64,000 nt of DNA from NCBI GenBank assembly GCA_964495015.1, contig CAZBUD010000016.1, positions 3,491 through 67,490 of the forward strand, given 5' to 3'. Source of the DNA: an uncultured Enterobacteriaceae bacterium (GTDB lineage: Bacteria > Desulfobacterota > Binatia > Bin18). A program made the translations under genes and the position numbers. Shown here in pieces: positions 1 through 64,000 of this stretch (position 1 is the stretch's first letter; every line of letters starts with the position of its first letter). Below the pieces are notes generated by a model. The model was not told the origin of the DNA. It searched no databases and worked only from the letters and a program-made list of their open reading frames with translations.

Positions 1-1115
1 TATCAGATTGCAGCCACTCAACTGCCTCAATATAGCGCACGGCCGTCCGCGCGCGGCCGATTTCGGCCATGGCCCAGGTGTTGATCTCAACATCGTCTTG
101 ACTGATTTGTTTGCCCGTCTGTTTGGACAAGGTATTGAGATGCGAGGCGATCGCGCTCGTCAAAATAGCCCAGACGTGCCGTCGCAGTTCCTGTTCAGCA
201 TCGAGCGCGGAGGGATACGCTTCTTCAATCGTGTGTCCGAGTGCACCGAGAAGTTGAACCGTTTCTTGGACTGCGGCGACACAATTCGGATGCAGTGGCA
301 CGGCCTTGCCTGGAAAGTGGCCAAGAAAGCCTATCCGCAGTCGGCCTGGATCAGCGCCGACTTCTTCCAAAAACGGTCGGGCCGAGGGGGGAGCAAAATA
401 CGGATCGCCAGGCATGGGTCCGGCGATCACATCCAGGATGGCGGCCGTATCGCGCACGGAGCGCGTTACCACGTGTTCATTGACTAAGCCCTGCCAGATC
501 TCGCCATACTCGGGTCCAAGCGATGCGCGTGCGCGTGTAGACTTGAGTCCAACCAAGCCGCACTCGCTAGCGGGAATACGAGTTGAGCCACCGCCGTCGT
601 TAGCATGCGCCGCCGGAACCATGCCGGATGCAACTGCGGCTCCTGCGCCGCCGCTTGATCCCCCAGTAGAATGATTTATGTTCCAGGGATTCCGAGTTGG
701 GCCATAGGCTTCCGGCTCAGTCGTGGGCATGCTGGCGAACTCAGGTGTGTTTGTTTTGCCCAAGAAAATAAAACCCGCCACGCGTAGCTTGGCGGCCATA
801 TAGGTGTCTTCTTTCGCCGTCCAGCTGAGGTCTTTGAGAAAACGTGTGCCCTGATGATACGGGTCACCGGCTGAGTGACAACCAAAATCCTTGAGGAGAA
901 ACGGGACGCCCTTGAATGGCCCGTCCGGTACGTCAGTGGACTTTGCTTGCATACGCGCTTTTTCAAACAGCGGAGTAATAACTGCGTTGAGCTGTGGGTT
1001 GGTTTTCTCTACCCTGGCAATGGCGGCATCGACCAGTTCGAGCGGAGTCGTTTCGCCTTTGTGTACAAGATCGGCCTGGGCAATCGCATCGAGACGGGCG
1101 AGTTCATCGGCCATA
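1..1115 (-). CDS. Amidase (amidase-signature family), partial; the C-terminus lies beyond the window start
   Basis: Reverse-strand reading from ATG (complement of 1113-1115) gives [76 protein letters not shown]. It continues through a [12 protein letters not shown] amidase signature and a [10 protein letters not shown] serine motif. An SD-like GAGGAT sits 8 nt upstream. The frame is open to position 1. Confidence 0.8.
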
Positions 1116-1186
1116 GTTTTATCCTCTGAAAGAGATCTTTCCCCTTAACAAACTCGAGGTGAAATAAGAAGGCTAAGCAGGGATTG

Positions 1187-1402
1187 TTACCCTTTGACCC
1201 TCAGATCCTGTAACGCTGCCCATTTCTGGTATTCAAATATCCAAATGACCAAACACGGAATCGCGATGATCCATCCCCTTCCCAATAGCGCTGCACTGCC
1301 ACGCCAAACCCTTGGATGAGCAAAAACAACCCCGATCACCTCCAGCCCACCATACTTCTGAGACTCTGAGGCTGTGTCCCCCTGCGGATAACGCCTCGCC
1401 AT
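1187..1402 (-). CDS. Hypothetical small membrane protein (2 predicted TM helices) upstream of the amidase
   Basis: ORF MARRYPQGDTASESQKYGGLEVIGVVFAHPRVWRGSAALLGRGWIIAIPCLVIWIFEYQKWAALQDLRVKG. Hydrophobic stretches, same strand as the amidase and 70 bp upstream of it. No clear SD, so weak. Confidence 0.25.
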   Translation of the reverse strand: MARRYPQGDTASESQKYGGLEVIGVVFAHPRVWRGSAALLGRGWIIAIPCLVIWIFEYQKWAALQDLRVKG

Positions 1403-1842
1403 TGACGGACACGTCATGACCGAGCCATCGGAGCGACGTGGCAACCAACTAGGCCAAGAACTCTGCCAACGGCTGGAGCACATAGACCTGAACCACGGGT
1501 CAGCGCAAGCCGACAAACAGGCCAACCAAGGCCAGCAGCGCCCCGCCAAGAAAGTGGAGGAGTTGGGAGCGAAAACCCTGGTTCTACCCTACGTCTGCGT
1601 GGGTGGAAGGGATTCCTCCTGCCGGCGCTGCAGTGTGAGTCGTCGGTTCCATCCGTAGCATTCAGCCTTTGCCCTCAATTTTCTGCCTTTCCGACTCTAT
1701 GCCTTTCATCAATACACGGTCAAGGTAAGCAGACAATTCCAATGGCCCTTTGACTGCGTGAGAAAATGTATTGGCATAAGGTCTCCGCCTAGCTTTCTGT
1801 CCTCCTGCCTGTTATGCGAAAACGAAGCGAAGGAGGCCTAGC

Positions 1843-2238
1843 ATGGCAAGACGCAAAGACATTACCCCACAGGCGATGCAGACTATTCGAGAACACTTTC
1901 GCTATTCGCCCGGCGTGCGAGCCGGCAATCTTCTCTATATTGCGGGCCAAGTCGGTCGGGATGAGAACTTGCAAGTCATCGTCGACAAAGAAGCCCAGTT
2001 CGTTCAGGCATTTGAAAATGTGAAGAAGGTATTGACTGAGGCCGGGGCAACGTTTGAGGATGTGGTGGAGATGGTCACCTACCATACAGACATGCGCGAC
2101 CTTGAACTTTTTATCTCGGTCAAAGATCGCTATATTACTAACCTCGACCGTCTCCCTACCTGGACAGGCATCGGAACGACAGCGCTGGCTATGCCCGCAC
2201 TCTTTGTCGAGATTAAGTGTACGGCCTATCTTGAATAG
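1843..2238 (+). CDS. ridA: RidA/YjgF/TdcF family reactive-intermediate deaminase
   Basis: 131 aa. RBS GAAGGAGG 5 nt upstream. Motifs YIAGQVG, TFEDVVEMVTYHTDM and the C-terminal VEIKCTAY are typical of the Rid family. Confidence 0.8.
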   Translation: MARRKDITPQAMQTIREHFRYSPGVRAGNLLYIAGQVGRDENLQVIVDKEAQFVQAFENVKKVLTEAGATFEDVVEMVTYHTDMRDLELFISVKDRYITNLDRLPTWTGIGTTALAMPALFVEIKCTAYLE

Positions 2239-2266
2239 GTCCGCTGATTCCTAGAAAGCAGACTAT

Positions 2267-3568
2267 ATGCCGCAATCAGAACAACTCGCACAACAACTAG
2301 AGCAACCTTCATACGGCTGGGTCATCGTCGGGGCAGGTCTCGTGATTAGCCTGTGCATGTACGGAGTCATCGAGTCCTTTGCCATTATGTTTAAACCCCT
2401 TGCCGAGCAGTTCGAATGGGACCGAGGGACTGTTTCGGTTGCGTCGATGATTAGCTGGATCAGCTTCGGCCTCTCAAGCCTGGTGTGTGGTCGGCTGAGT
2501 GATCGTTTTGGTTCAAAGTGGATAATCATAGGCGGCGCTCTTTTTTTTGTGACAGGAACGTTTCTGATGAGTCAGATCCAGTCATTGTGGCAGCTGTATC
2601 TGTATTTTGGCGTTATCCTAGCCATTGGACGGTCTGCGACTGGGGTGCCGATGGTCGCCCTAGTCACAAAATGGTTTGTGAAACGACAGGGCCTCGCACT
2701 GGCGCTTGCCCAATCACAGAACGTGGGCTCGGCCGTCTTTGCTCCGTTGGTTGTTTTCCTCCTTGCCCGCAACGATTGGCGTTGGTCGTATATCTGGCTT
2801 GGGGTAGTCACCTTGATCGTCCTTCCTTTGTCCCTGCTCATGCGGGATAAGCCTGTAGCACCGGTTTCCGCTCGGGGGGTGGACTCGGCTCTCAAAGGTT
2901 CTGATCAGACGGGGAGTGATCCAGTCCAAACTTCTGCATATAGGGCATCTGGCATGTCCCTGAGTGAGGCCATGCGGACACGAGCGTTTTGGACGCTCAA
3001 CTTCATGGTCTTGGGCTGTTGTATGTGTCACTCGTGCATTTTACTGCATGGGTTCAACCATATGACTGACGTGGGCATGCTGGAGTCGGTTGCGGCTCGG
3101 GTGGTGATGCTGATGGCTGTGTTTGGCATGATCGGTAAAATTGTTAACGGTCTATTAGCCGATCGTATCGGCGCGAAACGAGCGATTGCCCTGTTTCTTG
3201 GTTTACAGGCGGTGATGATTCCCTTTTTTATAGAAGCCCGGCAGGCACCCTCTTTCTACTCTTGGGCCGTCCTGTTTGGGCTAGGGTTTGGTGGGCCGAT
3301 GCCTGTCTACGCTATGCTCTTTCGAGAGTATTTTGGCACACGTGCGATTGGGACAATCTTGGGCGTCTTTTTTATGGTGGCGTCTATAGGTATGGGATCG
3401 GGGGGCATGATGGGTGGTGTATTGTACAATCTATTTGGCGATTATAGCGTGCCTTTTCTTACCAGTTCGACTACCGGTATGATCTCCGCCATTCTCGCTC
3501 TCACTTTACCTTCTCCGAAACGAGAGGCCCGAGTGCAAGCGCCACAGATGGCTTTGCAGACAAGCTGA
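2267..3568 (+). CDS. MFS transporter (oxalate/formate antiporter-like family)
   Basis: 433 aa, about 12 hydrophobic segments, with a soluble loop near residue 200. Motif GRLSDRFGSK after TM2 is the MFS signature. Confidence 0.8.
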   Translation: MPQSEQLAQQLEQPSYGWVIVGAGLVISLCMYGVIESFAIMFKPLAEQFEWDRGTVSVASMISWISFGLSSLVCGRLSDRFGSKWIIIGGALFFVTGTFLMSQIQSLWQLYLYFGVILAIGRSATGVPMVALVTKWFVKRQGLALALAQSQNVGSAVFAPLVVFLLARNDWRWSYIWLGVVTLIVLPLSLLMRDKPVAPVSARGVDSALKGSDQTGSDPVQTSAYRASGMSLSEAMRTRAFWTLNFMVLGCCMCHSCILLHGFNHMTDVGMLESVAARVVMLMAVFGMIGKIVNGLLADRIGAKRAIALFLGLQAVMIPFFIEARQAPSFYSWAVLFGLGFGGPMPVYAMLFREYFGTRAIGTILGVFFMVASIGMGSGGMMGGVLYNLFGDYSVPFLTSSTTGMISAILALTLPSPKREARVQAPQMALQTS

Positions 3569-3626
3569 CCAAGCTGAGAATACGGGGACAAAAGTTCCTC
3601 TCCTGCCTGGCCTGTTCCTGCCCTGA

Positions 3627-4565
3627 TTACGAGATGAGGTGTGCGGCGGTCTCGTCGCGATGTTTCTTGAGATAGGGCATGAACGGTGTCCCGCCCGTAC
3701 CGCGATCGGTCGGGTTGTCAGCGCGACACTGGTTCTGTTGATGGATATAGCGCCCCGCGTACTCCAGGTGGGTGGAACGGAAGAGTTCAATCTGGTGTAC
3801 ACAGGCGTCTCACGCGCTGCGCAGCCCAGAAGACCGTTGACACGGCGCCAGAACATACTCACGAATACAAGGGCCTTGTTCGATCGTCGCAATATAAACA
3901 CGGTGATGGAGGGGCATTTGGGCGCGCATCTCTCGCGGGTAGGGACGCAGCCGATCGTCTCGGTGCCCGATGCTGAGTGCAGCATCAAGACAAGGAATAA
4001 GAGAACGCTGGGCTCCGGTTTCACCTCGAAACTGGTGCGGGTGGGCTTTATAGGGCGTTACGCCTTGATACGCAACGCCGCGCGGGAGAGCAGGCTGGTC
4101 CTTCCGGCCGTGGATATAAGGTCGTACCCGGTCGTAATAGATAGACGGGTTGCACTGTTCAGGCATACGGAGCACGGTTGTGTACATATCTTGCACAACC
4201 GTAGCGATGAGGCCGAATTGATGTTCGAGTTCGTCCGGGCGGTTCTCACTCACAGCTCTTTGCGCTGAACCGATTGCTCTGAGCACCGAAGCAGCTTTCG
4301 CTTCGATATCGACGTGGATGAGAATAAACCATTCTTCGTCCAAGCTGGCCAAGAAATTGTGTAGCAGAACGATGTTGCCTAACGCGATTGGCCCGTTGGG
4401 CTCCAGCCGGCGGCAGTTGTAGAGTGCATACGAGGCGTAGGACAGAACCGGTGGACGATCGAGCTGGTGTGCTACGGCCCTAAACGAAACTTGACCTGTG
4501 CGGTAACAAAGCAGTATGAGGAGATGACTAGGGGGAGGTTTCCACGGCGCCGTTAGCAGCGCCAA
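3627..4565 (-). pseudogene. Indoleamine 2,3-dioxygenase (IDO)-family heme dioxygenase homolog with an in-frame TGA (3810-3812) and a short N-terminus
   Basis: The reverse frame encodes PPVLSYASYALYNC ... FILIHVDIEAKAASVLRAIG ... YYDRVRPYIHGRKDQPALPRGVAYQGVTPY ... FRGETGAQRSLIPCLDAAL ... MRAQMPLHHRVYIATIEQGPCIREYVL. These align with the IDO blocks [76 protein letters not shown] and [27 protein letters not shown]. After ...GLRSA comes an in-frame TGA. The same frame then continues as DACVHQIELFRSTHLEYAGRYI (IDO: [22 protein letters not shown]) to a TAA at 3627-3629. The start is a TTG at 4565, directly preceded by a TAA. Confidence 0.6.
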
Positions 4566-4620
4566 ATGGTGGAGAGCTTACACATTAAGCTCATCAAGCA
4601 AGCCAGGAAGGAGGCAGACT

Positions 4621-5805
4621 ATGCAATTTTTCAACTTCCATCTCATGCCCTGGCCACACGTACCAGAGGATTTTGGCGATGCTGAAAAATATCCCTCAGC
4701 TTGGGTCACGTTCTCCAATGAGCACTATGATCCCGAAAAAGGGCAGGATCTGTATAATCGCTATCTGGATGAGCTGGAGTATGCAGAAACGTTAGGTTTC
4801 GATGGCGTATGCGTGAACGAGCATCATCAAAATACGTATGGCACCATGCCGTCGCCCAATATTATTGCCGCCTTGCTTGCGCGCAGAACCAGTCGGGTCA
4901 AGATCGCCATGGTCGGCAACGGGCTGCCGTTGCGCGAGCATCCGATACGGGTGGCAGAGGAGATTGCGATGCTCGACGTCGTCACTGGCGGGCGCATTAT
5001 CTCCGGTTTTGTGCGTGGTATTGGGTGCGAGTATTACTCTATGGGGGTCAATCCTACCCACTCTCTTGCGCGTTTTCGGGAGGCGCATGATTTGATTATT
5101 CGCGCTTGGACCGAGACCGGGCCGTTTAACTTTGACGGTGAACACTACCAGGTTCGCTATGTCAACCTGTGGCCACGTCCGTTTCAACAACCGCATCCTC
5201 CCATCTGGATCCCCGGTTTTGGCAGTAAAGATACAATGAGTTGGTGCGCTGATCCGGCTCGCAAGTACCCCTATTTAGCCGTGTACATGTCGGACGCACT
5301 CGTCAAAACGTATTTCGATCAATATCGTGCGGAGGCCGAGAAATGTGGATATACAGCTTCTCCGTACCAACTGGGTCATTTGCTCCCCATCTATGTGGCT
5401 GAAACCGATGAGCGTGCTCGTGAAGAAGCGGCAGACCACGTTCTGTGGCTTTATCACCGGGGGTTGCGGATTCCCTTAAACATGCTCTTCCCGCCGGGGT
5501 ATGTTACGCAGGAGTCCATGAAACATGTTTTGGGGATGGCTGATGATCTCGACTATGCCAAGATGTCTTTCGATGACCTGAATGATCGCGGCTATTGTGT
5601 CGTGGGCGGTGTGGAGACCGTTAAGCAACGGCTTGCCGCTTCTATCAAAGAATTAGGCTACGGCATTTTACTGTCCCTACTCCAGATTGGTGACATGCCG
5701 CACTACCGGACCGTCAAAAATATGGAGCTGTTCGCCACTGAGGTCATGCCGTATTTGAGAAAAGAGTTTCAGGGCATGCAGGAAAAGTGGGCTCAGGCCG
5801 CGTAG
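4621..5805 (+). CDS. LLM-class (luciferase-like) flavin-dependent oxidoreductase
   Basis: 394 aa. RBS AGGAAGGAGG upstream. TIM-barrel LLM hallmarks are present (LGFDGVCVNEHH, PIWIPGFG, C-terminal helical bundle). Confidence 0.8.
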   Translation: MQFFNFHLMPWPHVPEDFGDAEKYPSAWVTFSNEHYDPEKGQDLYNRYLDELEYAETLGFDGVCVNEHHQNTYGTMPSPNIIAALLARRTSRVKIAMVGNGLPLREHPIRVAEEIAMLDVVTGGRIISGFVRGIGCEYYSMGVNPTHSLARFREAHDLIIRAWTETGPFNFDGEHYQVRYVNLWPRPFQQPHPPIWIPGFGSKDTMSWCADPARKYPYLAVYMSDALVKTYFDQYRAEAEKCGYTASPYQLGHLLPIYVAETDERAREEAADHVLWLYHRGLRIPLNMLFPPGYVTQESMKHVLGMADDLDYAKMSFDDLNDRGYCVVGGVETVKQRLAASIKELGYGILLSLLQIGDMPHYRTVKNMELFATEVMPYLRKEFQGMQEKWAQAA

Positions 5806-5845
5806 GTGAGGATCGGAGCTCGCATGCTTCGGCCCTCCGGAGGCT

Positions 5846-6634
5846 CTACCTATCACTTGCGAGTTGCTGCAGGACCTCCAGAACAGCCCGATGAATGTGA
5901 CTGTTTGACGCAAGCGTTTGCTCACCGTGGAGATCGAAACGAGCGCCAGAAAAATCACTCGTACGGCCTCCGGCTTCTTCGACCAGGAGTGAGCCGGCTG
6001 CAACATCCCACGGGTGCAGCCGCCACTCCCAGAAGCCATCCGCCCGGCCACAGGCCACATAGCACAAGTCGAGCGCAGCAGAACCGCTCCGCCTGACACC
6101 GTGGGTGCGCAGCATAAAGGCTTCGTAGTAACGAAGATAAAATGCGCTCCGCGCGCGGCGATCATACGGGAAACCTGTCAGCAGCAGACTCTGATCAAGT
6201 TGTGCTGCGGAAGAGACATGAATCGAATTTCCGTTGAGATACGCGCCTCCGTTACGACTGGCGCAGAAGGTCTCGTTCCGAAGCGGGTCGTGGACCACCC
6301 CCACAATTATTTTTGACTCATAGGCGAGGGCGATAGAAACGGCAAAGTGTGGATAGGTGTGGGCAAAATTTGTGGTTCCGTCCAATGGATCGATATACCA
6401 ACAATACGGGCTGTCGGGGCCGGACCTGGCCGATTCCTCTGCGATGAACTTATGCGCTGGAAAACGTGAACGCAGCATATCGGTAATCAGACGATCAGCC
6501 GCTTTATCCACGTTGGTGACCAGATCGACCATGTCCGTTTTTATTTCGACTTGTTTGGTTTTGAGCCAGTTTTCCTTGAGAAGAAGACCTGCTTGCAGCG
6601 CCGCGTCTTGGGCAGCTGTTATGAACGCTCGCAT
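5846..6634 (-). CDS. suhB: Inositol monophosphatase family protein (SuhB-like)
   Basis: Carries DFVTNVDKAADRLI, WYIDPLDGTTNF and WDVAAGSLLVEEAGG motifs. I moved the start to the internal ATG (MRAFITAAQDAALQAG), because the longer ORF would overlap ispE. Confidence 0.8.
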   Translation of the reverse strand: MRAFITAAQDAALQAGLLLKENWLKTKQVEIKTDMVDLVTNVDKAADRLITDMLRSRFPAHKFIAEESARSGPDSPYCWYIDPLDGTTNFAHTYPHFAVSIALAYESKIIVGVVHDPLRNETFCASRNGGAYLNGNSIHVSSAAQLDQSLLLTGFPYDRRARSAFYLRYYEAFMLRTHGVRRSGSAALDLCYVACGRADGFWEWRLHPWDVAAGSLLVEEAGGRTSDFSGARFDLHGEQTLASNSHIHRAVLEVLQQLASDR

Positions 6635-6695
6635 AGATGTATTGTGGCAAGCGCGTTTGGCGCCTGCAATAGGACGATATAACGAAAGGATATCC

Positions 6696-7562
6696 GTGCG
6701 TATCTTTGCCCCAGCAAAAGTCAATCTTTTTCTACGTATTGTTGGCCAACGGTCCGATGGCTATCACCTACTGGATTCTCTCATGGCTCCGGTGCATTTA
6801 TATGACGCAATTGCGATTCAGGCCGAGAGGCGAGAGCAAAACAAGTTAAGAATCACACTGACCTGTGACAAGCTAGACCTACCGACTGATCAATCCAATC
6901 TCGCCTATCGAGCCGCTCTACTCATATGTAGAGAAACTGAAACCACTGCGACTATTACGATTGATCTGCAAAAAAATATTCCGGCTGGTGCAGGCTTAGG
7001 CGGCGGGAGTAGCGATGCCGCCGCTGTGCTCAAGGCCCTGAATTGTTTGCTCTCTTTGGGGCTGAATGTCTCCCAACTGTGCCAGTTGGCGGCGCAAATT
7101 GGGGCAGACGTTCCCTTTTTCATCCCTTGTAGGTTAGCCCGGGTGAGAGGAATTGGTGAAATCCTGACTCCTCTTCCGCCTCTTCCTCGGCACTGGCTGG
7201 TGATTGTAGTTCCGCCTTTTACTGTTTCTACACCATGGGCCTATCGACGCTTTGATGAGCTTTCTCCGGACGTGACATGCAGCCCAGCCGATTCGACACT
7301 GCAAATCACAGCTCAGCAATGGCCGGACATCGGTGTTTTTGTCAACGATCTTGAGCAGGCCGTTCTGCCGGAACACCCGCTTATCGCACAGAGCAAGAGT
7401 AGGCTTCTTGAACTCGGTGCTGAGATGGCCCTGATGTCTGGCAGTGGTTCTGCCGTATTCGGTGTCTTTACAGAGCAGCTACAGGCGCAGCAGGCTGCTG
7501 CGACTTTCACCGACTCCGAACAGGCATTTGTTGTGACAGTAGTAGAGCAGGCCTTGGAATAG
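6696..7562 (+). CDS. ispE: 4-diphosphocytidyl-2-C-methyl-D-erythritol kinase
   Basis: RIFAPAKVNLFLRIVGQRSDGYHLL and PAGAGLGGGSSDAAAVLKALN are GHMP-kinase/IspE signatures. I chose the GTG at 6696 because AAAGGA sits 6 nt upstream. The upstream part of the long ORF overlaps suhB. Confidence 0.8.
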   Translation: MRIFAPAKVNLFLRIVGQRSDGYHLLDSLMAPVHLYDAIAIQAERREQNKLRITLTCDKLDLPTDQSNLAYRAALLICRETETTATITIDLQKNIPAGAGLGGGSSDAAAVLKALNCLLSLGLNVSQLCQLAAQIGADVPFFIPCRLARVRGIGEILTPLPPLPRHWLVIVVPPFTVSTPWAYRRFDELSPDVTCSPADSTLQITAQQWPDIGVFVNDLEQAVLPEHPLIAQSKSRLLELGAEMALMSGSGSAVFGVFTEQLQAQQAAATFTDSEQAFVVTVVEQALE

Positions 7563-7863
7563 TGATTTCTTCTGTCTTCATCAGCATCGTTGTTGTGCTG
7601 TCGTAGGCGAGAGAGCAGGTGGGAGAGAAGGTTGCTCTTTTGCTCTTAACCGCAGTAGACTTTCCTTAGGAAAGGTGCTAAAAAACGCGGTCTCGAATAG
7701 CGGTCTGATCTTCTATAATCTGCTGATTTCATTTGACAATCGAATGACGATGGAATGGTTGGATAACCTGTCCGGCAAGGAGGACAGGTGGAAGGACGGG
7801 TTGGGCCAGTTGTATGTGAAGAAAGGAATACCGACAGCGATAGGGGAAGAGCAGCCGTAATGA

Positions 7864-7937
7864 TGGGGAGTAGCCAAGTCAGGTAAGGCACCGGGTTTTG
7901 ATCCCGGCATTCGCAGGTTCGAGTCCTGCCTCCCCAG
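7864..7937 (+). tRNA. tRNA-Gln (anticodon TTG)
   Basis: Cloverleaf by eye. Acceptor stem TGGGGAG/CTCCCCA. Anticodon stem CCGGG/CCCGG with loop TTTTGAT. T-arm GCAGG-TTCGAGT-CCTGC. Discriminator G. No encoded CCA. Confidence 0.75.
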
Positions 7938-7985
7938 CTGCCTTTCTGGGACGAGGTCGTGAGAGTCCTGTTCATGTGAGACGCC

Positions 7986-8951
7986 GTGTTAAAAATATTT
8001 GCTGGAAATTCAAATCGTCCGCTTGCGCAAGAGATCTGCGCTTCCCAGGGCAGTTCTCTCGGTACAGCTGATATCCGTACGTTTAGTGATGGTGAAATCG
8101 CGGTTGAGATCACGGAGAACGTCCGTGGGGGCGATATCTTTGTCGTCCAGTCCATCTGTACGCCCGGCAACGATAATCTTATGGAGCTGCTCCTGATGAT
8201 TGATGCCTTTAAGCGCGCGTCGGCCAATCGTATTACCGCTGTGGTCCCGTATTATGGATACGCACGACAAGATAGGAAAGTTGCGCCCCGGGTGCCCATT
8301 AGCGCCAAACTTGTTGCCGACCTAATAACGACGGCTGGCGCGTCTCGGGTGCTGACCGTTGAATTACACGCCGGACAGATCCAGGGCTTTTTTAATATCC
8401 CTGTTGATAATCTCTTTTCTTCGCAGGTCTTATTGCCGTATTTGCAGTCTCGGGTTGGCCGTGAGCCGGTTAGTGTGGTGTCTCCTGATGCGGGAGGAGT
8501 GGAGCGCGCGCGCGCGTTCGCCAAACGCATGGGAGCGTCGTTAGCAATTATTGATAAACGGCGCGCCCAGGAAGAGGAAAGTGAGATTGACGGCAAAGCG
8601 AACCGCGACGTTGTCGAGATGAACGTCATTGGTGAGGTTGATGGGCGTGTCGCTATTCTGGTTGATGATATGGTAGACACAGCAGGAACGTTGACGACAG
8701 CGGCCAACGCGATCCAGGATGCCGGCGCAAAAGCGGTGATTGCCTGCTGTACCCATGCGGTGCTGTCAGGGCCGGCTATCGAGCGCATCCAGGCCTCAGC
8801 CCTCGAAGAGTTGGTTGTCACGAACTCCATCCCACTTACGCCAGAAGCACAAGCTGTTGGAAAAATTCGGGTCCTTTCTGTGGCCCCGCTGATTGGAGAG
8901 GCTATTCGTCGGATACATAATGAAGAATCAATTAGTTCCTTGTTTGTGTAA
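7986..8951 (+). CDS. prs: Ribose-phosphate pyrophosphokinase (PRPP synthetase)
   Basis: 321 aa with canonical N-terminus [17 protein letters not shown], a [14 protein letters not shown] block and the PRPP-binding loop [10 protein letters not shown]. There is an acidic insertion of about 10 aa ([10 protein letters not shown]) before the flexible loop. Confidence 0.9.
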
Positions 8952-8974
8952 GATCCAAAGAGAGAAGGATATCA

Positions 8975-9643
8975 ATGGAAACCATAAAACTCGGTGTTGA
9001 GCCCAGACAAGAAAAGGGCAAAGGCAAAGCTGGCCGACTGCGTAGGAGTGGCAAGGTGCCCGGAATCTTCTATGGTCCAGGCGAAGACGCTGTTTCGGTG
9101 TGTGTGAATACACGCGAGTTTCAGCAGCAAGTCTCACACCTCGAGGGATCACACCTCGTCCAGTTCCTCTCGGAGACACCACAGCTGAATGAAAAAATTG
9201 TACTGCTAAAAGAGGTGCAGCAGGATCCTATAACCGCAGACCCGCTCCATATTGACTTTTATGCGATCGATGTGAACGTGGTTCTCCAAGTTGGCGTAGT
9301 ACTTCATCTGACGGGTCGAGCGGAAGGAGTGACTGCTGGTGGTTCCCTACAACACGCTCGGCGGGAAATTATGGTGGAATGCCTGCCGCTTGACATCCCC
9401 GATTTCATTGAGGTCGATGTGTCGCATTTAGCCATTAACGATGCCATACACGTTGGAGATCTGACTCTCCCACCGAACGTCAAGTCTGTGGAGGACGCAC
9501 AGCTTATGCTTGCGTCTGTGATTGCCCCGGCTGCAGAACCAGAGCCTGAGGCCGAGGCTGTAGAAGATGAGGAAGCGGCTGGGGAGGGTGAAACTCCAGC
9601 TGAGGGAGAAGCTGCGGAAGGCGAGGCGCGGTCTGCCGAGTAA
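8975..9643 (+). CDS. rplY: 50S ribosomal protein L25 / general stress protein Ctc (long form with acidic tail)
   Basis: 222 aa. N-terminus KLGVEPRQEKGKGKAGRLRRSGKVPGIFYG matches the L25/Ctc family. The acidic, Glu/Ala-rich C-terminal extension marks the Ctc long form. Conserved prs-ctc-pth order. Confidence 0.85.
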   Translation: METIKLGVEPRQEKGKGKAGRLRRSGKVPGIFYGPGEDAVSVCVNTREFQQQVSHLEGSHLVQFLSETPQLNEKIVLLKEVQQDPITADPLHIDFYAIDVNVVLQVGVVLHLTGRAEGVTAGGSLQHARREIMVECLPLDIPDFIEVDVSHLAINDAIHVGDLTLPPNVKSVEDAQLMLASVIAPAAEPEPEAEAVEDEEAAGEGETPAEGEAAEGEARSAE

Positions 9644-9694
9644 TGCCCCTGATGGGTTGCGGGGTGTGATGGAATAGCGAGATGAAATGGGATA

Positions 9695-10173
9695 ATGCGC
9701 GTCATTATGGGACTCGGAAATCCTGGCGGGCGCTACGAAAAGACCCGTCACAATGCAGGCTTTCGGATGATTGATAAACTCGCAATACGTTTGGGGGGGG
9801 GTCCAGCTTTCACAATACGAATGGTCTTCTCGGCTGGGACGGGGAACACGTTTGTCTTATACAGCCACAGACATATATGAATAGAAGCGGCGAAGCTGCT
9901 GCCTGCTTGTGCGAAATATACCAAGTGCAGCGAACAGATTTTGTTGTGGGATGTGACGATTTGAATCTCCCGCTGGGCCGTCTCCGCATTAAGCGGACGG
10001 GTGGTTCTGGGGGACATGATGGAATTGCGTCGATTATGGCGGTCCTGGCAGGCTCGGACTTTGCTCGGATAAAGATCGGAATTGGTCGCCGGCCAGCTAG
10101 GCTCGATCCAGCCGATTTTGTTCTCCAGCCCTTTACTCGGGACGAAGAAGCCTTTACTCTCCCGGCGGCGTAA
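9695..10173 (+). CDS. pth: Peptidyl-tRNA hydrolase, interrupted by a frameshift in a G9 homopolymer (9793-9801)
   Basis: ORF 9695-9880 gives [36 protein letters not shown], then loses Pth similarity. In the -1 frame the same DNA reads [33 protein letters not shown]..., running into ORF 9877-10173 ([29 protein letters not shown] ... IGIGRRP). Together they make a complete Pth. The junction is the run ttGGGGGGGGGtcc. Confidence 0.75.
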
Positions 10174-10355
10174 CATGCCGTTACTGCGGTTGAGGCCGTT
10201 CTTGCTGAGGGGTTTGATCATGCCATGGCGTTATTTAAGGGCGCCGATAGCGCGAGGCCTGCAAGTCCTGTGCAGGGGGTAGTTTGAAAACCTGGCCTCA
10301 TCCTTTCGGCGTTGTACACTGTACGCGATAAAAGAGAGGCCAATCGGAGGAGTTC

Positions 10356-10847
10356 ATGCCGATTTATGAGACCCTATATATCCTTCACCCGGAACTGTCC
10401 GCAGCTCGGGTGAAGGAAGTTGTCGAAGGAATGCAAAAGACCCTCGAAGAGAGTCAGGCAAAAATGTTATGGGTTGAAGAGTGGGGGTTGCGCAACTTAG
10501 CCTATGACATTCAGAAACAAAAACGCGGATATTATGTGCGCTTCGAATACGATTCTCCTCCTCAGGCCGTCAGAGCCTTGGAACGGGTCTTGCGCTTAAG
10601 CGAAGACGCCATGCGGTTCTTATCCGTTGCGCGCTCTGCACCGTCGGAGGGGCAAGATCCGAAATCTCAGTCACCTAAACCTGCTGAGCCAGCCGCAGCG
10701 GTCGTTCCTAGGTCAGCAGAGAGTGATGCGCCGCAGTCCACTGCCCCAGAAGAAGGGACAGGTGATGCACCCCAAGCTACTACTCCAGAGGGCGAGGCGA
10801 GTGAGCCCCCTTCAGAGGCTTCAGAGGAAAATACAGAAGGACAATGA
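10356..10847 (+). CDS. rpsF: 30S ribosomal protein S6 (with acidic C-terminal extension)
   Basis: MPIYETLYILHPEL ... EEWGLRNLAYDI ... is the S6 fold. RBS GGAGGAG upstream. Ends at TGA. Confidence 0.9.
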   Translation: MPIYETLYILHPELSAARVKEVVEGMQKTLEESQAKMLWVEEWGLRNLAYDIQKQKRGYYVRFEYDSPPQAVRALERVLRLSEDAMRFLSVARSAPSEGQDPKSQSPKPAEPAAAVVPRSAESDAPQSTAPEEGTGDAPQATTPEGEASEPPSEASEENTEGQ

Positions 10848-10863
10848 GACGTGAGTCTTTTGT

Positions 10864-11145
10864 GTGAGGAAAGGATACAATAAGGTCATATTTGCGGGCC
10901 GATTCCATCGGAGTCCGGAATTAACGTTCTCCTTTTTAGTACCGAAGAGTAAAGAGAAAGAAGACGATCTTTTTGTTGACGTTGTGGCTTTTCGGACACT
11001 CGCAGAAGAATATTGTCCAGTATTGATAAATGGGAAAGCCGTTCTTGTGGAAGGAACGTTGGCTCCTTGTCGGTGGAATAAGGTAGAAGGCGTGATACGC
11101 GATCCCTACGAAGTGCGAGTTTCTCTGATTCGGATTATCGAGTGA
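10864..11145 (+). CDS. Short single-stranded-DNA-binding (SSB/PriB-like) OB-fold protein
   Basis: 93 aa, GTG start. YNKVIFAGRF.RSPELTF ... VDVVAFRTLAE ... VLVEGTLAPCRWNKVEGVIRDPYEVRV matches the SSB N-terminal OB-fold pattern. It sits at the canonical rpsF-ssb/priB-rpsR position. Shorter than a typical SSB and lacks a C-terminal tail. Confidence 0.5.
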   Translation: MRKGYNKVIFAGRFHRSPELTFSFLVPKSKEKEDDLFVDVVAFRTLAEEYCPVLINGKAVLVEGTLAPCRWNKVEGVIRDPYEVRVSLIRIIE

Positions 11146-11199
11146 CGAATAAAGCCAATAGAAAAAGATGAACACTGCTGAGCAGTAAAGGGAGTAATT

Positions 11200-11478
11200 A
11201 TGCAAGGACCGCCCAGAGGTAAATTTAACCGGCGCGGCGGGGATGATAGATATCCCCGTCGGCGTATGCGCCGGAAAGTCTGTCGTTTTTGTGTGGATAA
11301 GAAAGATTCCATCGACTTTAAAGAAACTTCTCTACTCGGAGATTTTATTACCGAGCGAGGGAAAATTATCCCGAGCCGTATTACGGGGACGTGTTTTTGG
11401 CATCAAAGGAAACTCACCCTTGCAATTAAACAAGCACGCGCGATTGCGTTGCTGCCCTACGCTGCCGATCAGGTGTGA
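11200..11478 (+). CDS. rpsR: 30S ribosomal protein S18
   Basis: CRFC ... [28 protein letters not shown] ... [12 protein letters not shown] are S18 hallmarks. Confidence 0.9.
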
Positions 11479-11558
11479 TCGAATCCTCTCTGAGCCTATG
11501 TGCACTGTGTAGTATTTAGTTGTGTTTTTACGGACGCTCGCGTAAGGTAAGGACCGGT

Positions 11559-12011
11559 ATGGAGATTATTTTACAAGAAGAGGTGGTGAGTCTCGGGCAG
11601 ATCGGAGATCTGGTCAAGGTGAAGAATGGCTATGCACGGAATTATCTGCTTCCCCGTGGTTTGGCTGTTGTGGCGAACAGACGTAATATTCGTGTCCTGG
11701 ATCATCAAAAGCGTCTTGCTACGGAGAAAAAGGAACGTGTACAAAAGCAGGCAAATGTTTTAACGGCACGGCTTTCGGGTCTCACGATCGCTATTCCTGC
11801 TCGTGCTGGTGAGGGAGAGAAGCTGTTTGGTTCTGTTACGAATATCGATATTGAGAAAGCGCTCACGGCGCAAGGCGTGAGCGTAGATCGTCGGAGAATT
11901 ATCCTTGTTGAGCCCATTAAACAGCTCGGGACCTATGAGGTTCCAGTGCGTTTAAGTGGGGGAGTCCAGGCGAAAGTGACTGTTCAAGTCACGCCGGAAG
12001 ACGCGGCCTGA
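11559..12011 (+). CDS. rplI: 50S ribosomal protein L9
   Basis: Internal ATG at 11559 with SD AAGGTAAGGA upstream. MEIILQEEVVSLGQIGDLVKVKNGYARNYLLPRGLAV is the L9 N-domain. Confidence 0.85.
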   Translation: MEIILQEEVVSLGQIGDLVKVKNGYARNYLLPRGLAVVANRRNIRVLDHQKRLATEKKERVQKQANVLTARLSGLTIAIPARAGEGEKLFGSVTNIDIEKALTAQGVSVDRRRIILVEPIKQLGTYEVPVRLSGGVQAKVTVQVTPEDAA

Positions 12012-12080
12012 CGCTTTTCTTGACATACTATGGGAAAGTTAGTACGCACCAAACGAATATTCGATAGCGGAGCGATTTGC

Positions 12081-12152
12081 AGGCGCGTAGCTCAGTGGGA
12101 GAGCACTTCCTTGACACGGAAGGGGTCGGCGGTTCAATCCCGCCCGTGCCTA
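12081..12152 (+). tRNA. tRNA-Val (anticodon GAC)
   Basis: Acceptor AGGCGCG/CGTGCCT with one G-U pair. D-arm GCTC-AGTGGGA-GAGC. Anticodon stem CTTCC/GGAAG with loop TTGACAC. T-arm GGCGG-TTCAATC-CCGCC. Discriminator A. Confidence 0.75.
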
Positions 12153-12206
12153 TACTGCACAAAGAATTAGAACTAATACACGTCCACGATTCGAAGATAA
12201 ATATAT

Positions 12207-12267
12207 CCATCCGATGCTGAATAGGATGGAAAGAGGCATCAGTAACGGATGCCTCTTTTCTTTTTCG
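12207..12267 (+). terminator. Tandem hairpins; the second is an intrinsic-terminator-like stem (AAGAGGCATC-agtaacg-GATGCCTCTT) plus a U-tract, ending 1 nt before the thrS ATG
   Basis: 12207-12229: CCATCC-N11-GGATGG. 12231-12257: 10-bp GC-containing stem, followed by TTCTTTTTCG. GATGC at 12212-16 could instead pair with GCATC at 12236-40, which would act as an antiterminator. Confidence 0.5.
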
Positions 12268-12268
12268 T

Positions 12269-14206
12269 ATGAGTGAAGCCGCTCAAAATATTCTACCCGA
12301 AGCCCGCGGACAAGCCTCCGCTGACAAGGTCTCCGACAGGGTCGGCAACAATGCAGGCAGCGTGAAACCGCAAGACCTGAGCCGTCGCGTGCCTAAGGCG
12401 ATTGCTGCACGGGTGGATGGAAAAGTAGTTGACTTGTCCTCTCCTCTGATCACCGAGGACGCCGAGCCTATTCTCCCGTCCTCTCCTGAAGGACTCGAAG
12501 TCCTACGCCATTCGACCGCCCATCTGATGGCCCAAGCCGTGAAACGCCTCGTTCCTGCTGTACAGATCACCATTGGGCCTGTTATCAAGAACGGTTTCTA
12601 TTACGATTTTAAACATGACGGTTCGTTTACACCCGAAGATTTAGAACGCATCGAAGCCGAGATGCGAGCTATTGTGAAAGAAAACATCCCGGTCAAGCGA
12701 GAAGAAGTCTCGCGCAATGATGCCGTCCATCTTTTTCGAGAGATGGGGGAGCATTATAAAGCCGAGATTATTGAGGGCATTCCCGGCGACGAAGTTCTTT
12801 CGGTCTACCGCCAAGGTGAGTTCGTTGATCTGTGTCGCGGTCCGCATGTCCCCTCAACCGGGCGACTCCAGGCATTTGAGCTGACGGGCGTAGCCGGTGC
12901 CTATTGGCGTGGAGACGAAAAGAATGAGATGCTGCAGCGTATCTATGGGGCCGCGTTTGCAACACCGAAAGAGCTGCGCCAACACCTTGCCTTACTTGAG
13001 GAAGCCAAGAGGCGTGACCATCGCCGTTTGGGGAAAGACCTCGACCTCTTCAGCTTTAACCCCGTTGCGCCGGGGAGTCCATTTTTTCATCCCAAAGGGA
13101 CCCTGATCTACAATGAGCTCGTTGCGTATATACGCAGCCTCTATCAGCGCTACGGCTATCAAGAGGTCATCACCCCACAGATTTTTGATGTGGATCTGTG
13201 GCACCGCTCCGGACATTACGATAACTACAAAGAGAATATCTATTTTACTGAGGTCGAAGGACGGGACTTTGGTGTGAAGCCGATGAATTGTCCCGGCCAT
13301 ACGTATATTTATGCGGCCAAGAAGCGCTCGTATAGGGACCTCCCGCTGCGCTATGCCGACTTTGCCCGGTTGCACCGCTTTGAACGCTCTGGGGTGTTAT
13401 CGGGGCTTACGCGGGTACGCTCTTTTGCTCAAGACGATGCCCACATCTTTTGCGCTCCGGAGCAAATCGAGAGTGAAGTGGGCGCGGTCTTGCGCATGAT
13501 TAATGAGGTCTACCGAACGTTCGGTTTCGAAGAGGTTCATTTTTATCTCTCAACGCGTCCGGAGAAGCGTTTGGGAGACGATGCTACCTGGGATCGAGCT
13601 GAAGCGGCTCTTTCCTCTGCGTTAAAAGCAAATGATGTTACCTTTGAGGTCAATGAGGCTGACGGTGCGTTTTACGGCCCCAAAATAGACTTTATTGTAC
13701 TTGATGCCTTACGCCGGGAATGGCAACTGGCCACAATCCAGCTTGACTTCATGCTTCCCGAGCGTTTTGATCTGACCTATGTCACGGCCCAAGGCGAAGA
13801 AGCACGACCGGTGATGATTCATCGTGCTGTGTTAGGGTCTATAGAACGTTTTATGGGCGTCCTCATCGAACACTGTGGTGGCGATTTCCCGCTGTGGTTG
13901 GCTCCCGTTCAGGCGAAGATCGTCACGGTGACTGATAATCAAGATACATACGCTCGATCCGTTGAGGAGCGGCTTCGACAGGCCGGAATTCGCTGCGAAC
14001 TCGACCTACGGAATGAAAAGCTCGGGTATAAAATCCGTGGAGCGGAAATGCAGAAGATACCGTATATAGTCGTGATTGGGGACAAAGAGGTTCAAGCCGG
14101 TACGGTTGCCCCACGGGCGCGGAAACGAGAGAAGATCGCTCCGCTCCTCGTTGAGGCATTTATCCAGCGCTTGAGCCATGAACGTGTCCCGGGAGGTGCA
14201 CCATAG
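12269..14206 (+). CDS. thrS: Threonyl-tRNA synthetase
   Basis: 645 aa. Motifs HSTAHLMAQAV, GPVIKNGFYYDF, CRGPHVPSTG, class II motifs, and the RDHRRLGKDLDLF block. Start uncertain: there is no SD and a terminator lies directly upstream. Confidence 0.85.
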   Translation: MSEAAQNILPEARGQASADKVSDRVGNNAGSVKPQDLSRRVPKAIAARVDGKVVDLSSPLITEDAEPILPSSPEGLEVLRHSTAHLMAQAVKRLVPAVQITIGPVIKNGFYYDFKHDGSFTPEDLERIEAEMRAIVKENIPVKREEVSRNDAVHLFREMGEHYKAEIIEGIPGDEVLSVYRQGEFVDLCRGPHVPSTGRLQAFELTGVAGAYWRGDEKNEMLQRIYGAAFATPKELRQHLALLEEAKRRDHRRLGKDLDLFSFNPVAPGSPFFHPKGTLIYNELVAYIRSLYQRYGYQEVITPQIFDVDLWHRSGHYDNYKENIYFTEVEGRDFGVKPMNCPGHTYIYAAKKRSYRDLPLRYADFARLHRFERSGVLSGLTRVRSFAQDDAHIFCAPEQIESEVGAVLRMINEVYRTFGFEEVHFYLSTRPEKRLGDDATWDRAEAALSSALKANDVTFEVNEADGAFYGPKIDFIVLDALRREWQLATIQLDFMLPERFDLTYVTAQGEEARPVMIHRAVLGSIERFMGVLIEHCGGDFPLWLAPVQAKIVTVTDNQDTYARSVEERLRQAGIRCELDLRNEKLGYKIRGAEMQKIPYIVVIGDKEVQAGTVAPRARKREKIAPLLVEAFIQRLSHERVPGGAP

Positions 14207-14718
14207 CTAGAGAAGCGGGAGTTCGAATTAACCAGCAGATTCGCGCTCGTGAGGTGCGGGTTATCGACGCTGATGGCGAGCAGGTCGGTATTCAGCCGCT
14301 TGGCGAGGCATTCCGAACAGCGATCAGCCAAGACCTCGATCTGGTGGAAATTGCAGCGAAGTCCTCTCCCCCTGTCTGCCGAATCATGGATTATGGCAAG
14401 TATCGCTACTTGCAGAAAAAGAAGGTTCAGGAGTCTAAGAAGCATCAGACCCAAGTGCTGGTGAAGGAAGTCAAGTTAGGCTCGCGCACCAGCGAACATG
14501 ATGTGGGCTTCAAGATTAACCATATTCGTCGGTTTATTGAGAAAAAGCACCGGGTAAAAGTCTCGGTCTTTTTTCGGGGACGAGAAATTACCCATCCAGA
14601 GATTGGGAAAGAGCTGCTCAACCGTGTATATGAAAAAGTAGAAGATGTCGCATCCCTTGAGACGCCACAGCCTCGCATGGAAGGGCGAAATATGTCAATA
14701 CTTGTTGTTCCGAGGTAA
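14203..14718 (+). CDS. infC: Translation initiation factor IF-3, probably using a non-AUG start (ATA 14203 or ATT 14227) that overlaps the thrS stop
   Basis: The frame is open from 14182. It encodes [24 protein letters not shown] upstream of the listed GTG, matching the IF3 N-terminus RINGEIRAQEVRL. SD GGGAGGTG at 14191-98, 5 nt before ATA. The remainder ([14 protein letters not shown] ... [12 protein letters not shown] ... MEGRNMSIL) is canonical IF3. Confidence 0.8.
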
Positions 14719-14720
14719 CT

Positions 14721-14918
14721 ATGCCAAAGATTAAAACGCGCCGTGGAGCGGCGAAACGTTTCAAGATCACGGGAACGGGGAAAGTGCGCCGTCGGCGTGC
14801 ATATCTCCGTCATCAACTATCGGCAAAAACACGGAAGCAGAAACGGAATCTGGATCAACCAGCGCTCGTGGCAGCTGTTGATGTAAAGGCGATCAAAAAG
14901 CTGATTCCTTACCTGTAG
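14721..14918 (+). CDS. rpmI: 50S ribosomal protein L35
   Basis: [27 protein letters not shown]. Starts 2 nt after the infC stop. Confidence 0.9.
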
Positions 14919-14939
14919 AGACGGAGAGGAGAAGGATAT

Positions 14940-15299
14940 ATGCCACGGGCAAAACGCGGCTTCAAGGCACGGCGACGCAGAAAGCGCATTCTGAAATTGG
15001 CCAAAGGGTTTACGGGCGGGCGTCGACGCCTGTACCGCCAGGCGCGAGAAACTGTAGAGCGCGGCCTGGTCTATGCATACCGGGATAGGCGCAATAAAAA
15101 GCGTGATTTTCGGCGCTTGTGGAACGTTCGTATTAATGCTGCTGCGCGACTGAACGGTCTCAATTATAGTCGCTTAATCCATGGCCTGTCCCAGGCGAAT
15201 GTCGAGATTGATCGCAAAATACTCGCGGCACTGGCTATGGAAGATCCTGCAGCTTTTGCTGCGGTCACTGAGCTTGCCAAGCGGCGTCTGGCTGCGTAA
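14940..15299 (+). CDS. rplT: 50S ribosomal protein L20
   Basis: [24 protein letters not shown] ... [23 protein letters not shown] upstream. Confidence 0.9.
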
Positions 15300-15304
15300 T
15301 GGGG

Positions 15305-15334
15305 TCAGGGACTCAGCGTAGACTGAGTCCCTGA
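15305..15334. terminator. 12-bp perfect inverted repeat (TCAGGGACTCAG-cgtaga-CTGAGTCCCTGA) between convergent rplT and pheT
   Basis: The hairpin starts 6 nt after the rplT TAA. It overlaps the last codons and the stop of pheT on the opposite strand. No flanking U-tract on either strand. Confidence 0.4.
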
Positions 15335-17691
15335 GACTTCAGAAAATTAATATATTCCTGCTGGAACGCTTCTATTTGTTCGCTTGTGAGCGTGCTGTCT
15401 TTCGATTCAATCCAATAGCGGAAGGTGTAGCTGCCCATTCCTTCTGCTAGCCCTTTCCCTTTATACAGTGTGGTAAACTCTCTCCTCTTCAGAAAGGGAT
15501 GGGAGAATGTGTCGAGTATGTGGTTCAACTCGACAAATCCTGATTCTGCGTTTGCAACAATCGAGAAATCGAACCAGGAGCCAGGATATCGGGAGGCCGC
15601 CTGATATCTCGTTTCGGGGAAGATGGGTCCTTCGAGTGCGTCAAAATTCAGCTCGAACCAGACCACTTGGGATTTGGATGCAATTTCAGACAGCAGCCGG
15701 TCAGACAAGAATCCAAGGCCGCCGATGACGGTATTATCCAGCTGTATGTCGATAAAGCAGCCTGGGGTTTGCCACGGCGCTGTCTCGTGCGTGCCGGGCT
15801 CAAACGCCAACCTGCCCACATTTAACTGCGCGGCGAGGGCTTCAAGAGCGCCTTTTATTGAGCGGAAGTGCTCCTCCAAGTCAGTGCTTCGATCGTTTTG
15901 AAAACTGACTCCTGACAAGAAGTTGTACTCTTTCCGCTGTCGTTCCCCCAGCGGCAGATAGACTCGGCCCAGTTCAAATATGCGGAAGTGGTCGCGTAGG
16001 ACGGCGTTCTTTTTGGTCACTGCAAGGATATTAGGGAGAAGCGTGGTCTGGAGGCGGATATTGTGTTCTGCACTGGAATTAGCCATTTCCAGCGCTGCCT
16101 GAGGTTCGTAGCCAATAGTTTTGAGCCAGGTTTCGTCGAACCAACTGTAATTATGGATCTCTGAGAAACCATAGGCTTGGGCTAAGAGGCGTCGGGCTTT
16201 ATGTTCCGTACGGAGCTGGTCATTAAAGGCGATGGTTTTAACGGAAAAATCCGGCATCTTTGGCTCCAAATTGTCATAGCCGTTGATGCGGGTGATTTCC
16301 TCGAGAATATCGACTGGCAGCGAGATATCCTTCTCGCTCCGGAACGGCGGAATCCCGACTTTGAGCACACCTCCGGTAACCTCAGCTTCGAAACCGAGCG
16401 CGCTGAGGATGGTTGTGATCTTCTTCGGGGCAATGGGATTGCCGATGCGTCGGTCAAAAAAGATGGTCGGAATTTCAAGTCTTCGCACGTCCCCTTTGAG
16501 CTCTCCAGCAGAGGTGAAACGAGAACGCACTTCGGGTTGCATGCCGGCTTTTTGCAAGAGGTGCAGAAAACGTTCCGTGGCAATTTTTGTATTGATAGGA
16601 GGCTGTTGTTTCTCGAAACGTTGACTCGCGTCGGTGCGAATGCCCAAACGGGTGGCCGTGCGTCGAATGCGGGCATCTTTGAAATTTGCGCTCTCAAGGA
16701 GGAGGATAGTAGTATGCTCACTCACTTCGCTGTTGAGCCCACCCATAATGCCCGCCAAGGCAACTGGTTCCTGCTTATTCCAGATCATGAGATCTTCTGG
16801 GACCATCTTTCGTTCCTGGCCGTCTAGCGTTGTAAAATTGCCAAGAGTGCCGAACGGAGCCACGCGTACAGCACGCAGCAGGCCGCCATCGAATGCGTGC
16901 ATGGGCTGCCCAAGTTCCAGCATGACGTAATTGGTGAGATCAACAAGAATATTAAAGGTGCGTTGTCCAAGGGCATGCAAGCGGTACTGAATGTTCAGTG
17001 GGGAGGGAGCGGCAGTCAGGCCTGCCATCTCCGCACAGGAGTAGCAGGGACAATCCTCCGGGTCGTCAATCGTCAGCGGATAGGGCGGTAAGTCATCATA
17101 TGCGGACAAATCTGCTCGTTCGAGCGGGCGTAGCGGGCGTTCAAAAATTGCAGCGAGCTCTCGAGCAAAACCATAATGTCCCCAGAGGTCGGGGCGATGT
17201 GTCAGGCTTTTGTTATCGATTTCCAGAAGCGAGTCCGAGGGCGGAATCAGATTCGCAAGGGCAACCCCGTCTTCAAGAGACTCAGGCAGCTCGATAATGC
17301 CGAAATGGCCGCCACCCATTCCTATTTCATCCGAAGAGCACAAGATGCCTTGGCTGAGGTGCCTGCCCATCCGCTTCTCTGCGATAACGTGTCCCCCGGC
17401 AATGCGGACTCCGGCTGGGGCAAAAGCGGTTTTCATACCGACTCGAACATTGGGAGCATCGCAGACCGTAGTAAACTGATCGGCACCACATTGGACGTGT
17501 ACGAAGGTCTGCGACCCATTGAGTGGCTCAACAAACATGACACTGCCGATCCGGACGCCGTCCAGCGCGCGAACCAGTGTTTCCACGTCTTCTACCTCCG
17601 CCGTGGCCATAGTGAGACGATTCGCGACCGTCTCAGGGGAGACATCAGAGAAGTCCACATACTGGGATATCCAGTCGAGAGATATTTTCAT
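15313..17691 (-). CDS. pheT: Phenylalanyl-tRNA synthetase beta subunit
   Basis: 792 aa with the full PheT domain set (N-terminal tRNA-binding, B3/B4, B5 and C-terminal anticodon-binding-like region). Ends at TGA. Confidence 0.9.
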   Translation of the reverse strand: MKISLDWISQYVDFSDVSPETVANRLTMATAEVEDVETLVRALDGVRIGSVMFVEPLNGSQTFVHVQCGADQFTTVCDAPNVRVGMKTAFAPAGVRIAGGHVIAEKRMGRHLSQGILCSSDEIGMGGGHFGIIELPESLEDGVALANLIPPSDSLLEIDNKSLTHRPDLWGHYGFARELAAIFERPLRPLERADLSAYDDLPPYPLTIDDPEDCPCYSCAEMAGLTAAPSPLNIQYRLHALGQRTFNILVDLTNYVMLELGQPMHAFDGGLLRAVRVAPFGTLGNFTTLDGQERKMVPEDLMIWNKQEPVALAGIMGGLNSEVSEHTTILLLESANFKDARIRRTATRLGIRTDASQRFEKQQPPINTKIATERFLHLLQKAGMQPEVRSRFTSAGELKGDVRRLEIPTIFFDRRIGNPIAPKKITTILSALGFEAEVTGGVLKVGIPPFRSEKDISLPVDILEEITRINGYDNLEPKMPDFSVKTIAFNDQLRTEHKARRLLAQAYGFSEIHNYSWFDETWLKTIGYEPQAALEMANSSAEHNIRLQTTLLPNILAVTKKNAVLRDHFRIFELGRVYLPLGERQRKEYNFLSGVSFQNDRSTDLEEHFRSIKGALEALAAQLNVGRLAFEPGTHETAPWQTPGCFIDIQLDNTVIGGLGFLSDRLLSEIASKSQVVWFELNFDALEGPIFPETRYQAASRYPGSWFDFSIVANAESGFVELNHILDTFSHPFLKRREFTTLYKGKGLAEGMGSYTFRYWIESKDSTLTSEQIEAFQQEYINFLKSQGLSLR

Positions 17692-17704
17692 CGGCCACTC
17701 CTAC

Positions 17705-18718
17705 TCAGACGGATGCTGGAAACTGCTCACAGAAACGGAGATCCCCCGAGTTTAGCAGCCGAATGTCCGGAATGTTGTATTTCATCATAGCGAGCCGTGT
17801 TAGCCCCAGGCCAAATGCAAACCCACTAAATTCATTCGGGTCCAGCTTGCCGAATTCTAGCACCTTGGGGTGCACCAGACCGCATGGCAACAACTCGATC
17901 CAGCCGGACTTTTTGCAGGTTGAACATCCCTTGCCACCGCAGATCAGACATTGAATGTCTAATTCGAACCCCGGCTCGACAAAGGGGAAATATCCCGGGC
18001 GTAATCGGACAGTGACTTCTCGGTGGAAGACTGCAGTCAATAACGTATGCATGACGGCAATCAAATTTGCGACGGAGATTTCCTCGTCTACCATTAGGCC
18101 TTCAAGTTGGTAGAAGGTATTCTCATGACTCGCATCAATAGCTTCGTTACGAAAGCAGCGGCCGGGAAAGATCGCTCGAATTGGCGCGCCATAGTGCTCC
18201 AACGCGCGAACTTGATTGGGAGAAGTGTGGGTGCGTAGCAGCAGGCCGTTTTTGAGCCAGTACGTATCCTGCATATCCCGGGCAGGATGGTCACTGGGAA
18301 TGTTGAGGCTCTCGAAGTTATAATAGTCCGTCTCAACGTGGTAGCCGCTCAGGATCATAAAACCCATAGACTGAAAGATCTCTTCCAGTTCCATTTGGAC
18401 AAGAGAAATTGGGTGCAGATGGCCGATGTTGTTATTGAGACCAGGCAGGGTCATATCGATAACCGCCTTCGGTCGTGACGTACTCTGTTGTTGAGCGATT
18501 GCATCCTGAATTTGCTGTTCAGCAAAATTCTTGAGTTCGTTGAACTGCTGTCCAAAATGTTTCTTTTCATCTGGTGACATGACGGAGAAGTCAGCATTTT
18601 TTCGGAGTAGTGTGATCGTTCCTTTACGGCCGAGATAACGGATACGAATTTCCTCAAGCTCTTGATCCGTGGTGGCGGCAGCAAGGTCTTTGCTCAACTG
18701 AGCATGGATGTCCTGCAA
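17705..18718 (-). CDS. pheS: Phenylalanyl-tRNA synthetase alpha subunit
   Basis: 337 aa. Class II motifs HPARDMQDTYW, FPGRCFRNE and GFAFGLGLTRLAMM. Lies 13 nt upstream of pheT. Confidence 0.9.
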   Translation of the reverse strand: MQDIHAQLSKDLAAATTDQELEEIRIRYLGRKGTITLLRKNADFSVMSPDEKKHFGQQFNELKNFAEQQIQDAIAQQQSTSRPKAVIDMTLPGLNNNIGHLHPISLVQMELEEIFQSMGFMILSGYHVETDYYNFESLNIPSDHPARDMQDTYWLKNGLLLRTHTSPNQVRALEHYGAPIRAIFPGRCFRNEAIDASHENTFYQLEGLMVDEEISVANLIAVMHTLLTAVFHREVTVRLRPGYFPFVEPGFELDIQCLICGGKGCSTCKKSGWIELLPCGLVHPKVLEFGKLDPNEFSGFAFGLGLTRLAMMKYNIPDIRLLNSGDLRFCEQFPASV

Positions 18719-18823
18719 GGTCTTTCCTCCATATCGTTATTAGGCCCCTATCCTAGCGTTGGCTGTGTTGTGCGGAAAGCCCTCCCGTGTCGTGCCGGAT
18801 GATCCCGCGCTGGGCGCGCAAAC

Positions 18824-18852
18824 TTGACTTCAAGACTTGGCTCTATTATGTT
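18824..18852 (+). promoter_or_regulatory. Candidate sigma70-type promoter (TTGACT-N17-TATGTT) in the pheS/ihfA divergent region
   Basis: Hexamer match and spacing read by eye. It would give a roughly 200-nt 5' leader for ihfA. Confidence 0.3.
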
Positions 18853-19060
18853 CGCAGCGTTATATGTATAGGGTTCGCTATTACATCTTTTGGTCGTTGC
18901 GCGGGATCGAGTGTGCGTTACGGAAGGAGACCGTCTGGCCGAGACAGTCAGTGCCGCAGCGCAAAAGCTCGACCTCCCTCCCGTCTATTGATGCTCGTGT
19001 GTGAATATCAAACCGGAGAATTTGACCTTTATTGAGGAGAATTGTAGAGGGGGCTGACCT

Positions 19061-19348
19061 ATGACTAAAGCAGATATTGTAGAACGAATTTATGAAAAGG
19101 TGGGATTCTCGAAAAAAGAAGCGACCGATGTCGTGGAGTCGATATTTGGAATAATCAAGGGTCGCCTCGAAAAAGGGGAGAAAGTAAAAATCTCCGGATT
19201 TGGGAATTTTGTCATTAATGAAAAGCGGCCACGTAAAGGGCGAAATCCACAAACGGGCGAGGAAATTATCATCTCAGGCCGTAGTGTTCTCTCATTCAAA
19301 CCGAGTCCGGTATTAAAGAAGGCCATTAACCCACTTTTGCCAAACTGA
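19061..19348 (+). CDS. ihfA: Integration host factor alpha subunit (HU/IHF family)
   Basis: [21 protein letters not shown] ... [12 protein letters not shown] ... [12 protein letters not shown] ... [10 protein letters not shown] matches IHF-alpha more closely than HU. The pheST-ihfA neighbourhood is conserved. Confidence 0.75.
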
Positions 19349-19355
19349 GCGTATA

Positions 19356-19730
19356 GTGGATCAGGTTGAGTTCCCGAATAAGCTCTATTTTCGCATCGGT
19401 GAAGTCGCGAAGATCATCGGTGTGAAGCCATATGTGTTGCGTTACTGGGAAACAGAGTTTTCTGTTCTCAAGCCGGGCAAGACCCCATCACGCCACCGCC
19501 TGTACCGGCGCCGTGATGTTGAAACCTTGCTCGAGATCAAGTACCTCTTGTACGAAGAAGGCTTCACTATTGCTGGGGCAAAAAAACGCCTCAAAGATGG
19601 GGAAAAAGAAGAAGAAGCTGCTCCTGTGTCTCAGGTGCAACCACTCCAGGCTGATCGGCGCCAAATTTTGACCGAGATTCATAAGGACATCCGGTCTCTG
19701 CACAAGATCCTAAGTGCAGAAAGGCGCTAG
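19356..19730 (+). CDS. MerR-family transcriptional regulator
   Basis: N-terminal [28 protein letters not shown], then a coiled-coil-like, Lys/Glu-rich tail. Lies 7 nt after ihfA. Confidence 0.75.
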
Positions 19731-19886
19731 ACGATTCGTTTTTAGCCTGCCCCGATAAGAAGAAAAAGTTTCTTGTTGATGCGACCTTACGTCGTATGGT
19801 AGCATAGAAGACGAGAAACTGTTCTAGGGGTCGGGACGACCCATTCCCTACATACAGTAGGACACGTAGAGCAAGAGGAGGGGTGG

Positions 19887-21050
19887 ATGCGGTCAACGTG
19901 GTGGATGTGGTGCTCTTTTGTCTTGAGTGTGGGCAGCCTGCTTGGCGGCCTTACGATGCCCGCCTTTGCTTTTGAGGAGCACAGGCGGATCCCTCGGCTC
20001 CCAGATTCTCAAAATTTTGCTGCGGTTCTCCTACAAGATGCGGAGACCGGCCAGGTGTTATTTGCCAAAAACAGCCAGAAAATATGGCCCCAGGCTTCTC
20101 TGACCAAAATGATGTTAGGATTGGTCGTTTTTGAGGAAATTGAAAAGGGGAATATTGCGCTGCGCACTCCGGTGAAAATTAGTCGCCGTGCCAGTCGGAC
20201 GAGAGGCCGAACGATCGGCTTGCGGTCTGGAGAAGTGTTTTCTCTAGAAGAACTCCTCCAAACAGTGTTAGTGACCTCTGCAAATGACGCTGCTGTTGCA
20301 GTGGCTGAGCATGTGTGTGGCTCGGTGAGCAAGTGTGTTCAGCGTATGAACGACCGAGCCCAGGAACTGGGTATGAAGCGTGCCCAGTATCAGACTGTCA
20401 ACGGAATGCCGACGAAACGAGATCAAGCTCCTGATATGGCGCCCGCTGAGGATATCGCCGTCCTCGCTCGGGCGCTTTTACGCCACCCCCGCGTCCTTAC
20501 CTGGACTTCGCAACAATCTATGCCGTTTCGAAATGGTCGCCAGAGACTACCAAATACAAACCGGCTGGTTGGTCGAACAAACGGAGTTGACGGTTTAAAG
20601 ACAGGATTTACGAGAAAGGCCCATTTCAATCTTGTGACGACTGCGCAACGGGGCTCTGTGCGTCTCATCGCCATTGTCTTTGGCGGGAAAACCAGTACTA
20701 TACGCTTTCGAATTGGTAAGGACTTGCTTGAGTGGGGATTCACGAATTTTACGCGGCTTCGGCTCATAGAGGGAGGAGCTCCCCTGTGGGTCGAGATTCG
20801 GGTTGAGAATGGCAGCATGTCTGCCTTCCAACCGGTTGCCGCAGCAATGGCTGCGCCCCTTGTTCGGAAAGACGAGATTGCGGCTGTATCTGTCGCGCTG
20901 CAAATTCCTAGCCGGGTGTCAGCCCCCGTACTGCGTCATCAGGTTCTTGGAGAAATAGTTGTCCGACGGGGTAAACAAACGCTTGCCGTTATTCCGGCAT
21001 TGAGTCCAGGTGAGATTCCGCAGGCCAGGTGGACGCATGCCCGTCGATAG
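19887..21050 (+). CDS. D-alanyl-D-alanine carboxypeptidase (serine-type, PBP5/6-like)
   Basis: Signal peptide. SxxK (ASLTKMM), SxN (TSANDAA) and KTG (LKTGFT) motifs are present. Confidence 0.8.
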   Translation: MRSTWWMWCSFVLSVGSLLGGLTMPAFAFEEHRRIPRLPDSQNFAAVLLQDAETGQVLFAKNSQKIWPQASLTKMMLGLVVFEEIEKGNIALRTPVKISRRASRTRGRTIGLRSGEVFSLEELLQTVLVTSANDAAVAVAEHVCGSVSKCVQRMNDRAQELGMKRAQYQTVNGMPTKRDQAPDMAPAEDIAVLARALLRHPRVLTWTSQQSMPFRNGRQRLPNTNRLVGRTNGVDGLKTGFTRKAHFNLVTTAQRGSVRLIAIVFGGKTSTIRFRIGKDLLEWGFTNFTRLRLIEGGAPLWVEIRVENGSMSAFQPVAAAMAAPLVRKDEIAAVSVALQIPSRVSAPVLRHQVLGEIVVRRGKQTLAVIPALSPGEIPQARWTHARR

Positions 21051-21146
21051 CGTGTTGGAAACGGTAAAAAGCGCTTGCATACTGACGAAAGATGCTTAAG
21101 TTGCCTCTGCACGTTGGAAAGAGGTCGATGAAAGGAGATCGTTCGC

Positions 21147-22781
21147 ATGGCGAGTAAATTGGTCTATTTACATGATAAAGCCCGCACGGGGATTCTGAGA
21201 GGCGTCAACCTCATAGCTGATGTGACTCAGGTGACACTCGGACCACGGGGTCGCAATGTCCTCTTAGAGAAAAGTTATGGGGCTCCAGTAGTCACAAAAG
21301 ACGGTGTGACAGTTGTGAAAGAAGTTGAGCTTGACGATAAATTTGAGAACATGGGAGCAAAGATGGTCCGCGAGGTTGCGACCAAGACCTCGGATGTCGC
21401 CGGTGACGGGACCACGACCGCAACGATCTTGTCGCGGGCCGTTCTAACTGAAGGGCTGCGTTTGCAAGTTGCCGGGTTTGACCCTATGTCGCTCAAACGC
21501 GGTATTGATGCGGCGGTTGAGCAAATTGTGGAGGGGGTACAAAAGCAGAGCCGACAGGTCCGGGGACGAGAGGATATTGCCCAAGTCGGGACGATCGCAG
21601 CGAATGGGGAATCAACCATAGGTGACACGATCGCCGAAGCCATGGAGCGCGTGGGAAACGAAGGCGTAATTACTCTTGAAGAAGGGAAAGGGCTGGACAC
21701 GGTTCTCGACGTTGTTGAGGGCATGCAGTTTGATCGCGGCTTTCTCTCTCCTTATTTTGTCTCAGATCCTGAGAAACAGACTGCCGAAATGGATGAACCC
21801 TACATCCTCTTGCACGAAAAAAAGATCTCGAATATGGGAGACCTTATCCCTCTACTTGAGAAAATAGCGCAAAGTGGGCGTCCGCTTGTCATTATTGCCG
21901 AAGACCTTGAAGGCGAAGCGTTGGCCGCATTGGTGGTGAATAAAATTCGGGGGACCCTCAACTGCGCTGCGGTAAAGGCCCCCGGCTTTGGCGACCGCCG
22001 TACAGCCATGCTGGAAGACATTGCCATTCTGACTGGTGGCAGAGTTGTGGCAGAAGAACTGGGCATGAAGCTCGAAAATATCGAGCTCAGTGACCTGGGA
22101 AGCTGTCGGCGTCTAGTGATGGATAAAGATAACACCACCATTATCGCCGGAGCGGGGAAAAAGAAGGATATGCAGGGCCGCGCTGACCAGATTCGTTCCC
22201 AGATTGAAGAAACGACTTCGGATTATGATCGAGAAAAACTCCAAGAGCGTTTGGCTAAATTAGCCGGTGGGGTGGCTGTGGTTAAGATTGGGGCAGCCAC
22301 GGAAGTGGAGATGAAAGAACGAAAAGCCCGCGTTGATGATGCGCTGCATGCCACAAGATCTGCCGTAGAAGAAGGCATCGTGCCTGGTGGAGGTGTTGCC
22401 TTGCTGCGGGCCCAGGCCAAGCTAGATGAGCTGTCTTTTGACGATGATAGAGCTGCGGGGGTCAATATTATCCGTCGGGCGGTTGAAGAGCCGATTCGGC
22501 AAATCGCTAAGAACTCCGGACTTGATGCTCCAGTCGTGCTGGACAAAGTCAAAAAGAGCAGGGGCGATATCGGGTTTAATGCTGTATCCGGAGAATATGA
22601 GAGCCTCTTCAAGGCTGGAGTCATCGACTCAACAAAAGTCGTTCGCGTAGCATTACAAAATGCGGCGAGCGTAGCGGGTTTAATGCTAACGACTGAGGCC
22701 GCGATCGCTGAAAAACCAGAGGAACCAGATCCAGCAGCGGGCGGTCATGACCATGGTGATGATTTTGATGATGATTATTAA
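21147..22781 (+). CDS. groEL: Chaperonin GroEL (Hsp60) with no adjacent groES and a non-canonical His/Asp-rich C-terminus
   Basis: 544 aa with full GroEL conservation ([25 protein letters not shown] ...). The tail ...[21 protein letters not shown] replaces the usual GGM repeats. Only 96 bp separate it from the upstream gene, with no 10-kDa ORF. Confidence 0.9.
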
Positions 22782-22811
22782 GCCGTGACACTGTAATCCG
22801 ATTGCAAGAGA

Positions 22812-22838
22812 GGGGGTCGGACGGCCCCCTTTTTTATT
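22812..22838 (+). terminator. Rho-independent terminator after groEL (GGGGGTC-GGAC-GGCCCCC + TTTTTTATT)
   Basis: 7-bp GC stem, 4-nt loop, and a U-tract directly after. Confidence 0.7.
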
Positions 22839-22944
22839 GCTGCCTGTGAAGCGGGATCCCCTCTTTTCTCGTTTTTCATTCCTTTGGCTTTCTCTCTTTG
22901 TTATGGGATAGCATTTCTTTTAGTAATCTATTACGAACTGGCGT

Positions 22945-24159
22945 ATGATCGACCTCTCCCCTCCCTCGCATGTTGAGAAGACAGTTCGTGACATTCACCG
23001 ATTCATAGAAAACGATCTCTCACCCATTGAGCAGGATCTTTCTCAACACCTTATCAATGAACACCTCTATCTGCGCCAAGACGGACGCCTTGCGCCCGAG
23101 GTGTTGGCCGCCCAGCAGACGATTCGGAAACGGTCGGCGGAGAAGGGTTTGTATGCTCTCCACATGCCCAAAGAAGTCGGCGGTGGCGGTCTGAGCCTGA
23201 CTGATATGTTCTTTGTCCACGAGGCTGTCTACCAGCATGGCATAGGGGTAACGCAATGGATGCTGTCGTGGACGGAGGGACCAAACCAGATGCTGATGGT
23301 TCTCAACGAGGAGCAGAAGCAAAAATACCTCCTGCCGATGATGCGGGGTGAAACGACCGGCGCTTACGCCATCACTGAGTATCGAGGCGGTTCTGACGTG
23401 CTCGGTATGCAGACCCAAGCGGAAAAGCGTGGCGATGCTTGGGTGATTAACGGCACGAAGGCTTATATCACAAATGCCCAGTATGCAGACTTGGTTTTCG
23501 TGTGCGCCATGCACGATCCGAGCAAAGGCGGTGCAGGAGCAACCGCCTTTATTGTGGAGCGAGACAATCCCGGGCTCGAGATCGGGCGAACCTACCGAAC
23601 CATTATGGATGACGGAATGACTGGCGAGTTACGGTTTGAGAATTGCCACGTACCACAGGAAAACATGTGGGGGCAGGAGGGTGAAGGCTTTTACCTCAGC
23701 ATGGGCATGATCAACTGGATTCGCGTGCGCCGCGGGGGCATGTGCACCGGCCTGGGGCAATATTTGCTGGATCGGTGTATCGATTATATTAAAAACCGGC
23801 GTGCGTTTGGTGGCGCACTCAGCCGTTTTCAAGCCCTGCAGTGGATGGTTGTGGATTCTTACCTGGATGTCCAAGCCATGCGCAGTATGTCGCTTCAAAG
23901 TCTCTGGCAGGCCGACCAGGGAAACCTGTGGGCGTTCAAGGTCGATCCTCAACTCATCAAGGCCGTGTGTGCGCTCAAGGTCTTTTGCGATGAAGCGCTG
24001 TATCGCGTAGCCGACCGAGCGGTGCAGCTCCACGGTGCCCATGGACTCATGAAGGAATCCGGAATTGAAAAAATATTTCGGATTGCCCGCAATCTGCGTA
24101 TCCCTGGGGGAACGGATGAGATCCAGCGGGTGAATATTGCCAAGGCTCTCGGATTGTAA
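22945..24159 (+). CDS. Acyl-CoA dehydrogenase family protein
   Basis: 404 aa. YAITEYRGGSDVLGMQTQAEKRGDAWVINGTKAYITNA, plus a C-terminal four-helix region with the catalytic-base region (ARNLRIPGGTDEIQR). Confidence 0.8.
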   Translation: MIDLSPPSHVEKTVRDIHRFIENDLSPIEQDLSQHLINEHLYLRQDGRLAPEVLAAQQTIRKRSAEKGLYALHMPKEVGGGGLSLTDMFFVHEAVYQHGIGVTQWMLSWTEGPNQMLMVLNEEQKQKYLLPMMRGETTGAYAITEYRGGSDVLGMQTQAEKRGDAWVINGTKAYITNAQYADLVFVCAMHDPSKGGAGATAFIVERDNPGLEIGRTYRTIMDDGMTGELRFENCHVPQENMWGQEGEGFYLSMGMINWIRVRRGGMCTGLGQYLLDRCIDYIKNRRAFGGALSRFQALQWMVVDSYLDVQAMRSMSLQSLWQADQGNLWAFKVDPQLIKAVCALKVFCDEALYRVADRAVQLHGAHGLMKESGIEKIFRIARNLRIPGGTDEIQRVNIAKALGL

Positions 24160-24195
24160 CGTGTCCACGCTCTTCCCTCTGCCTCTTGCTGTCCC

Positions 24196-25524
24196 TTGAC
24201 CAACCTTTTCCCCCCCGGATACTGCAAGGCAGTGAGGGCTATCGAATCTGTCAATACTGAGTCTCGTACCGAGACCGCTAATCAGCAGAAATTCTTTTAT
24301 GGCTGGGTGGTAGTTGCCTGTTCGTTTATCGTCCTGACGGCTGCATATGGTGTTCAGTTTTCCTTTGGCGTGTTCATGCCGGAGATATCGGCTGAAATGG
24401 GCTGGGGACGGACGGAACTCTCTTTAGCCTATGCGTTCTACGTTTTCGTCTATAGCGGCCTTGGAATTGTAAGCGGCTGGTGTACCGACCGTTGGGGGCC
24501 GCGCATTGTAATTTTGGTTGGCGGTCTCCTGCTGGGGAGTGGTACTATGCTGATGAGCCAAGTGCACGCGCTCAGCCAACTATACGTATTCCTTGGTTGT
24601 ATCGCTGCTCTTGGCATGAGCGCTGCCTTTGTGCCGTGCAACTCTACAGTGGTGCGCTGGTTTATTGAGCAGCGTGGTCTTGCGCTCAGTATCAGTACGA
24701 GTGGGTCAAGTTTTGGAAACTTTCTTGTTCCACCACTCACAGCAGCTCTGATTACGGCCTATGGCTGGCGGGTGACGTATCTGATGATTGGGCTCATTAG
24801 CATGGCCATCATCGTATTGTGTTCACTATTTATTATCCGCGATCCTGAGACGGCTGGACTACAACCGGACGGGACTGTGCCGGTTGAACCAGTTCCGCGA
24901 TCAGAATCCCAGGCTCAGGTGAGTACGGCTGACGAATGGACGCTGGCAACAGCTCGGCAGACCTCGGCCTTCTGGATGCTGGTCGTGATCTTTACCATGA
25001 CGTGGTTAGTCGTCTTCATGCCGGTGATCCATATTGTTCCATTCGCGATGGACCTCGGTGTTCCGCAAGTCCGCGCGTCCACGCTCATTAGTGTTATCGG
25101 TCTGGCTGGATTTGGCGGACGACTCTTAATGGGACCGATTTCCGACCGCCTGGGTCGTATTCCAGCATTAAAAGTATGCCTGCTGCTGCAAACCCTGGCC
25201 TTTCTCGGGTTTTCGTTTAGCACCAGCCTGTCTCTGCTCTATCCGGCCGTAGCCGTCTTTGGTGTCTCTTACGGCGGGACGACTGCGCTCTTCCCGGCCA
25301 TCGTTGGGGACTTTTTCGGACGCGTCGCAGTTGGGTCCATTGTCGGGTTTATTTTTGCCGTGGCTGGCTCAACTGCCGCTTTCGGGCCGGCTGTTGCTGG
25401 GTATCTATACGACGTCTACGGAAACTATGAGATAGCGTTTTTATTAAGTTCGGGGTTGAATTTTCTTGGAGTCATGTTGTTATTTTTCATGAAAAGGCCA
25501 AAACGGTTGCCACATGCAACGTAG
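24196..25524 (+). CDS. MFS transporter (OFA-like; paralog of the 2267-3568 gene)
   Basis: 442 aa, about 12 TM segments. GWCTDRWGPR motif. Central hydrophilic loop. Confidence 0.8.
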   Translation: MTNLFPPGYCKAVRAIESVNTESRTETANQQKFFYGWVVVACSFIVLTAAYGVQFSFGVFMPEISAEMGWGRTELSLAYAFYVFVYSGLGIVSGWCTDRWGPRIVILVGGLLLGSGTMLMSQVHALSQLYVFLGCIAALGMSAAFVPCNSTVVRWFIEQRGLALSISTSGSSFGNFLVPPLTAALITAYGWRVTYLMIGLISMAIIVLCSLFIIRDPETAGLQPDGTVPVEPVPRSESQAQVSTADEWTLATARQTSAFWMLVVIFTMTWLVVFMPVIHIVPFAMDLGVPQVRASTLISVIGLAGFGGRLLMGPISDRLGRIPALKVCLLLQTLAFLGFSFSTSLSLLYPAVAVFGVSYGGTTALFPAIVGDFFGRVAVGSIVGFIFAVAGSTAAFGPAVAGYLYDVYGNYEIAFLLSSGLNFLGVMLLFFMKRPKRLPHAT

Positions 25525-25533
25525 GAGGGGAGT

Positions 25534-26337
25534 ATGCAGCGTGCATCGGTAAATGGAGTTGAATTAGTGTATGAAACCTACGGAGCGGGTGAACCGCTTG
25601 TTCTTGTCCACGGTGCGCAAAGTGATCGGAGTATCTTTATCAATCTACTCCCGGATTTTACGGATCAATTTGAGGTCCTGATCTTTGATCAACGCGGCTC
25701 AGGTCAAAGCGAAAAACCCGACGTGGAATACACTATGGGCATGATTGCCGATGACACTGCCGCGCTGATGGACTACGTGGGCTTCCCTCCTGCGCATGTG
25801 TATGGGGTCTCAATGGGGGGGATGATCGCCCAAGAGCTGGCCATTCGCCATGCCTCGCACGTCCAATCCCTCGTCCTTGGCTGCACGACTCCTGGAGGGC
25901 CTCAAGCAGTCAGCCTGCAAGGCGAGGCCATACAGAGTTCGCACTCAACTGAGGAACTCTCTGCAGAAGAACGTGGTAAGGCATTGGCTGAAACCGCTTT
26001 TACCGAGGGCTATATTCAAAAGCACCCAGAGATTATCTCGACATTGGTCGAAGCTCGCAAAAAGCAGCCGCTTGACACTGTTGGTTTTTCTCACCGAATG
26101 CAAGCAGCTTACATGCATAATACCTTTGACCGTTTGTCACAGATTACTTGTCCGACACTTGTGATTACGGGTAAAGACGATGCGCTGATTGCGTGGGAGA
26201 ACTCAAAACTCCTGGCAAAAAATATTGCCAATTCCGAACTTGTGGTCTTAGAGCCGGCCGGCCATGTTTTTTGGGTGGAACAGCCAACACGGTCGAGAAA
26301 TGCGATTTTGACATTTCTACAGAAACACAAGAGGTAA
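25534..26337 (+). CDS. Alpha/beta-fold hydrolase
   Basis: HG oxyanion motif (LVLVHGAQSD). Nucleophile elbow GVSMGG. C-terminal GHVFWVEQP histidine. Confidence 0.8.
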   Translation: MQRASVNGVELVYETYGAGEPLVLVHGAQSDRSIFINLLPDFTDQFEVLIFDQRGSGQSEKPDVEYTMGMIADDTAALMDYVGFPPAHVYGVSMGGMIAQELAIRHASHVQSLVLGCTTPGGPQAVSLQGEAIQSSHSTEELSAEERGKALAETAFTEGYIQKHPEIISTLVEARKKQPLDTVGFSHRMQAAYMHNTFDRLSQITCPTLVITGKDDALIAWENSKLLAKNIANSELVVLEPAGHVFWVEQPTRSRNAILTFLQKHKR

Positions 26338-26346
26338 GGGTCAACT

Positions 26347-27378
26347 ATGCAAAACAAAGAAATCACCAAAAATAGTCAAGTACGTATGATGCGGAGTTGG
26401 ATGCTCGGCCTGCATGCCACGCATATTACCGATATTGGTGGGCGGCTCGGCTATTTCACTGAGATGCGTCGGCGCGGTGGAACAGCCTCGGCTGAAGGGC
26501 TTGCCCAAGCTCTGGAACTCGATCCCTGGCGGACAAGGGTCTGGTGCCAGGCGGCGTGTGCGGTCGGGGTGCTGCAATCTGACGGTGATACGCAGTTCAC
26601 CTTTGCTCCGTTTATGGACGAACTCCTGGGCGATAATTCGCCTGAACTCCTCACGACCCATGTCCTGGCAAGCCTGTCACGAGACTTTCCCGCCTATCCG
26701 GAGGCCTTTCGGACCGGCGCGCTGAAAACCTTTCATGACCATGACGAAGATTTCTTCCACCATCAAGGCAAAATATCAGCTTTGCGCGCGCCTGTCGTAG
26801 TTGCTGCAGCCCGCAAACTGTCCGGTATGGAAGACCGATTGAGTACCGGGGGTAAAGTCATGGACATCGGTTCCGGCAGCGGAACAGTCCTCGTCCGCTT
26901 TGCCGAAGAGTTTCCGACCTGCCAAGTCACCGGCATCGAGCCGTTGCCATATTTTGTGGAGACCTCTCAAAAACTGATTCAAGACAAAAGGCTGGGCAGC
27001 AGGGTGCGGGTTGAGTCGGTCGGCGGGGAAGAACTGCCTTTTGAGAACGAGTTTGATCTTGTTACTATGGTTCAGGTCTTCCACGAGCTGCCGGATGAAA
27101 AGAAAATAGATATCTTGATTCGGTGCCACCGTAGTCTCAAGCCGGACGGAGTATTGCTCGTTGTTGATCGGTGTGCGCCTGAGACTGGGGAAGATTTGCA
27201 TGACCGACGCTTCACCATGAGTATTCTGGAGCAGTGGTTTGAAGTGACCTGGGGTAATATCGTTAACACTCGAGGTGATATTATTCAAATGTTAAAAGAC
27301 ACGGGGTTGAGCGTGACTGATGAGAACTCGGATATCATCCCGACGTATTGGACGTTTGTGGCGGAGAAGACTGCTTAA
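26347..27378 (+). CDS. Class I SAM-dependent (O-)methyltransferase with an N-terminal winged-helix/dimerisation domain
   Basis: Motif I VMDIGSGSGTV and an acidic motif II (TGIE), then LVTMVQVFHELPD and LKPDGVLLVVD. Starts 9 nt after the hydrolase stop. Confidence 0.75.
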   Translation: MQNKEITKNSQVRMMRSWMLGLHATHITDIGGRLGYFTEMRRRGGTASAEGLAQALELDPWRTRVWCQAACAVGVLQSDGDTQFTFAPFMDELLGDNSPELLTTHVLASLSRDFPAYPEAFRTGALKTFHDHDEDFFHHQGKISALRAPVVVAAARKLSGMEDRLSTGGKVMDIGSGSGTVLVRFAEEFPTCQVTGIEPLPYFVETSQKLIQDKRLGSRVRVESVGGEELPFENEFDLVTMVQVFHELPDEKKIDILIRCHRSLKPDGVLLVVDRCAPETGEDLHDRRFTMSILEQWFEVTWGNIVNTRGDIIQMLKDTGLSVTDENSDIIPTYWTFVAEKTA

Positions 27379-27402
27379 GAGGAGTCGGAACGGAGTAGCA
27401 AT

Positions 27403-28392
27403 ATGGGTCGATTAGGGCTCGTCCTTTACCATGGCATTGAAAGTGGTCCAGAACTCAAACAGTACGGACAGATTGCAGAAGACGCGGGTTATGAGTCGCT
27501 GTGGGTGACGGAGCGCTATTTCCACGAAGAGATTTTTTCCCTGCTTGGCTATCTTGGTGCTGCTACAGAAAAGATCAAACTCGGTGTTGGCGTCACTAAC
27601 CCCTACACGCGGAATCCCGCGCTCTTAGCCATGGCAACGGCAACACTAGATCGGATCACGGGCGGACGCTTTTTGCTGGGGCTTGGACGAAGCGAACGCA
27701 GTGTTATCCAAGACAAGATGGGCATGCCCTACGGCAATTCCCAGGCAGCGATGAACGCTGCGGTCTCGCTCGTCAAACGTCTTTTATCTGGTGAACGGGT
27801 AACCGACACCGAAGGGCCTTTTACACTGCGCAAGGCATGCCTTGCTACAAAGCCGATTCAACAAAACCTGCCCATCTATCTTGCCGCAATTGGAGAAAAA
27901 GGGCTGCGTCTGGCTGGAGCGATTGCCGATGGCATCTTGCTCAATGCCTACGTTCCGCCGTCCTACGTCAAATACGCAGTTGAAGAGATTCGCAGCGCAG
28001 CCCAAGAGGCTGGGCGTAATCCACAGTCTATCGATATTGCCTGCATGCTCGTCATTCGATTGACCGATGACCCGCACAGCATGATGCCAACCCTCAAAAA
28101 GCGTATTGTCCGGCTGCTCGACGAAGCCTTTGTGGGAGAGATTCTGCTGAAAAAAGGCGGCTTTGATCCGTCCATTCTTGGGCCCTTACGGGAGTCTTAT
28201 GCAAAGGATGAAGGTAAAGAGGCCGTAGGACTCATCACGGATGAAATGGTCGAGTCTTTTTACCTCGTCGGCTCAGCAGAGAAATGCAAAGAAGGTATAG
28301 CCGAATATCGACAGGCGGGTGTGGACCTCCCGCTGCTCCTACCTCGCCTTGAGGATTATAAGCGTGTCGCGGAAGAGCTGAAAGATGCGTAA
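27403..28392 (+). CDS. LLM-class F420/flavin-dependent oxidoreductase (Mer/luciferase-like)
   Basis: 329 aa. ESLWVTERYFHEE, RFLLGLGRSE and the C-terminal GLITDEMVESFYLVGSAEKCKEGIAEYRQAGVDLPLLLP are typical of the family. Confidence 0.8.
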   Translation: MGRLGLVLYHGIESGPELKQYGQIAEDAGYESLWVTERYFHEEIFSLLGYLGAATEKIKLGVGVTNPYTRNPALLAMATATLDRITGGRFLLGLGRSERSVIQDKMGMPYGNSQAAMNAAVSLVKRLLSGERVTDTEGPFTLRKACLATKPIQQNLPIYLAAIGEKGLRLAGAIADGILLNAYVPPSYVKYAVEEIRSAAQEAGRNPQSIDIACMLVIRLTDDPHSMMPTLKKRIVRLLDEAFVGEILLKKGGFDPSILGPLRESYAKDEGKEAVGLITDEMVESFYLVGSAEKCKEGIAEYRQAGVDLPLLLPRLEDYKRVAEELKDA

Positions 28393-28788
28393 CGTTTCAG
28401 CCTAGAACGCAAAGGCCTTCTTATTGGGCAGCCTCGTTCAGACGGGTAACGCGGTAATAAATCAAAACCGGCCCCACGGTCTTCGATAATAGCAGTTGAG
28501 ACAAGCGGGCCTTTTATCCGAATGGGGTTAAAGGCGCAAAAGGGGACTTTGCTTTCCGGCTGAGTATGCCAAGGGCAACAAATTCATCAAGGTGAGCCTC
28601 TTCTCCGTTAGTTTTTCGCTGCTCCTGCTGCATTTGTGGTCATTATGACTATACGAAAAGCTGTTGTCAAAGCTATTATTATTTTCAAGCGAATATTCCC
28701 CTACCCGAGTAGCCGCATGTTTAGCTGTTCTATATAAACAGTCCCCTATGGCGAATATTCATTCATCTCATACGAGGAAGGAGCTCCC

Positions 28789-29823
28789 ATGAAACTTGCA
28801 ATCGGTGTTGGCTATTCCGGCGGGCGGGTTGAACTGCCCATGGATATGATCCTTGAGGCGGAAAAGCTAGGTTATGACTCGGTCTGGAGCGCGGAGGCGT
28901 ATGGCTCGGATGCTGTGACGCCGTTGGCCTACTTAGCCGCGAAAACCTCACGGATCAAACTTGGCACCGGCATTATGCAAATCCCGGCTCGTACGCCGGC
29001 CATGTGTGCTATGACCATGTCGACTCTGGATGCGCTCTCGAATGGCCGCGTGCTGGTAGGTCTTGGTATGTCCGGTCCGCAGGTGATCGAGGGCTGGCAC
29101 GGCATGTCGTACAGCAAAGCCGCCGCGCGTATTCGTGAATATGTGGAGATCATGCACAAGATTTGGGACCGTCAAGAGCCAGTTGCGTTTGATGGCAAGG
29201 TGTATCAACTGCCCTACCAAGGCGAAGATGCGAGTGGACTCGGTAAACCGCTCAAGTCGATCCTGCACTCACGGCGTCTACCGGTCTATCTGGCGACCAT
29301 GAAGCCGCTCAGTATCCGTATTACGGCCGAACTCGCCGACGGCTGGTTGCCGATTTGGTTTTCACCCTACCGTATGAGTATGTTTGCCCATGATTTGGAA
29401 AAGGGCTTTCAGCGTGCAGCAAATGGTAAGTCTTTGGACAATTTCGACGTGGTAGCTGGATGTACGGTTGTCATCGGAGACGATGTGAGGTTCTGCCTCG
29501 CCCAACTCAAGCCGACCTTGGCTCTCTACGTCGGCGGCATGGGTGCCAGAGGCAAGAATTTCCACAATGAAATGGTCTCGAAGTACGGCTACGCTGATGT
29601 GGCGGCTGAGATACAGGATCTCTATCTGTCGGGCCGTAAGAAAGAGGCCACTGCGCTGGTCCCGGATGAGCTGTGTGACGAAATCTCCTTGTGTGGCCCA
29701 CCAGCTCGGATTCGCGAACGCTTCAAAGCTTGGGAATACGCCGGCGTTTCAACCATGATGGTCCAGTCGAGGCAGCCTGAGGCGCTGGCCTTAATGGCGG
29801 ATGTAGCGGGAACGAATCAGTAG
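28789..29823 (+). CDS. LLM-class F420/flavin-dependent oxidoreductase
   Basis: 344 aa. RBS GGAAGGAG upstream. DSVWSAEAYGSD, RVLVGLGMSGPQ, and a C-terminal ALVPDELCDEISLCGPPARIRERF. Confidence 0.8.
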   Translation: MKLAIGVGYSGGRVELPMDMILEAEKLGYDSVWSAEAYGSDAVTPLAYLAAKTSRIKLGTGIMQIPARTPAMCAMTMSTLDALSNGRVLVGLGMSGPQVIEGWHGMSYSKAAARIREYVEIMHKIWDRQEPVAFDGKVYQLPYQGEDASGLGKPLKSILHSRRLPVYLATMKPLSIRITAELADGWLPIWFSPYRMSMFAHDLEKGFQRAANGKSLDNFDVVAGCTVVIGDDVRFCLAQLKPTLALYVGGMGARGKNFHNEMVSKYGYADVAAEIQDLYLSGRKKEATALVPDELCDEISLCGPPARIRERFKAWEYAGVSTMMVQSRQPEALALMADVAGTNQ

Positions 29824-29854
29824 GCCAAGGAAGAGGGGATTTTTAGGAGAGAAA

Positions 29855-30742
29855 ATGAGTGAATCCATTTCAGCTAATGATCCGTATAAACGTAAACGTG
29901 TGTCCGTACTCGATAGTGAGATGGCCTATGTTGATACCGGCAGTGGAGACCCGGTGGTGTTTTTGCATGGGAATCCTACTTCCTCATATCTATGGCGCAA
30001 TATCATTGCCGAAGTTGAAGGCAGTACGCGTTGCCTGGCACCTGACCTAATCGGGATGGGTGATTCGGGCCAAAATCCGGCTGGGTCCTATAGCTTTGTT
30101 GACCACGCCCGATATTTGGATACCTGGTTTGACGCTGTCGGGCTTGATCGGAAAACGAAAAATGTCACTTTGGTTGTTCATGATTGGGGCTCGGCCTTGG
30201 GCTTCCACTGGGCGCACCGTCACCCTGACCGCATCAAAGCTTTTATCTATATGGAGGCAATTGTGTGCCCCCTAACCTGGGAAACCTTTCCTGAGGCAGC
30301 ACGCGAAGTCTTTCAAGGCTTTCGCTCTCCTGCTGGAGAAGAGATGGTGCTGCAAAATAATATCTTTGTAGAGCGCGTTTTGCCTGGGAGTGTGGTGCGG
30401 AAGATGACGGAAGAAGAAATGGCCGTTTACCGTAAGCCTTACACAGAGCCAGGCGAGTCACGCCGCCCCACGCTGACTTGGCCTCGTCAGATTCCAATAG
30501 ATGGCGAGCCAGCTGATGTGGTGGAGATCGTCGAACAATATGGGAAGTGGTTGGCCGGCAGCGATATTCCAAAACTCTTTGTGAACGCTGACCCTGGTGC
30601 GATCCTGGCTGGTCCGCAGCGTGAGTATTGTCGTACCTGGCCGAACCAGAAAGAAATCACCGTTAAAGGGTCCCATTTTATCCAGGAAGATGCACCGCAG
30701 GAGATCGGGCAGGCAATCGCCAGTTTCCTGCAATCCATCTAA
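29855..30742 (+). CDS. dhaA: Haloalkane dehalogenase (DhaA/Rluc-type alpha/beta hydrolase)
   Basis: Very close motif-level match to DhaA: FLHGNPTSSYLWRNII, APDLIGMGDS, nucleophile HDWGSALGFHWA, E in YMEAI, His in GSHFIQEDAP. Confidence 0.85.
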   Translation: MSESISANDPYKRKRVSVLDSEMAYVDTGSGDPVVFLHGNPTSSYLWRNIIAEVEGSTRCLAPDLIGMGDSGQNPAGSYSFVDHARYLDTWFDAVGLDRKTKNVTLVVHDWGSALGFHWAHRHPDRIKAFIYMEAIVCPLTWETFPEAAREVFQGFRSPAGEEMVLQNNIFVERVLPGSVVRKMTEEEMAVYRKPYTEPGESRRPTLTWPRQIPIDGEPADVVEIVEQYGKWLAGSDIPKLFVNADPGAILAGPQREYCRTWPNQKEITVKGSHFIQEDAPQEIGQAIASFLQSI

Positions 30743-30779
30743 TCCGTTTAACCCATCTAGGTGCAATACGGAGGAATCC

Positions 30780-31568
30780 ATGTCCTATACGGCCATCCTG
30801 TTTGAAAAGAAGGACAATATCGCAAAGATCACGATCAACCGTCCGGAGGCGGCCAATGCGCTCAACTTCGACCTTGCATATGATCTCATGCATGCATCGC
30901 TCGAATGTGATGAGGACCCCGAAATCCGGGCGGTTGTGATGACAGGAAGCGGGCGGATGTTTTGTGCTGGAGGCGACCTGAAGAGTTTTTCTGCACAAGG
31001 GGAGAAACTGCCAGCCCACATGAAAGAAGTGACCACGTATCTGCATGGCGCTATCTCGCGTTTCGCGCGTATGGACCCGCCGCTGATCGGAGCGGTGAAT
31101 GGAACAGCTGCGGGCGCAGGCCTGAGTATTGCCTGTTCGTGTGATATTGTCTTGGCTGCCGAATCGGCTAAATTCACTATGGCCTACACCCGCATTGGAC
31201 TTACCCCGGATGGCTCGTCGACCTATTTTCTGCCGCGCATTGTGGGTATGAAACGGGCGTTAGAGTTGACCATTACCAATCGGGTCCTTTCAGCCCAGGA
31301 AGCTGCAGAGTGGGGCCTCGTTAATCGGGTCGTACCGGATGCGGGCCTACTCGCTGAAGCCGAGAAGCTTGCTGGTGAGCTGGCGCCTGGGCCGACTGGT
31401 GCGTTTGGTGGAGCCAAGCGGCTGCTGCATAGTGGCTGGACGGAAACGCTTGAAACCCAGATGGAAAACGAAACCCAGTCGATTGCCGCACGGTCCAAGA
31501 CCGAGGACGGGAGAGAAGGCATTACTGCCTTCTTAGAGAAACGCGCCGCCAAATTTAATGGGAAATAG
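30780..31568 (+). CDS. Enoyl-CoA hydratase/isomerase (crotonase family)
   Basis: Internal ATG preceded by GGAGGA. ITINRPEAANAL, MTGSGRMFCAGGDLK and GAVNGTAAGAGLSIACSCDI. The longer upstream ORF overlaps dhaA. Confidence 0.85.
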   Translation: MSYTAILFEKKDNIAKITINRPEAANALNFDLAYDLMHASLECDEDPEIRAVVMTGSGRMFCAGGDLKSFSAQGEKLPAHMKEVTTYLHGAISRFARMDPPLIGAVNGTAAGAGLSIACSCDIVLAAESAKFTMAYTRIGLTPDGSSTYFLPRIVGMKRALELTITNRVLSAQEAAEWGLVNRVVPDAGLLAEAEKLAGELAPGPTGAFGGAKRLLHSGWTETLETQMENETQSIAARSKTEDGREGITAFLEKRAAKFNGK

Positions 31569-31654
31569 ATTGTAAGGGCGAATCATTCACCTCCGTCGGG
31601 AGGAAAGAGCGTTCGACGCAAAGACCAGAATGCCTCGCCCCTGGAGATCACGCT

Positions 31655-32644
31655 ATGGTTCAACCATATCGCCTCTTTGGTGTGGAATTGTCGCCCTACT
31701 CACTAAAGGTTCGGGCGTATTTTCGGTATAAGGACATCCCGCACGAATGGATTGCACGCGATTCGACCAATCAGGCAGAGTTCGAGCTCTGGGCCAAACT
31801 GCCTCTTGTACCGCTTGTAGTGACGCCAGATGGGGTGGGGATGCAAGACTCCACGCCCATCATGGATTATTTTGAAAAGCTCCAACCGGAACCGTCCATA
31901 CATCCTAGCGACCCGGCCCTGGCGTTCCTCTCTGCGCTCATCGAAGAGTATGGTGATGAGTGGGGCAACAAGCAGATGTTCCACTACCGTTGGAGGTACG
32001 AGCCGGACCAAAAGTCGACCGCCGAGCGTATTGTGCGTCTGACGAGACCGGGACTCAGCGAAGAAGAATATCAAAAGGCAGCCAAGCAGATCCGGGAGCG
32101 TATGGTGCTCCGGCTGTCGTTTGTGGGTTCGTCAGAACATACGCGGGAACATATAGAGTCCTCGTTGGATCGTCTTTTGTCGATTCTCGAACAACACCTT
32201 AGGCAACGCATGTATCTGTTTGGGGGCAAGCCAATGTTTGGTGATTTCGGCCTGGCCGCTCAGCTCCATCAGTGTTCGACCGACCCCTCAGCTGGAACGA
32301 TGATACGGGCAGTTGCGCCAAATGTGTTGTCCTGGACACAGCAGATGTTGGACCCCAAAGATGAGGGCGAGCTGGAGACGTGGGATGATCTTGCTCCAAC
32401 CTTGATGCCGCTACTGAAAGAAATCGGTCAAACTTTTTTGCCGTGGTCAGTGATCAACGCCAAAGCCTTGGCCGCTGGTGAGAAAAAATGTTCTGTTATG
32501 CTGCGTGGCAAGGAATATGCCCAAGGCACGCAGAAATACCATGCCCGGTCTCTTGGCGTGCTGCGTGAACGATACAAAGTTGCGGAGAAAGCGGCCTTAG
32601 ACCCGATTTTGGAAGGTGCTGGCTGCCTGCAGTGGTTGCCGTAA
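31655..32644 (+). CDS. Glutathione S-transferase-family protein (long form)
   Basis: N-terminal thioredoxin-like LFGVELSPYSLKVRAYF ... LPLVPLVVTPDG ... DSTPIMDYF, plus an alpha-helical C-terminal domain. 329 aa. Confidence 0.65.
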   Translation: MVQPYRLFGVELSPYSLKVRAYFRYKDIPHEWIARDSTNQAEFELWAKLPLVPLVVTPDGVGMQDSTPIMDYFEKLQPEPSIHPSDPALAFLSALIEEYGDEWGNKQMFHYRWRYEPDQKSTAERIVRLTRPGLSEEEYQKAAKQIRERMVLRLSFVGSSEHTREHIESSLDRLLSILEQHLRQRMYLFGGKPMFGDFGLAAQLHQCSTDPSAGTMIRAVAPNVLSWTQQMLDPKDEGELETWDDLAPTLMPLLKEIGQTFLPWSVINAKALAAGEKKCSVMLRGKEYAQGTQKYHARSLGVLRERYKVAEKAALDPILEGAGCLQWLP

Positions 32645-32696
32645 TCATATCGTCGGGTAAGAGAAAAATCTGGAAAAATCTGAAGGAGAAGCAGGC

Positions 32697-33842
32697 ATGT
32701 ATGGCTTTGAATTGACCCCGGAGCAAAAACAACTAAAAGAAACCGTTCATAAGTTTGCGATTGAGGAAATTATTCCCGTTGCAGCCCAGTACGACAAAGA
32801 AGAACAATTTCCTGATGAAATCTGTCGCAAAGCTTGGGAGCTGGGCATCCTGAATCCGCTTATTCCTACAGCCCAAGGCGGCCTTGGACTTGAGGTGTTT
32901 GATACCTGCCTTGTTGACGAAGAGCTCGTGTACGGTTGTGCTGGTGTTGCGCTCAATATGGTGGCCAATAATCTGGCTACGACTCCGCTCCTCGTTGCTG
33001 CGGACGACGAACAGAAAAAGGAGTATTTAGGGCAGCTGGTTTCCGAGCCGGTGTATGCCGCCTTTGCATTGACTGAGCCGGGCGCAGGCTCTGATGCTGC
33101 TGCCATTTCCACGACCTATAGAAAAGTTGGAGACGATTTCGTCCTGAATGGCACTAAGCACTTTATTACAAATGGATCAGTCGCCCAGTGGTATGTGACG
33201 TTTGCGACTGAAGATAAGACTCAGCGGCATGGCGCTGTATCGTGTTTTGTACTGCCTGCCGCCACGCCGGGCATTACCGCCAACCGGATGCATAACAAAA
33301 TGGGTCAGCGTGCGTCGGATACGGCGGAGATCGTCTTTGAAGATGTCGTGGTACCGCGCAGGGGGCTTGTTGGTGCCGAGGGCGAGGGCTTTAAGATCGC
33401 CATGCGCACTTTTGACCGTAGCCGTCCTGAGGTTGGTGCGTTTGCCATTGGGATTTCGCAGCGGGCGCTCGATGAATCCGTCAAATATGCACAACAACGT
33501 GAAGCGTTCGGCCAGGCTATCGCGAATTTTCAGGCTATACAGTTCATGCTGGCTGATATGGCAATTGAGCTGGAGGCTATGCGGCTGCTGACCTATAAAG
33601 CTGCTTGGTTGCTGGACCACGGCGCATCGTCTTCTATTGTATCGAGTTACGCCAAAGCGTTCGGCGCAGATCGGACCATGCAGATCACGACCAACGCCGT
33701 CCAAATTTTTGGCGGGTATGGCTATTTTAGCGAGTATCCGGTCGAGAAGCTCATGCGCGATGCGAAACTGCTCCAGATTTATGAAGGCACGTCGCAGATC
33801 CAGCGGGTTGTCATTGCCAAACATTTATTAAAAGGGGCATAA
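32697..33842 (+). CDS. Acyl-CoA dehydrogenase
   Basis: 381 aa. AFALTEPGAGSDAAAI, NGTKHFITNG, and a C-terminal YEGTSQIQRVVIAKHLL. Confidence 0.85.
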   Translation: MYGFELTPEQKQLKETVHKFAIEEIIPVAAQYDKEEQFPDEICRKAWELGILNPLIPTAQGGLGLEVFDTCLVDEELVYGCAGVALNMVANNLATTPLLVAADDEQKKEYLGQLVSEPVYAAFALTEPGAGSDAAAISTTYRKVGDDFVLNGTKHFITNGSVAQWYVTFATEDKTQRHGAVSCFVLPAATPGITANRMHNKMGQRASDTAEIVFEDVVVPRRGLVGAEGEGFKIAMRTFDRSRPEVGAFAIGISQRALDESVKYAQQREAFGQAIANFQAIQFMLADMAIELEAMRLLTYKAAWLLDHGASSSIVSSYAKAFGADRTMQITTNAVQIFGGYGYFSEYPVEKLMRDAKLLQIYEGTSQIQRVVIAKHLLKGA

Positions 33843-33878
33843 GGGAATTCTCTATACAAACTGAAAAGGAGCAAGGAC

Positions 33879-34535
33879 ATGGCAGAAGAACTCGGTGTAT
33901 TTGAAACGATGCACTCTATGCGGGCTATGCGACGGCTCAAGTCCGATCCGGTGCCGATTGAGATGATCCGTAAGATTATTGATGCGGGAATACGTGCGCC
34001 CAGCGGGCAGAATCTCCAGGCTTGGGCTTTTGTCGTTCTCCAGGAGGCGGACAACAAGAAGTTTTTCCAAGAACGCTACCATAAAGCTATGGTTGATCGC
34101 TTTGGTGATCGGCTCAAACCAACGGAGGATGACAAATCATCCTTTGCCAAGACCGCTCGGGCTGCGATACATCTGGCCGAACACATGCATGAAGCTCCGG
34201 TCTTACTTCTCATCTGCGGGAAACGGGATTGGCCGTTTGCTATACCTCCGGAAAAACGCGAAGGAAAAGCTCCGCCCTCATATGGTTCGCTTTATCCCTG
34301 CGTACAAAATATTCTGCTCTCCTGTCGGGCGCTCGGTCTTGGTGCCAGCCTGACGACCATGCACCAGATGTTTGAGGATGAGCTCCAAGAACGTCTGGGT
34401 ATTCCGCTCGAATATGGTGTAGTTGCGACCATCCCAATCGGCCACCCTACGGGAAAGTTTGGGCCGGTCAAACGCCATCCCGCTCCTGAGGTGACGCATT
34501 TTGATAGATGGGGACAGCACGAACCGAAAGCGTAG
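33879..34535 (+). CDS. Nitroreductase-family protein
   Basis: MRRLKSDPVPIEMIRKIIDAGIRAPSGQNLQAWAFVV and the later LLSCRALGLGASLTTMH are nitroreductase-fold motifs. Confidence 0.75.
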   Translation: MAEELGVFETMHSMRAMRRLKSDPVPIEMIRKIIDAGIRAPSGQNLQAWAFVVLQEADNKKFFQERYHKAMVDRFGDRLKPTEDDKSSFAKTARAAIHLAEHMHEAPVLLLICGKRDWPFAIPPEKREGKAPPSYGSLYPCVQNILLSCRALGLGASLTTMHQMFEDELQERLGIPLEYGVVATIPIGHPTGKFGPVKRHPAPEVTHFDRWGQHEPKA

Positions 34536-34653
34536 CGACCACTAGTAGTAACAGCCTCTTCGTAAGGGGACGGTCTGCCGTGCCCTTACCTTTTTGTGGA
34601 AGGAATCCCGCTAGGAAACATGTCATGTTTCTCGCCGCCCGTCCGCACGATGA

Positions 34654-35250
34654 AATGGTCGCATGGGAAAAAAGTACGGATCCGCAGGTTTTGAATCGTT
34701 GTGGTAAGCGGAGATGACCATCTCGGCGCGCATGCAGCTGGCTGCGATTGTTCCCAGAGTCGGTACTATCCAGATCGGTCCATACGCCGCCCTGACGGGT
34801 GAGCTCGGGAACGGCCTGATTGGTAACCCTATTTTCTCTCCCCAGCATGTGCGGGACCATATCTTATCTGCGCTGAAAATAGGACTCGACAAACGTGGGC
34901 GCAGTCGATCTGATCCTGAAGTCTTGGGCCAGCGTTTTGCTATCATTGATGACGATCTGACAGCTGCCTACCGTATTGGCGCAGACGCCATGATGTTTAG
35001 CATCTGGGCGCGCATTTATTATGATGATATCTTTGCCGCCGATGGATTTTCATAGACAGTTGAACAGGTCCGCTCCATGTAGCGCATTCCAGACACAGAC
35101 AAGGCCGTTGAGCTGATTTCCTATGAGATGGTTGATGCCTTTTGTGCAGTCGGGCGGATTGATCGGGTCCGGGCCAAAATCAATGAACGCGAAGGACTGC
35201 TTGATACCAGCATTCTCGCTGTCCCGAATACAGGCACGACGCAAGAGTAG
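34654..35250 (+). pseudogene. Decayed LLM-family oxidoreductase gene (C-terminal two-thirds only, with in-frame TGA, TAA and two TAG codons)
   Basis: A single + frame reads NGRMGKKYGSAGFESLW*AEMTISARMQLAAIVPRVGTIQIGPYAALTGELGNGLIGNPIFSPQHVRDHILSALKIGLDKRGRSRSDPEV ... AADGFS*TVEQVRSM*RIPDTDKAVELISYEMVDAFCAVGRIDRVRAKINEREGLLDTSILAVP. This is colinear with the intact LLM at 27403 (LPIYLAAIGEKGLRLAGAIADGILLNAYVPPSYVKYAVEEIRSAAQEAGRNPQS ... GLITDEMVESFYLVGSAEKCKEGIAEYRQAGVDLPLLLP). No N-terminal half is present. Confidence 0.45.
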
Positions 35251-35411
35251 CGCGATTATTGTCGGGATAAAACTTTGGATGCGTTTACGGACTAGAAAAG
35301 GCTGCACCCGTTCTGAATTCCCCTCTTGGCCGGGGAGCCGCCTTGTGTCAGTGACACGTAGCGCCAGGGTGGGTCCTATCTCTAGATTCACAAGGCAAGG
35401 AGCGCCGACAC

Positions 35412-36167
35412 ATGAGTAGGAATGAGAAGGTCGCTATCGTAACAGGCGCAGGCACTGGAATTGGTAAATGCAGTGCGCTCGCCCTCTTGCAAGAGGGCTA
35501 TGCCGTGGCTTTAGCTGGCCGCCGTGTAGCGCTATTAGAAGCAACGGCGAAAGCGGCTGGGACAGATGCAAAGACTCTTGTCGTCCCGACTGATGTAAGC
35601 GATCCTGACTCTATTCGTGCCTTGTTTGCCAAAACGAAAGAGACCTTTGGCCGACTCGACGTATTGTTCAACAATGCCGGCATTGGCGCACCGCCTGTGC
35701 CTCTGGAAGATCTATTATATGATCAATGGAAAGCCGTTGTGGACATCAACCTGACCGGTGCTTTTGTGTGTACGCAAGAAGCATTCAAGATCATGAAAAA
35801 CCAAGATCCACGTGGCGGTCGTATCATCAACAACGGTTCCATCTCGGCCCACGTCCCGCGTCCCAACTCCGCGCCGTATACGGCAACGAAGCACGCCATG
35901 ACTGGCCTGACCAAGTCGACGTCACTTGATGGGCGTCAATACGATATTGCCTGTGGCCAAATTGACATCGGAAACGCCGGGACAGAAATGACAGCAGTCA
36001 TGAAAAAAGGTGTCCCTCAGCCTCATGGGTCCGTTGAGGTAGAGCCGACATTTGACGTGAATCATGTAGCGCAAGCCGTTGTGTATATGGCAAACTTGCC
36101 GCTTGATGCGAATGTACAATTCATAACGATCATGGCGACCAAGATGCCGTTTATTGGGCGAGGGTAA
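35412..36167 (+). CDS. SDR-family short-chain dehydrogenase/reductase
   Basis: TGAGTGIG cofactor motif, NNAG, and the catalytic YTATKHA (YxxxK). Confidence 0.85.
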
Positions 36168-36172
36168 CAAAG

Positions 36173-36361
36173 ATGAATCCAGAACCGCTTGGCATCGGTA
36201 CTTCAACGGTCGAGGTTGCTAATATATCTAGGTATGGGATATGGATCATCGTCGGTGACCGAGAACTGTCTATGCCGTACGAGAATTTTCCATGGTTCAG
36301 AGATGCGGCCATTAGCAAGATGGTTAATACAGAAGAGCCAACACCAGCGCGCGTCTACTGA
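36173..36361 (+). CDS. Small DUF2442-like protein
   Basis: 62 aa. EVANISRYGIWIIVGDRELSMPYENFPWFRDAAISKMVN resembles the DUF2442 pattern. Lies 5 nt after the SDR stop. Confidence 0.35.
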   Translation: MNPEPLGIGTSTVEVANISRYGIWIIVGDRELSMPYENFPWFRDAAISKMVNTEEPTPARVY

Positions 36362-36415
36362 CCTCCCGCAAGTACTTGACTCTACTCCTGGATTTGGGCA
36401 TCACAAAACAATCAC

Positions 36416-37735
36416 GTGGTATCCCGTTGGCGTCGGACGCTTAGTCTTGCCCTGCCTGTCATGGGCGGGATGATTTCCCAAAACATTATGAATCTAGTGG
36501 ACACGGCTATGCTGGGTTCGCTAGGGGATGGTGCCTTGGCAGCGGCGGGCCTCGCTCAGTTTACCACCTTCACTAGCGCGGCATTTATTATCGGTCTTGC
36601 AACCGGGGTGCAGGCAACGTCTGCGCGTTGGCTCGGAGCCGGGCGAACGAGTGAAATTGCCGTGCCCCTGAACGGCGGACTCCTGCTTGTTTTGCTGCTC
36701 GGGCTGCCCCTTTCCGTGACGTTGATTGTGTTCGCTCCAGATTTCTTCCCTCTCCTTACTCACGATGCAGATGTGGCCTCTCAGGGAACCGTCTACCTCC
36801 AGGCTCGACTTGTTGGTTTGATTGCCATGGGTACGAACTTTGTCTTTCGTGGGTACTGGAACGCCGTTAATTTGTCCAAGATCTATATGCGTACGATCAT
36901 TGTGATGAATGTGACGAACATCTTCCTCAACTGGGTGCTGATCTTCGGCAATCTGGGTTCACCACGCCTTGGGGTGGTAGGTGCAGGGATAGGAACAACA
37001 GCGGCCCTCTATATTGGATCAATCGCGTATCTGATGAGCGCTTTTCACTGTGCTCGGGAGGGTGGTTTTCTGGCGTGTTGGCCAGACTGGGCGACGCTCG
37101 TCGCCTTGCTGCGTCTGTCTATTCCGGCAGGTGTTCAGCACGTATTCTTTGCCGCTGGTATGACCGCGTTCTTTTGGATTCTTGGCAATATAGGGACAGC
37201 GGAACTCGCCGCCGGGCATGTGTTATCCAATCTCCTCCTGCTCTGGCTGTTGCTATCGAATGCGTTCGGACTGACTGCTGCATCATTTGTCGGACAGGCG
37301 CTCGGAGCGGGAGATGCGGAAGCTGCTCGTTCGTGGGCATGGTATGTGGCGCGCGTGGCAGTCCTGGTCGTTGGCGCGCTTGCGCTGCCGGCACTCCTCA
37401 TACCCGACTTTTTCCTCATGCTTTTCTTGCATGACCCTGCAACGCTTGCGCTCGCCCGGATACCACTGCAAATCACTGCAGCAACGATGGCGTTTGAGGC
37501 CCTTGGCGTTGTACTGCTGAACGCCCACTACGGGGCAGGACACAGTCGGCGTGTGATGGTGATCTCTCTCTGCATGCAGTGGTGTTTCTTCTTGCCCATC
37601 GCCTTTGGCATGCAATCACTATGGAGCTTTGGTTTGCTCTCCATTTGGATAGCTAATGTGACCTACCGTATCCTCCAATCGGCCACATTCGTTTGGAGTT
37701 GGCAGACTGGAAGCTGGGCTCGAGTAAAGGTCTGA
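36416..37735 (+). CDS. MATE-family multidrug/toxin efflux transporter
   Basis: 439 aa, 12 TM segments with the two-repeat MATE architecture. N-terminal LALPVMGGMISQNIMNLVDTAMLG. Confidence 0.8.
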   Translation: MVSRWRRTLSLALPVMGGMISQNIMNLVDTAMLGSLGDGALAAAGLAQFTTFTSAAFIIGLATGVQATSARWLGAGRTSEIAVPLNGGLLLVLLLGLPLSVTLIVFAPDFFPLLTHDADVASQGTVYLQARLVGLIAMGTNFVFRGYWNAVNLSKIYMRTIIVMNVTNIFLNWVLIFGNLGSPRLGVVGAGIGTTAALYIGSIAYLMSAFHCAREGGFLACWPDWATLVALLRLSIPAGVQHVFFAAGMTAFFWILGNIGTAELAAGHVLSNLLLLWLLLSNAFGLTAASFVGQALGAGDAEAARSWAWYVARVAVLVVGALALPALLIPDFFLMLFLHDPATLALARIPLQITAATMAFEALGVVLLNAHYGAGHSRRVMVISLCMQWCFFLPIAFGMQSLWSFGLLSIWIANVTYRILQSATFVWSWQTGSWARVKV

Positions 37736-38448
37736 TGGCTGTAGCAGAAGAATTTTCTTTCTAGCCTTGTTTTGCGACTCTTTTCCTTCGTAAAATGGTT
37801 AATTTATAACAGCCTCGCGGCCGAAGCGGGGCAAACGGTTTCCGACCTCGTTGCAACGGCCGCATCCGGTTTCTCCCCCCACCCTCCAACAACGCTATGT
37901 TGATCCGATACGGCCACTGAGCGTACACTTTGTACCAATCGATGCCTGGCTTGCTGAACACAAACCGGATGTGTGGCAACACCTTCACTAATCGGACGAT
38001 GAACTCCTACATTTGTGTCAAATTGGAGTTGTAGAAAGCCGCTATCGAGCTGAGCTTGGGCATTCGTTGTCGTATGTGAAGAAGTCGAGTGACTCTATTA
38101 CGAGGCGCATCCGTCTGAGTTGATCCTCTTCCCTTTGGCACCGGATGAACGCGTTGCCGTCTATTACGAGCTGAGTGACGGTTCTATGCACAAGGTCAGT
38201 GGCGACGACGAGTAGGAGTTCTCAGTCGTATCGCGACTGGCGGGACTGTATCGAAAAAAAGAAAATCTTCCCATCCCTTAGTTTCAAGGAAGCGATGCCT
38301 TGTCCCTGGGCATTGCTTCCGTCTTCCTGCAGGTCAGATTCACTAGATTCGCAAGAGTAAAAGAATACGTTACAGTAGCGCGACCCTTTTGTGGCGAGAC
38401 AGCGTGGTCTACGCAATGCCCGTCTCCCAGAAAGGGGAAGGGGGGATA

Positions 38449-39729
38449 ATGGGTTCCGGACTGTTTGCATTCCGCGACTATTGGCCACGGCGCTTTACCC
38501 TGATTGGCCTGTGTTTTTGTAGCACTTTTATTTGTTATATCGACCGGGTCAATATCTCAGTTGCTATTATTCCCATGGCCCAAGAGTTTGGCTGGGATCA
38601 AACCACACGGGGCATTGTGCTGTCCTCCTTTTTTTACGGCTACCTTGCCACCCAGGTCTTGGGAGGGTGGTTTGCCGACCGCTACGGTGGAAAGATCGTC
38701 TTAAGCTGTGGTGTCCTTTTATGGTCGCTCTTTACATTTGTTACCCCACCTGCTGCCGCAGTATCCCTCACTGTGCTCTTCCTCGCTCGGGTGGGTATGG
38801 GCCTCGGCGAAGGCGTGGGCTTTCCTGCGATTTACAACCTCTTTGCCCATTGGGTACCGAGCCAGGAGCGCGCACGTTCGGCTGCGTTGAATGTGAGCGG
38901 GATTTCGCTTGGGACGGTGGCCGCACTGCTCCTGACGCCGTCCATCGTCGTGGCTTGGGGCTGGCCGATGGTATTTTACCTGTTTGGCATACTCGGGTTT
39001 ATTTGGTTCGGCTTCTGGTATTCTCGTGTGACGGATACGCCGGAAACACACCCCACGATCCGCTCAGAAGAAATGGCCTATATTCACGAGCAGGCCCCAC
39101 CCCTTCCAAAAAATGAAACGATTCCGTGGAAATTGCTGCTGTCAAAAGCTCCGGTGTGGGCGATTATTATTAACCATTTTTGTTCAAACTGGGGCTTTTA
39201 TGTCATCCTGACCTGGCTTCCAACCTATTTCAACCATGCCCTCGGAGTCGATATTCACAAAGTCGGGTTCTACACCATTCTACCCTGGATCGTCATGTTT
39301 GTGATGGCGAATGTCGCTGGCTGGATCGCGGATACACTGTTGCAACGCGGCTTTTCCATCACCTTTGTCCGGAAACTGATGCAGAGCATTGGCCTCCTGA
39401 GCCCAGCCGTGTTTCTTGTTCTGATTGGAGGCGTGACCTCGCCGACTCAGGCCGTCGTCTATATGTGTTGCATCCTTGGATTTGGCTCATTTGCTTTGTC
39501 CGGCTTTGCGGTGAATCACCTCGATATTGGTCCACGTTATGCGGGGATCTTACTCGGTTTGTCCAACACCGCCGGCACGATTCCAGGTATTGTTGGGGTT
39601 ACTCTGACCGGTTTTATTTTGGATTCCACGGGCTCGTGGAGCCTAGTATTCCTGATCGCGTCCGGGATCTATGTCTTTGGTGCGCTCGTGTGGCTGCTTT
39701 TCGCTACTGGTGAGCGCGTGTTTGAGTGA
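38449..39729 (+). CDS. MFS transporter, anion:cation symporter (ACS/SLC17-like) family
   Basis: Internal ATG with an AAAGGGGAAGGGGGG SD. FICYIDRVNISVAI ... MAQEFGW and GGWFADRYGGK are ACS-family signatures. 12 TM segments. Confidence 0.8.
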   Translation: MGSGLFAFRDYWPRRFTLIGLCFCSTFICYIDRVNISVAIIPMAQEFGWDQTTRGIVLSSFFYGYLATQVLGGWFADRYGGKIVLSCGVLLWSLFTFVTPPAAAVSLTVLFLARVGMGLGEGVGFPAIYNLFAHWVPSQERARSAALNVSGISLGTVAALLLTPSIVVAWGWPMVFYLFGILGFIWFGFWYSRVTDTPETHPTIRSEEMAYIHEQAPPLPKNETIPWKLLLSKAPVWAIIINHFCSNWGFYVILTWLPTYFNHALGVDIHKVGFYTILPWIVMFVMANVAGWIADTLLQRGFSITFVRKLMQSIGLLSPAVFLVLIGGVTSPTQAVVYMCCILGFGSFALSGFAVNHLDIGPRYAGILLGLSNTAGTIPGIVGVTLTGFILDSTGSWSLVFLIASGIYVFGALVWLLFATGERVFE

Positions 39730-39759
39730 AGGATCAAAACCTGGGTAGAAAACCTCACG

Positions 39760-39963
39760 CTATTCCGGCTTCTTCTTGATCTCGTAGCCGAGCTCCTCAA
39801 CGGCTAATAGGATGTCTGCGATAGCCGTGAAATCCTGAATATCGGCATGCCCCATACGAATGCTCACGGCGTAATTGGAGCCGTACGGATGTTTGGTACG
39901 CCGATGCTGAAACACTGACTTCGCTATTCTGAGCAGCTCGAATTTCGGAGTATCGTCCGCCAT
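39760..39963 (-). CDS. Hypothetical small protein, translationally coupled to the TusA-like gene
   Basis: The ATG lies 1 nt after the TusA-like TAA (TAAtATG). 67 aa, MADDTPKFELLRIAKSVFQ ... VSIRMGHADIQDFTAIADILLAVEELGYEI. No confident family assignment. Confidence 0.35.
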   Translation of the reverse strand: MADDTPKFELLRIAKSVFQHRRTKHPYGSNYAVSIRMGHADIQDFTAIADILLAVEELGYEIKKKPE

Positions 39964-39964
39964 A

Positions 39965-40207
39965 TTATCTCTCAATCACAATCCGCCATTCCCGGCTGGT
40001 GTCGGTAGCATCTGGTTCGGTAATGTCAATAACGGTGTAGCCTTCGGCTTCTGCCGCGCGAGGAATGTCACGCCGACCTTTGGGGTCGTCGATGATTAGC
40101 TCGAGCCAAGCGCCTTGTTCGAGATATTCGAGCCGTACCTTGGCTTTGGCCCAGTTAAGGGGGCATTTGACCCCGCACAAATTCAGCTGCTCAGTTTTTT
40201 CAGCCAT
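39965..40207 (-). CDS. TusA-like sulfur-carrier (SirA/YedF/YeeD family) protein
   Basis: 80 aa. LNLCGVKCPLNWAKAKVRLEYLEQGAWLELIIDDPKGRRDIPRAAEAEGYTVI follows the TusA fold pattern, with the conserved Cys in a C-P context near the N-terminus. Confidence 0.7.
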   Translation of the reverse strand: MAEKTEQLNLCGVKCPLNWAKAKVRLEYLEQGAWLELIIDDPKGRRDIPRAAEAEGYTVIDITEPDATDTSREWRIVIER

Positions 40208-40583
40208 CGCTGTTTACATACCAGAGAGACTGTCCCCATTCACACTCCCCCCCTCCAGTCCGGTTGCTATTCGCGTCATAGACATAGGTGGACACCACTA
40301 CGCTATTGGCTTCCACTTCATCCAAGCGCCAGGCTACGTCGTAGTGATAGTCGTACGTCGTGGTCACGCCTTCGATAGTCTCTATGGTCTGCGTGATGCG
40401 GCCCAAATCGTCGCGGACGTGGTCCTGCCTGAGCACATCCGTGCTGTTCACCTTGACCGTGTACAGATCCGACTCGCCAAAGCCGTCATAGTCTGTTATA
40501 TCGATCACACTACCCAGCGTACTGCCCGCTTTTGCGAGAACGATAGAATATCGACTGTCTTGAGGGCGGTATCCTCCCCGTTT
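40200..40583 (-). CDS. YD-repeat (RHS-like) small ORF or fragment, overlapping the TusA-like start by 8 nt
   Basis: The frame is open from the stop at 40584. It reads ...GGYRPQDSRYSIVLAKAGSTLGSVIDITDYDGFGESDLYTVKVNSTDVLRQDHVRDDLGRITQTIETIEGVTTTYDYHYDVAWRLDEVEANSVVVSTYVYDANSNRTGG..., with tandem Y-x-YD-x-x-(G/A)-(R/N)-(L/R)-T repeats. No ATG; the first candidate start is a GTG at 40508. Its stop TGA lies inside ATGGCTGA, overlapping the TusA-like ATG. Confidence 0.4.
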   Translation of the reverse strand, partial: KRGGYRPQDSRYSIVLAKAGSTLGSVIDITDYDGFGESDLYTVKVNSTDVLRQDHVRDDLGRITQTIETIEGVTTTYDYHYDVAWRLDEVEANSVVVSTYVYDANSNRTGGGECEWGQSLWYVNSDG

Positions 40584-40638
40584 CTACGGTTCCTTTTATA
40601 CGGTATGCTGTGCCATCTTCGAATCACTGGGGTGCGGT

Positions 40639-42696
40639 GTGGAGCGCGACGAGAGCCGTCCGTTGAAATATGTGCTGCGGTCAGACGATGCAGACAACCG
40701 ACCGCAACGTTTTTCCATAAACTACAAGCAAGAGCTGAATCCAAGTCAGTACGAGGCTGCGATTGTACGCGATGGGCCGGTGCTGGTGCTTGCCGGCGCG
40801 GGCAGCGGCAAGACACGCACGCTCATCTATCGGGTCGCACGTCTGATCGAAGAGGGCGTAGACCCGGCTTCGCTCTTGCTGCTGACCTTTACCCGACGTG
40901 CTGCTGAGGAAATGGTCCAACGTGCAGGCTTCCTTATGGGCGGCCGGTGCGACAAGGTGACTGAGGGAACCTTCCATTCTTTTGCCAATACCGTGCTGCG
41001 CCGCTACGCCGCGTTGCTCGGTTTCTCCAATTCGTTCACTATTTTAGATCGCACTGATTCCGAAGATGCGATTAACCTCATTCGTGCCCAGCTTGGCCTC
41101 GATAAGAAAACGCGTCGCTTCCCACGCAAGCAGACGATTGCTGAGGTCATCAGTTTGGCGGCCAATAAAACTACCAGTGTTGCTGAAGTTCTCGATACGC
41201 AGTTCCCACACCTCTTCTCCGAACTCGACGAACTGAGTCGTATCCAGGAGCATTACCGCCAGTACAAGCAAGAGCGCAGTTTGCTCGACTACGATGATCT
41301 GCTGACACATTTGCGTGAACTGCTACGCGCCCATCCCGATGTTGCCGACCGGCTGTCGCGCATCTACCGCTATATTATGGTTGACGAGTATCAGGATACG
41401 AATCGGCTCCAAGCTGAAATTATCCGCTCGCTGGCTCATGCCCATGACAATGTTATGGCGGTTGGTGATGACGCCCAGTCGATCTATAGCTTTCGTGGCG
41501 CGACAGTACGAAATATTTTTGAGTTCCCGGATCTTTTTCCCGGTACTAGAGTGATTAAGCTCGAAGAAAATTACCGCAGTACCCAACCTATTCTCGACCT
41601 CTCTAACGAGATTATTCTTCAAGCCAAGGAGCATTACACTAAGAATCTCTTTACGAAAAAGGAAGCGGGCTTTCAGCCTACTTTGATCGAAGCCGATAGC
41701 GAGCGCTATCAGTCGCGCTTTGTCACCCAGAAGATTTTAGAGCTCCGGGAGGAAGGCGTCCCACTTACTGAAATCGCGGTACTCTTCCGTTCCAGCTTTC
41801 ATTCGTTTGATCTGGAGCTGGAGCTGAATCGATGCAATCTGCCGTTTGTGAAGCGGGGTGGATTTAAGTTTATTGAAACAACGCATGTAAAGGACGTACT
41901 GGCCCATCTGCGTATTATCGCGAATCCGCAGGATGCCGTTTCCTGGCATCGCATTCTGCTGCTGCTTGAAGGCGTGGGACCAAAGAGCAGCGACAAGATC
42001 CTCAACCACGTCCTGGGTGGCCCAGAGCAGCTCCAACGTCTAGCCGAATTTCCCGGCCGCGGGGTAGTCAAGACTGAGGTGCAGCAGCTTGCGGCTGTGC
42101 TGCAAGCGGTCTCTGATCCAGACCTCGATCCGCGAGAGCAGATTGACGGCATCGTGCAATACTACCTGCCTATGCTCAAACGTAACCACCGAGAAGATTA
42201 TCCCAAGCGGCAAAAAGATCTAGAGCATTTTTCGATTATTACCGAGCGATATCGCAGCTTGGATCGCCTCCTGTCGGATATGGCCTTAGAGCCGCCCAAC
42301 ACTAGCGTTGACGGTGTACCGGCAACGGATCGCGATGAAGAAGGGGTGTTGACTCTGTCCACGATACACTCGGCAAAAGGGCTTGAGTGGCATTCCGTGT
42401 TTATCATTTGGGCAGTCGAAGGACGCTTCCCGTCGCTATACAACAAAGAGGACGACGATCTCGAAGAAGAGCGCCGTCTAATGTATGTTGCAGCCACTCG
42501 GGCTAAAGAGAATTTGTTCATTTCTTATCCGATCAATATCTTTGATCGGGCAACCGGAATGGTTCTGAGTAAACCGTCGCGGTTTCTCGAGGACATTCCG
42601 CGCCGGATCCTAAAGCCCGTCTTCCTGATTGAAGAAGATGATGACGCGGATGATGATGACGACGGCTGGCAGTCGCGTCGAAATCGGTCACGGTGA
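40639..42696 (+). CDS. UvrD/Rep/PcrA-family ATP-dependent DNA helicase
   Basis: 685 aa. Walker A GAGSGKT, helicase motifs (DEYQDTN, VGDDAQSIYSFRGA, the LEENYRS region, TIHSAKGLEW) and a poly-Asp C-terminus. Confidence 0.85.
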   Translation: MERDESRPLKYVLRSDDADNRPQRFSINYKQELNPSQYEAAIVRDGPVLVLAGAGSGKTRTLIYRVARLIEEGVDPASLLLLTFTRRAAEEMVQRAGFLMGGRCDKVTEGTFHSFANTVLRRYAALLGFSNSFTILDRTDSEDAINLIRAQLGLDKKTRRFPRKQTIAEVISLAANKTTSVAEVLDTQFPHLFSELDELSRIQEHYRQYKQERSLLDYDDLLTHLRELLRAHPDVADRLSRIYRYIMVDEYQDTNRLQAEIIRSLAHAHDNVMAVGDDAQSIYSFRGATVRNIFEFPDLFPGTRVIKLEENYRSTQPILDLSNEIILQAKEHYTKNLFTKKEAGFQPTLIEADSERYQSRFVTQKILELREEGVPLTEIAVLFRSSFHSFDLELELNRCNLPFVKRGGFKFIETTHVKDVLAHLRIIANPQDAVSWHRILLLLEGVGPKSSDKILNHVLGGPEQLQRLAEFPGRGVVKTEVQQLAAVLQAVSDPDLDPREQIDGIVQYYLPMLKRNHREDYPKRQKDLEHFSIITERYRSLDRLLSDMALEPPNTSVDGVPATDRDEEGVLTLSTIHSAKGLEWHSVFIIWAVEGRFPSLYNKEDDDLEEERRLMYVAATRAKENLFISYPINIFDRATGMVLSKPSRFLEDIPRRILKPVFLIEEDDDADDDDDGWQSRRNRSR

Positions 42697-42740
42697 AAGT
42701 AGGGGCGGCCGGCCGGTAGCCCGGGCACAGCATGCCGCTT

Positions 42741-43565
42741 TTAAGAAGATACCTGGGATGCTTGCCTCGCGTGTTTGTCCAGAAATGCTCCCAGCGCTGC
42801 GTTGAATGCTTTCGGTTGCTCGATATTCGTCAGATGCCCGGACCCTGGGATGGTGGCCAAGGAAGCTCCGGGAATGTTCTTGACCAGAAATTCTGACGCT
42901 GCTGGCGGTGTGACCTGATCTTCCTCGCCGACAATAACCAATGTGGGTACGCTAATATGTGGCAAGACTGTGCGGAAATCAGTGCTAACGATTGCATGCA
43001 AGGCCTGTTTATACGAATCAACCCGGAGGGCGGACATGGATGCAATGAGCTTATCGCGTACGGGCTGTGACGCACTTGGTGCGACAAGGACCTTGACCAC
43101 CTCGGGAGCAATGTCGGCCGGAGTTAAGCCTTTCTCGAGTGGTTCAAGGCGCCGTGCAAGAAAATCCTGTTTGACTTCCTTCGATGCTGCACCGAAGCCC
43201 GAAGAAGTATCCACTAATGCGAGCGTGGCGACACGGTCTGCGTAACGACCATAAAAGTCCTGGATAATCATACCGCCCATCGAAAGCCCAACGAGATGGG
43301 CTTTTTCGACTTCGAGCTGATCAAGGAGACGGAGCAGGTCATCGGCAAAGTCGCTAAATTGCAGGATCTGCGGCGAATCGTCACTGCCGAGATAACCTCG
43401 GGCATCCCATGCCACAGCGCAAAAGCGACTCCCAAAGTGTGCGAGCTGGCCCGTCCAATTTCGACGATTTCCGCCAATACCATGCAGGAAAATCACTAAT
43501 GGGCCCTCGCCTTGGGTATCGTACGCAACAGAAACCGGACCTTCTGTGCGTCGTGTTTCGGCCAT
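42741..43565 (-). CDS. Alpha/beta-fold hydrolase
   Basis: 274 aa. LVIFLHGIGGN, nucleophile elbow GLSMGG, and a C-terminal GSGHLTNIEQP. Confidence 0.8.
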   Translation of the reverse strand: MAETRRTEGPVSVAYDTQGEGPLVIFLHGIGGNRRNWTGQLAHFGSRFCAVAWDARGYLGSDDSPQILQFSDFADDLLRLLDQLEVEKAHLVGLSMGGMIIQDFYGRYADRVATLALVDTSSGFGAASKEVKQDFLARRLEPLEKGLTPADIAPEVVKVLVAPSASQPVRDKLIASMSALRVDSYKQALHAIVSTDFRTVLPHISVPTLVIVGEEDQVTPPAASEFLVKNIPGASLATIPGSGHLTNIEQPKAFNAALGAFLDKHARQASQVSS

Positions 43566-43582
43566 GGGCTTCTCCTTTTCTG

Positions 43583-45301
43583 CTACATTGCCTCCAGTGT
43601 CTCTATCCCCAGTAGCTCCAGCCCGGTTTTCAAATACTGGGCGGTCAGACTACACAGCAACAGCCGCGTGGGCCGACGATCCTCCAGGGCCTTCAGAACC
43701 GGATGGGCTTGGTAGAAAAGATTAAACTGGGTGGCGAGTTCGTACAAAAAATTTGCCAGCAAATTAGGTTTATACGAGCGTTCGACTTCGAGCAGCACGT
43801 CGCCAAAGCGGAGCATGTATTTGGCCAGGTTTCGTTCTTCGGGTGCAAGCAGTTGGACCAGCATGTCTGGCGGGGGCTGCCAGTCGGTCAGACCGCCTTT
43901 GCGAAAGATCGAACGAATACGGGCATACGCGTATTGCAAATACGGGGCCGTATTGCCATCCAAGGCGAGCAGCTTATCCCAACTAAAGCGATAGTCCATA
44001 GTGCGGTTCTGCATCAGATCCGCATATTTGACCGCACCGATAGCAACGATTCTCGCTATATGTTTCTGCTTTTCTTGTGACAGACCAGGGTTCTTATCTC
44101 GGACCACAGCCAGCGCCCGTTCTTCCGCCTCGTCCAGCAGAGCGGTGAGCTTTATCGGTTCTCCCTCGCGGGTTTTAATCGGCTTGCCATCTTCTCCGAG
44201 GATCGTACCGAAGCAGATATGTTCCAGGTCCATGTCATATCCCCAGATTCGCGCGACGGCAAAAAGCTGACGAAAATGGAGCTGTTGGCGGCTGTCGGTG
44301 ACATACACAATACGATCCGGCTGGAAGGTAGTCGCACGATATTTGATCGTGGCCAGATCCGTGGTGGCATACAGAAATGCGCCGTCCTGTTTCTGGATCA
44401 GGAATGGCGTGTCGGCGAGATCTGAGTCGTTATCATAAAAGACGCAGATTGCGCCTTCGCTGGGTCGAGCGATGCCTTTGTCTTGAAGTTCCCGAACCAC
44501 ATCCGCGAGCATGGGGTTATAGAAGCTTTCTCCCAGCCAGTGATCGAAGGTGACGTCAAGGCGGTCATAGATGCGCTCGAACGCCTGACGCGAGACCCGC
44601 ATATATTCATTCCACAAGGCCGTATTGTCTGCATCCCCTTGCTGCAGCTTGGCCAGCTCTGCGCGAGCACTGTCCGCAAGCGTTGTGTCGGTCTTGGTTT
44701 TGTCCTGGACCTCTTTATACATCCGTTCCATTTCAGCCAGGGGGTCGCGTTCGTACGCAGCTTGGTCGAGAAACGAACGATACCCGACCACCAACATCCC
44801 AAACTGGGTGCCCCAATCACCCAGGTGATTGTCCGTCGTCACGCTATGGCCCAGGAAGCGAAGAATACGGGTAAGCGTATCGCCCAGGATCGTTGAACGG
44901 ATATGGCCGACATGCATGGATTTCGCGACATTCGGGGCACTAAAGTCCACGACTATGGTATCTGGAGCAGCAGCGGGTTCCACGCCGAGGCGTTCGTCCT
45001 GCGCGGCAGAGAGAATGGTTCGCCCAAGCCAGTGGGGATCAAGGTGAAAATTGATAAAGCCGGGACCGGCAATGTCCCAGGTCGCAGGAATATCGTCCGG
45101 CTTCAGCTCGGCAATCACGGCTTCGGCTAGTTTGCGCGGATTCTGCTTCTGCGCTTTAGCAACAGCCATGACGCCGTTTGCTTGATAATCGCCGAATTTT
45201 GGATTGGTCGCCGGGGTGACGATGGCTGCCGCTGCTGTGCCGCTGACTGCAGCGATAGCCTGAGCGGTCTTTTCCTCTAAGAGCTGTTGTATCGTTGGCA
45301 T
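43583..45301 (-). CDS. argS: Arginyl-tRNA synthetase
   Basis: Internal ATG (MPTIQQLLEE...). HIGH-like motif SAPNVAKSMHVGHIRS. The C-terminal DALR anticodon-binding domain ends ...LGIETLEAM. The longer ORF adds 59 implausible residues. Confidence 0.85.
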   Translation of the reverse strand: MPTIQQLLEEKTAQAIAAVSGTAAAAIVTPATNPKFGDYQANGVMAVAKAQKQNPRKLAEAVIAELKPDDIPATWDIAGPGFINFHLDPHWLGRTILSAAQDERLGVEPAAAPDTIVVDFSAPNVAKSMHVGHIRSTILGDTLTRILRFLGHSVTTDNHLGDWGTQFGMLVVGYRSFLDQAAYERDPLAEMERMYKEVQDKTKTDTTLADSARAELAKLQQGDADNTALWNEYMRVSRQAFERIYDRLDVTFDHWLGESFYNPMLADVVRELQDKGIARPSEGAICVFYDNDSDLADTPFLIQKQDGAFLYATTDLATIKYRATTFQPDRIVYVTDSRQQLHFRQLFAVARIWGYDMDLEHICFGTILGEDGKPIKTREGEPIKLTALLDEAEERALAVVRDKNPGLSQEKQKHIARIVAIGAVKYADLMQNRTMDYRFSWDKLLALDGNTAPYLQYAYARIRSIFRKGGLTDWQPPPDMLVQLLAPEERNLAKYMLRFGDVLLEVERSYKPNLLANFLYELATQFNLFYQAHPVLKALEDRRPTRLLLCSLTAQYLKTGLELLGIETLEAM

Positions 45302-45523
45302 ACGGGAAAGTCTTTTGTTATACGTTGCGCTTCCAAATATTTTTTGCAGTGTAGCTGCTGATTTGTAGCAAAGGCTCTTCCTTATCGGCAAGGGTGGGCG
45401 TACATTTGCGCCAGTTATCACTTTGTGCCATGATTTTTTACAATAACTTGCTCCGTGAGAATACAAAGTGGTTTGCACGAACGTAGTAAGGACGTGAGCT
45501 AAAAGAGCTGGGACAGAAGAGCC

Positions 45524-46663
45524 ATGGAAAGCCCATCAGTGAACCGCGATAGCCAGACACAATCGACCTACTGGATCGCACTCCACCTGGTACATGGTGT
45601 TGGAAATGTTACGTATCGTCAATTGCTGAAGAATTTTACCTCACCGCAGGCGGCCTTGAATCCTTCCACCGCTGCGCTGATAGAAACTTGTGTCCGCTCA
45701 CGTGTTGCGCAAAATATTACTGCATTTGATCAATGAGCGGACTTTGAAGCTGAAGTCCACAGGCTGGAACAGGTTGGGGCACATTTGGCCACACGAACAG
45801 ACGACGAATATCCGGTGAGGCTACGGCAGATCCATGACCCAGCCCCTCTTCTCTATGTGCAGGGGAGATTTGTTCCGGAAGATAGGGTATCAATTGCCAT
45901 TGTGGGCGCCCGGATGGCCGGTGCATATGGACGTGGTGTGGCACGCGAGCTGGCCCAGGAACTTGTTGCCCGGAGGATTAGCGTCGTGAGCGGGATGGCG
46001 CGTGGTATTGATGCCGAGGCCCACCATGCGACTCTCGAGGCCGGCGGCCGGACCATTGCTGTTTTAGGATCGGGGCTTGACGTAGTGTATCCGCGTGAGC
46101 ACATAGCGTTGGCAGAGCATATTGCTGCGAATGGAGTAGTCGTGTCGGAGTTTGCACTTGGCAGTCGACCCGAGGCCGGGAACTTTCTCTATAGGAATCG
46201 GGTCATTAGTGGCATGAGTCTCGGCACAGTTGTTGTGGAGGGAACGGAAAAGAGTGGGTCTCTGATCACGGCCCAGTGTGGGCTGGACCAGAACCGTGAG
46301 ATGTCTGCCGTCCTTGGTCCGATTACAGTAAGCCGCAGCCGTGGTCCACATCGGGTCATTAAGGATGGCGCAAAATTTGTTGAAAACATTGATGATACAC
46401 CGAGCGAAATTGTACTCGGCCCCGTGCCGGTTGGCCAGCCTGCGAAGGTCACGCCGGCCGTCCTTTTGGATCCGGACGAAGAGCTACTGTTTCGGCTGTT
46501 TGAAGAAGAGCCGCTACACGTTGATACGGTAATTACCGGAAGTCGGCTTGAGACAGCACGCGTACTTGAGGTGTCCCTTAGGCTAGAATTAAAAGGATTA
46601 GTTGCCCAACTCCCAGGAATGGATTTCGCGTCTACGAGAGGAAGCGAAGCAAGAGGAATGTAA
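45524..46663 (+). CDS. dprA: DNA-processing protein DprA (Smf), one reading frame interrupted by an in-frame TGA at 45734-45736
   Basis: ORF 45524-45736 (YWIALHLVHGVGNVTYRQLLKNFTSPQAAL, the DprA N-terminal SAM/HhH domain) and ORF 45785-46663 (DEYPVRLRQIHDPAPLLYVQG ... Rossmann-like DprA core ... C-terminal winged helix) are in the same frame. The intervening read ...AFDQ*ADFEAEVHRLEQVGAHLATRT aligns to E. coli Smf ...SLCWLEQPNHHL. Conserved dprA-topA adjacency, 2 nt apart. Confidence 0.75.
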
Positions 46664-46665
46664 GT

Positions 46666-49002
46666 ATGGCGAAGAATCTGCTGATTGTTGAATCTCCGGC
46701 CAAAGCGCGGACGATTGGAAAATATCTAGGCCGTGGCTATCAGGTAAAAGCTTCGGTCGGGCATATTATGGATCTGCCCAAGAGTAAACTCGGCATTGAT
46801 ATTGAGAACGGCTTTACCGCCGAATATCAAGTCATCCATGGGAAGGCCAAGATTGTCGACGAACTCAAAAATGCGGCCAAAGGCAAGGAGCACATCTTTC
46901 TCGCTTCAGACCCGGACCGTGAGGGCGAAGCTATTGCCTGGCATATTGCAGAAAAACTTGGCAAGAATGGCCAAAAGATTCAACGCGTCCTGCTGAATGA
47001 AATTACGAAAAAAGCGGTTCAAGAAGCGATAAAAAATCCTGCTGAATTGAACAAAAAGCGCTACGACGCTCAGGTCGCACGCAGGGTGCTCGACCGGTTA
47101 GTCGGCTATCAGATCAGTCCGCTGTTATGGAAAAAAGTCCGCCGTGGTCTGTCGGCAGGCCGAGTACAATCCGTCGCCGTGCGCATCATTACGGAGCGTG
47201 AACGTGCCATTCGTGCCTTTGTGGCCGTGGAATACTGGTCGATTACCGCTGCGCTGGAAGGCGCACTGCCACCAGTGTTTGAAGCCAACCTCTTCAAGGT
47301 TGGTGATCAAAAGGTCGACATTAAGAAGTTCCGGATTGAAAACGGAGACGAGGTCCAGAAGATTGTTGCGGGCCTGAATGGGGCACGGTGGACGATCCAG
47401 AAGATCGAGAAAAAAGACCGCAAGAGAAATCCAGCTCCTCCCTTCATTACCTCGCGTTTGCAACAAGAAGCCTCACGCAAACTCGGTTATTCGCCGTCGC
47501 GGACCATGGGGATTGCTCAGCGTTTATACGCCGGGTTGGAGTTGGGCGATGAAGGCGCAGTTGGCTTGATCACCTATATGCGGACCGATTCGCCTCGTAC
47601 CTCACCAGAAATGACCACGGCGGCCCGTGCGCATATCGAACAGACGTACGGGCCGGAGTATGTGCCTGCGAAGCCACCCTCTTTTCGGTCCGGCAAAGCT
47701 GCGCAAGAAGCGCATGAGGCCATTCGGCCCACCTCGCTTGAAAATCCACCCAACAAAGTTGCCCCCTATCTCAAAAAGGAAGAACTGGGCCTGTATTCGC
47801 TGATCTGGAACAGGTTTATGGCCAGCCAAATGGCCCCGGCCCAATTTGAACAAACGAGCGTGGATATAGCGGCCAACGAGTGTATTTTTCGGGCAACCGG
47901 ACAGGTGCTGCGCTTTGACGGCTTCTTACGCGTCTATATGGAAGGCAGGGACGATAAGACGGAAGAAGATGACGATGCGGAGAAGCGACTGCCGGCATTG
48001 ACCGAGGGTGAACAACTGACCCTCCACAAAGTGACTCCAAATCAGCATTTCACCCAGCCCCCGCCACGCTTTACCCAAGCGACGTTAATTAAAGAACTGG
48101 AGGACAAAGGCATTGGTCGCCCGTCAACCTATGCCTCCATAATGGGCACGATCCTGAACAAGGAATACGTCGTCGAAGGCGAACAACGGCGCCTGCGTCC
48201 GACTGATTTGGGGATGCTGATCACTGACTTATTAGTTGAATCGTTTCCCGACATTCTGAACGCGGAGTTTACCGCGGGTATGGAAGCCGTGCTTGATCAG
48301 ATTGAAGAGGGCCAGGAAGACTGGCGACGCGCGATTGAACAATTCTATACACCGTTTGCTTTGGATTTGGCTAAAGCCGACAAGGAAATGCGTGATGTCA
48401 AAGGCACAGGCGAGCCAACGGATATTTCTTGTGAGGAATGTGAAGACGGCAAGATGACGATACGCTGGGGGCGTAACGGGGAGTTTCTGGCGTGTTCACA
48501 TTACCCAGAATGTAAATCCACACGCAATTTCACTCGGGACGACAAGGGGGAGATCGTGATGCAGGAAAAGGAGGAAGTCCTGACCGACGAGAAATGCGAG
48601 AAGTGTGGTCTCCCGATGCAGATACGCTACGGCCGGTATGGGAAATTCCTCGGCTGCTCGGGCTATCCGGAATGTAAAAGCGTGAAGAAGATAGGCCAAC
48701 CGGCGACCCAGTCGTTGGACATCAAATGTCCCGAGTGTGAAGAAGGAGAGATCCAACAAAAATACTCTCGCCGAGGTAAAGTCTTTTATAGCTGCGGTCG
48801 TTACCCCAAGTGCAAATACGCACTCTGGGATCGGCCCATCCCTGAACCCTGTCCAGAGTGTAAGGCTCCATTTGTATTGGAAAAGACAACCAAACGGGCT
48901 GGGACAACACGGCGGTGCGTGCGCGAGGAATGTGACTACCAAGTCAGTGTCGAGCAGGAAGGCGCTGAGCCGGCTGTCGAAGAAATGGCCCAGGCAAGCT
49001 GA
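46666..49002 (+). CDS. topA: DNA topoisomerase I
   Basis: 778 aa. Toprim N-terminus LLIVESPAKARTIGKYLG, the active-site Tyr region, and C-terminal tandem Cys4 zinc ribbons (CEECEDG ... CSHYPEC, CEKCG ... CSGYPEC, CPECEEG ... CGRYPKC). Confidence 0.9.
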   Translation: MAKNLLIVESPAKARTIGKYLGRGYQVKASVGHIMDLPKSKLGIDIENGFTAEYQVIHGKAKIVDELKNAAKGKEHIFLASDPDREGEAIAWHIAEKLGKNGQKIQRVLLNEITKKAVQEAIKNPAELNKKRYDAQVARRVLDRLVGYQISPLLWKKVRRGLSAGRVQSVAVRIITERERAIRAFVAVEYWSITAALEGALPPVFEANLFKVGDQKVDIKKFRIENGDEVQKIVAGLNGARWTIQKIEKKDRKRNPAPPFITSRLQQEASRKLGYSPSRTMGIAQRLYAGLELGDEGAVGLITYMRTDSPRTSPEMTTAARAHIEQTYGPEYVPAKPPSFRSGKAAQEAHEAIRPTSLENPPNKVAPYLKKEELGLYSLIWNRFMASQMAPAQFEQTSVDIAANECIFRATGQVLRFDGFLRVYMEGRDDKTEEDDDAEKRLPALTEGEQLTLHKVTPNQHFTQPPPRFTQATLIKELEDKGIGRPSTYASIMGTILNKEYVVEGEQRRLRPTDLGMLITDLLVESFPDILNAEFTAGMEAVLDQIEEGQEDWRRAIEQFYTPFALDLAKADKEMRDVKGTGEPTDISCEECEDGKMTIRWGRNGEFLACSHYPECKSTRNFTRDDKGEIVMQEKEEVLTDEKCEKCGLPMQIRYGRYGKFLGCSGYPECKSVKKIGQPATQSLDIKCPECEEGEIQQKYSRRGKVFYSCGRYPKCKYALWDRPIPEPCPECKAPFVLEKTTKRAGTTRRCVREECDYQVSVEQEGAEPAVEEMAQAS

Positions 49003-49125
49003 GGCAGTTGGCAAGAGCAAATACGCAAATGTATTTAAGCAATGAAAACGTCATGGCGGCCTCACGAGGTCGCCCTTTTTTGTGGTTCACTTTTAAAGCT
49101 GAGAAGGGAAGGGTATAGAACGGCT

Positions 49126-50505
49126 ATGCAGACTGTTACCATTGTCGGTGGTGGTTTAGCCGGAAGCGAGGCTGCCTGGCAGTTGGCCCAACAGGGCATT
49201 CCTGTGCGGTTGTATGAAATGCGCCCAGTCCGTCCGACCGATGCCCACCGTACCGACAAGCTTGCTGAGCTGGTGTGTTCAAATTCCTTTCGGAGTGCCG
49301 CGCTTCAAGTGGCCGTTGGCTTACTCAAAGAGGAAATGCGCCGCTTAGCGTCGTTGGTGATGACTGCTGCTGATATGGCCCGTGTTCCAGCCGGGCAGGC
49401 CTTAGCGGTCGATCGCGATGTTTTTGCTCAGTGTATTACGGATGCCTTGGCCACACATCCGCTCGTTGAGGTGCGACGTGAAGAAGTCCAAGCCATTCCC
49501 TCAGGACCAACTATAATCGCCAGTGGTCCACTAACCTCGCCGGCGCTGTCCGAACAACTTCGGGAGCTTTTTGGCCGAGAGTATTTATATTTCCACGACG
49601 CGATCTCTCCTGTTGTGGTAGCCGATTCCATTGATTCCAGCCTCGCTTTTCGGGCGTCACGCTATGATCACGGGGGCGATGACTATTTGAACTGCCCGCT
49701 CTCGCGTGACGAGTATTATCGGCTCATCGATGAAATCCTGGCCGCAGACAAAGTTCCAGAGAAGGAATTTGAACGCTGCATTTATTTCGAAGGCTGTTTG
49801 CCCATCGAGGAAATGGCCCGTCGGGGCAAGGACACCTTAGCCTATGGTCCGATGAAGCCAGTTGGTTTGACCGATCCTCGGACTCAGGAGCGCCCATACG
49901 CAGTAGTACAGCTCCGGCAAGACGACCGGGCTGGTACTTTGTGGGGTCTGGTCGGCTTCCAAACCAAAATGACTTATCCGGAGCAACGGCGGGTCTTCCG
50001 GATGATCCCTGGACTGGCCAACGCTGAGTTTGTTCGTTTAGGCAGCCTACATCGCAACACGTTCATTGAGTCGCCACGCTTACTCAAGCCTACGCTCCAA
50101 TTCAAAAAGCGCGACGACTTATTCTTTGCCGGGCAGATGATTGGTGTTGAGGGCTATCTGGAATCTGCTGCGGCTGGCTGGCTTGCTGGGAGAAATGCCG
50201 GATTGCAGGTTAAAGGGGAGGGCCTCCTCCTGCTGCCACGGACGACTGCACTTGGTGCTATGCTTGCGTATGTTACTGACCCTGAGCGTAAAGAATTCCA
50301 GCCTATGAACGTGAACTACGGGCTTTTCCCTAGCCTGTCACGACGCTTGCGCCGTCGTGAGAAAAAGCGCGCCTTGGCGGATCGGGCACTCAAGGACCTC
50401 GCTGTGTGGCAGGCTGAGCAGGGATTGTCTGATCTGGCTGACCCTTCTCTTCCTTCGACCCCAGGCGATGCCGATCCTGTCCCCCTTGCTCCCCTTGCAC
50501 CGTAG
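49126..50505 (+). CDS. trmFO: Methylenetetrahydrofolate--tRNA-(uracil54-C5)-methyltransferase TrmFO (Gid)
   Basis: Internal ATG with a GAAGGGAAGGG SD. FAD motif VTIVGGGLAGSEAAWQLA. Then ELVCSNSFRS ... and a C-terminal domain. Conserved dprA-topA-trmFO order. Confidence 0.85.
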   Translation: MQTVTIVGGGLAGSEAAWQLAQQGIPVRLYEMRPVRPTDAHRTDKLAELVCSNSFRSAALQVAVGLLKEEMRRLASLVMTAADMARVPAGQALAVDRDVFAQCITDALATHPLVEVRREEVQAIPSGPTIIASGPLTSPALSEQLRELFGREYLYFHDAISPVVVADSIDSSLAFRASRYDHGGDDYLNCPLSRDEYYRLIDEILAADKVPEKEFERCIYFEGCLPIEEMARRGKDTLAYGPMKPVGLTDPRTQERPYAVVQLRQDDRAGTLWGLVGFQTKMTYPEQRRVFRMIPGLANAEFVRLGSLHRNTFIESPRLLKPTLQFKKRDDLFFAGQMIGVEGYLESAAAGWLAGRNAGLQVKGEGLLLLPRTTALGAMLAYVTDPERKEFQPMNVNYGLFPSLSRRLRRREKKRALADRALKDLAVWQAEQGLSDLADPSLPSTPGDADPVPLAPLAP

Positions 50506-50691
50506 CGTAGCAAGGTATTCTCACAGTCCTCTGTCTATGCGAAACGGCTGCTCCATCTGAGGCTTCCCTTTCGTCTCTCATGTGTCGCGTGTTTTTCGAG
50601 GGTGCTCTTGGGCTACGGGGTCGCACCTCTGCCTTTCTCTCTGAGGTCTTGTTACAGTACGCCCAACGCTATCACGGAGAGGGAGACCCAC

Positions 50692-51858
50692 ATGGATTTT
50701 GAACTACCCGAAGAGTACCGCATGTTGCAGGACACGGTACGCCGCTTTGTCCGCCAAGAACTTATGCCACTTGAGGCAACGGTATTAGAGCGTGACACCC
50801 AAGGGATGACGGGCGAAGACCTCGTCCCGCCTGAAGCCGAAGAACGCTTGCTTTCAGTCGCACGGGAGGCTGGTCTATGGGGCCTTGATGTACCGGAGGA
50901 GTTTGGTGGGTTGAATTTGAGTACGCTGCCCAAATGTTTAGCTACCGAAGAGCTATACAAAACGATTACGCCGTTTACCCTTCCACCTGACGCTCCGAAT
51001 CTACACATGTTGATGCAAACGTGTACGCCTCAGCAGCGGGAGAAATATCTGCTGCCGTATGCGCAAGGGAAGGCGCAGTCGGCCATTGCTATCTCTGAAC
51101 CGGGGGCGGGCTCAGATCCAGCCGGCATGCAAACTGCGGCTGTTAAAAAAGGTGACCAGTGGGTTATCAACGGTCGCAAGATTTGGATCTCACGCGCGCA
51201 TGTTGCTGATTTTATCATTGTGATGGCTGTGACGGATAAAGAGAAAGGCACGGGCGGCGGGATGACCGCTTTCCTGGTCGATAAAGGCACGCCCGGGCTC
51301 GTTCTACAGCGCCAGATTCCGGTTATCGGCGGACACGCCCCCTGGGAGTTGGTGTTTGAGGATATGACTATTCCGGATTCTCATGTGCTGGGTGAAGTCG
51401 GGCAGGGATTTGCGCCCATGCAACTCCGGTTGACCGTCCGGCGCCTAGAGATGGGGTGTTGGTGTGTAGGTTTGGCTCAACGCTGTCTGGATATGATGGT
51501 GGACTACGCAAAACAGCGTGTGACCTTCGGTCAGAAGCTGGCGGACCGCCAAGCTATTCAGTGGTTTATTTCGGACTCGGCAATTGATATCCACGCCTCG
51601 CGACTGATGGCTCATCATGGGGCGTGGAAGTTCGATCAGGGTGATGACGTGCGGCAAGAGGCGTCCATGCTCAAGGTCTTTGCCACAGAAATGGCCACCC
51701 GCGTTGCCGATCGAGCGATGCAGATGCATGGCGGGATGGGTATGTCAAAAGAAATGCCGCTTGAGTTTATCTATCGCCGTCTGCGTCCCATGCGGATTTT
51801 TGAAGGACCGACTGAGATCCATCGTTGGGTGATTGCGCGAAAACTCTTGCGGGAGTAG
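50692..51858 (+). CDS. Acyl-CoA dehydrogenase
   Basis: Internal ATG with a GGAGAGGGAGA SD. AIAISEPGAGSDPAGM, WVINGRKIWISRA, and a C-terminal IFEGPTEIHRWVIARKLL. Confidence 0.85.
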   Translation: MDFELPEEYRMLQDTVRRFVRQELMPLEATVLERDTQGMTGEDLVPPEAEERLLSVAREAGLWGLDVPEEFGGLNLSTLPKCLATEELYKTITPFTLPPDAPNLHMLMQTCTPQQREKYLLPYAQGKAQSAIAISEPGAGSDPAGMQTAAVKKGDQWVINGRKIWISRAHVADFIIVMAVTDKEKGTGGGMTAFLVDKGTPGLVLQRQIPVIGGHAPWELVFEDMTIPDSHVLGEVGQGFAPMQLRLTVRRLEMGCWCVGLAQRCLDMMVDYAKQRVTFGQKLADRQAIQWFISDSAIDIHASRLMAHHGAWKFDQGDDVRQEASMLKVFATEMATRVADRAMQMHGGMGMSKEMPLEFIYRRLRPMRIFEGPTEIHRWVIARKLLRE

Positions 51859-51969
51859 CGCTTCCCTAGCGCGACCGCTGCGGCCGTTGCGTCCCAGCTA
51901 GGGGCGATCTATTGTACAGTCGGGTATACACTCCAGTTCTGCGGAGACAAGAGAAAAAGGGAGAGCAGC

Positions 51970-52422
51970 ATGCGCGGAACCTATGGTTGGCTATTCATTC
52001 TCGTCAGTTTTCTTGCCGGTTGTTTTCTGCGTCCGCCGAAACCGATGACTATTGAAGAGCGGATTGCGCCGATCTATCCCGAGTCTCGTCCGGCGGATTG
52101 TCGGGTTGGCATGCTGACAGAACCCCCATCTCAGCCGTACGATGTGTTTGTCCAGATCGTCTCGTATGGCAATGAATTTGACGGGTTGGAAAAAATGAAT
52201 TCCCTCATTCGAGATAAAGCGTGTGAAGTGGGTGCGGATGCTGTGGTCTTACTGCCGCCACAGGACGTTGACCACATGAATATGGAAGACTCTTACCCAG
52301 ACTGGGTCCTCCAAAAGGGACAAGGCTTGGGTGGGCGGTATGCTCAATCCGCAGACCGTAAATTTACGTTGTTCCGCCGTGGCTTTGCCCTGGTCTTCAA
52401 GGACGTTGAGGCAGAGCATTAA
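51970..52422 (+). CDS. Hypothetical lipoprotein
   Basis: Signal peptide with lipobox LAGC. 150 aa. No family recognised. Confidence 0.55.
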   Translation: MRGTYGWLFILVSFLAGCFLRPPKPMTIEERIAPIYPESRPADCRVGMLTEPPSQPYDVFVQIVSYGNEFDGLEKMNSLIRDKACEVGADAVVLLPPQDVDHMNMEDSYPDWVLQKGQGLGGRYAQSADRKFTLFRRGFALVFKDVEAEH

Positions 52423-52446
52423 CCGTCGCCTGTCTGGGGAGTGTGG

Positions 52447-53304
52447 TTAGTGTGGCTGATGCGCGTCAATATAAATCTCTTTTACTCCTGAGGGCGGAGT
52501 CAGCCTAAAGAGCGAGTCGGGTAGAGCCGGGCTGAGTTCCACGTTTTTATACACGAGCGAGAGCTGCTGGGCTCCGTGTGTGTCTGACAAGGTAATGGAA
52601 AACGGAAAAGAGAGACCTTGCACCTGTCGGTAGTCGGCTAATTGCCCCTGTGTCTGGGTGCTTCCATCGGCAGCAATAACAGCCCAGCGTTGGAGGTGTT
52701 TTGTGTTCGTGTCAAACCACAACGCGGCGACGCTACCGTCAGACTTTGGAAGGTCGACCCGGTAGGTACCGCCATGGGGGCCAAGGCGCACAGTGGTCGT
52801 TGCCCCGCTTTCTCCTTCCATAGGAAAAGGTGGAAAGCCTAACAGCAAGCGGATGATTTCACGTGCGGACAGCATCAGCCGAGTAAACCGTGCAATACTC
52901 AGCGGACTTGCCGGTCCTCGGTAGATGACCTTGTCGCGTGGGAAATATGCAGCCAGCGTCTGCCCGTCACACGTGTGGATGGCGGCCACGCTGATCAAAG
53001 AAAATAATTCGAGACGAAATCGATCCGGCGCGGCAATTGCGACCGCTTGGGTCAGCGAACCACGTTCTTGTGTGTCCTGGTAAGTCACTCGGGTGAGGCC
53101 ACGTAGACCAGTTAGATGTTGTTGGCGTGTTTTGAATGGTCCTAATAATTCTTGGGCGGAGGGGAGGGAAGACTGTGGAAGAGGCGGGCGATGCGGAGGA
53201 CGACGGGCGGTACAGCCGCCAGCCCATACAATAATGAGCAGCAAGAACAAAGACGACACTGCGTGCCGTTGCCATTGCTGTTGGCAAAACGGAGAGACGG
53301 ACAC
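52447..53304 (-). CDS. Outer-membrane lipoprotein (LolB/DUF4292-like), paired with the TPR protein
   Basis: Signal peptide and lipobox WAGGC. Beta-rich 285-aa protein. Starts 26 nt after the TPR gene stop on the same strand. Confidence 0.5.
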   Translation of the reverse strand: MSVSPFCQQQWQRHAVSSLFLLLIIVWAGGCTARRPPHRPPLPQSSLPSAQELLGPFKTRQQHLTGLRGLTRVTYQDTQERGSLTQAVAIAAPDRFRLELFSLISVAAIHTCDGQTLAAYFPRDKVIYRGPASPLSIARFTRLMLSAREIIRLLLGFPPFPMEGESGATTTVRLGPHGGTYRVDLPKSDGSVAALWFDTNTKHLQRWAVIAADGSTQTQGQLADYRQVQGLSFPFSITLSDTHGAQQLSLVYKNVELSPALPDSLFRLTPPSGVKEIYIDAHQPH

Positions 53305-53330
53305 AAATGCCCTAGCCTGAGAGGACGGCG

Positions 53331-55142
53331 CTACGGAAGCCCCGTTTCGCTCCTCTTTTGTACCTCGGTCGGTCTCAAGGCCAAGGCATTAAGCTTCGTC
53401 CGCAAACGCTGAATCTGAGATTCTTCCGACGTGTTTTGGATTGCTTCCTGGTAGATGCGGGATGCATCAGCGATCCGTCCGGTCTTGTGGTAGGCATCGC
53501 CCAGATGTTCGATCAATGTAGGGTCTTCATCGACCAGCTCAACGGCGCGTTCGAGGTGCTGAACTGCTTGCACATATTCTCCGCGTTGGTAATAGACCCA
53601 CCCCAGGCTGTCAATGTAAAAGCCATCGTTTGGTTCAATTGCGAGCGCGCTTCGGATGAGGCTCTCAGCCTCATCAAGACGCACACCTTGTTCGGCCCAC
53701 GTATACCCGAGGTAGTTGAGTGCGGCTGCATTCTTGGGGTTGAGTGCAATCGCCTTTTGCATGTGCCGGATGCAACGGTCCTTCTCTTTCAGTTCATCGT
53801 AGACCGCTCCCAATGTGAAGTGGTACTGATCATTGTTTGGGGCAAGGCTAACAACTTTCTCAAGGATACTGATTGCTTTCGTACGATTATCATTTTCTAG
53901 GTGAAGTGAGGCGAGGAAACCCAACAAGTCCAGATCATCCTCTTTGACGCTCAGCAAGCGTTCCACCTCCGTAATCGCCAGGTCGAGCTTCTCCTGGCGT
54001 TGATAAATATAACTGAGGTAGACGCGGGAATCAGCAAAATATTCCGAGTCAGATGGAATACGCAATAACTCGACGGCCGCTTTCTCATCGTCTTTGGCTT
54101 CCGTATAAATGACGCCAAGAAAGTATCTGGCCCTGTGGTTATTTGCCTGGGAGGCCAAGATGAGGTTGAGCTGAGTAACCGCCTTTTCATTGTTCCCTTT
54201 TTCCCGGTAGATCAGGCTTATTTTGAGTCGGGTTTCTTGGGGGTCTGCCTCAATCTTCTCAAGCACAAGAAACTGATGCAGCGCGTCATCGAGCTTCTTC
54301 TGACCTAGGTAGAAGCGTCCGAGACGATTACGCACCTGTTCACTGTGGGGATTGACGGCGAGCGCTTTTTGATAGATCTCCGCGGCCTGAGCGGTCTTCT
54401 TCTGCATTTCGTACACTAACGCAAGGTCAAGCAGCACCAATTCAGACTGCGGATTGAGACTCAGTGCCTTCTGGTAATACGTTTCTGCCTGATCCAGTTG
54501 TCTGGCTGCTGCTGAAGTCTGACCGAGGTAGTAATAGCCCAAGACAGAATGCGGGTAGCGTTCAACAAGCTTTTTCAGAACCGCTGTGGCTTTTTGGAAT
54601 TCCTCCTGCTTGGCATATAAGGTACCGAGATAGAGGTAGGGCTCTTGGTTGTCAGGACTGCGTTTGAGCAGAGCCTCGTAGACCTGAGCGGCCTTTGTTT
54701 CTTTGCCGCTCGATGAGAGGAGCCCGGCAAGTAGGAGCTGGGCGTCGACGTTTTCGGGTTCACTGGCAACGACTTTTTTGCAGTGCTCTAGGGCTTCGGC
54801 CAGCTTGCCTTGACGCACGGCCAGGGTGGCGAGTCGGAGACGTAAAAACGGACTTTCCGGGTCGTTTTTTACCGCCTGTTCAAGTTCAGTCAGAGCCGTT
54901 TCGTAAACACCGTCATTGAGCGCGACCTGGCTCTTGAGAAAATGTCCCAGGGCTTTGTCTTCAGGTGACAGTACGACTGGAGTGCCCGGAATTTGCGCGG
55001 CTTGTGCTGGAGATGGCGCGACAACTGCAGGTGGTGATAGCGACAATGAAGGAGGCCGGGCTGGACGAGTGGCGGTACACGCGCCAAGAGCAGCAACAAG
55101 ACCGACTGAGACTGCCCTACCGACAGGGTTATTGGCATGCAT
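53331..55142 (-). CDS. TPR-repeat lipoprotein
   Basis: 603 aa. Lipobox LGAC, a Pro/Ala-rich linker, then more than 12 tandem TPR-like 34-residue repeats (recurring A..Y.KAL..NP motifs). Confidence 0.8.
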   Translation of the reverse strand: MHANNPVGRAVSVGLVAALGACTATRPARPPSLSLSPPAVVAPSPAQAAQIPGTPVVLSPEDKALGHFLKSQVALNDGVYETALTELEQAVKNDPESPFLRLRLATLAVRQGKLAEALEHCKKVVASEPENVDAQLLLAGLLSSSGKETKAAQVYEALLKRSPDNQEPYLYLGTLYAKQEEFQKATAVLKKLVERYPHSVLGYYYLGQTSAAARQLDQAETYYQKALSLNPQSELVLLDLALVYEMQKKTAQAAEIYQKALAVNPHSEQVRNRLGRFYLGQKKLDDALHQFLVLEKIEADPQETRLKISLIYREKGNNEKAVTQLNLILASQANNHRARYFLGVIYTEAKDDEKAAVELLRIPSDSEYFADSRVYLSYIYQRQEKLDLAITEVERLLSVKEDDLDLLGFLASLHLENDNRTKAISILEKVVSLAPNNDQYHFTLGAVYDELKEKDRCIRHMQKAIALNPKNAAALNYLGYTWAEQGVRLDEAESLIRSALAIEPNDGFYIDSLGWVYYQRGEYVQAVQHLERAVELVDEDPTLIEHLGDAYHKTGRIADASRIYQEAIQNTSEESQIQRLRTKLNALALRPTEVQKRSETGLP

Positions 55143-55412
55143 GCGCCGAGCGTATCACGTGGTGAAATTGACGGTCAATCCTGGGATGGGTAAGAAGCGC
55201 GGGAAAGGAATATTTTTATGGTTCCAGCTGAGCCAGCTATACTGGCCATACCCACTACATCTCGAGACGTCTCAGTTTTTATATAGAAAGTTGACTGTGA
55301 CCACACTACCGTGTTTGGCCCCTGAGCCTTCCCTATTGCATGCCCCGGGTGAGCGACTATATGCTGGCCCTCTGTTAAGAAGCGGGTCGACGGTGTGTTG
55401 TGCCGAACACGT

Positions 55413-56352
55413 GATGCCTAACGAATTTTACGATCTGAAACGCCTATTCACCCTGCACCAAACGATAGCGCACTGTGACGGCGCAGCACCTCCCACGGCA
55501 CATCTGTTCTCTCTACCGATCCGTTCGACATCACACCGGATCGGAGTGCTGTGCGGCTCGTTTAATCCGTTGACCCTGGCTCATACCGAACTGGCCGATC
55601 AGGCCTGTCGGATTTTTCAGCTTGATCAGCTCCTATTTACGTTGGCAAAGGTCACGGTGGATAAGGAGCAGGTGACCGGCCTGGGGCTGGAGGATCGATT
55701 GCTGTTGCTCCTCCTCTACGCAGCGCAGCATCCAAAAACAGGAGTAGCGCTGGTCAACCGTGGGCTGTATGTCGAGCAAGCTCAGGCTTTTCGTGCGGCT
55801 TTTGGCGAGGATATTTCCCTGTCTTTTATTGTTGGCATGGATAAGCTCATCCAGATTCTGGATGCGCGTTATTACCAAGATAGAGAAGTGGCCCTTGCTC
55901 AGCTTTTTTCTCGTACATCTCTTGTAGTAGCGAATCGAGGGGAAATGGGGCGACGTGCTTTCGATGACCTGCTGAATCAGCCTGCCAACCGCGCCTATCA
56001 GGCAGACGTACACTTCTTAGCGCTTCCGGAGTCGGTGGGGAATCTTTCCTCAACCGCCGTACGAGATGCGCGAGATGCCCAGGTGCCGCCTGAGGTGGCA
56101 GCGTTTCTGGCTGACACCCACGCATATGCAGTCCCTCAGCAGGACGACGAAGAGAGGGAAGCCCGGATCGATGCCTATGCCGTCCGCCTTGCTCTGTTGG
56201 ATCGGCTCATCGAGGTACAAGGCTGGGCGGAACAAGAAGTCGATTTTCGACAGCTCATTGGACAAACGGGTGCGCCTGATGCGAAAGGCCGGGCGCTCCG
56301 CCGGGCAGCGACTGGCGAGGAGTTGCGTACCCTCTTACGGAAGCCGGCCTAG
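55413..56352 (+). CDS. NadD-like nucleotidyltransferase (nicotinate/nicotinamide-nucleotide adenylyltransferase family) with a C-terminal extension
   Basis: RIGVLCGSFNPLTLAHTELADQA is the (H/T)xGH nucleotidyltransferase motif. SFIVGMDKLIQI and a downstream block follow. The start is uncertain: the uninterrupted ORF runs back to 54916, but its first 166 codons overlap the TPR gene on the other strand. Confidence 0.5.
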
Positions 56353-56417
56353 CGCCTCTTTCCCCCGGGTGGTAGCTTTCCGACGCGTTCCGTCAACTTG
56401 AGTAGGTAGGAGGAAAG

Positions 56418-57395
56418 GTGAGTAGTCAGCCCATCTCCGACTTTTTGAAACACCATTTTCGGCATTTCAACGCTGCCATGGTCATTGACGCGGCTGATGC
56501 CTATCGGCGTCAGCTCGATCAGGGCGGGAAAATGTTACTGGCCATGGCGGGAGCTATGAGTACAGCCGAGCTCGGAATATCTCTGGCTGAAATGATCCGC
56601 AATGATTGTGTCCATGCCATTTCCTGCACAGGGGCCAATTTAGAGGAAGACATTTTTAATTTGGTGGCACACGATCATTATGAACGAGTTCCACACTACC
56701 GTGATTTGACCCCTCAGGATGAAGAGGTTTTGCTTGAGCGACATATGAACCGGGTCACGGATACGTGTATTCCTGAGTTTGAGGCCATGCGCCGTGTGGA
56801 AGGTGTGCTGCAGGAATTATGGATGCAGGCGGATCACTCGGGTCAGCGCGTCTTTCCGCATGAAACCTTGTATGAAGTTTTGCGTGCCGGGATGCTGGAG
56901 TCCTATTACGAGATCGACCCGAAAGACTCTTGGGTTTATGCCGCGATGGAAAGGGATCTGCCTATTGTCGCGCCAGGCTGGGAGGACTCAACCTGCGGGA
57001 ATGTCTACGCGAGCTATTGTATGACCGGGTTGATCAAAAACGTACATACGGTCAGGCATGGAATCGAGTATATGACCTATCTAGCTGACTGGTATAGCGC
57101 AGTATCCGCCCAGCACTCAATTGGATTTTTTCAGATCGGCGGTGGCATTGCCGGAGATTTTGCCATCTGCGCCGTGCCAATGCTGATCCAAGATATGAAG
57201 CGGACTGACACTCCGCTGTGGGGTTATTTTTGTCAGATCGGCGATTCCACCACCAGCTATGGCTCGTATTCTGGCGCCGTCCCAAATGAAAAGATTACTT
57301 GGGGCAAACTGGCGGTGGATACTCCGCGCTATCTGATTGAATCTGACGCTTCGATTGTCGTGCCGCTGATCTTTGCTCAAGTACTGGGACAGTGA
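56418..57395 (+). CDS. Deoxyhypusine synthase-family protein (homospermidine synthase-like)
   Basis: 325 aa. AISCTGANLEEDIFNLVAHDHYERVP, HMNRVTDTCIPE and GWEDSTCGNVYASYCM blocks are typical of the DHS fold. RBS GGTAGGAGGAAAGG upstream. Confidence 0.75.
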   Translation: MSSQPISDFLKHHFRHFNAAMVIDAADAYRRQLDQGGKMLLAMAGAMSTAELGISLAEMIRNDCVHAISCTGANLEEDIFNLVAHDHYERVPHYRDLTPQDEEVLLERHMNRVTDTCIPEFEAMRRVEGVLQELWMQADHSGQRVFPHETLYEVLRAGMLESYYEIDPKDSWVYAAMERDLPIVAPGWEDSTCGNVYASYCMTGLIKNVHTVRHGIEYMTYLADWYSAVSAQHSIGFFQIGGGIAGDFAICAVPMLIQDMKRTDTPLWGYFCQIGDSTTSYGSYSGAVPNEKITWGKLAVDTPRYLIESDASIVVPLIFAQVLGQ

Positions 57396-57559
57396 GAACG
57401 CTTGGGTAGTGGAGATCGATAATCAATTATACTCGCCTACCGTTGCCCGCTTTATCTGCGCTTTCTACAAAATTTTTATAAGAGTTCTGAACAGGTCAGG
57501 CATTTCAGTCTGGGCGAGACAGTCTGATAGACTGTTCTGAGGACGGAGATCGTATTCCT

Positions 57560-58369
57560 ATGGAAAAAGAGAAAGACATTGCTGTTGCCGCAGCGCACGC
57601 TGCGGGCGATATTATTCGTCAAATCTACGCGACAGACTACGCCGTCGATTACAAAAGTAAGGATAATAGCCCGGTGACGGTTGCTGATCGGGAAGCCAAC
57701 AAAAAGATCCAGGAGATGCTCCAGGGAGCTTGCCCCGACTATGGTTGGTTGTCTGAGGAGACCGTGGACTCGTCCGATCGTCTCGCATCCTGTCGTGTTT
57801 GGATCGTTGATCCCATAGACGGGACCCAAGAGTTCATCCATAAAATTCCAGAATTTGCCGTGTCTATTGGACTCGTCGAGGATGGACGGCCTATTCTCGG
57901 TGTCGTGTACAATCCGACCCTCGATCAACTCTTTTGGGCTATACGCGGACAAGGGGCTTGGTGCGGGGAGCAGCAATTGTGCGTTCCTGAAACGCCTCGT
58001 CTAGCCGAGGCGACGATCCTGTCGAGTCGTTCCGAAACGAAACGCGGAGAATGGAAAGATCTTACTTCCCTTTTCCATGCCCGTCCAATGGGCAGTATTG
58101 CCTACAAGCTCGCCTGCATTGCAAATGGTGAGGCGGATGCATCCTTCACCTTAATACCGAAAAATGAGTGGGACATTTGTGCCGGGACACTGCTTGTGGA
58201 AGAGGCTGGTGGAACTGTGACAAATCTGAGAGGAAAACCAGTGATCTTTAATCAACCCACAACGCTGTTACAAGGCTTGGTTGCGAGCAACGGCAATCTC
58301 CATACGCAGCTCCTAGAGCTGATTAGGCCCCGGTTGACTGACCGGCATCGGGCTGAGGACCGGAAGTAA
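57560..58369 (+). CDS. Inositol-monophosphatase-family phosphatase (CysQ-like 3'(2'),5'-bisphosphate nucleotidase)
   Basis: SPVTVADREANKKI, WIVDPIDGTQEF and WDICAGTLLVEEAGG. Confidence 0.75.
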   Translation: MEKEKDIAVAAAHAAGDIIRQIYATDYAVDYKSKDNSPVTVADREANKKIQEMLQGACPDYGWLSEETVDSSDRLASCRVWIVDPIDGTQEFIHKIPEFAVSIGLVEDGRPILGVVYNPTLDQLFWAIRGQGAWCGEQQLCVPETPRLAEATILSSRSETKRGEWKDLTSLFHARPMGSIAYKLACIANGEADASFTLIPKNEWDICAGTLLVEEAGGTVTNLRGKPVIFNQPTTLLQGLVASNGNLHTQLLELIRPRLTDRHRAEDRK

Positions 58370-58601
58370 GAGCGTGTCTAACAAGTATCTCTGTGGCCAA
58401 AGCCCGCACGAAAACGGTGTGACCGAGGCGCCCGAAGCAGCCATATCCGCTGTGATATGACGATGCAGGGCAATGCTGGACACACCGTTTACAGCCGGGC
58501 GACGCCCAGAATGGACTTTTTGGGCACCCTCTACGAGAAAAAGCCTGGTTGACGTTACGTCTTCTGCAACGCTAGGTTGAAGTGGAGAGAAAGGAGCAGT
58601 C

Positions 58602-58823
58602 GTGTCTCAAATCGCTGCACTTTTGCGGGGCCGCCCAAAACCTCGTTGTCCCATCTGCCACAAATGGAACCGTGTCTATCTGACGGGTGGTTCATTCTTG
58701 TCCGACTGTGTGCATTGCGGATCGCCGTTGGAGGTCCGTCATGCACGGGCGGTGTGGGGCGCTATTGCGATTGGCCTGAGCATCTTAATTCTTGCCGCGA
58801 CGATTCCACTCTTTGCGCGGTAG
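58602..58823 (+). CDS. Small zinc-ribbon protein with a C-terminal TM helix
   Basis: 73 aa. CPIC ... CVHC ligands, then AVWGAIAIGLSILILAATIPLF. Confidence 0.35.
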   Translation: MSQIAALLRGRPKPRCPICHKWNRVYLTGGSFLSDCVHCGSPLEVRHARAVWGAIAIGLSILILAATIPLFAR

Positions 58824-58824
58824 C

Positions 58825-58861
58825 GGGGAGGTGACCTCGCCCGGGCAGGGTAACCCTCCCC
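58825..58861. terminator. Inverted repeat (GGGGAGG ... CCTCCCC enclosing CCCGGG) between convergent genes
   Basis: 7-bp GC-rich outer stem with a 23-nt interior that contains a palindrome. No U-tract. Confidence 0.35.
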
Positions 58862-58878
58862 TATATCGATTCGCGGCC

Positions 58879-59766
58879 TTACAGCGCGTGCGTTTTCGAA
58901 GGCGTTGGAAGTGGAGGCTGAGCCGGCGGTTCAGCGTCTAGGCGAACATCTTTTTCTACAGTTTTTTCATCTGGAACTTCGGCCCGCTCAAGGACGAACG
59001 GTTTGCCTCGTCCTGTCGGGTTTGTGACAAAGACATCATACGAACCCGTGTCAAGCGAAAAACGATGCTCTTGCCCAGGCTCACTCCGGGCGATCTCTTT
59101 TTGTGTTCCTGCTGCATAGATAATGACATGGGTGACCGGGCTCACGTCACGTCCGTCAAGGAGCGGGTGAACCCAGAGTTGGCCGCGCATGCGTTCGCGC
59201 AAAGTCAGCTCTTGCAAGCCTCCCCGGTGGAGTTCAATATCACGCCACCACCGACTCTGTGGTGGCGTCGCGACTTTGACATCAACCACTCCGGGCTGAG
59301 CCATAATGCGTTCTCCACTCAGGAATTCTCCAAGCAGGTCTTTTGAAACGCCATCATAGATTTCAACGCCGAGACCCAGATCCTGGCCTTTTTTGTCCAG
59401 GACGTTCACCTGCAGTTCAGCTACCTCGCTGATAATAACACTGCTTGTTCGACCTGCTTTGACGAGGACGCGCTCCCGCGAGATCGTTCCACCCAGGACA
59501 TCGAGTTCGACCCGATATGTTCCTGGTGAAAGTGATAGCAGTCTGCCCAAAGGAGCCATGCTGACAAGGGTTTGGGGATCTGTGGCATAGATCCTGGCCT
59601 GTGCATCCCCCTGGTTTCCCTCTTCGGTAGAGGTCCGAACGATGAGCGAGCCTGTTGCCTCTGGCTCCGCTTGAGGCTGAACAGCGTAGCTAGCATGCGG
59701 CAAGAGTGGCGAGAATGGGAAGAAGAGAAGACTAACCAGACAGATCAATATGCAATACTGTCTCAT
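58879..59766 (-). CDS. Hypothetical secreted protein
   Basis: 295 aa. N-terminal signal peptide MRQYCILICLVSLLFFPF ... ASYA. Beta-rich, and Pro-rich at the C-terminus. Confidence 0.5.
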   Translation of the reverse strand: MRQYCILICLVSLLFFPFSPLLPHASYAVQPQAEPEATGSLIVRTSTEEGNQGDAQARIYATDPQTLVSMAPLGRLLSLSPGTYRVELDVLGGTISRERVLVKAGRTSSVIISEVAELQVNVLDKKGQDLGLGVEIYDGVSKDLLGEFLSGERIMAQPGVVDVKVATPPQSRWWRDIELHRGGLQELTLRERMRGQLWVHPLLDGRDVSPVTHVIIYAAGTQKEIARSEPGQEHRFSLDTGSYDVFVTNPTGRGKPFVLERAEVPDEKTVEKDVRLDAEPPAQPPLPTPSKTHAL

Positions 59767-59798
59767 CGTTGGCAGATTCCTATAAAAAAGCCAGCCGG

Positions 59799-60621
59799 CT
59801 TATTTCTCAATCGGCAAATCTTCTCGATTGCCCCATTCCGCCCATGAAGCATCATAATTCCGGACCTTGTCAAAACCGAGAAGCCGCAGGGTAAAGAGTC
59901 CGTGCGCCGCACGGATGCCGCCCTGTCAATACGTAATGACTTCACATTCAGGCCTGACCCCGGCCTGCTCAAACAGGGAGCGCAATTCTACCGCCGGCTT
60001 AAATTGTCTCGTTTTGGGATCAACATAATTGAGCCATTCGAGATGGACGGCGCCGAAAACCCGCCCGCCACGTTTGGTGCCCCGATCGTTTTCACCCGTC
60101 CATTCCGCGTCCGAACGTGTGTCGAGGACTACCGTATCGGTGTCGATTGCATCCTGGACCTGTTCCCAACGAGCAATGAAGTCTTCACGCACCTGAGGGG
60201 TAAAAACTGCTTTTGCCGGACGAGTGGCCGCAGTTGTCACGGGCCGACCTTCGGCCAACCAGGTATCCCATCCACCGTTCAGCACTTTAGCGTTTGCATG
60301 ACCATAATAGCTGAGTGCCCACCAAAATCGCGTAGCGTACAGGCCGCTAAAGCCGTCATAGGCAACCACCAGGCTGTCAGCGCCGATCCCAAGCGCACCC
60401 ATGGCCTGGGCAAACTCGTCCGGGCCCATAACATGCAGCGCCCCTTCTTTTTCTTTCAAGTAATGATGGCCACGGAAGGTAGTCGCGCCAGGAATATGGG
60501 CGCGTCGGTACGCCTCACGGTTGTCACAATCGACTATTCGAATATTATCGTCCTGGAGATGGGTTGCCAGCCATTGGCTATCGGCCAACATCTCCGGTCG
60601 AGCATAGCCTTGGTCCGCCAT
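59799..60621 (-). CDS. Two-domain rhodanese (thiosulfate/3-mercaptopyruvate sulfurtransferase) with an in-frame TGA at the catalytic-cysteine position; candidate selenoprotein
   Basis: ATG at 60621 preceded by AGGAGG. The N-terminal inactive rhodanese domain is followed by ...[55 protein letters not shown], all in one frame. This aligns to the rhodanese active-site loop (V/I)xxYC(Q/R)xG(I/V)R(A/S) and the downstream YDGSWxEW motif. A shadow ORF (59763-59972) occupies a different frame. Confidence 0.75.
59887..59925 (-). other. Two-stem hairpin immediately 3' of the rhodanese UGA (candidate bacterial SECIS-like element)
   Basis: mRNA: UGA-CAGGG-CGGCA-UCCGUGC-GGC-GCACGGA-CUCUUUA-CCCUG. Lower stem CAGGG/CCCUG, asymmetric internal loop, 7-bp upper stem, G-rich apical loop about 20 nt after the UGA. 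Confidence 0.35.
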
Positions 60622-60698
60622 AAAGTGCCTCCTCTTGTTATTTACTGTAATGGACCCTCGAGGGGGAAGCCAGCAAGGTGCATTATTGGGCGTGTTTC

Positions 60699-61541
60699 TT
60701 ATCGTCCTTGATACTGTGGAGATCGCCCCTCCATACACGCTCGAACCGCCTCTTTCGCATCCTTCGAGCGTATGCACTCAGCCTGACTCTTCGCTTCCAG
60801 CAGCAGCCCGTCACGAACGGACAGATTCTGACTTGCATCAATCGCACGTTTTGCATACCGCACGGCCAACGGAGGCTGGCTTGCCAGCTGTTCAGCCAAG
60901 GCAGAGACCGTTGACTCTAAGGACTCGTCATCGACAAGCTGTTCAGCCAGACCAATCCGATACGCCTCGTCTGCCTCAATTTGCTGGGCAGTGAAAATCA
61001 ACTCCTTGGCTTTTCCTCGACCGACCAAGCGTGGCAGGCGTTGGGTGCCGCCAAGATCTGGGATGAGTCCATAGCGATGCTCAAGCAGCCCCAATTTTGT
61101 CCCGTGTGCAACCACGCGTATGTCGCAGGCCAAAGCAAGTTGCATTCCGCCCCCGAGGGCAAAGCCTCGGACCGCGGCAATAGTTGGATAAGGTGCTTCT
61201 TCAAGCCAGGTATAGGCCTCTTGAAAGCCTTGAATAATAGAAACGAGTGGGTCGTCGTCCGTGACCACCTCTGGAGCCGGCTCACGCTCGTGGACATTAA
61301 AGGTATCGCCACTAAAGGCGGAGGTGTCGATACCTGTTGAGAATGCCCGTCCCTCGCCTATGACGACCAGAGCACGCAGGCTCTCGTCACTAGAAAGAAC
61401 TTGGCCCAGCTCGCGCAACTCAGCCCACATTTTCGGCGTCATGGCGTTCAGTTTTTGCGCCCGGTTAAGCCGCAGCCAGCCAATAGCGCCAGACCGCTCA
61501 TAGCGGAGCGTTTCGAGTTGTGCGAGTTGTGATGGGTCCAT
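60699..61541 (-). CDS. Enoyl-CoA hydratase/isomerase (crotonase family)
   Basis: Internal ATG with an AAGGAG SD. GWLRLNRAQKLNAM, VIGEGRAFSTGID and VRGFALGGGMQLALACDIRV. Confidence 0.8.
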   Translation of the reverse strand: MDPSQLAQLETLRYERSGAIGWLRLNRAQKLNAMTPKMWAELRELGQVLSSDESLRALVVIGEGRAFSTGIDTSAFSGDTFNVHEREPAPEVVTDDDPLVSIIQGFQEAYTWLEEAPYPTIAAVRGFALGGGMQLALACDIRVVAHGTKLGLLEHRYGLIPDLGGTQRLPRLVGRGKAKELIFTAQQIEADEAYRIGLAEQLVDDESLESTVSALAEQLASQPPLAVRYAKRAIDASQNLSVRDGLLLEAKSQAECIRSKDAKEAVRACMEGRSPQYQGR

Positions 61542-62248
61542 AACAATGCTCCTTTTTTGGCTCCTACTTGTGGGGCCAACGTAGCGTCTTCGCCTGTTGA
61601 TTCCAAACCCCTTGGCCAATGATACTTTCAGTTAAAGAAGCCGCAGCATTTCCGACTCTGTCAATAGTAAGGATAACGTTATAAAAATTACAACTTTTCT
61701 GCTTCTCCTGTGTCTGCCTGTTTGTGTGTACGGTGAGGCTCTGCGTGAGGTGGAATTGAGCGACGGGCGTGTGGTGCAAGCCGAGGTCATTGGCATGCTC
61801 GATGGTGTGCACCAGATGCGTTCGACCGCGCTTGGAGCATCTGAAGTGCCGCAATCAAGGAGTTGCGATTCGAACGCCACACAGTGAGCCGGCTCCCGCG
61901 CGTGTAGCAGAATGGGACGGAAATGTAGTATCCCCGCAACCCCAGCGGACTGTTCCGGCAGCAGGAGAACTGCAACAGGTGCTGACGCAAGACCCGGCAG
62001 CGCTGAACAAAATTCTCTCTTTTCAAACTGATCCGCTGGTTCAAAGTATCCTCCGTGATGAGAGCACGATGCAGGCGGTGGAGTCCGGAGATCTGGGCGT
62101 GTTGCGTAATGATCATAAGATCAAAGCGCTTATGATCATCCTACTGTTCAAGACCTGGGACAGAGCTACGGGCAGTAGCTCTAGAACTGCAGAACCTTCA
62201 GTCGGAGCGCTCTTTGTCGCGCCGCTGGTGGGTAGGGCGACCCTGTCG

Positions 62249-63313
62249 CTAACCTTCTCTGTATGGCGTAATAATCTCCCGCGCAAACTCTACAATACTT
62301 TCTTCCACAAACCCCCACGGCGGCGAGATCACAATCTGCGTGAGTCCAGCTGCTTCAAGCTGACTCAGACGTTCGAGGATGTCCTCCCGCGAGCCGGTCA
62401 GACTCATTGCGCGAATTGCCTCGGGTGGAATAAATTTCTCCTCGCCGGGATGCAGGAAGCGGGAATGGGTTGCATGTATGTCTTCCCAGCGGGCATCTAA
62501 ATAGCGTTTGTATTCGGAAGTTACGAACGGCCGCAAAAAGGGCGGAACATCCTTACCCTGCTTGGCAACCTCATACGCATAGTGGAGGGCTACCGCGACA
62601 CGTGGACCGACCCGAGAAAGTACGCGCGGGCTGGTGAGTGCTTCGCCCGGCTGCAGTACGCATGAGACCCCGAGTGTGACAACGCCGAAGTCTTGCGGTT
62701 TTCCGCCTGCTCGGTTGTCCCAGGCCTTAATTACTGTGGCGAGATTGTTTTTCAGTAGATCGGGAGAGAGCAGACTTAATGTTAAGAGTCCGTCGCCTAA
62801 TTCGCCGGCAATGGCCTGGGCTTTGGGATGGGAGGCTGCCAGATAGACCGGAATCGGATCGTGGGTATTGATATAACCATGATCCAGATCCATAAATCGG
62901 ACTTGACTCTGTCGTCCTCGCTCGTGATATTCGACACTCTCGCCGCACAGCAGTCCTTGGCATACCTCGACTGCATGCCGAAATTCTGTGAGTGAAACAG
63001 GCGGCATGCCCATTGCCCGCCACGCTGTATGACCCGTACCAAGACCCAAAATCACCCGGCCTGGTGCAAGTTGATTAATCGTCGCAATGGAATGGGCAAT
63101 AACGGGCGGAATGCGCGTACCGACGATGGTTACCCCCGTACCTAGCCGAATGGTCTTAGTATGCTCGGCCGCTAGTGCCATGCACGCATACATGTCTGAG
63201 GCAATCATTTGGGAGTCCACAAACCAGACGTTGCTGAACCCCATTTGCTCGGCCAGGACAGCGTGTTTCCAACCGTTGTGAATATGGGACTGAAATCCAA
63301 CTCCGAAGTCCAT
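62249..63313 (-). CDS. LLM-class flavin/F420-dependent oxidoreductase
   Basis: Internal ATG (MDFGVGFQSH...). NVWFVDSQM, GRVILGLGTGH, and a C-terminal LERLSQLEAAGLTQIVISP. Confidence 0.8.
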   Translation of the reverse strand: MDFGVGFQSHIHNGWKHAVLAEQMGFSNVWFVDSQMIASDMYACMALAAEHTKTIRLGTGVTIVGTRIPPVIAHSIATINQLAPGRVILGLGTGHTAWRAMGMPPVSLTEFRHAVEVCQGLLCGESVEYHERGRQSQVRFMDLDHGYINTHDPIPVYLAASHPKAQAIAGELGDGLLTLSLLSPDLLKNNLATVIKAWDNRAGGKPQDFGVVTLGVSCVLQPGEALTSPRVLSRVGPRVAVALHYAYEVAKQGKDVPPFLRPFVTSEYKRYLDARWEDIHATHSRFLHPGEEKFIPPEAIRAMSLTGSREDILERLSQLEAAGLTQIVISPPWGFVEESIVEFAREIITPYREG

Positions 63314-63344
63314 AAGATGGCCTTTCCAGCAATGCTTGCCGTAC

Positions 63345-64000
63345 CTAGCGCGGCTCCAATGGCATCCCTTCCCGTTGCCGTACATCGTTCAGATAGGCCA
63401 GCATACCTTCTTCAACCGTGTACTTGGGAGTAAAACTCAGCTCATCGCGGAGCCTGTCCGTTTTGAGCAAGGACGTCATGACATACGGCTTATTACTCAC
63501 CGAGATGTCGGCTTGAGGCATAAGCTCCCGCATATAAGCAGTGATCTCGCCGGTTTTGCGGCTTGGACCGGCCATATTGAAGACGTGGGATTTCGGGTTT
63601 TCTGCATGGTAAGCGAGGCGAAAGACTTCCGCTGCATCTCTCACATACATCCAGTCTGCAATCTGTTCGTCCGGCGGCATGACAACGGGCTTGCCGAGTA
63701 AGGCGAGTTCAGGCGCGACCATAAAATGAGCCCCCGCTGCCCCGCGCCGCTGGCCACGTCCCTCGCCAAATACCGAGGTTGGCCTGATCGCAATCAGATC
63801 CATCCCATAGGCATGATTATAATAGTCAGCCGTATGCTCATTGAACAATTTACACGCACCATACAGGCCGGCCTGGTTGCTCGTTGACGGAGCAGGCGGG
63901 TCGTCTTCGCCAAGCTCTGGAGCAGTGAGTGCTGTTCGTTCAGGAAACACAGCAACCGAGCTCATATAGACGACGCGTTTAATGCCACTGAGCCGTGCGG
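63345..64000 (-). CDS. NAD-dependent epimerase/dehydratase (extended SDR), partial; the N-terminus lies beyond the window end
   Basis: The YxxxK motif YGACK, plus a downstream substrate-binding region, correspond to the C-terminal half of an extended SDR. The Rossmann N-terminus is not in the window. Confidence 0.7.
   Translation of the reverse strand, partial: ARLSGIKRVVYMSSVAVFPERTALTAPELGEDDPPAPSTSNQAGLYGACKLFNEHTADYYNHAYGMDLIAIRPTSVFGEGRGQRRGAAGAHFMVAPELALLGKPVVMPPDEQIADWMYVRDAAEVFRLAYHAENPKSHVFNMAGPSRKTGEITAYMRELMPQADISVSNKPYVMTSLLKTDRLRDELSFTPKYTVEEGMLAYLNDVRQREGMPLEPR

Follow-up and report, generated by a model that had tools for sequence, protein, structure and literature searches.

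Is a rhodanese gene interrupted by one in-frame TGA simply broken, or does the TGA encode an amino acid? The question is raised by a locus in a 64-kb stretch of Binatia DNA (the window, which here means the whole stretch analysed). The initial annotation read the TGA as a selenocysteine (Sec) codon in a candidate selenocysteine sulfurtransferase. Our analysis supports that reading on the strength of a conserved UGA, a constrained downstream frame, a frozen hairpin and a tRNA-Sec in a related Binatia genome. As far as comparative sequence data can tell, the gene very probably encodes a 273-residue two-domain rhodanese whose catalytic nucleophile, at position 232, is Sec, specified by a recoded UGA and a SECIS element.

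A UGA codon in the active-site loop

Re-translation gave the gene structure that had been described: the gene is intact save for a single TGA, the same frame stays open for 41 codons beyond it to a TAA, and the local peptide, including YDASWAEWG, reads as claimed (Table 1). The full length is 273 codons (231, the Sec codon and 41) plus the TAA. Terminator-like hairpins such as the one over the stop codon are at chance level, with 1 found against 3.1 expected.

Table 1. Positions of the rhodanese gene, its parts and two other genes in the window
Feature	Position	Strand	Basis or remark
Predicted selenoprotein gene, complete; two-domain rhodanese-type sulfurtransferase	59799..60621	minus	sequence, translation, Pfam, alignment to 1uar/3hzu
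Shine-Dalgarno-like AGGAGG, 6-nt spacer to ATG	60628..60633	minus	sequence; presumed function
Start codon ATG	60621-60619	minus	sequence
Codons 1-231	59929..60621	minus	reported by gene callers as a truncated 231-aa 'sulfurtransferase'
UGA codon 232, probably read as Sec	59926..59928	minus	position of the persulfide-forming catalytic Cys, in the U-Q-G-G-I-R-A loop
Codons 233-273, remainder of active-site loop and end of catalytic domain	59802..59925	minus	translation indicated by comparative evidence
Candidate SECIS, full two-stem hairpin: lower stem CAGGG/CCCUG plus two G-U/G-C pairs around the core	59887..59925	minus	folding
Candidate SECIS, conserved core: 17-nt stem-loop UCCGUGC-GGC-GCACGGA, 7 bp, 3-nt loop	59899..59915	minus	consensus fold, synonymous constraint, compensatory pairs
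Stop codon TAA	59799..59801	minus	sequence, translation
Weak terminator-like hairpin with U-run, overlapping the TAA	59801-59788	minus
Secreted 295-aa protein of unknown function, conserved downstream neighbor, 32 nt past the stop	58879..59766	minus
TusA-family gene	39965-40207		PF01206, 52.8 bits

The protein contains two rhodanese stretches (Pfam PF00581, E = 2.6e-30) and aligns end to end with the solved structures 1uar, 3hzu, 1rhd and 1e0c (E = 1e-43 to 1e-34). The in-frame stop falls on the active-site-loop Cys of 1uar ('vyCRIAERSSH', E = 1.2e-43) and of 3hzu, and on the corresponding Cys of full-length homologs in the protein database, so the claim that the UGA occupies the catalytic Cys position holds.

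A lone in-frame stop, taken by itself, looks like the mark of a pseudogene, whether through nonsense mutation or through an error in base calling, and gene callers and NCBI annotate no more than a 231-233-aa 'sulfurtransferase'. The comparative data are against this. Among the best 120 homologs in the protein database (61-100% identity), about 70 end exactly at ...TY, the residues before the UGA. We fetched 80 species-representative genomic loci carrying the gene, from Binatia, Dehalococcoidia/SAR202 and others; the codon is TGA in 71 and TGC in the remaining 9. All TGA loci continue in frame with QGGIRAAH (or QGAVRSSN) and reach the real stop 41-47 codons on, with no further stops before it. 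The UGA is conserved over dozens of species in at least two phyla. The earlier argument that a random nonsense mutation would hardly strike the one catalytic residue is strengthened by these counts.

Three independent metagenome assemblies contain a near-identical gene with the same TGA (1-9 mismatches per 823 nt), and near-complete Binatia chromosomes, for example OZ242288.1 and OY761159.2, also carry the gene, as do the chromosome-level Binatia assemblies OZ244620.1 and OZ246888.1. Sequencing error is excluded as the source of the TGA, and the differing sequence contexts exclude a systematic artifact common to the assemblies. Pairwise divergence at the three codon positions was 0.194/0.178/0.542 for codons 242-273, compared with 0.274/0.197/0.555 upstream of the UGA. 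The differences fall mainly at third positions, as in coding sequence; the 41 codons after the TGA are translated and under purifying selection. We give practically no credence to a pseudogene or a base-call error.

UGA retains its ordinary meaning elsewhere in the window. A TGA terminates the deoxyhypusine-synthase-like gene, whose product covers its Pfam profile almost to the final position, and the open reading frame of a UvrD-type helicase has one more sense codon past its TGA and then a TAG. In several orthologs of the rhodanese gene itself, TGA is the genuine terminator.

Another possibility is that the main functional product is the 231-residue truncated protein, with read-through being rare or regulatory, such as a selenium-dependent switch between inactive and active forms. 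Sec insertion in bacteria is inefficient and depends on selenium, so that selenium scarcity would let the truncated product build up. Such a protein would lack the whole active-site loop and the C-terminal part of the catalytic domain, which 1uar and 3hzu possess. Moreover, the 41 downstream codons are constrained as strongly as the rest of the gene, and the Cys orthologs are constitutively full-length. We consider it highly improbable that the truncated form is the main functional product and retain the full-length Sec protein as the preferred reading.

A conserved stem-loop after the UGA

The initial annotation described the 39 nt after the UGA as a two-stem hairpin with a G-rich apical loop. 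In this gene they do fold in that way (59925-59887, -19.1 kcal/mol, z = -3.25; none of 200 shuffled sequences did as well), while a looser 62-nt excerpt of the same region gives a z of only -0.83. Family-wide, what is conserved is the upper stem alone. Its 7 bp and 3-nt loop form the sole helix of the family consensus fold; the lower stem is about 80% paired and poorly conserved. The core stem-loop has a folding z of -3.08, begins 10 nt past the UGA and overlaps codons I236-G241; nt 18-20 past the UGA form its GGC apical loop.

The minimal fdhF element of E. coli is a 17-nt upper stem-loop located about 11 nt from the UGA. The hairpin described here resembles it in being a stem-loop inside the reading frame, just 3' of the UGA, with an apical loop in the 16-37 nt range. 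It differs in its loop (GGC, or GUC in a SAR202 variant), in the absence of the bulged U and in having no sequence similarity. The apical loop of a bacterial SECIS lies 16-37 nt from the UGA (PMC10778597), and bSECIS elements are expected to have a G within a small apical loop (PMC1088965); here the loop is 17 nt from the UGA, is small and contains a G. No SECIS-type Rfam family was detected, either at the gathering threshold across the window or at permissive E-values within 59750-60050. The lone match in the permissive search, to dinG sRNA, was at chance level (E = 3.5).

Selection on the core is visible at synonymous sites. Synonymous-codon identity is 0.89-1.00 over codons 236-241 and averages 0.49 over the gene; no other 6-codon window ranks as high. 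Third-position divergence in the same codons is 0.068, compared with about 0.55, and falls to 0.0 among 49 close species. The core, CGUGCGGCGCACG, is identical nucleotide for nucleotide between Binatia and Dehalococcoidia.

The alignment suggested at the outset, of Cys codons versus UGA plus hairpin, shows that the hairpin is frozen at synonymous sites in the TGA genes only. All three close TGC orthologs, which share the synteny and nearly the same peptide, are altered in the hairpin codons (ATT CGC; CAT; AGC), and in one of them Ser replaces Gly241. In distant TGC genes the codons over the hairpin region are unrelated. With synonymous sites invariant in TGA genes and drifting in TGC orthologs, the constraint on the hairpin is tied to the UGA.

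A variant in SAR202, UGCGUUC-GUC-GAACGCA, keeps the register and includes two compensatory pairs. In 11 hairpin variants, pairing holds in 90.9% of cells; covariation is 0.187 versus 0.064 in shuffled alignments (1 of 500 shuffles as high). Support for the hairpin comes mainly from invariance, with compensatory change in two pairs and in few lineages. The core stem of L080, a locus with the TGA, contains two mismatches.

Decoding apparatus and protein family

No selA, selB, selD or tRNA-Sec was found within the 64-kb window, so we infer Sec decoding in this genome rather than observe it. A related Binatia locus (L041) has a tRNA-Sec 1.2 kb upstream of its Sec-rhodanese (Rfam RF01852, 73.8 bits), with the canonical 8-bp acceptor stem, UCA anticodon and G73. 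Motif searches for SelA (SGDKxxGGPQxG), SelD (GxGCGxK) and translational GTPases (GHVDHGKT) yielded nothing in the window and the 80 loci (1.4 Mb), a weak negative. ARAGORN called 90-93-nt 'tRNA-Arg' or 'tRNA-Trp' genes in L005, L008 and L037; as tRNA-Sec candidates these were rejected, being devoid of Rfam support and unalignable to the L041 tRNA-Sec.

The hairpin could also help to recode the UGA to a residue other than Sec, by way of a tRNA-Sec-like tRNA carrying Cys or of near-cognate read-through. The lack of Sec-synthesis genes in the window would fit this, natural variants of SECIS-dependent recoding have been described (PMC10778597), and selenium itself is invisible in sequence. Yet the tRNA adjoining the ortholog in L041 is a canonical tRNA-Sec, and its G73 is typical of a tRNA-Sec charged with Ser. 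Replacement of Sec by Cys has occurred repeatedly and is nested within the gene tree, and a catalytic nucleophile that switches between these two residues is a hallmark of selenoproteins. Were Cys inserted, there would be no advantage in retaining the UGA and hairpin across phyla. Recoding to a residue other than Sec therefore seems very unlikely to us, and Sec remains the favored residue.

The idea of a rhodanese selenoprotein is not new; the gene adds a mis-annotated member to a predicted family. COG2897 ('Sulfurtransferase' or 'rhodanese-related sulfurtransferase') has been a predicted selenoprotein family since 2005 (PMC1088965, Zhang et al.; PMC1976440; PMC13188914), and a 2022 review still placed the rhodanese selenoprotein entries among predicted families (PMC9312934). 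The family is defined by PF00581 plus Sec in a UxxG motif (PMC13188914, PMC1088965), and the gene here has both (U-Q-G-G). From domain, motif and naming, we infer that it belongs to this COG2897/UxxG family. A cluster look-up for a link to the published type members, AACY01016424 and MCY3690685.1, returned other accessions only, with no match. Likenesses to the family extend to the two-domain thiosulfate/3-mercaptopyruvate sulfurtransferase type, the SECIS-like hairpin directly after the UGA with a G in its small apical loop, the many Cys homologs, the environmental or marine origin and the predicted-only status. What differs is the Binatia lineage and the near-universal syntenic presence there, neither of which is mentioned in the literature searched.

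The solved Cys-type rhodaneses (Thermus thermophilus 1uar, Mycobacterium SseA 3hzu, bovine 1rhd/1boh and Azotobacter RhdA 1e0c) share with this protein an inactive N-terminal and a catalytic C-terminal domain, and a nucleophile at the head of a six-residue active-site loop, after which comes a conserved R-A/S. Their nucleophile is Cys, whereas here it would be Sec. Thiosulfate sulfurtransferases (TST) carry the signature CRKGVT and 3-mercaptopyruvate sulfurtransferases (MST) the signature CG[ST]GVT; the QGGIR of this loop matches neither. The NCBIfam model for 3-mercaptopyruvate sulfurtransferase (NF008557) scored 141.5 bits, below its cut-off of 250; the protein is a relative of SseA, not an SseA equivalog. 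Other forms of rhodanese selenoprotein are form 1 (UxxS, Geobacter), form 3 (CxU, NF041203) and form 5 (TsoB). They too are built on the rhodanese fold and place Sec within or close to the active-site loop, but their Sec motifs differ and they occur as single domains or as fusions. The gene here is not a member; it scored 24.5 bits against the NF041203 ('rhodanese_LYCAU') cut-off of 115.

Genomic context, proposed mechanism and significance

The surroundings of the gene give little guidance on its role. The initial annotation cited a neighboring TusA-like operon in favor of a sulfur/selenium theme; we found instead a single TusA-family gene 19.6 kb away, separated from the rhodanese by a helicase, ArgRS, TPR and other genes. 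The secreted protein encoded immediately downstream adjoins the rhodanese in 37 loci, and its 126 homologs are all named only 'hypothetical'. Its structural model (pLDDT 86), compared with the PDB, is all-beta, with generic tandem Ig/CnaB-like sandwiches, a predicted fold that says nothing about what the rhodanese does. The flanking genes (enoyl-CoA hydratase, LLM-class oxidoreductase, IMPase/CysQ-like and deoxyhypusine-synthase-like) form no coherent pathway. A search of the window for further selenoproteins, by TGA-interrupted open reading frames, by UGA plus spacer plus hairpin and by copies of the SECIS core, produced nothing convincing. The UGA plus spacer plus hairpin scan did reveal SAR202 Sec variants, L068 and L076.

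We propose that the protein is a cytoplasmic two-domain rhodanese with Sec232 as its nucleophile. The comparisons above show a recoded codon, a translated downstream frame and a hairpin under selection; binding of SelB and incorporation of selenium are the steps that we would add to them. In the proposed scheme, the UGA at 59928-59926 is recoded, with the 17-nt stem-loop and the lower stem serving as a bacterial SECIS. The hairpin would recruit SelB-GTP-Sec-tRNA(Sec) to the ribosome, Sec would be inserted and 41 more codons would be read to the TAA. By homology, the selenolate held in the U-Q-G-G-I-R-A cradle may attack a sulfane-sulfur donor, for example 3-mercaptopyruvate, thiosulfate or a persulfide. 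The enzyme would then carry the sulfur as an Se-S(-) intermediate, the counterpart of the persulfide that forms on the Cys of rhodanese, and would hand it on to an acceptor. The advantage of Sec would lie in its lower pKa and in its being a better nucleophile and leaving group. Because no family member has been characterized biochemically, the chemistry of transfer by way of Se-S is an assumption, as is the physiological substrate.

These findings indicate that Binatia decode selenocysteine. In the literature searched, Binatota or Binatia were not found jointly with selenoproteins, and Binatota and selenocysteine co-occur once, in a reference list. Within the class Binatia, the gene belongs to the core set and keeps its synteny. 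Every public UGA copy that we found is annotated as a truncated 230-235-residue 'sulfurtransferase' devoid of its active site, and no NCBIfam model recognizes the gene as a selenoprotein. Reconstructions of metabolism in Binatia and in many Dehalococcoidia consequently overlook both a functional sulfurtransferase and the need for selenium that it implies.

Natural Sec/Cys ortholog pairs are 80-86% identical, and such pairs could test what selenium adds to persulfide transfer. A bolder idea, which we hold to be unlikely, is that Sec is ancestral in this rhodanese clade and that the protein is a Binatia-wide housekeeping enzyme which, beyond being a faster rhodanese, performs selenium-specific chemistry, such as Se-S or Se-Se carriage for selenium delivery or detoxification. 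If that were true, this would be the first rhodanese with a selenium-dependent physiological role.

The rhodanese gene and its in-frame TGA

Read through its TGA, the rhodanese gene encodes a product that aligns over its full length with solved two-domain sulfurtransferases such as Thermus rhodanese (1uar, E = 1.2e-43), with further end-to-end matches to Mycobacterium SseA (3hzu), bovine rhodanese and Azotobacter RhdA. PF00581 matched this product in two stretches (Pfam, E = 2.6e-30), which makes it a two-domain rhodanese. The TGA lines up exactly with the cysteine at the head of the active-site loop, which reads 'YCRIAERSSH' in 1uar and likewise starts with Cys in full-length homologues. The initial annotation had described an ORF with a single TGA at the catalytic Cys and a 41-codon continuation, and that description was accurate. 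At 141.5 bits the protein falls short of the 250 bits required of a 3-mercaptopyruvate sulfurtransferase equivalog, and its loop fits neither of the classical sulfurtransferase signatures. Because an antisense shadow ORF overlapping the gene exceeds each half of the split gene in length, picking ORFs by length alone favours it over the true gene. The weak terminator-like hairpin at the gene's end was not above chance expectation.

Features of the rhodanese locus and of the more distant TusA-family gene (window coordinates)
Feature	Position	Strand	Basis or remark
AGGAGG	6 nt upstream of rhodanese ATG	minus	sequence
Rhodanese ORF start, ATG	60621	minus	sequence and translation
In-frame TGA after 231 codons	59928-59926	minus	sequence and translation
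Rhodanese end, TAA, 41 codons past TGA in the same frame	59801-59799	minus	sequence and translation
Antisense shadow ORF	59902-60711	plus	269 aa
Terminator-like hairpin	59788-59801	minus	5 bp, with U-run; overlaps rhodanese TAA, next gene 32 nt on
295-aa protein, N-terminal signal-like helix	58879-59766	minus	begins 32 nt past rhodanese stop
Inositol-monophosphatase-family protein	57560-58369	plus	convergent to rhodanese locus
TusA-family protein, 80 aa	39965-40207	minus	PF01206, 52.8 bits
102-aa ORF	40200-40508		overlaps TusA-family gene

Of the 4065 homologues found by a protein search, the best 120 include about 70 clusters (61-100% identity) that are 230-235 residues long and all end in '...(V/I)TY'; the full-length relatives (272-281 residues) have CQGGIRAAH after the TY point. 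We scanned one genome per species (GTDB representatives), which gave 217 loci, and kept the best 80 for DNA comparison. An orthologue alignment at the UGA codon, already suggested in the initial annotation, gave TGA in 71 of these 80 loci and TGC in 9. The in-frame peptide after the TGA is QGGIRAAH, with QAGIRAAH in two loci and QGAVRSSN in two SAR202 genomes, and the true stop lies 41-47 codons past the TGA in every locus whose contig extends that far. By a rough count of record titles, the TGA-bearing genomes include about 45 Candidatus Binatia and about 20 Dehalococcoidia/SAR202, with a few otherwise labelled. The window gene itself is present in three independent metagenome assemblies, with 1-9 mismatches over 823 nt and an identical TGA. 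The occurrence of the TGA in 71 of the 80 loci, across species, and in three independent assemblies rules out both an error in base calling and a nonsense mutation private to this genome.

The two SAR202/Dehalococcoidia genomes (loci L068 and L076, both at 10700) carry a more divergent Sec-rhodanese with the loop U-Q-G-A-V-R-S-S-N. Loci L003, L024, L025, L031, L042 and L045, with 66-87% rhodanese identity, come from MAGs titled 'uncultured Enterobacteriaceae bacterium isolate binchicken_...' (and SRP092796_co2_762). These organism labels look wrong; L003 shows Binatia-type gene order.

Divergence by codon position was calculated pairwise for 69 TGA genes aligned codon by codon. Upstream of the UGA (codons 1-231) it was 0.274, 0.197 and 0.555 at positions 1, 2 and 3; downstream and past the hairpin (codons 242-273) it was 0.194, 0.178 and 0.542. 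The signature is the same before and after the UGA and is that of purifying selection on the protein. An altered genetic code was considered and rejected. Elsewhere in the window UGA serves as an ordinary stop: for instance, a deoxyhypusine-synthase-like gene has a terminal TGA that comes after a Pfam match reaching almost to the end of the profile, and a UvrD-type helicase ORF has a TGA followed by one sense codon and then TAG. TGA is also the true terminator of the rhodanese gene itself in several orthologues. Because UGA is an ordinary stop at these sites, the rhodanese recoding is position-specific and the code unchanged. At the level of sequence comparison, these data show a conserved, recoded UGA at the catalytic position and translation of the segment downstream of it.

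A constrained hairpin after the UGA

The 39 nt that follow the UGA in the window form a hairpin with CAGGG/CCCUG as its lower stem and, above this, a stem of 7 bp capped by a GGC loop (-19.1 kcal/mol, z = -3.25); the upper 17-nt element by itself has z = -3.08. The two-stem SECIS-like hairpin of the initial annotation thus holds for this sequence, but the RNAalifold consensus of 63 distinct TGA sequences contains the upper stem-loop only. In the lower stem, about 80% of cells pair across the TGA sequences, and part of its sequence is fixed by the encoded peptide.

Synonymous-site constraint is the strongest evidence for the hairpin. Synonymous-codon identity, the chance that two genes sharing an amino acid use the same codon for it, is 0.89-1.00 at codons 236-241 (I-R-A-A-H-G), those that form the stem-loop, against a gene-wide mean of 0.49, and this is the highest-scoring 6-codon window of the gene (0.955). 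Third-position divergence there is 0.068, and 0.0 among 49 closer species, compared with about 0.5 elsewhere. Each of the three closest TGC orthologues (73-75% identity to the window protein, same gene order, nearly the same peptide in this stretch) is altered within codons 236-241 (ATT CGC; CAT; AGC), one of them carrying Gly241 to Ser, and distant TGC genes use unrelated codons for these residues. The hairpin-equivalent region of one TGC orthologue did not fold more stably than its shuffles (z = -0.02), in an approximate register (the excerpt starts 6 nt 5' of the Cys codon).

The SAR202 variant (L068 and L076), UGCGUUC-GUC-GAACGCA, differs in sequence and keeps register, stem length and loop size; one C-G pair has become G-C and one G-C pair U-A, both compensatory, and loci L072 and L073 have an additional C-G to A-U change in the stem. 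Over 11 distinct hairpin variants, 90.9% of cells are paired, and covariation is 0.187 versus 0.064 for shuffled controls (1 in 500 as high); when the register is slid, pairing falls to 14-68%. At a distance of 17 nt from the UGA, the apical loop falls within the range of 16-37 nt given for bacterial SECIS elements (PMC10778597), and it begins with G, as in the SECIS model of the Sargasso Sea selenoproteome (PMC1088965). These comparisons show an RNA hairpin that is selected only where the UGA is present. Locus L080 (10729-10780) retains the TGA and shows two mismatches in its core SECIS stem (AUACGCGCGGCACACGUGA); here the selenoprotein gene may be in decay, or the RNA may adopt another fold.

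Selenocysteine machinery and genomic context

The only tRNA genes in the window are tRNA-Gln and tRNA-Val, and no selA, selB or selD signatures were recognisable in these 64 kb, a small piece of a several-megabase genome for which this negative carries little weight. On L041, a Binatia MAG contig, a tRNA-SeC with anticodon UCA (8740-8835, plus strand) lies 1.2 kb upstream of the Sec-rhodanese. It scored 73.8 bits against RF01852 (Rfam gathering score 47) and has an 8-bp acceptor stem, G73 and an encoded CCA, so a key decoding component is present in at least one member of class Binatia. About 2.4 kb beyond this tRNA is a 420-aa PLP enzyme (5120-6382, minus strand) resembling MJ0158 (TIGR03576, 194.7 bits, cut-off 304), an archaeal family that was annotated as SelA-like in the past; no homologue of it was found in the window or the other loci. 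ARAGORN calls of 90-93 nt, 'tRNA-Arg(cct)' or 'tRNA-Trp(cca)', at three further loci (L005 8566-8658, L008 8568-8660, L037 504-593) were rejected as tRNA-Sec, having neither Rfam support nor alignment to tRNA-Sec, and are probably false positives.

The TusA-like operon that the initial annotation had placed next to the rhodanese is not adjoining: the TusA-family gene is 19.6 kb away, with a helicase, ArgRS, TPR proteins and other genes between. At that distance it lends no support to the Sec reading. Among NCBIfam models it comes closest to that of YedF, a selenium-metabolism protein, at 36.4 bits against a cut-off of 79, and its active-site stretch is CPLN, unlike the CPxP of the TusA motif. 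The 102-aa ORF overlapping it had no family match.

In Binatia, an LLM-class oxidoreductase, an enoyl-CoA hydratase, the rhodanese and a 295-aa secreted protein run in one direction, convergent with an IMPase/CysQ-like gene and the deoxyhypusine-synthase-like gene. This synteny indicates that the Binatia rhodanese is a core chromosomal gene and not mobile. The 295-aa neighbour adjoins the rhodanese in 37 fetched loci and has just 126 database homologues, every one labelled 'hypothetical' and hardly any from outside Binatia; AlphaFold predicts an all-beta protein (pLDDT 86) that in the PDB most resembles the tandem Ig/CnaB-like domains found in pilins and adhesins. The IMPase-family protein, whose position beside the rhodanese locus is conserved in Binatia, has near-equal HisN and CysQ scores (174.5 and 168.9 bits, both under cut-off); CysQ is a sulfur-assimilation enzyme. 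Neighbour joining nests the TGC orthologues L081/L083 and L082 in the Binatia TGA clade, with 80-86% identity to TGA genes, and Sec and Cys forms are intermixed elsewhere in the tree. Dynamic exchange between Sec and Cys of this kind is characteristic of selenoprotein families.

Mechanism and family membership

Conservation of the UGA, coding downstream of it and constraint on the hairpin lead us to judge the original reading, a Sec sulfurtransferase with a SECIS hairpin, correct. The hairpin would be bound by SelB-Sec-tRNA(Sec), and Sec would be inserted at the UGA. By analogy with other rhodaneses, the selenolate of the U-Q-G-G-I-R-A cradle would accept sulfane sulfur from a donor, giving a Se-S(-) adduct whose sulfur would be handed on as from a rhodanese Cys persulfide.

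A 2005 study of the Sargasso Sea reported COG2897 'Rhodanese-related sulfurtransferase' among its new selenoprotein families, with three sequences, a SECIS figure and widespread Cys homologues (PMC1088965). 'Sulfurtransferase COG2897' selenoproteins were also found in Olavius deltaproteobacterial symbionts (PMC1976440) and in GOS (PMC2398784), and a 2022 review has the rhodanese selenoprotein entries as predicted-only families (PMC9312934). Like this family, the window gene combines the rhodanese domain in a two-domain arrangement with a UxxG motif (U-Q-G-G), and on those grounds it would belong to the COG2897 subfamily. The CxU form (NF041203) was rejected at 24.5 vs 115 bits. The literature searched showed no link between Binatota/Binatia and selenoproteins; 'Binatota' and 'selenocysteine' co-occurred in a single paper, where the second term stands in the reference list only. 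The window gene adds a new member, systematically mis-annotated, to a selenoprotein family that is known and still uncharacterised. To specialists a Sec-rhodanese is no surprise; its value is for annotation and as an experimental entry point.
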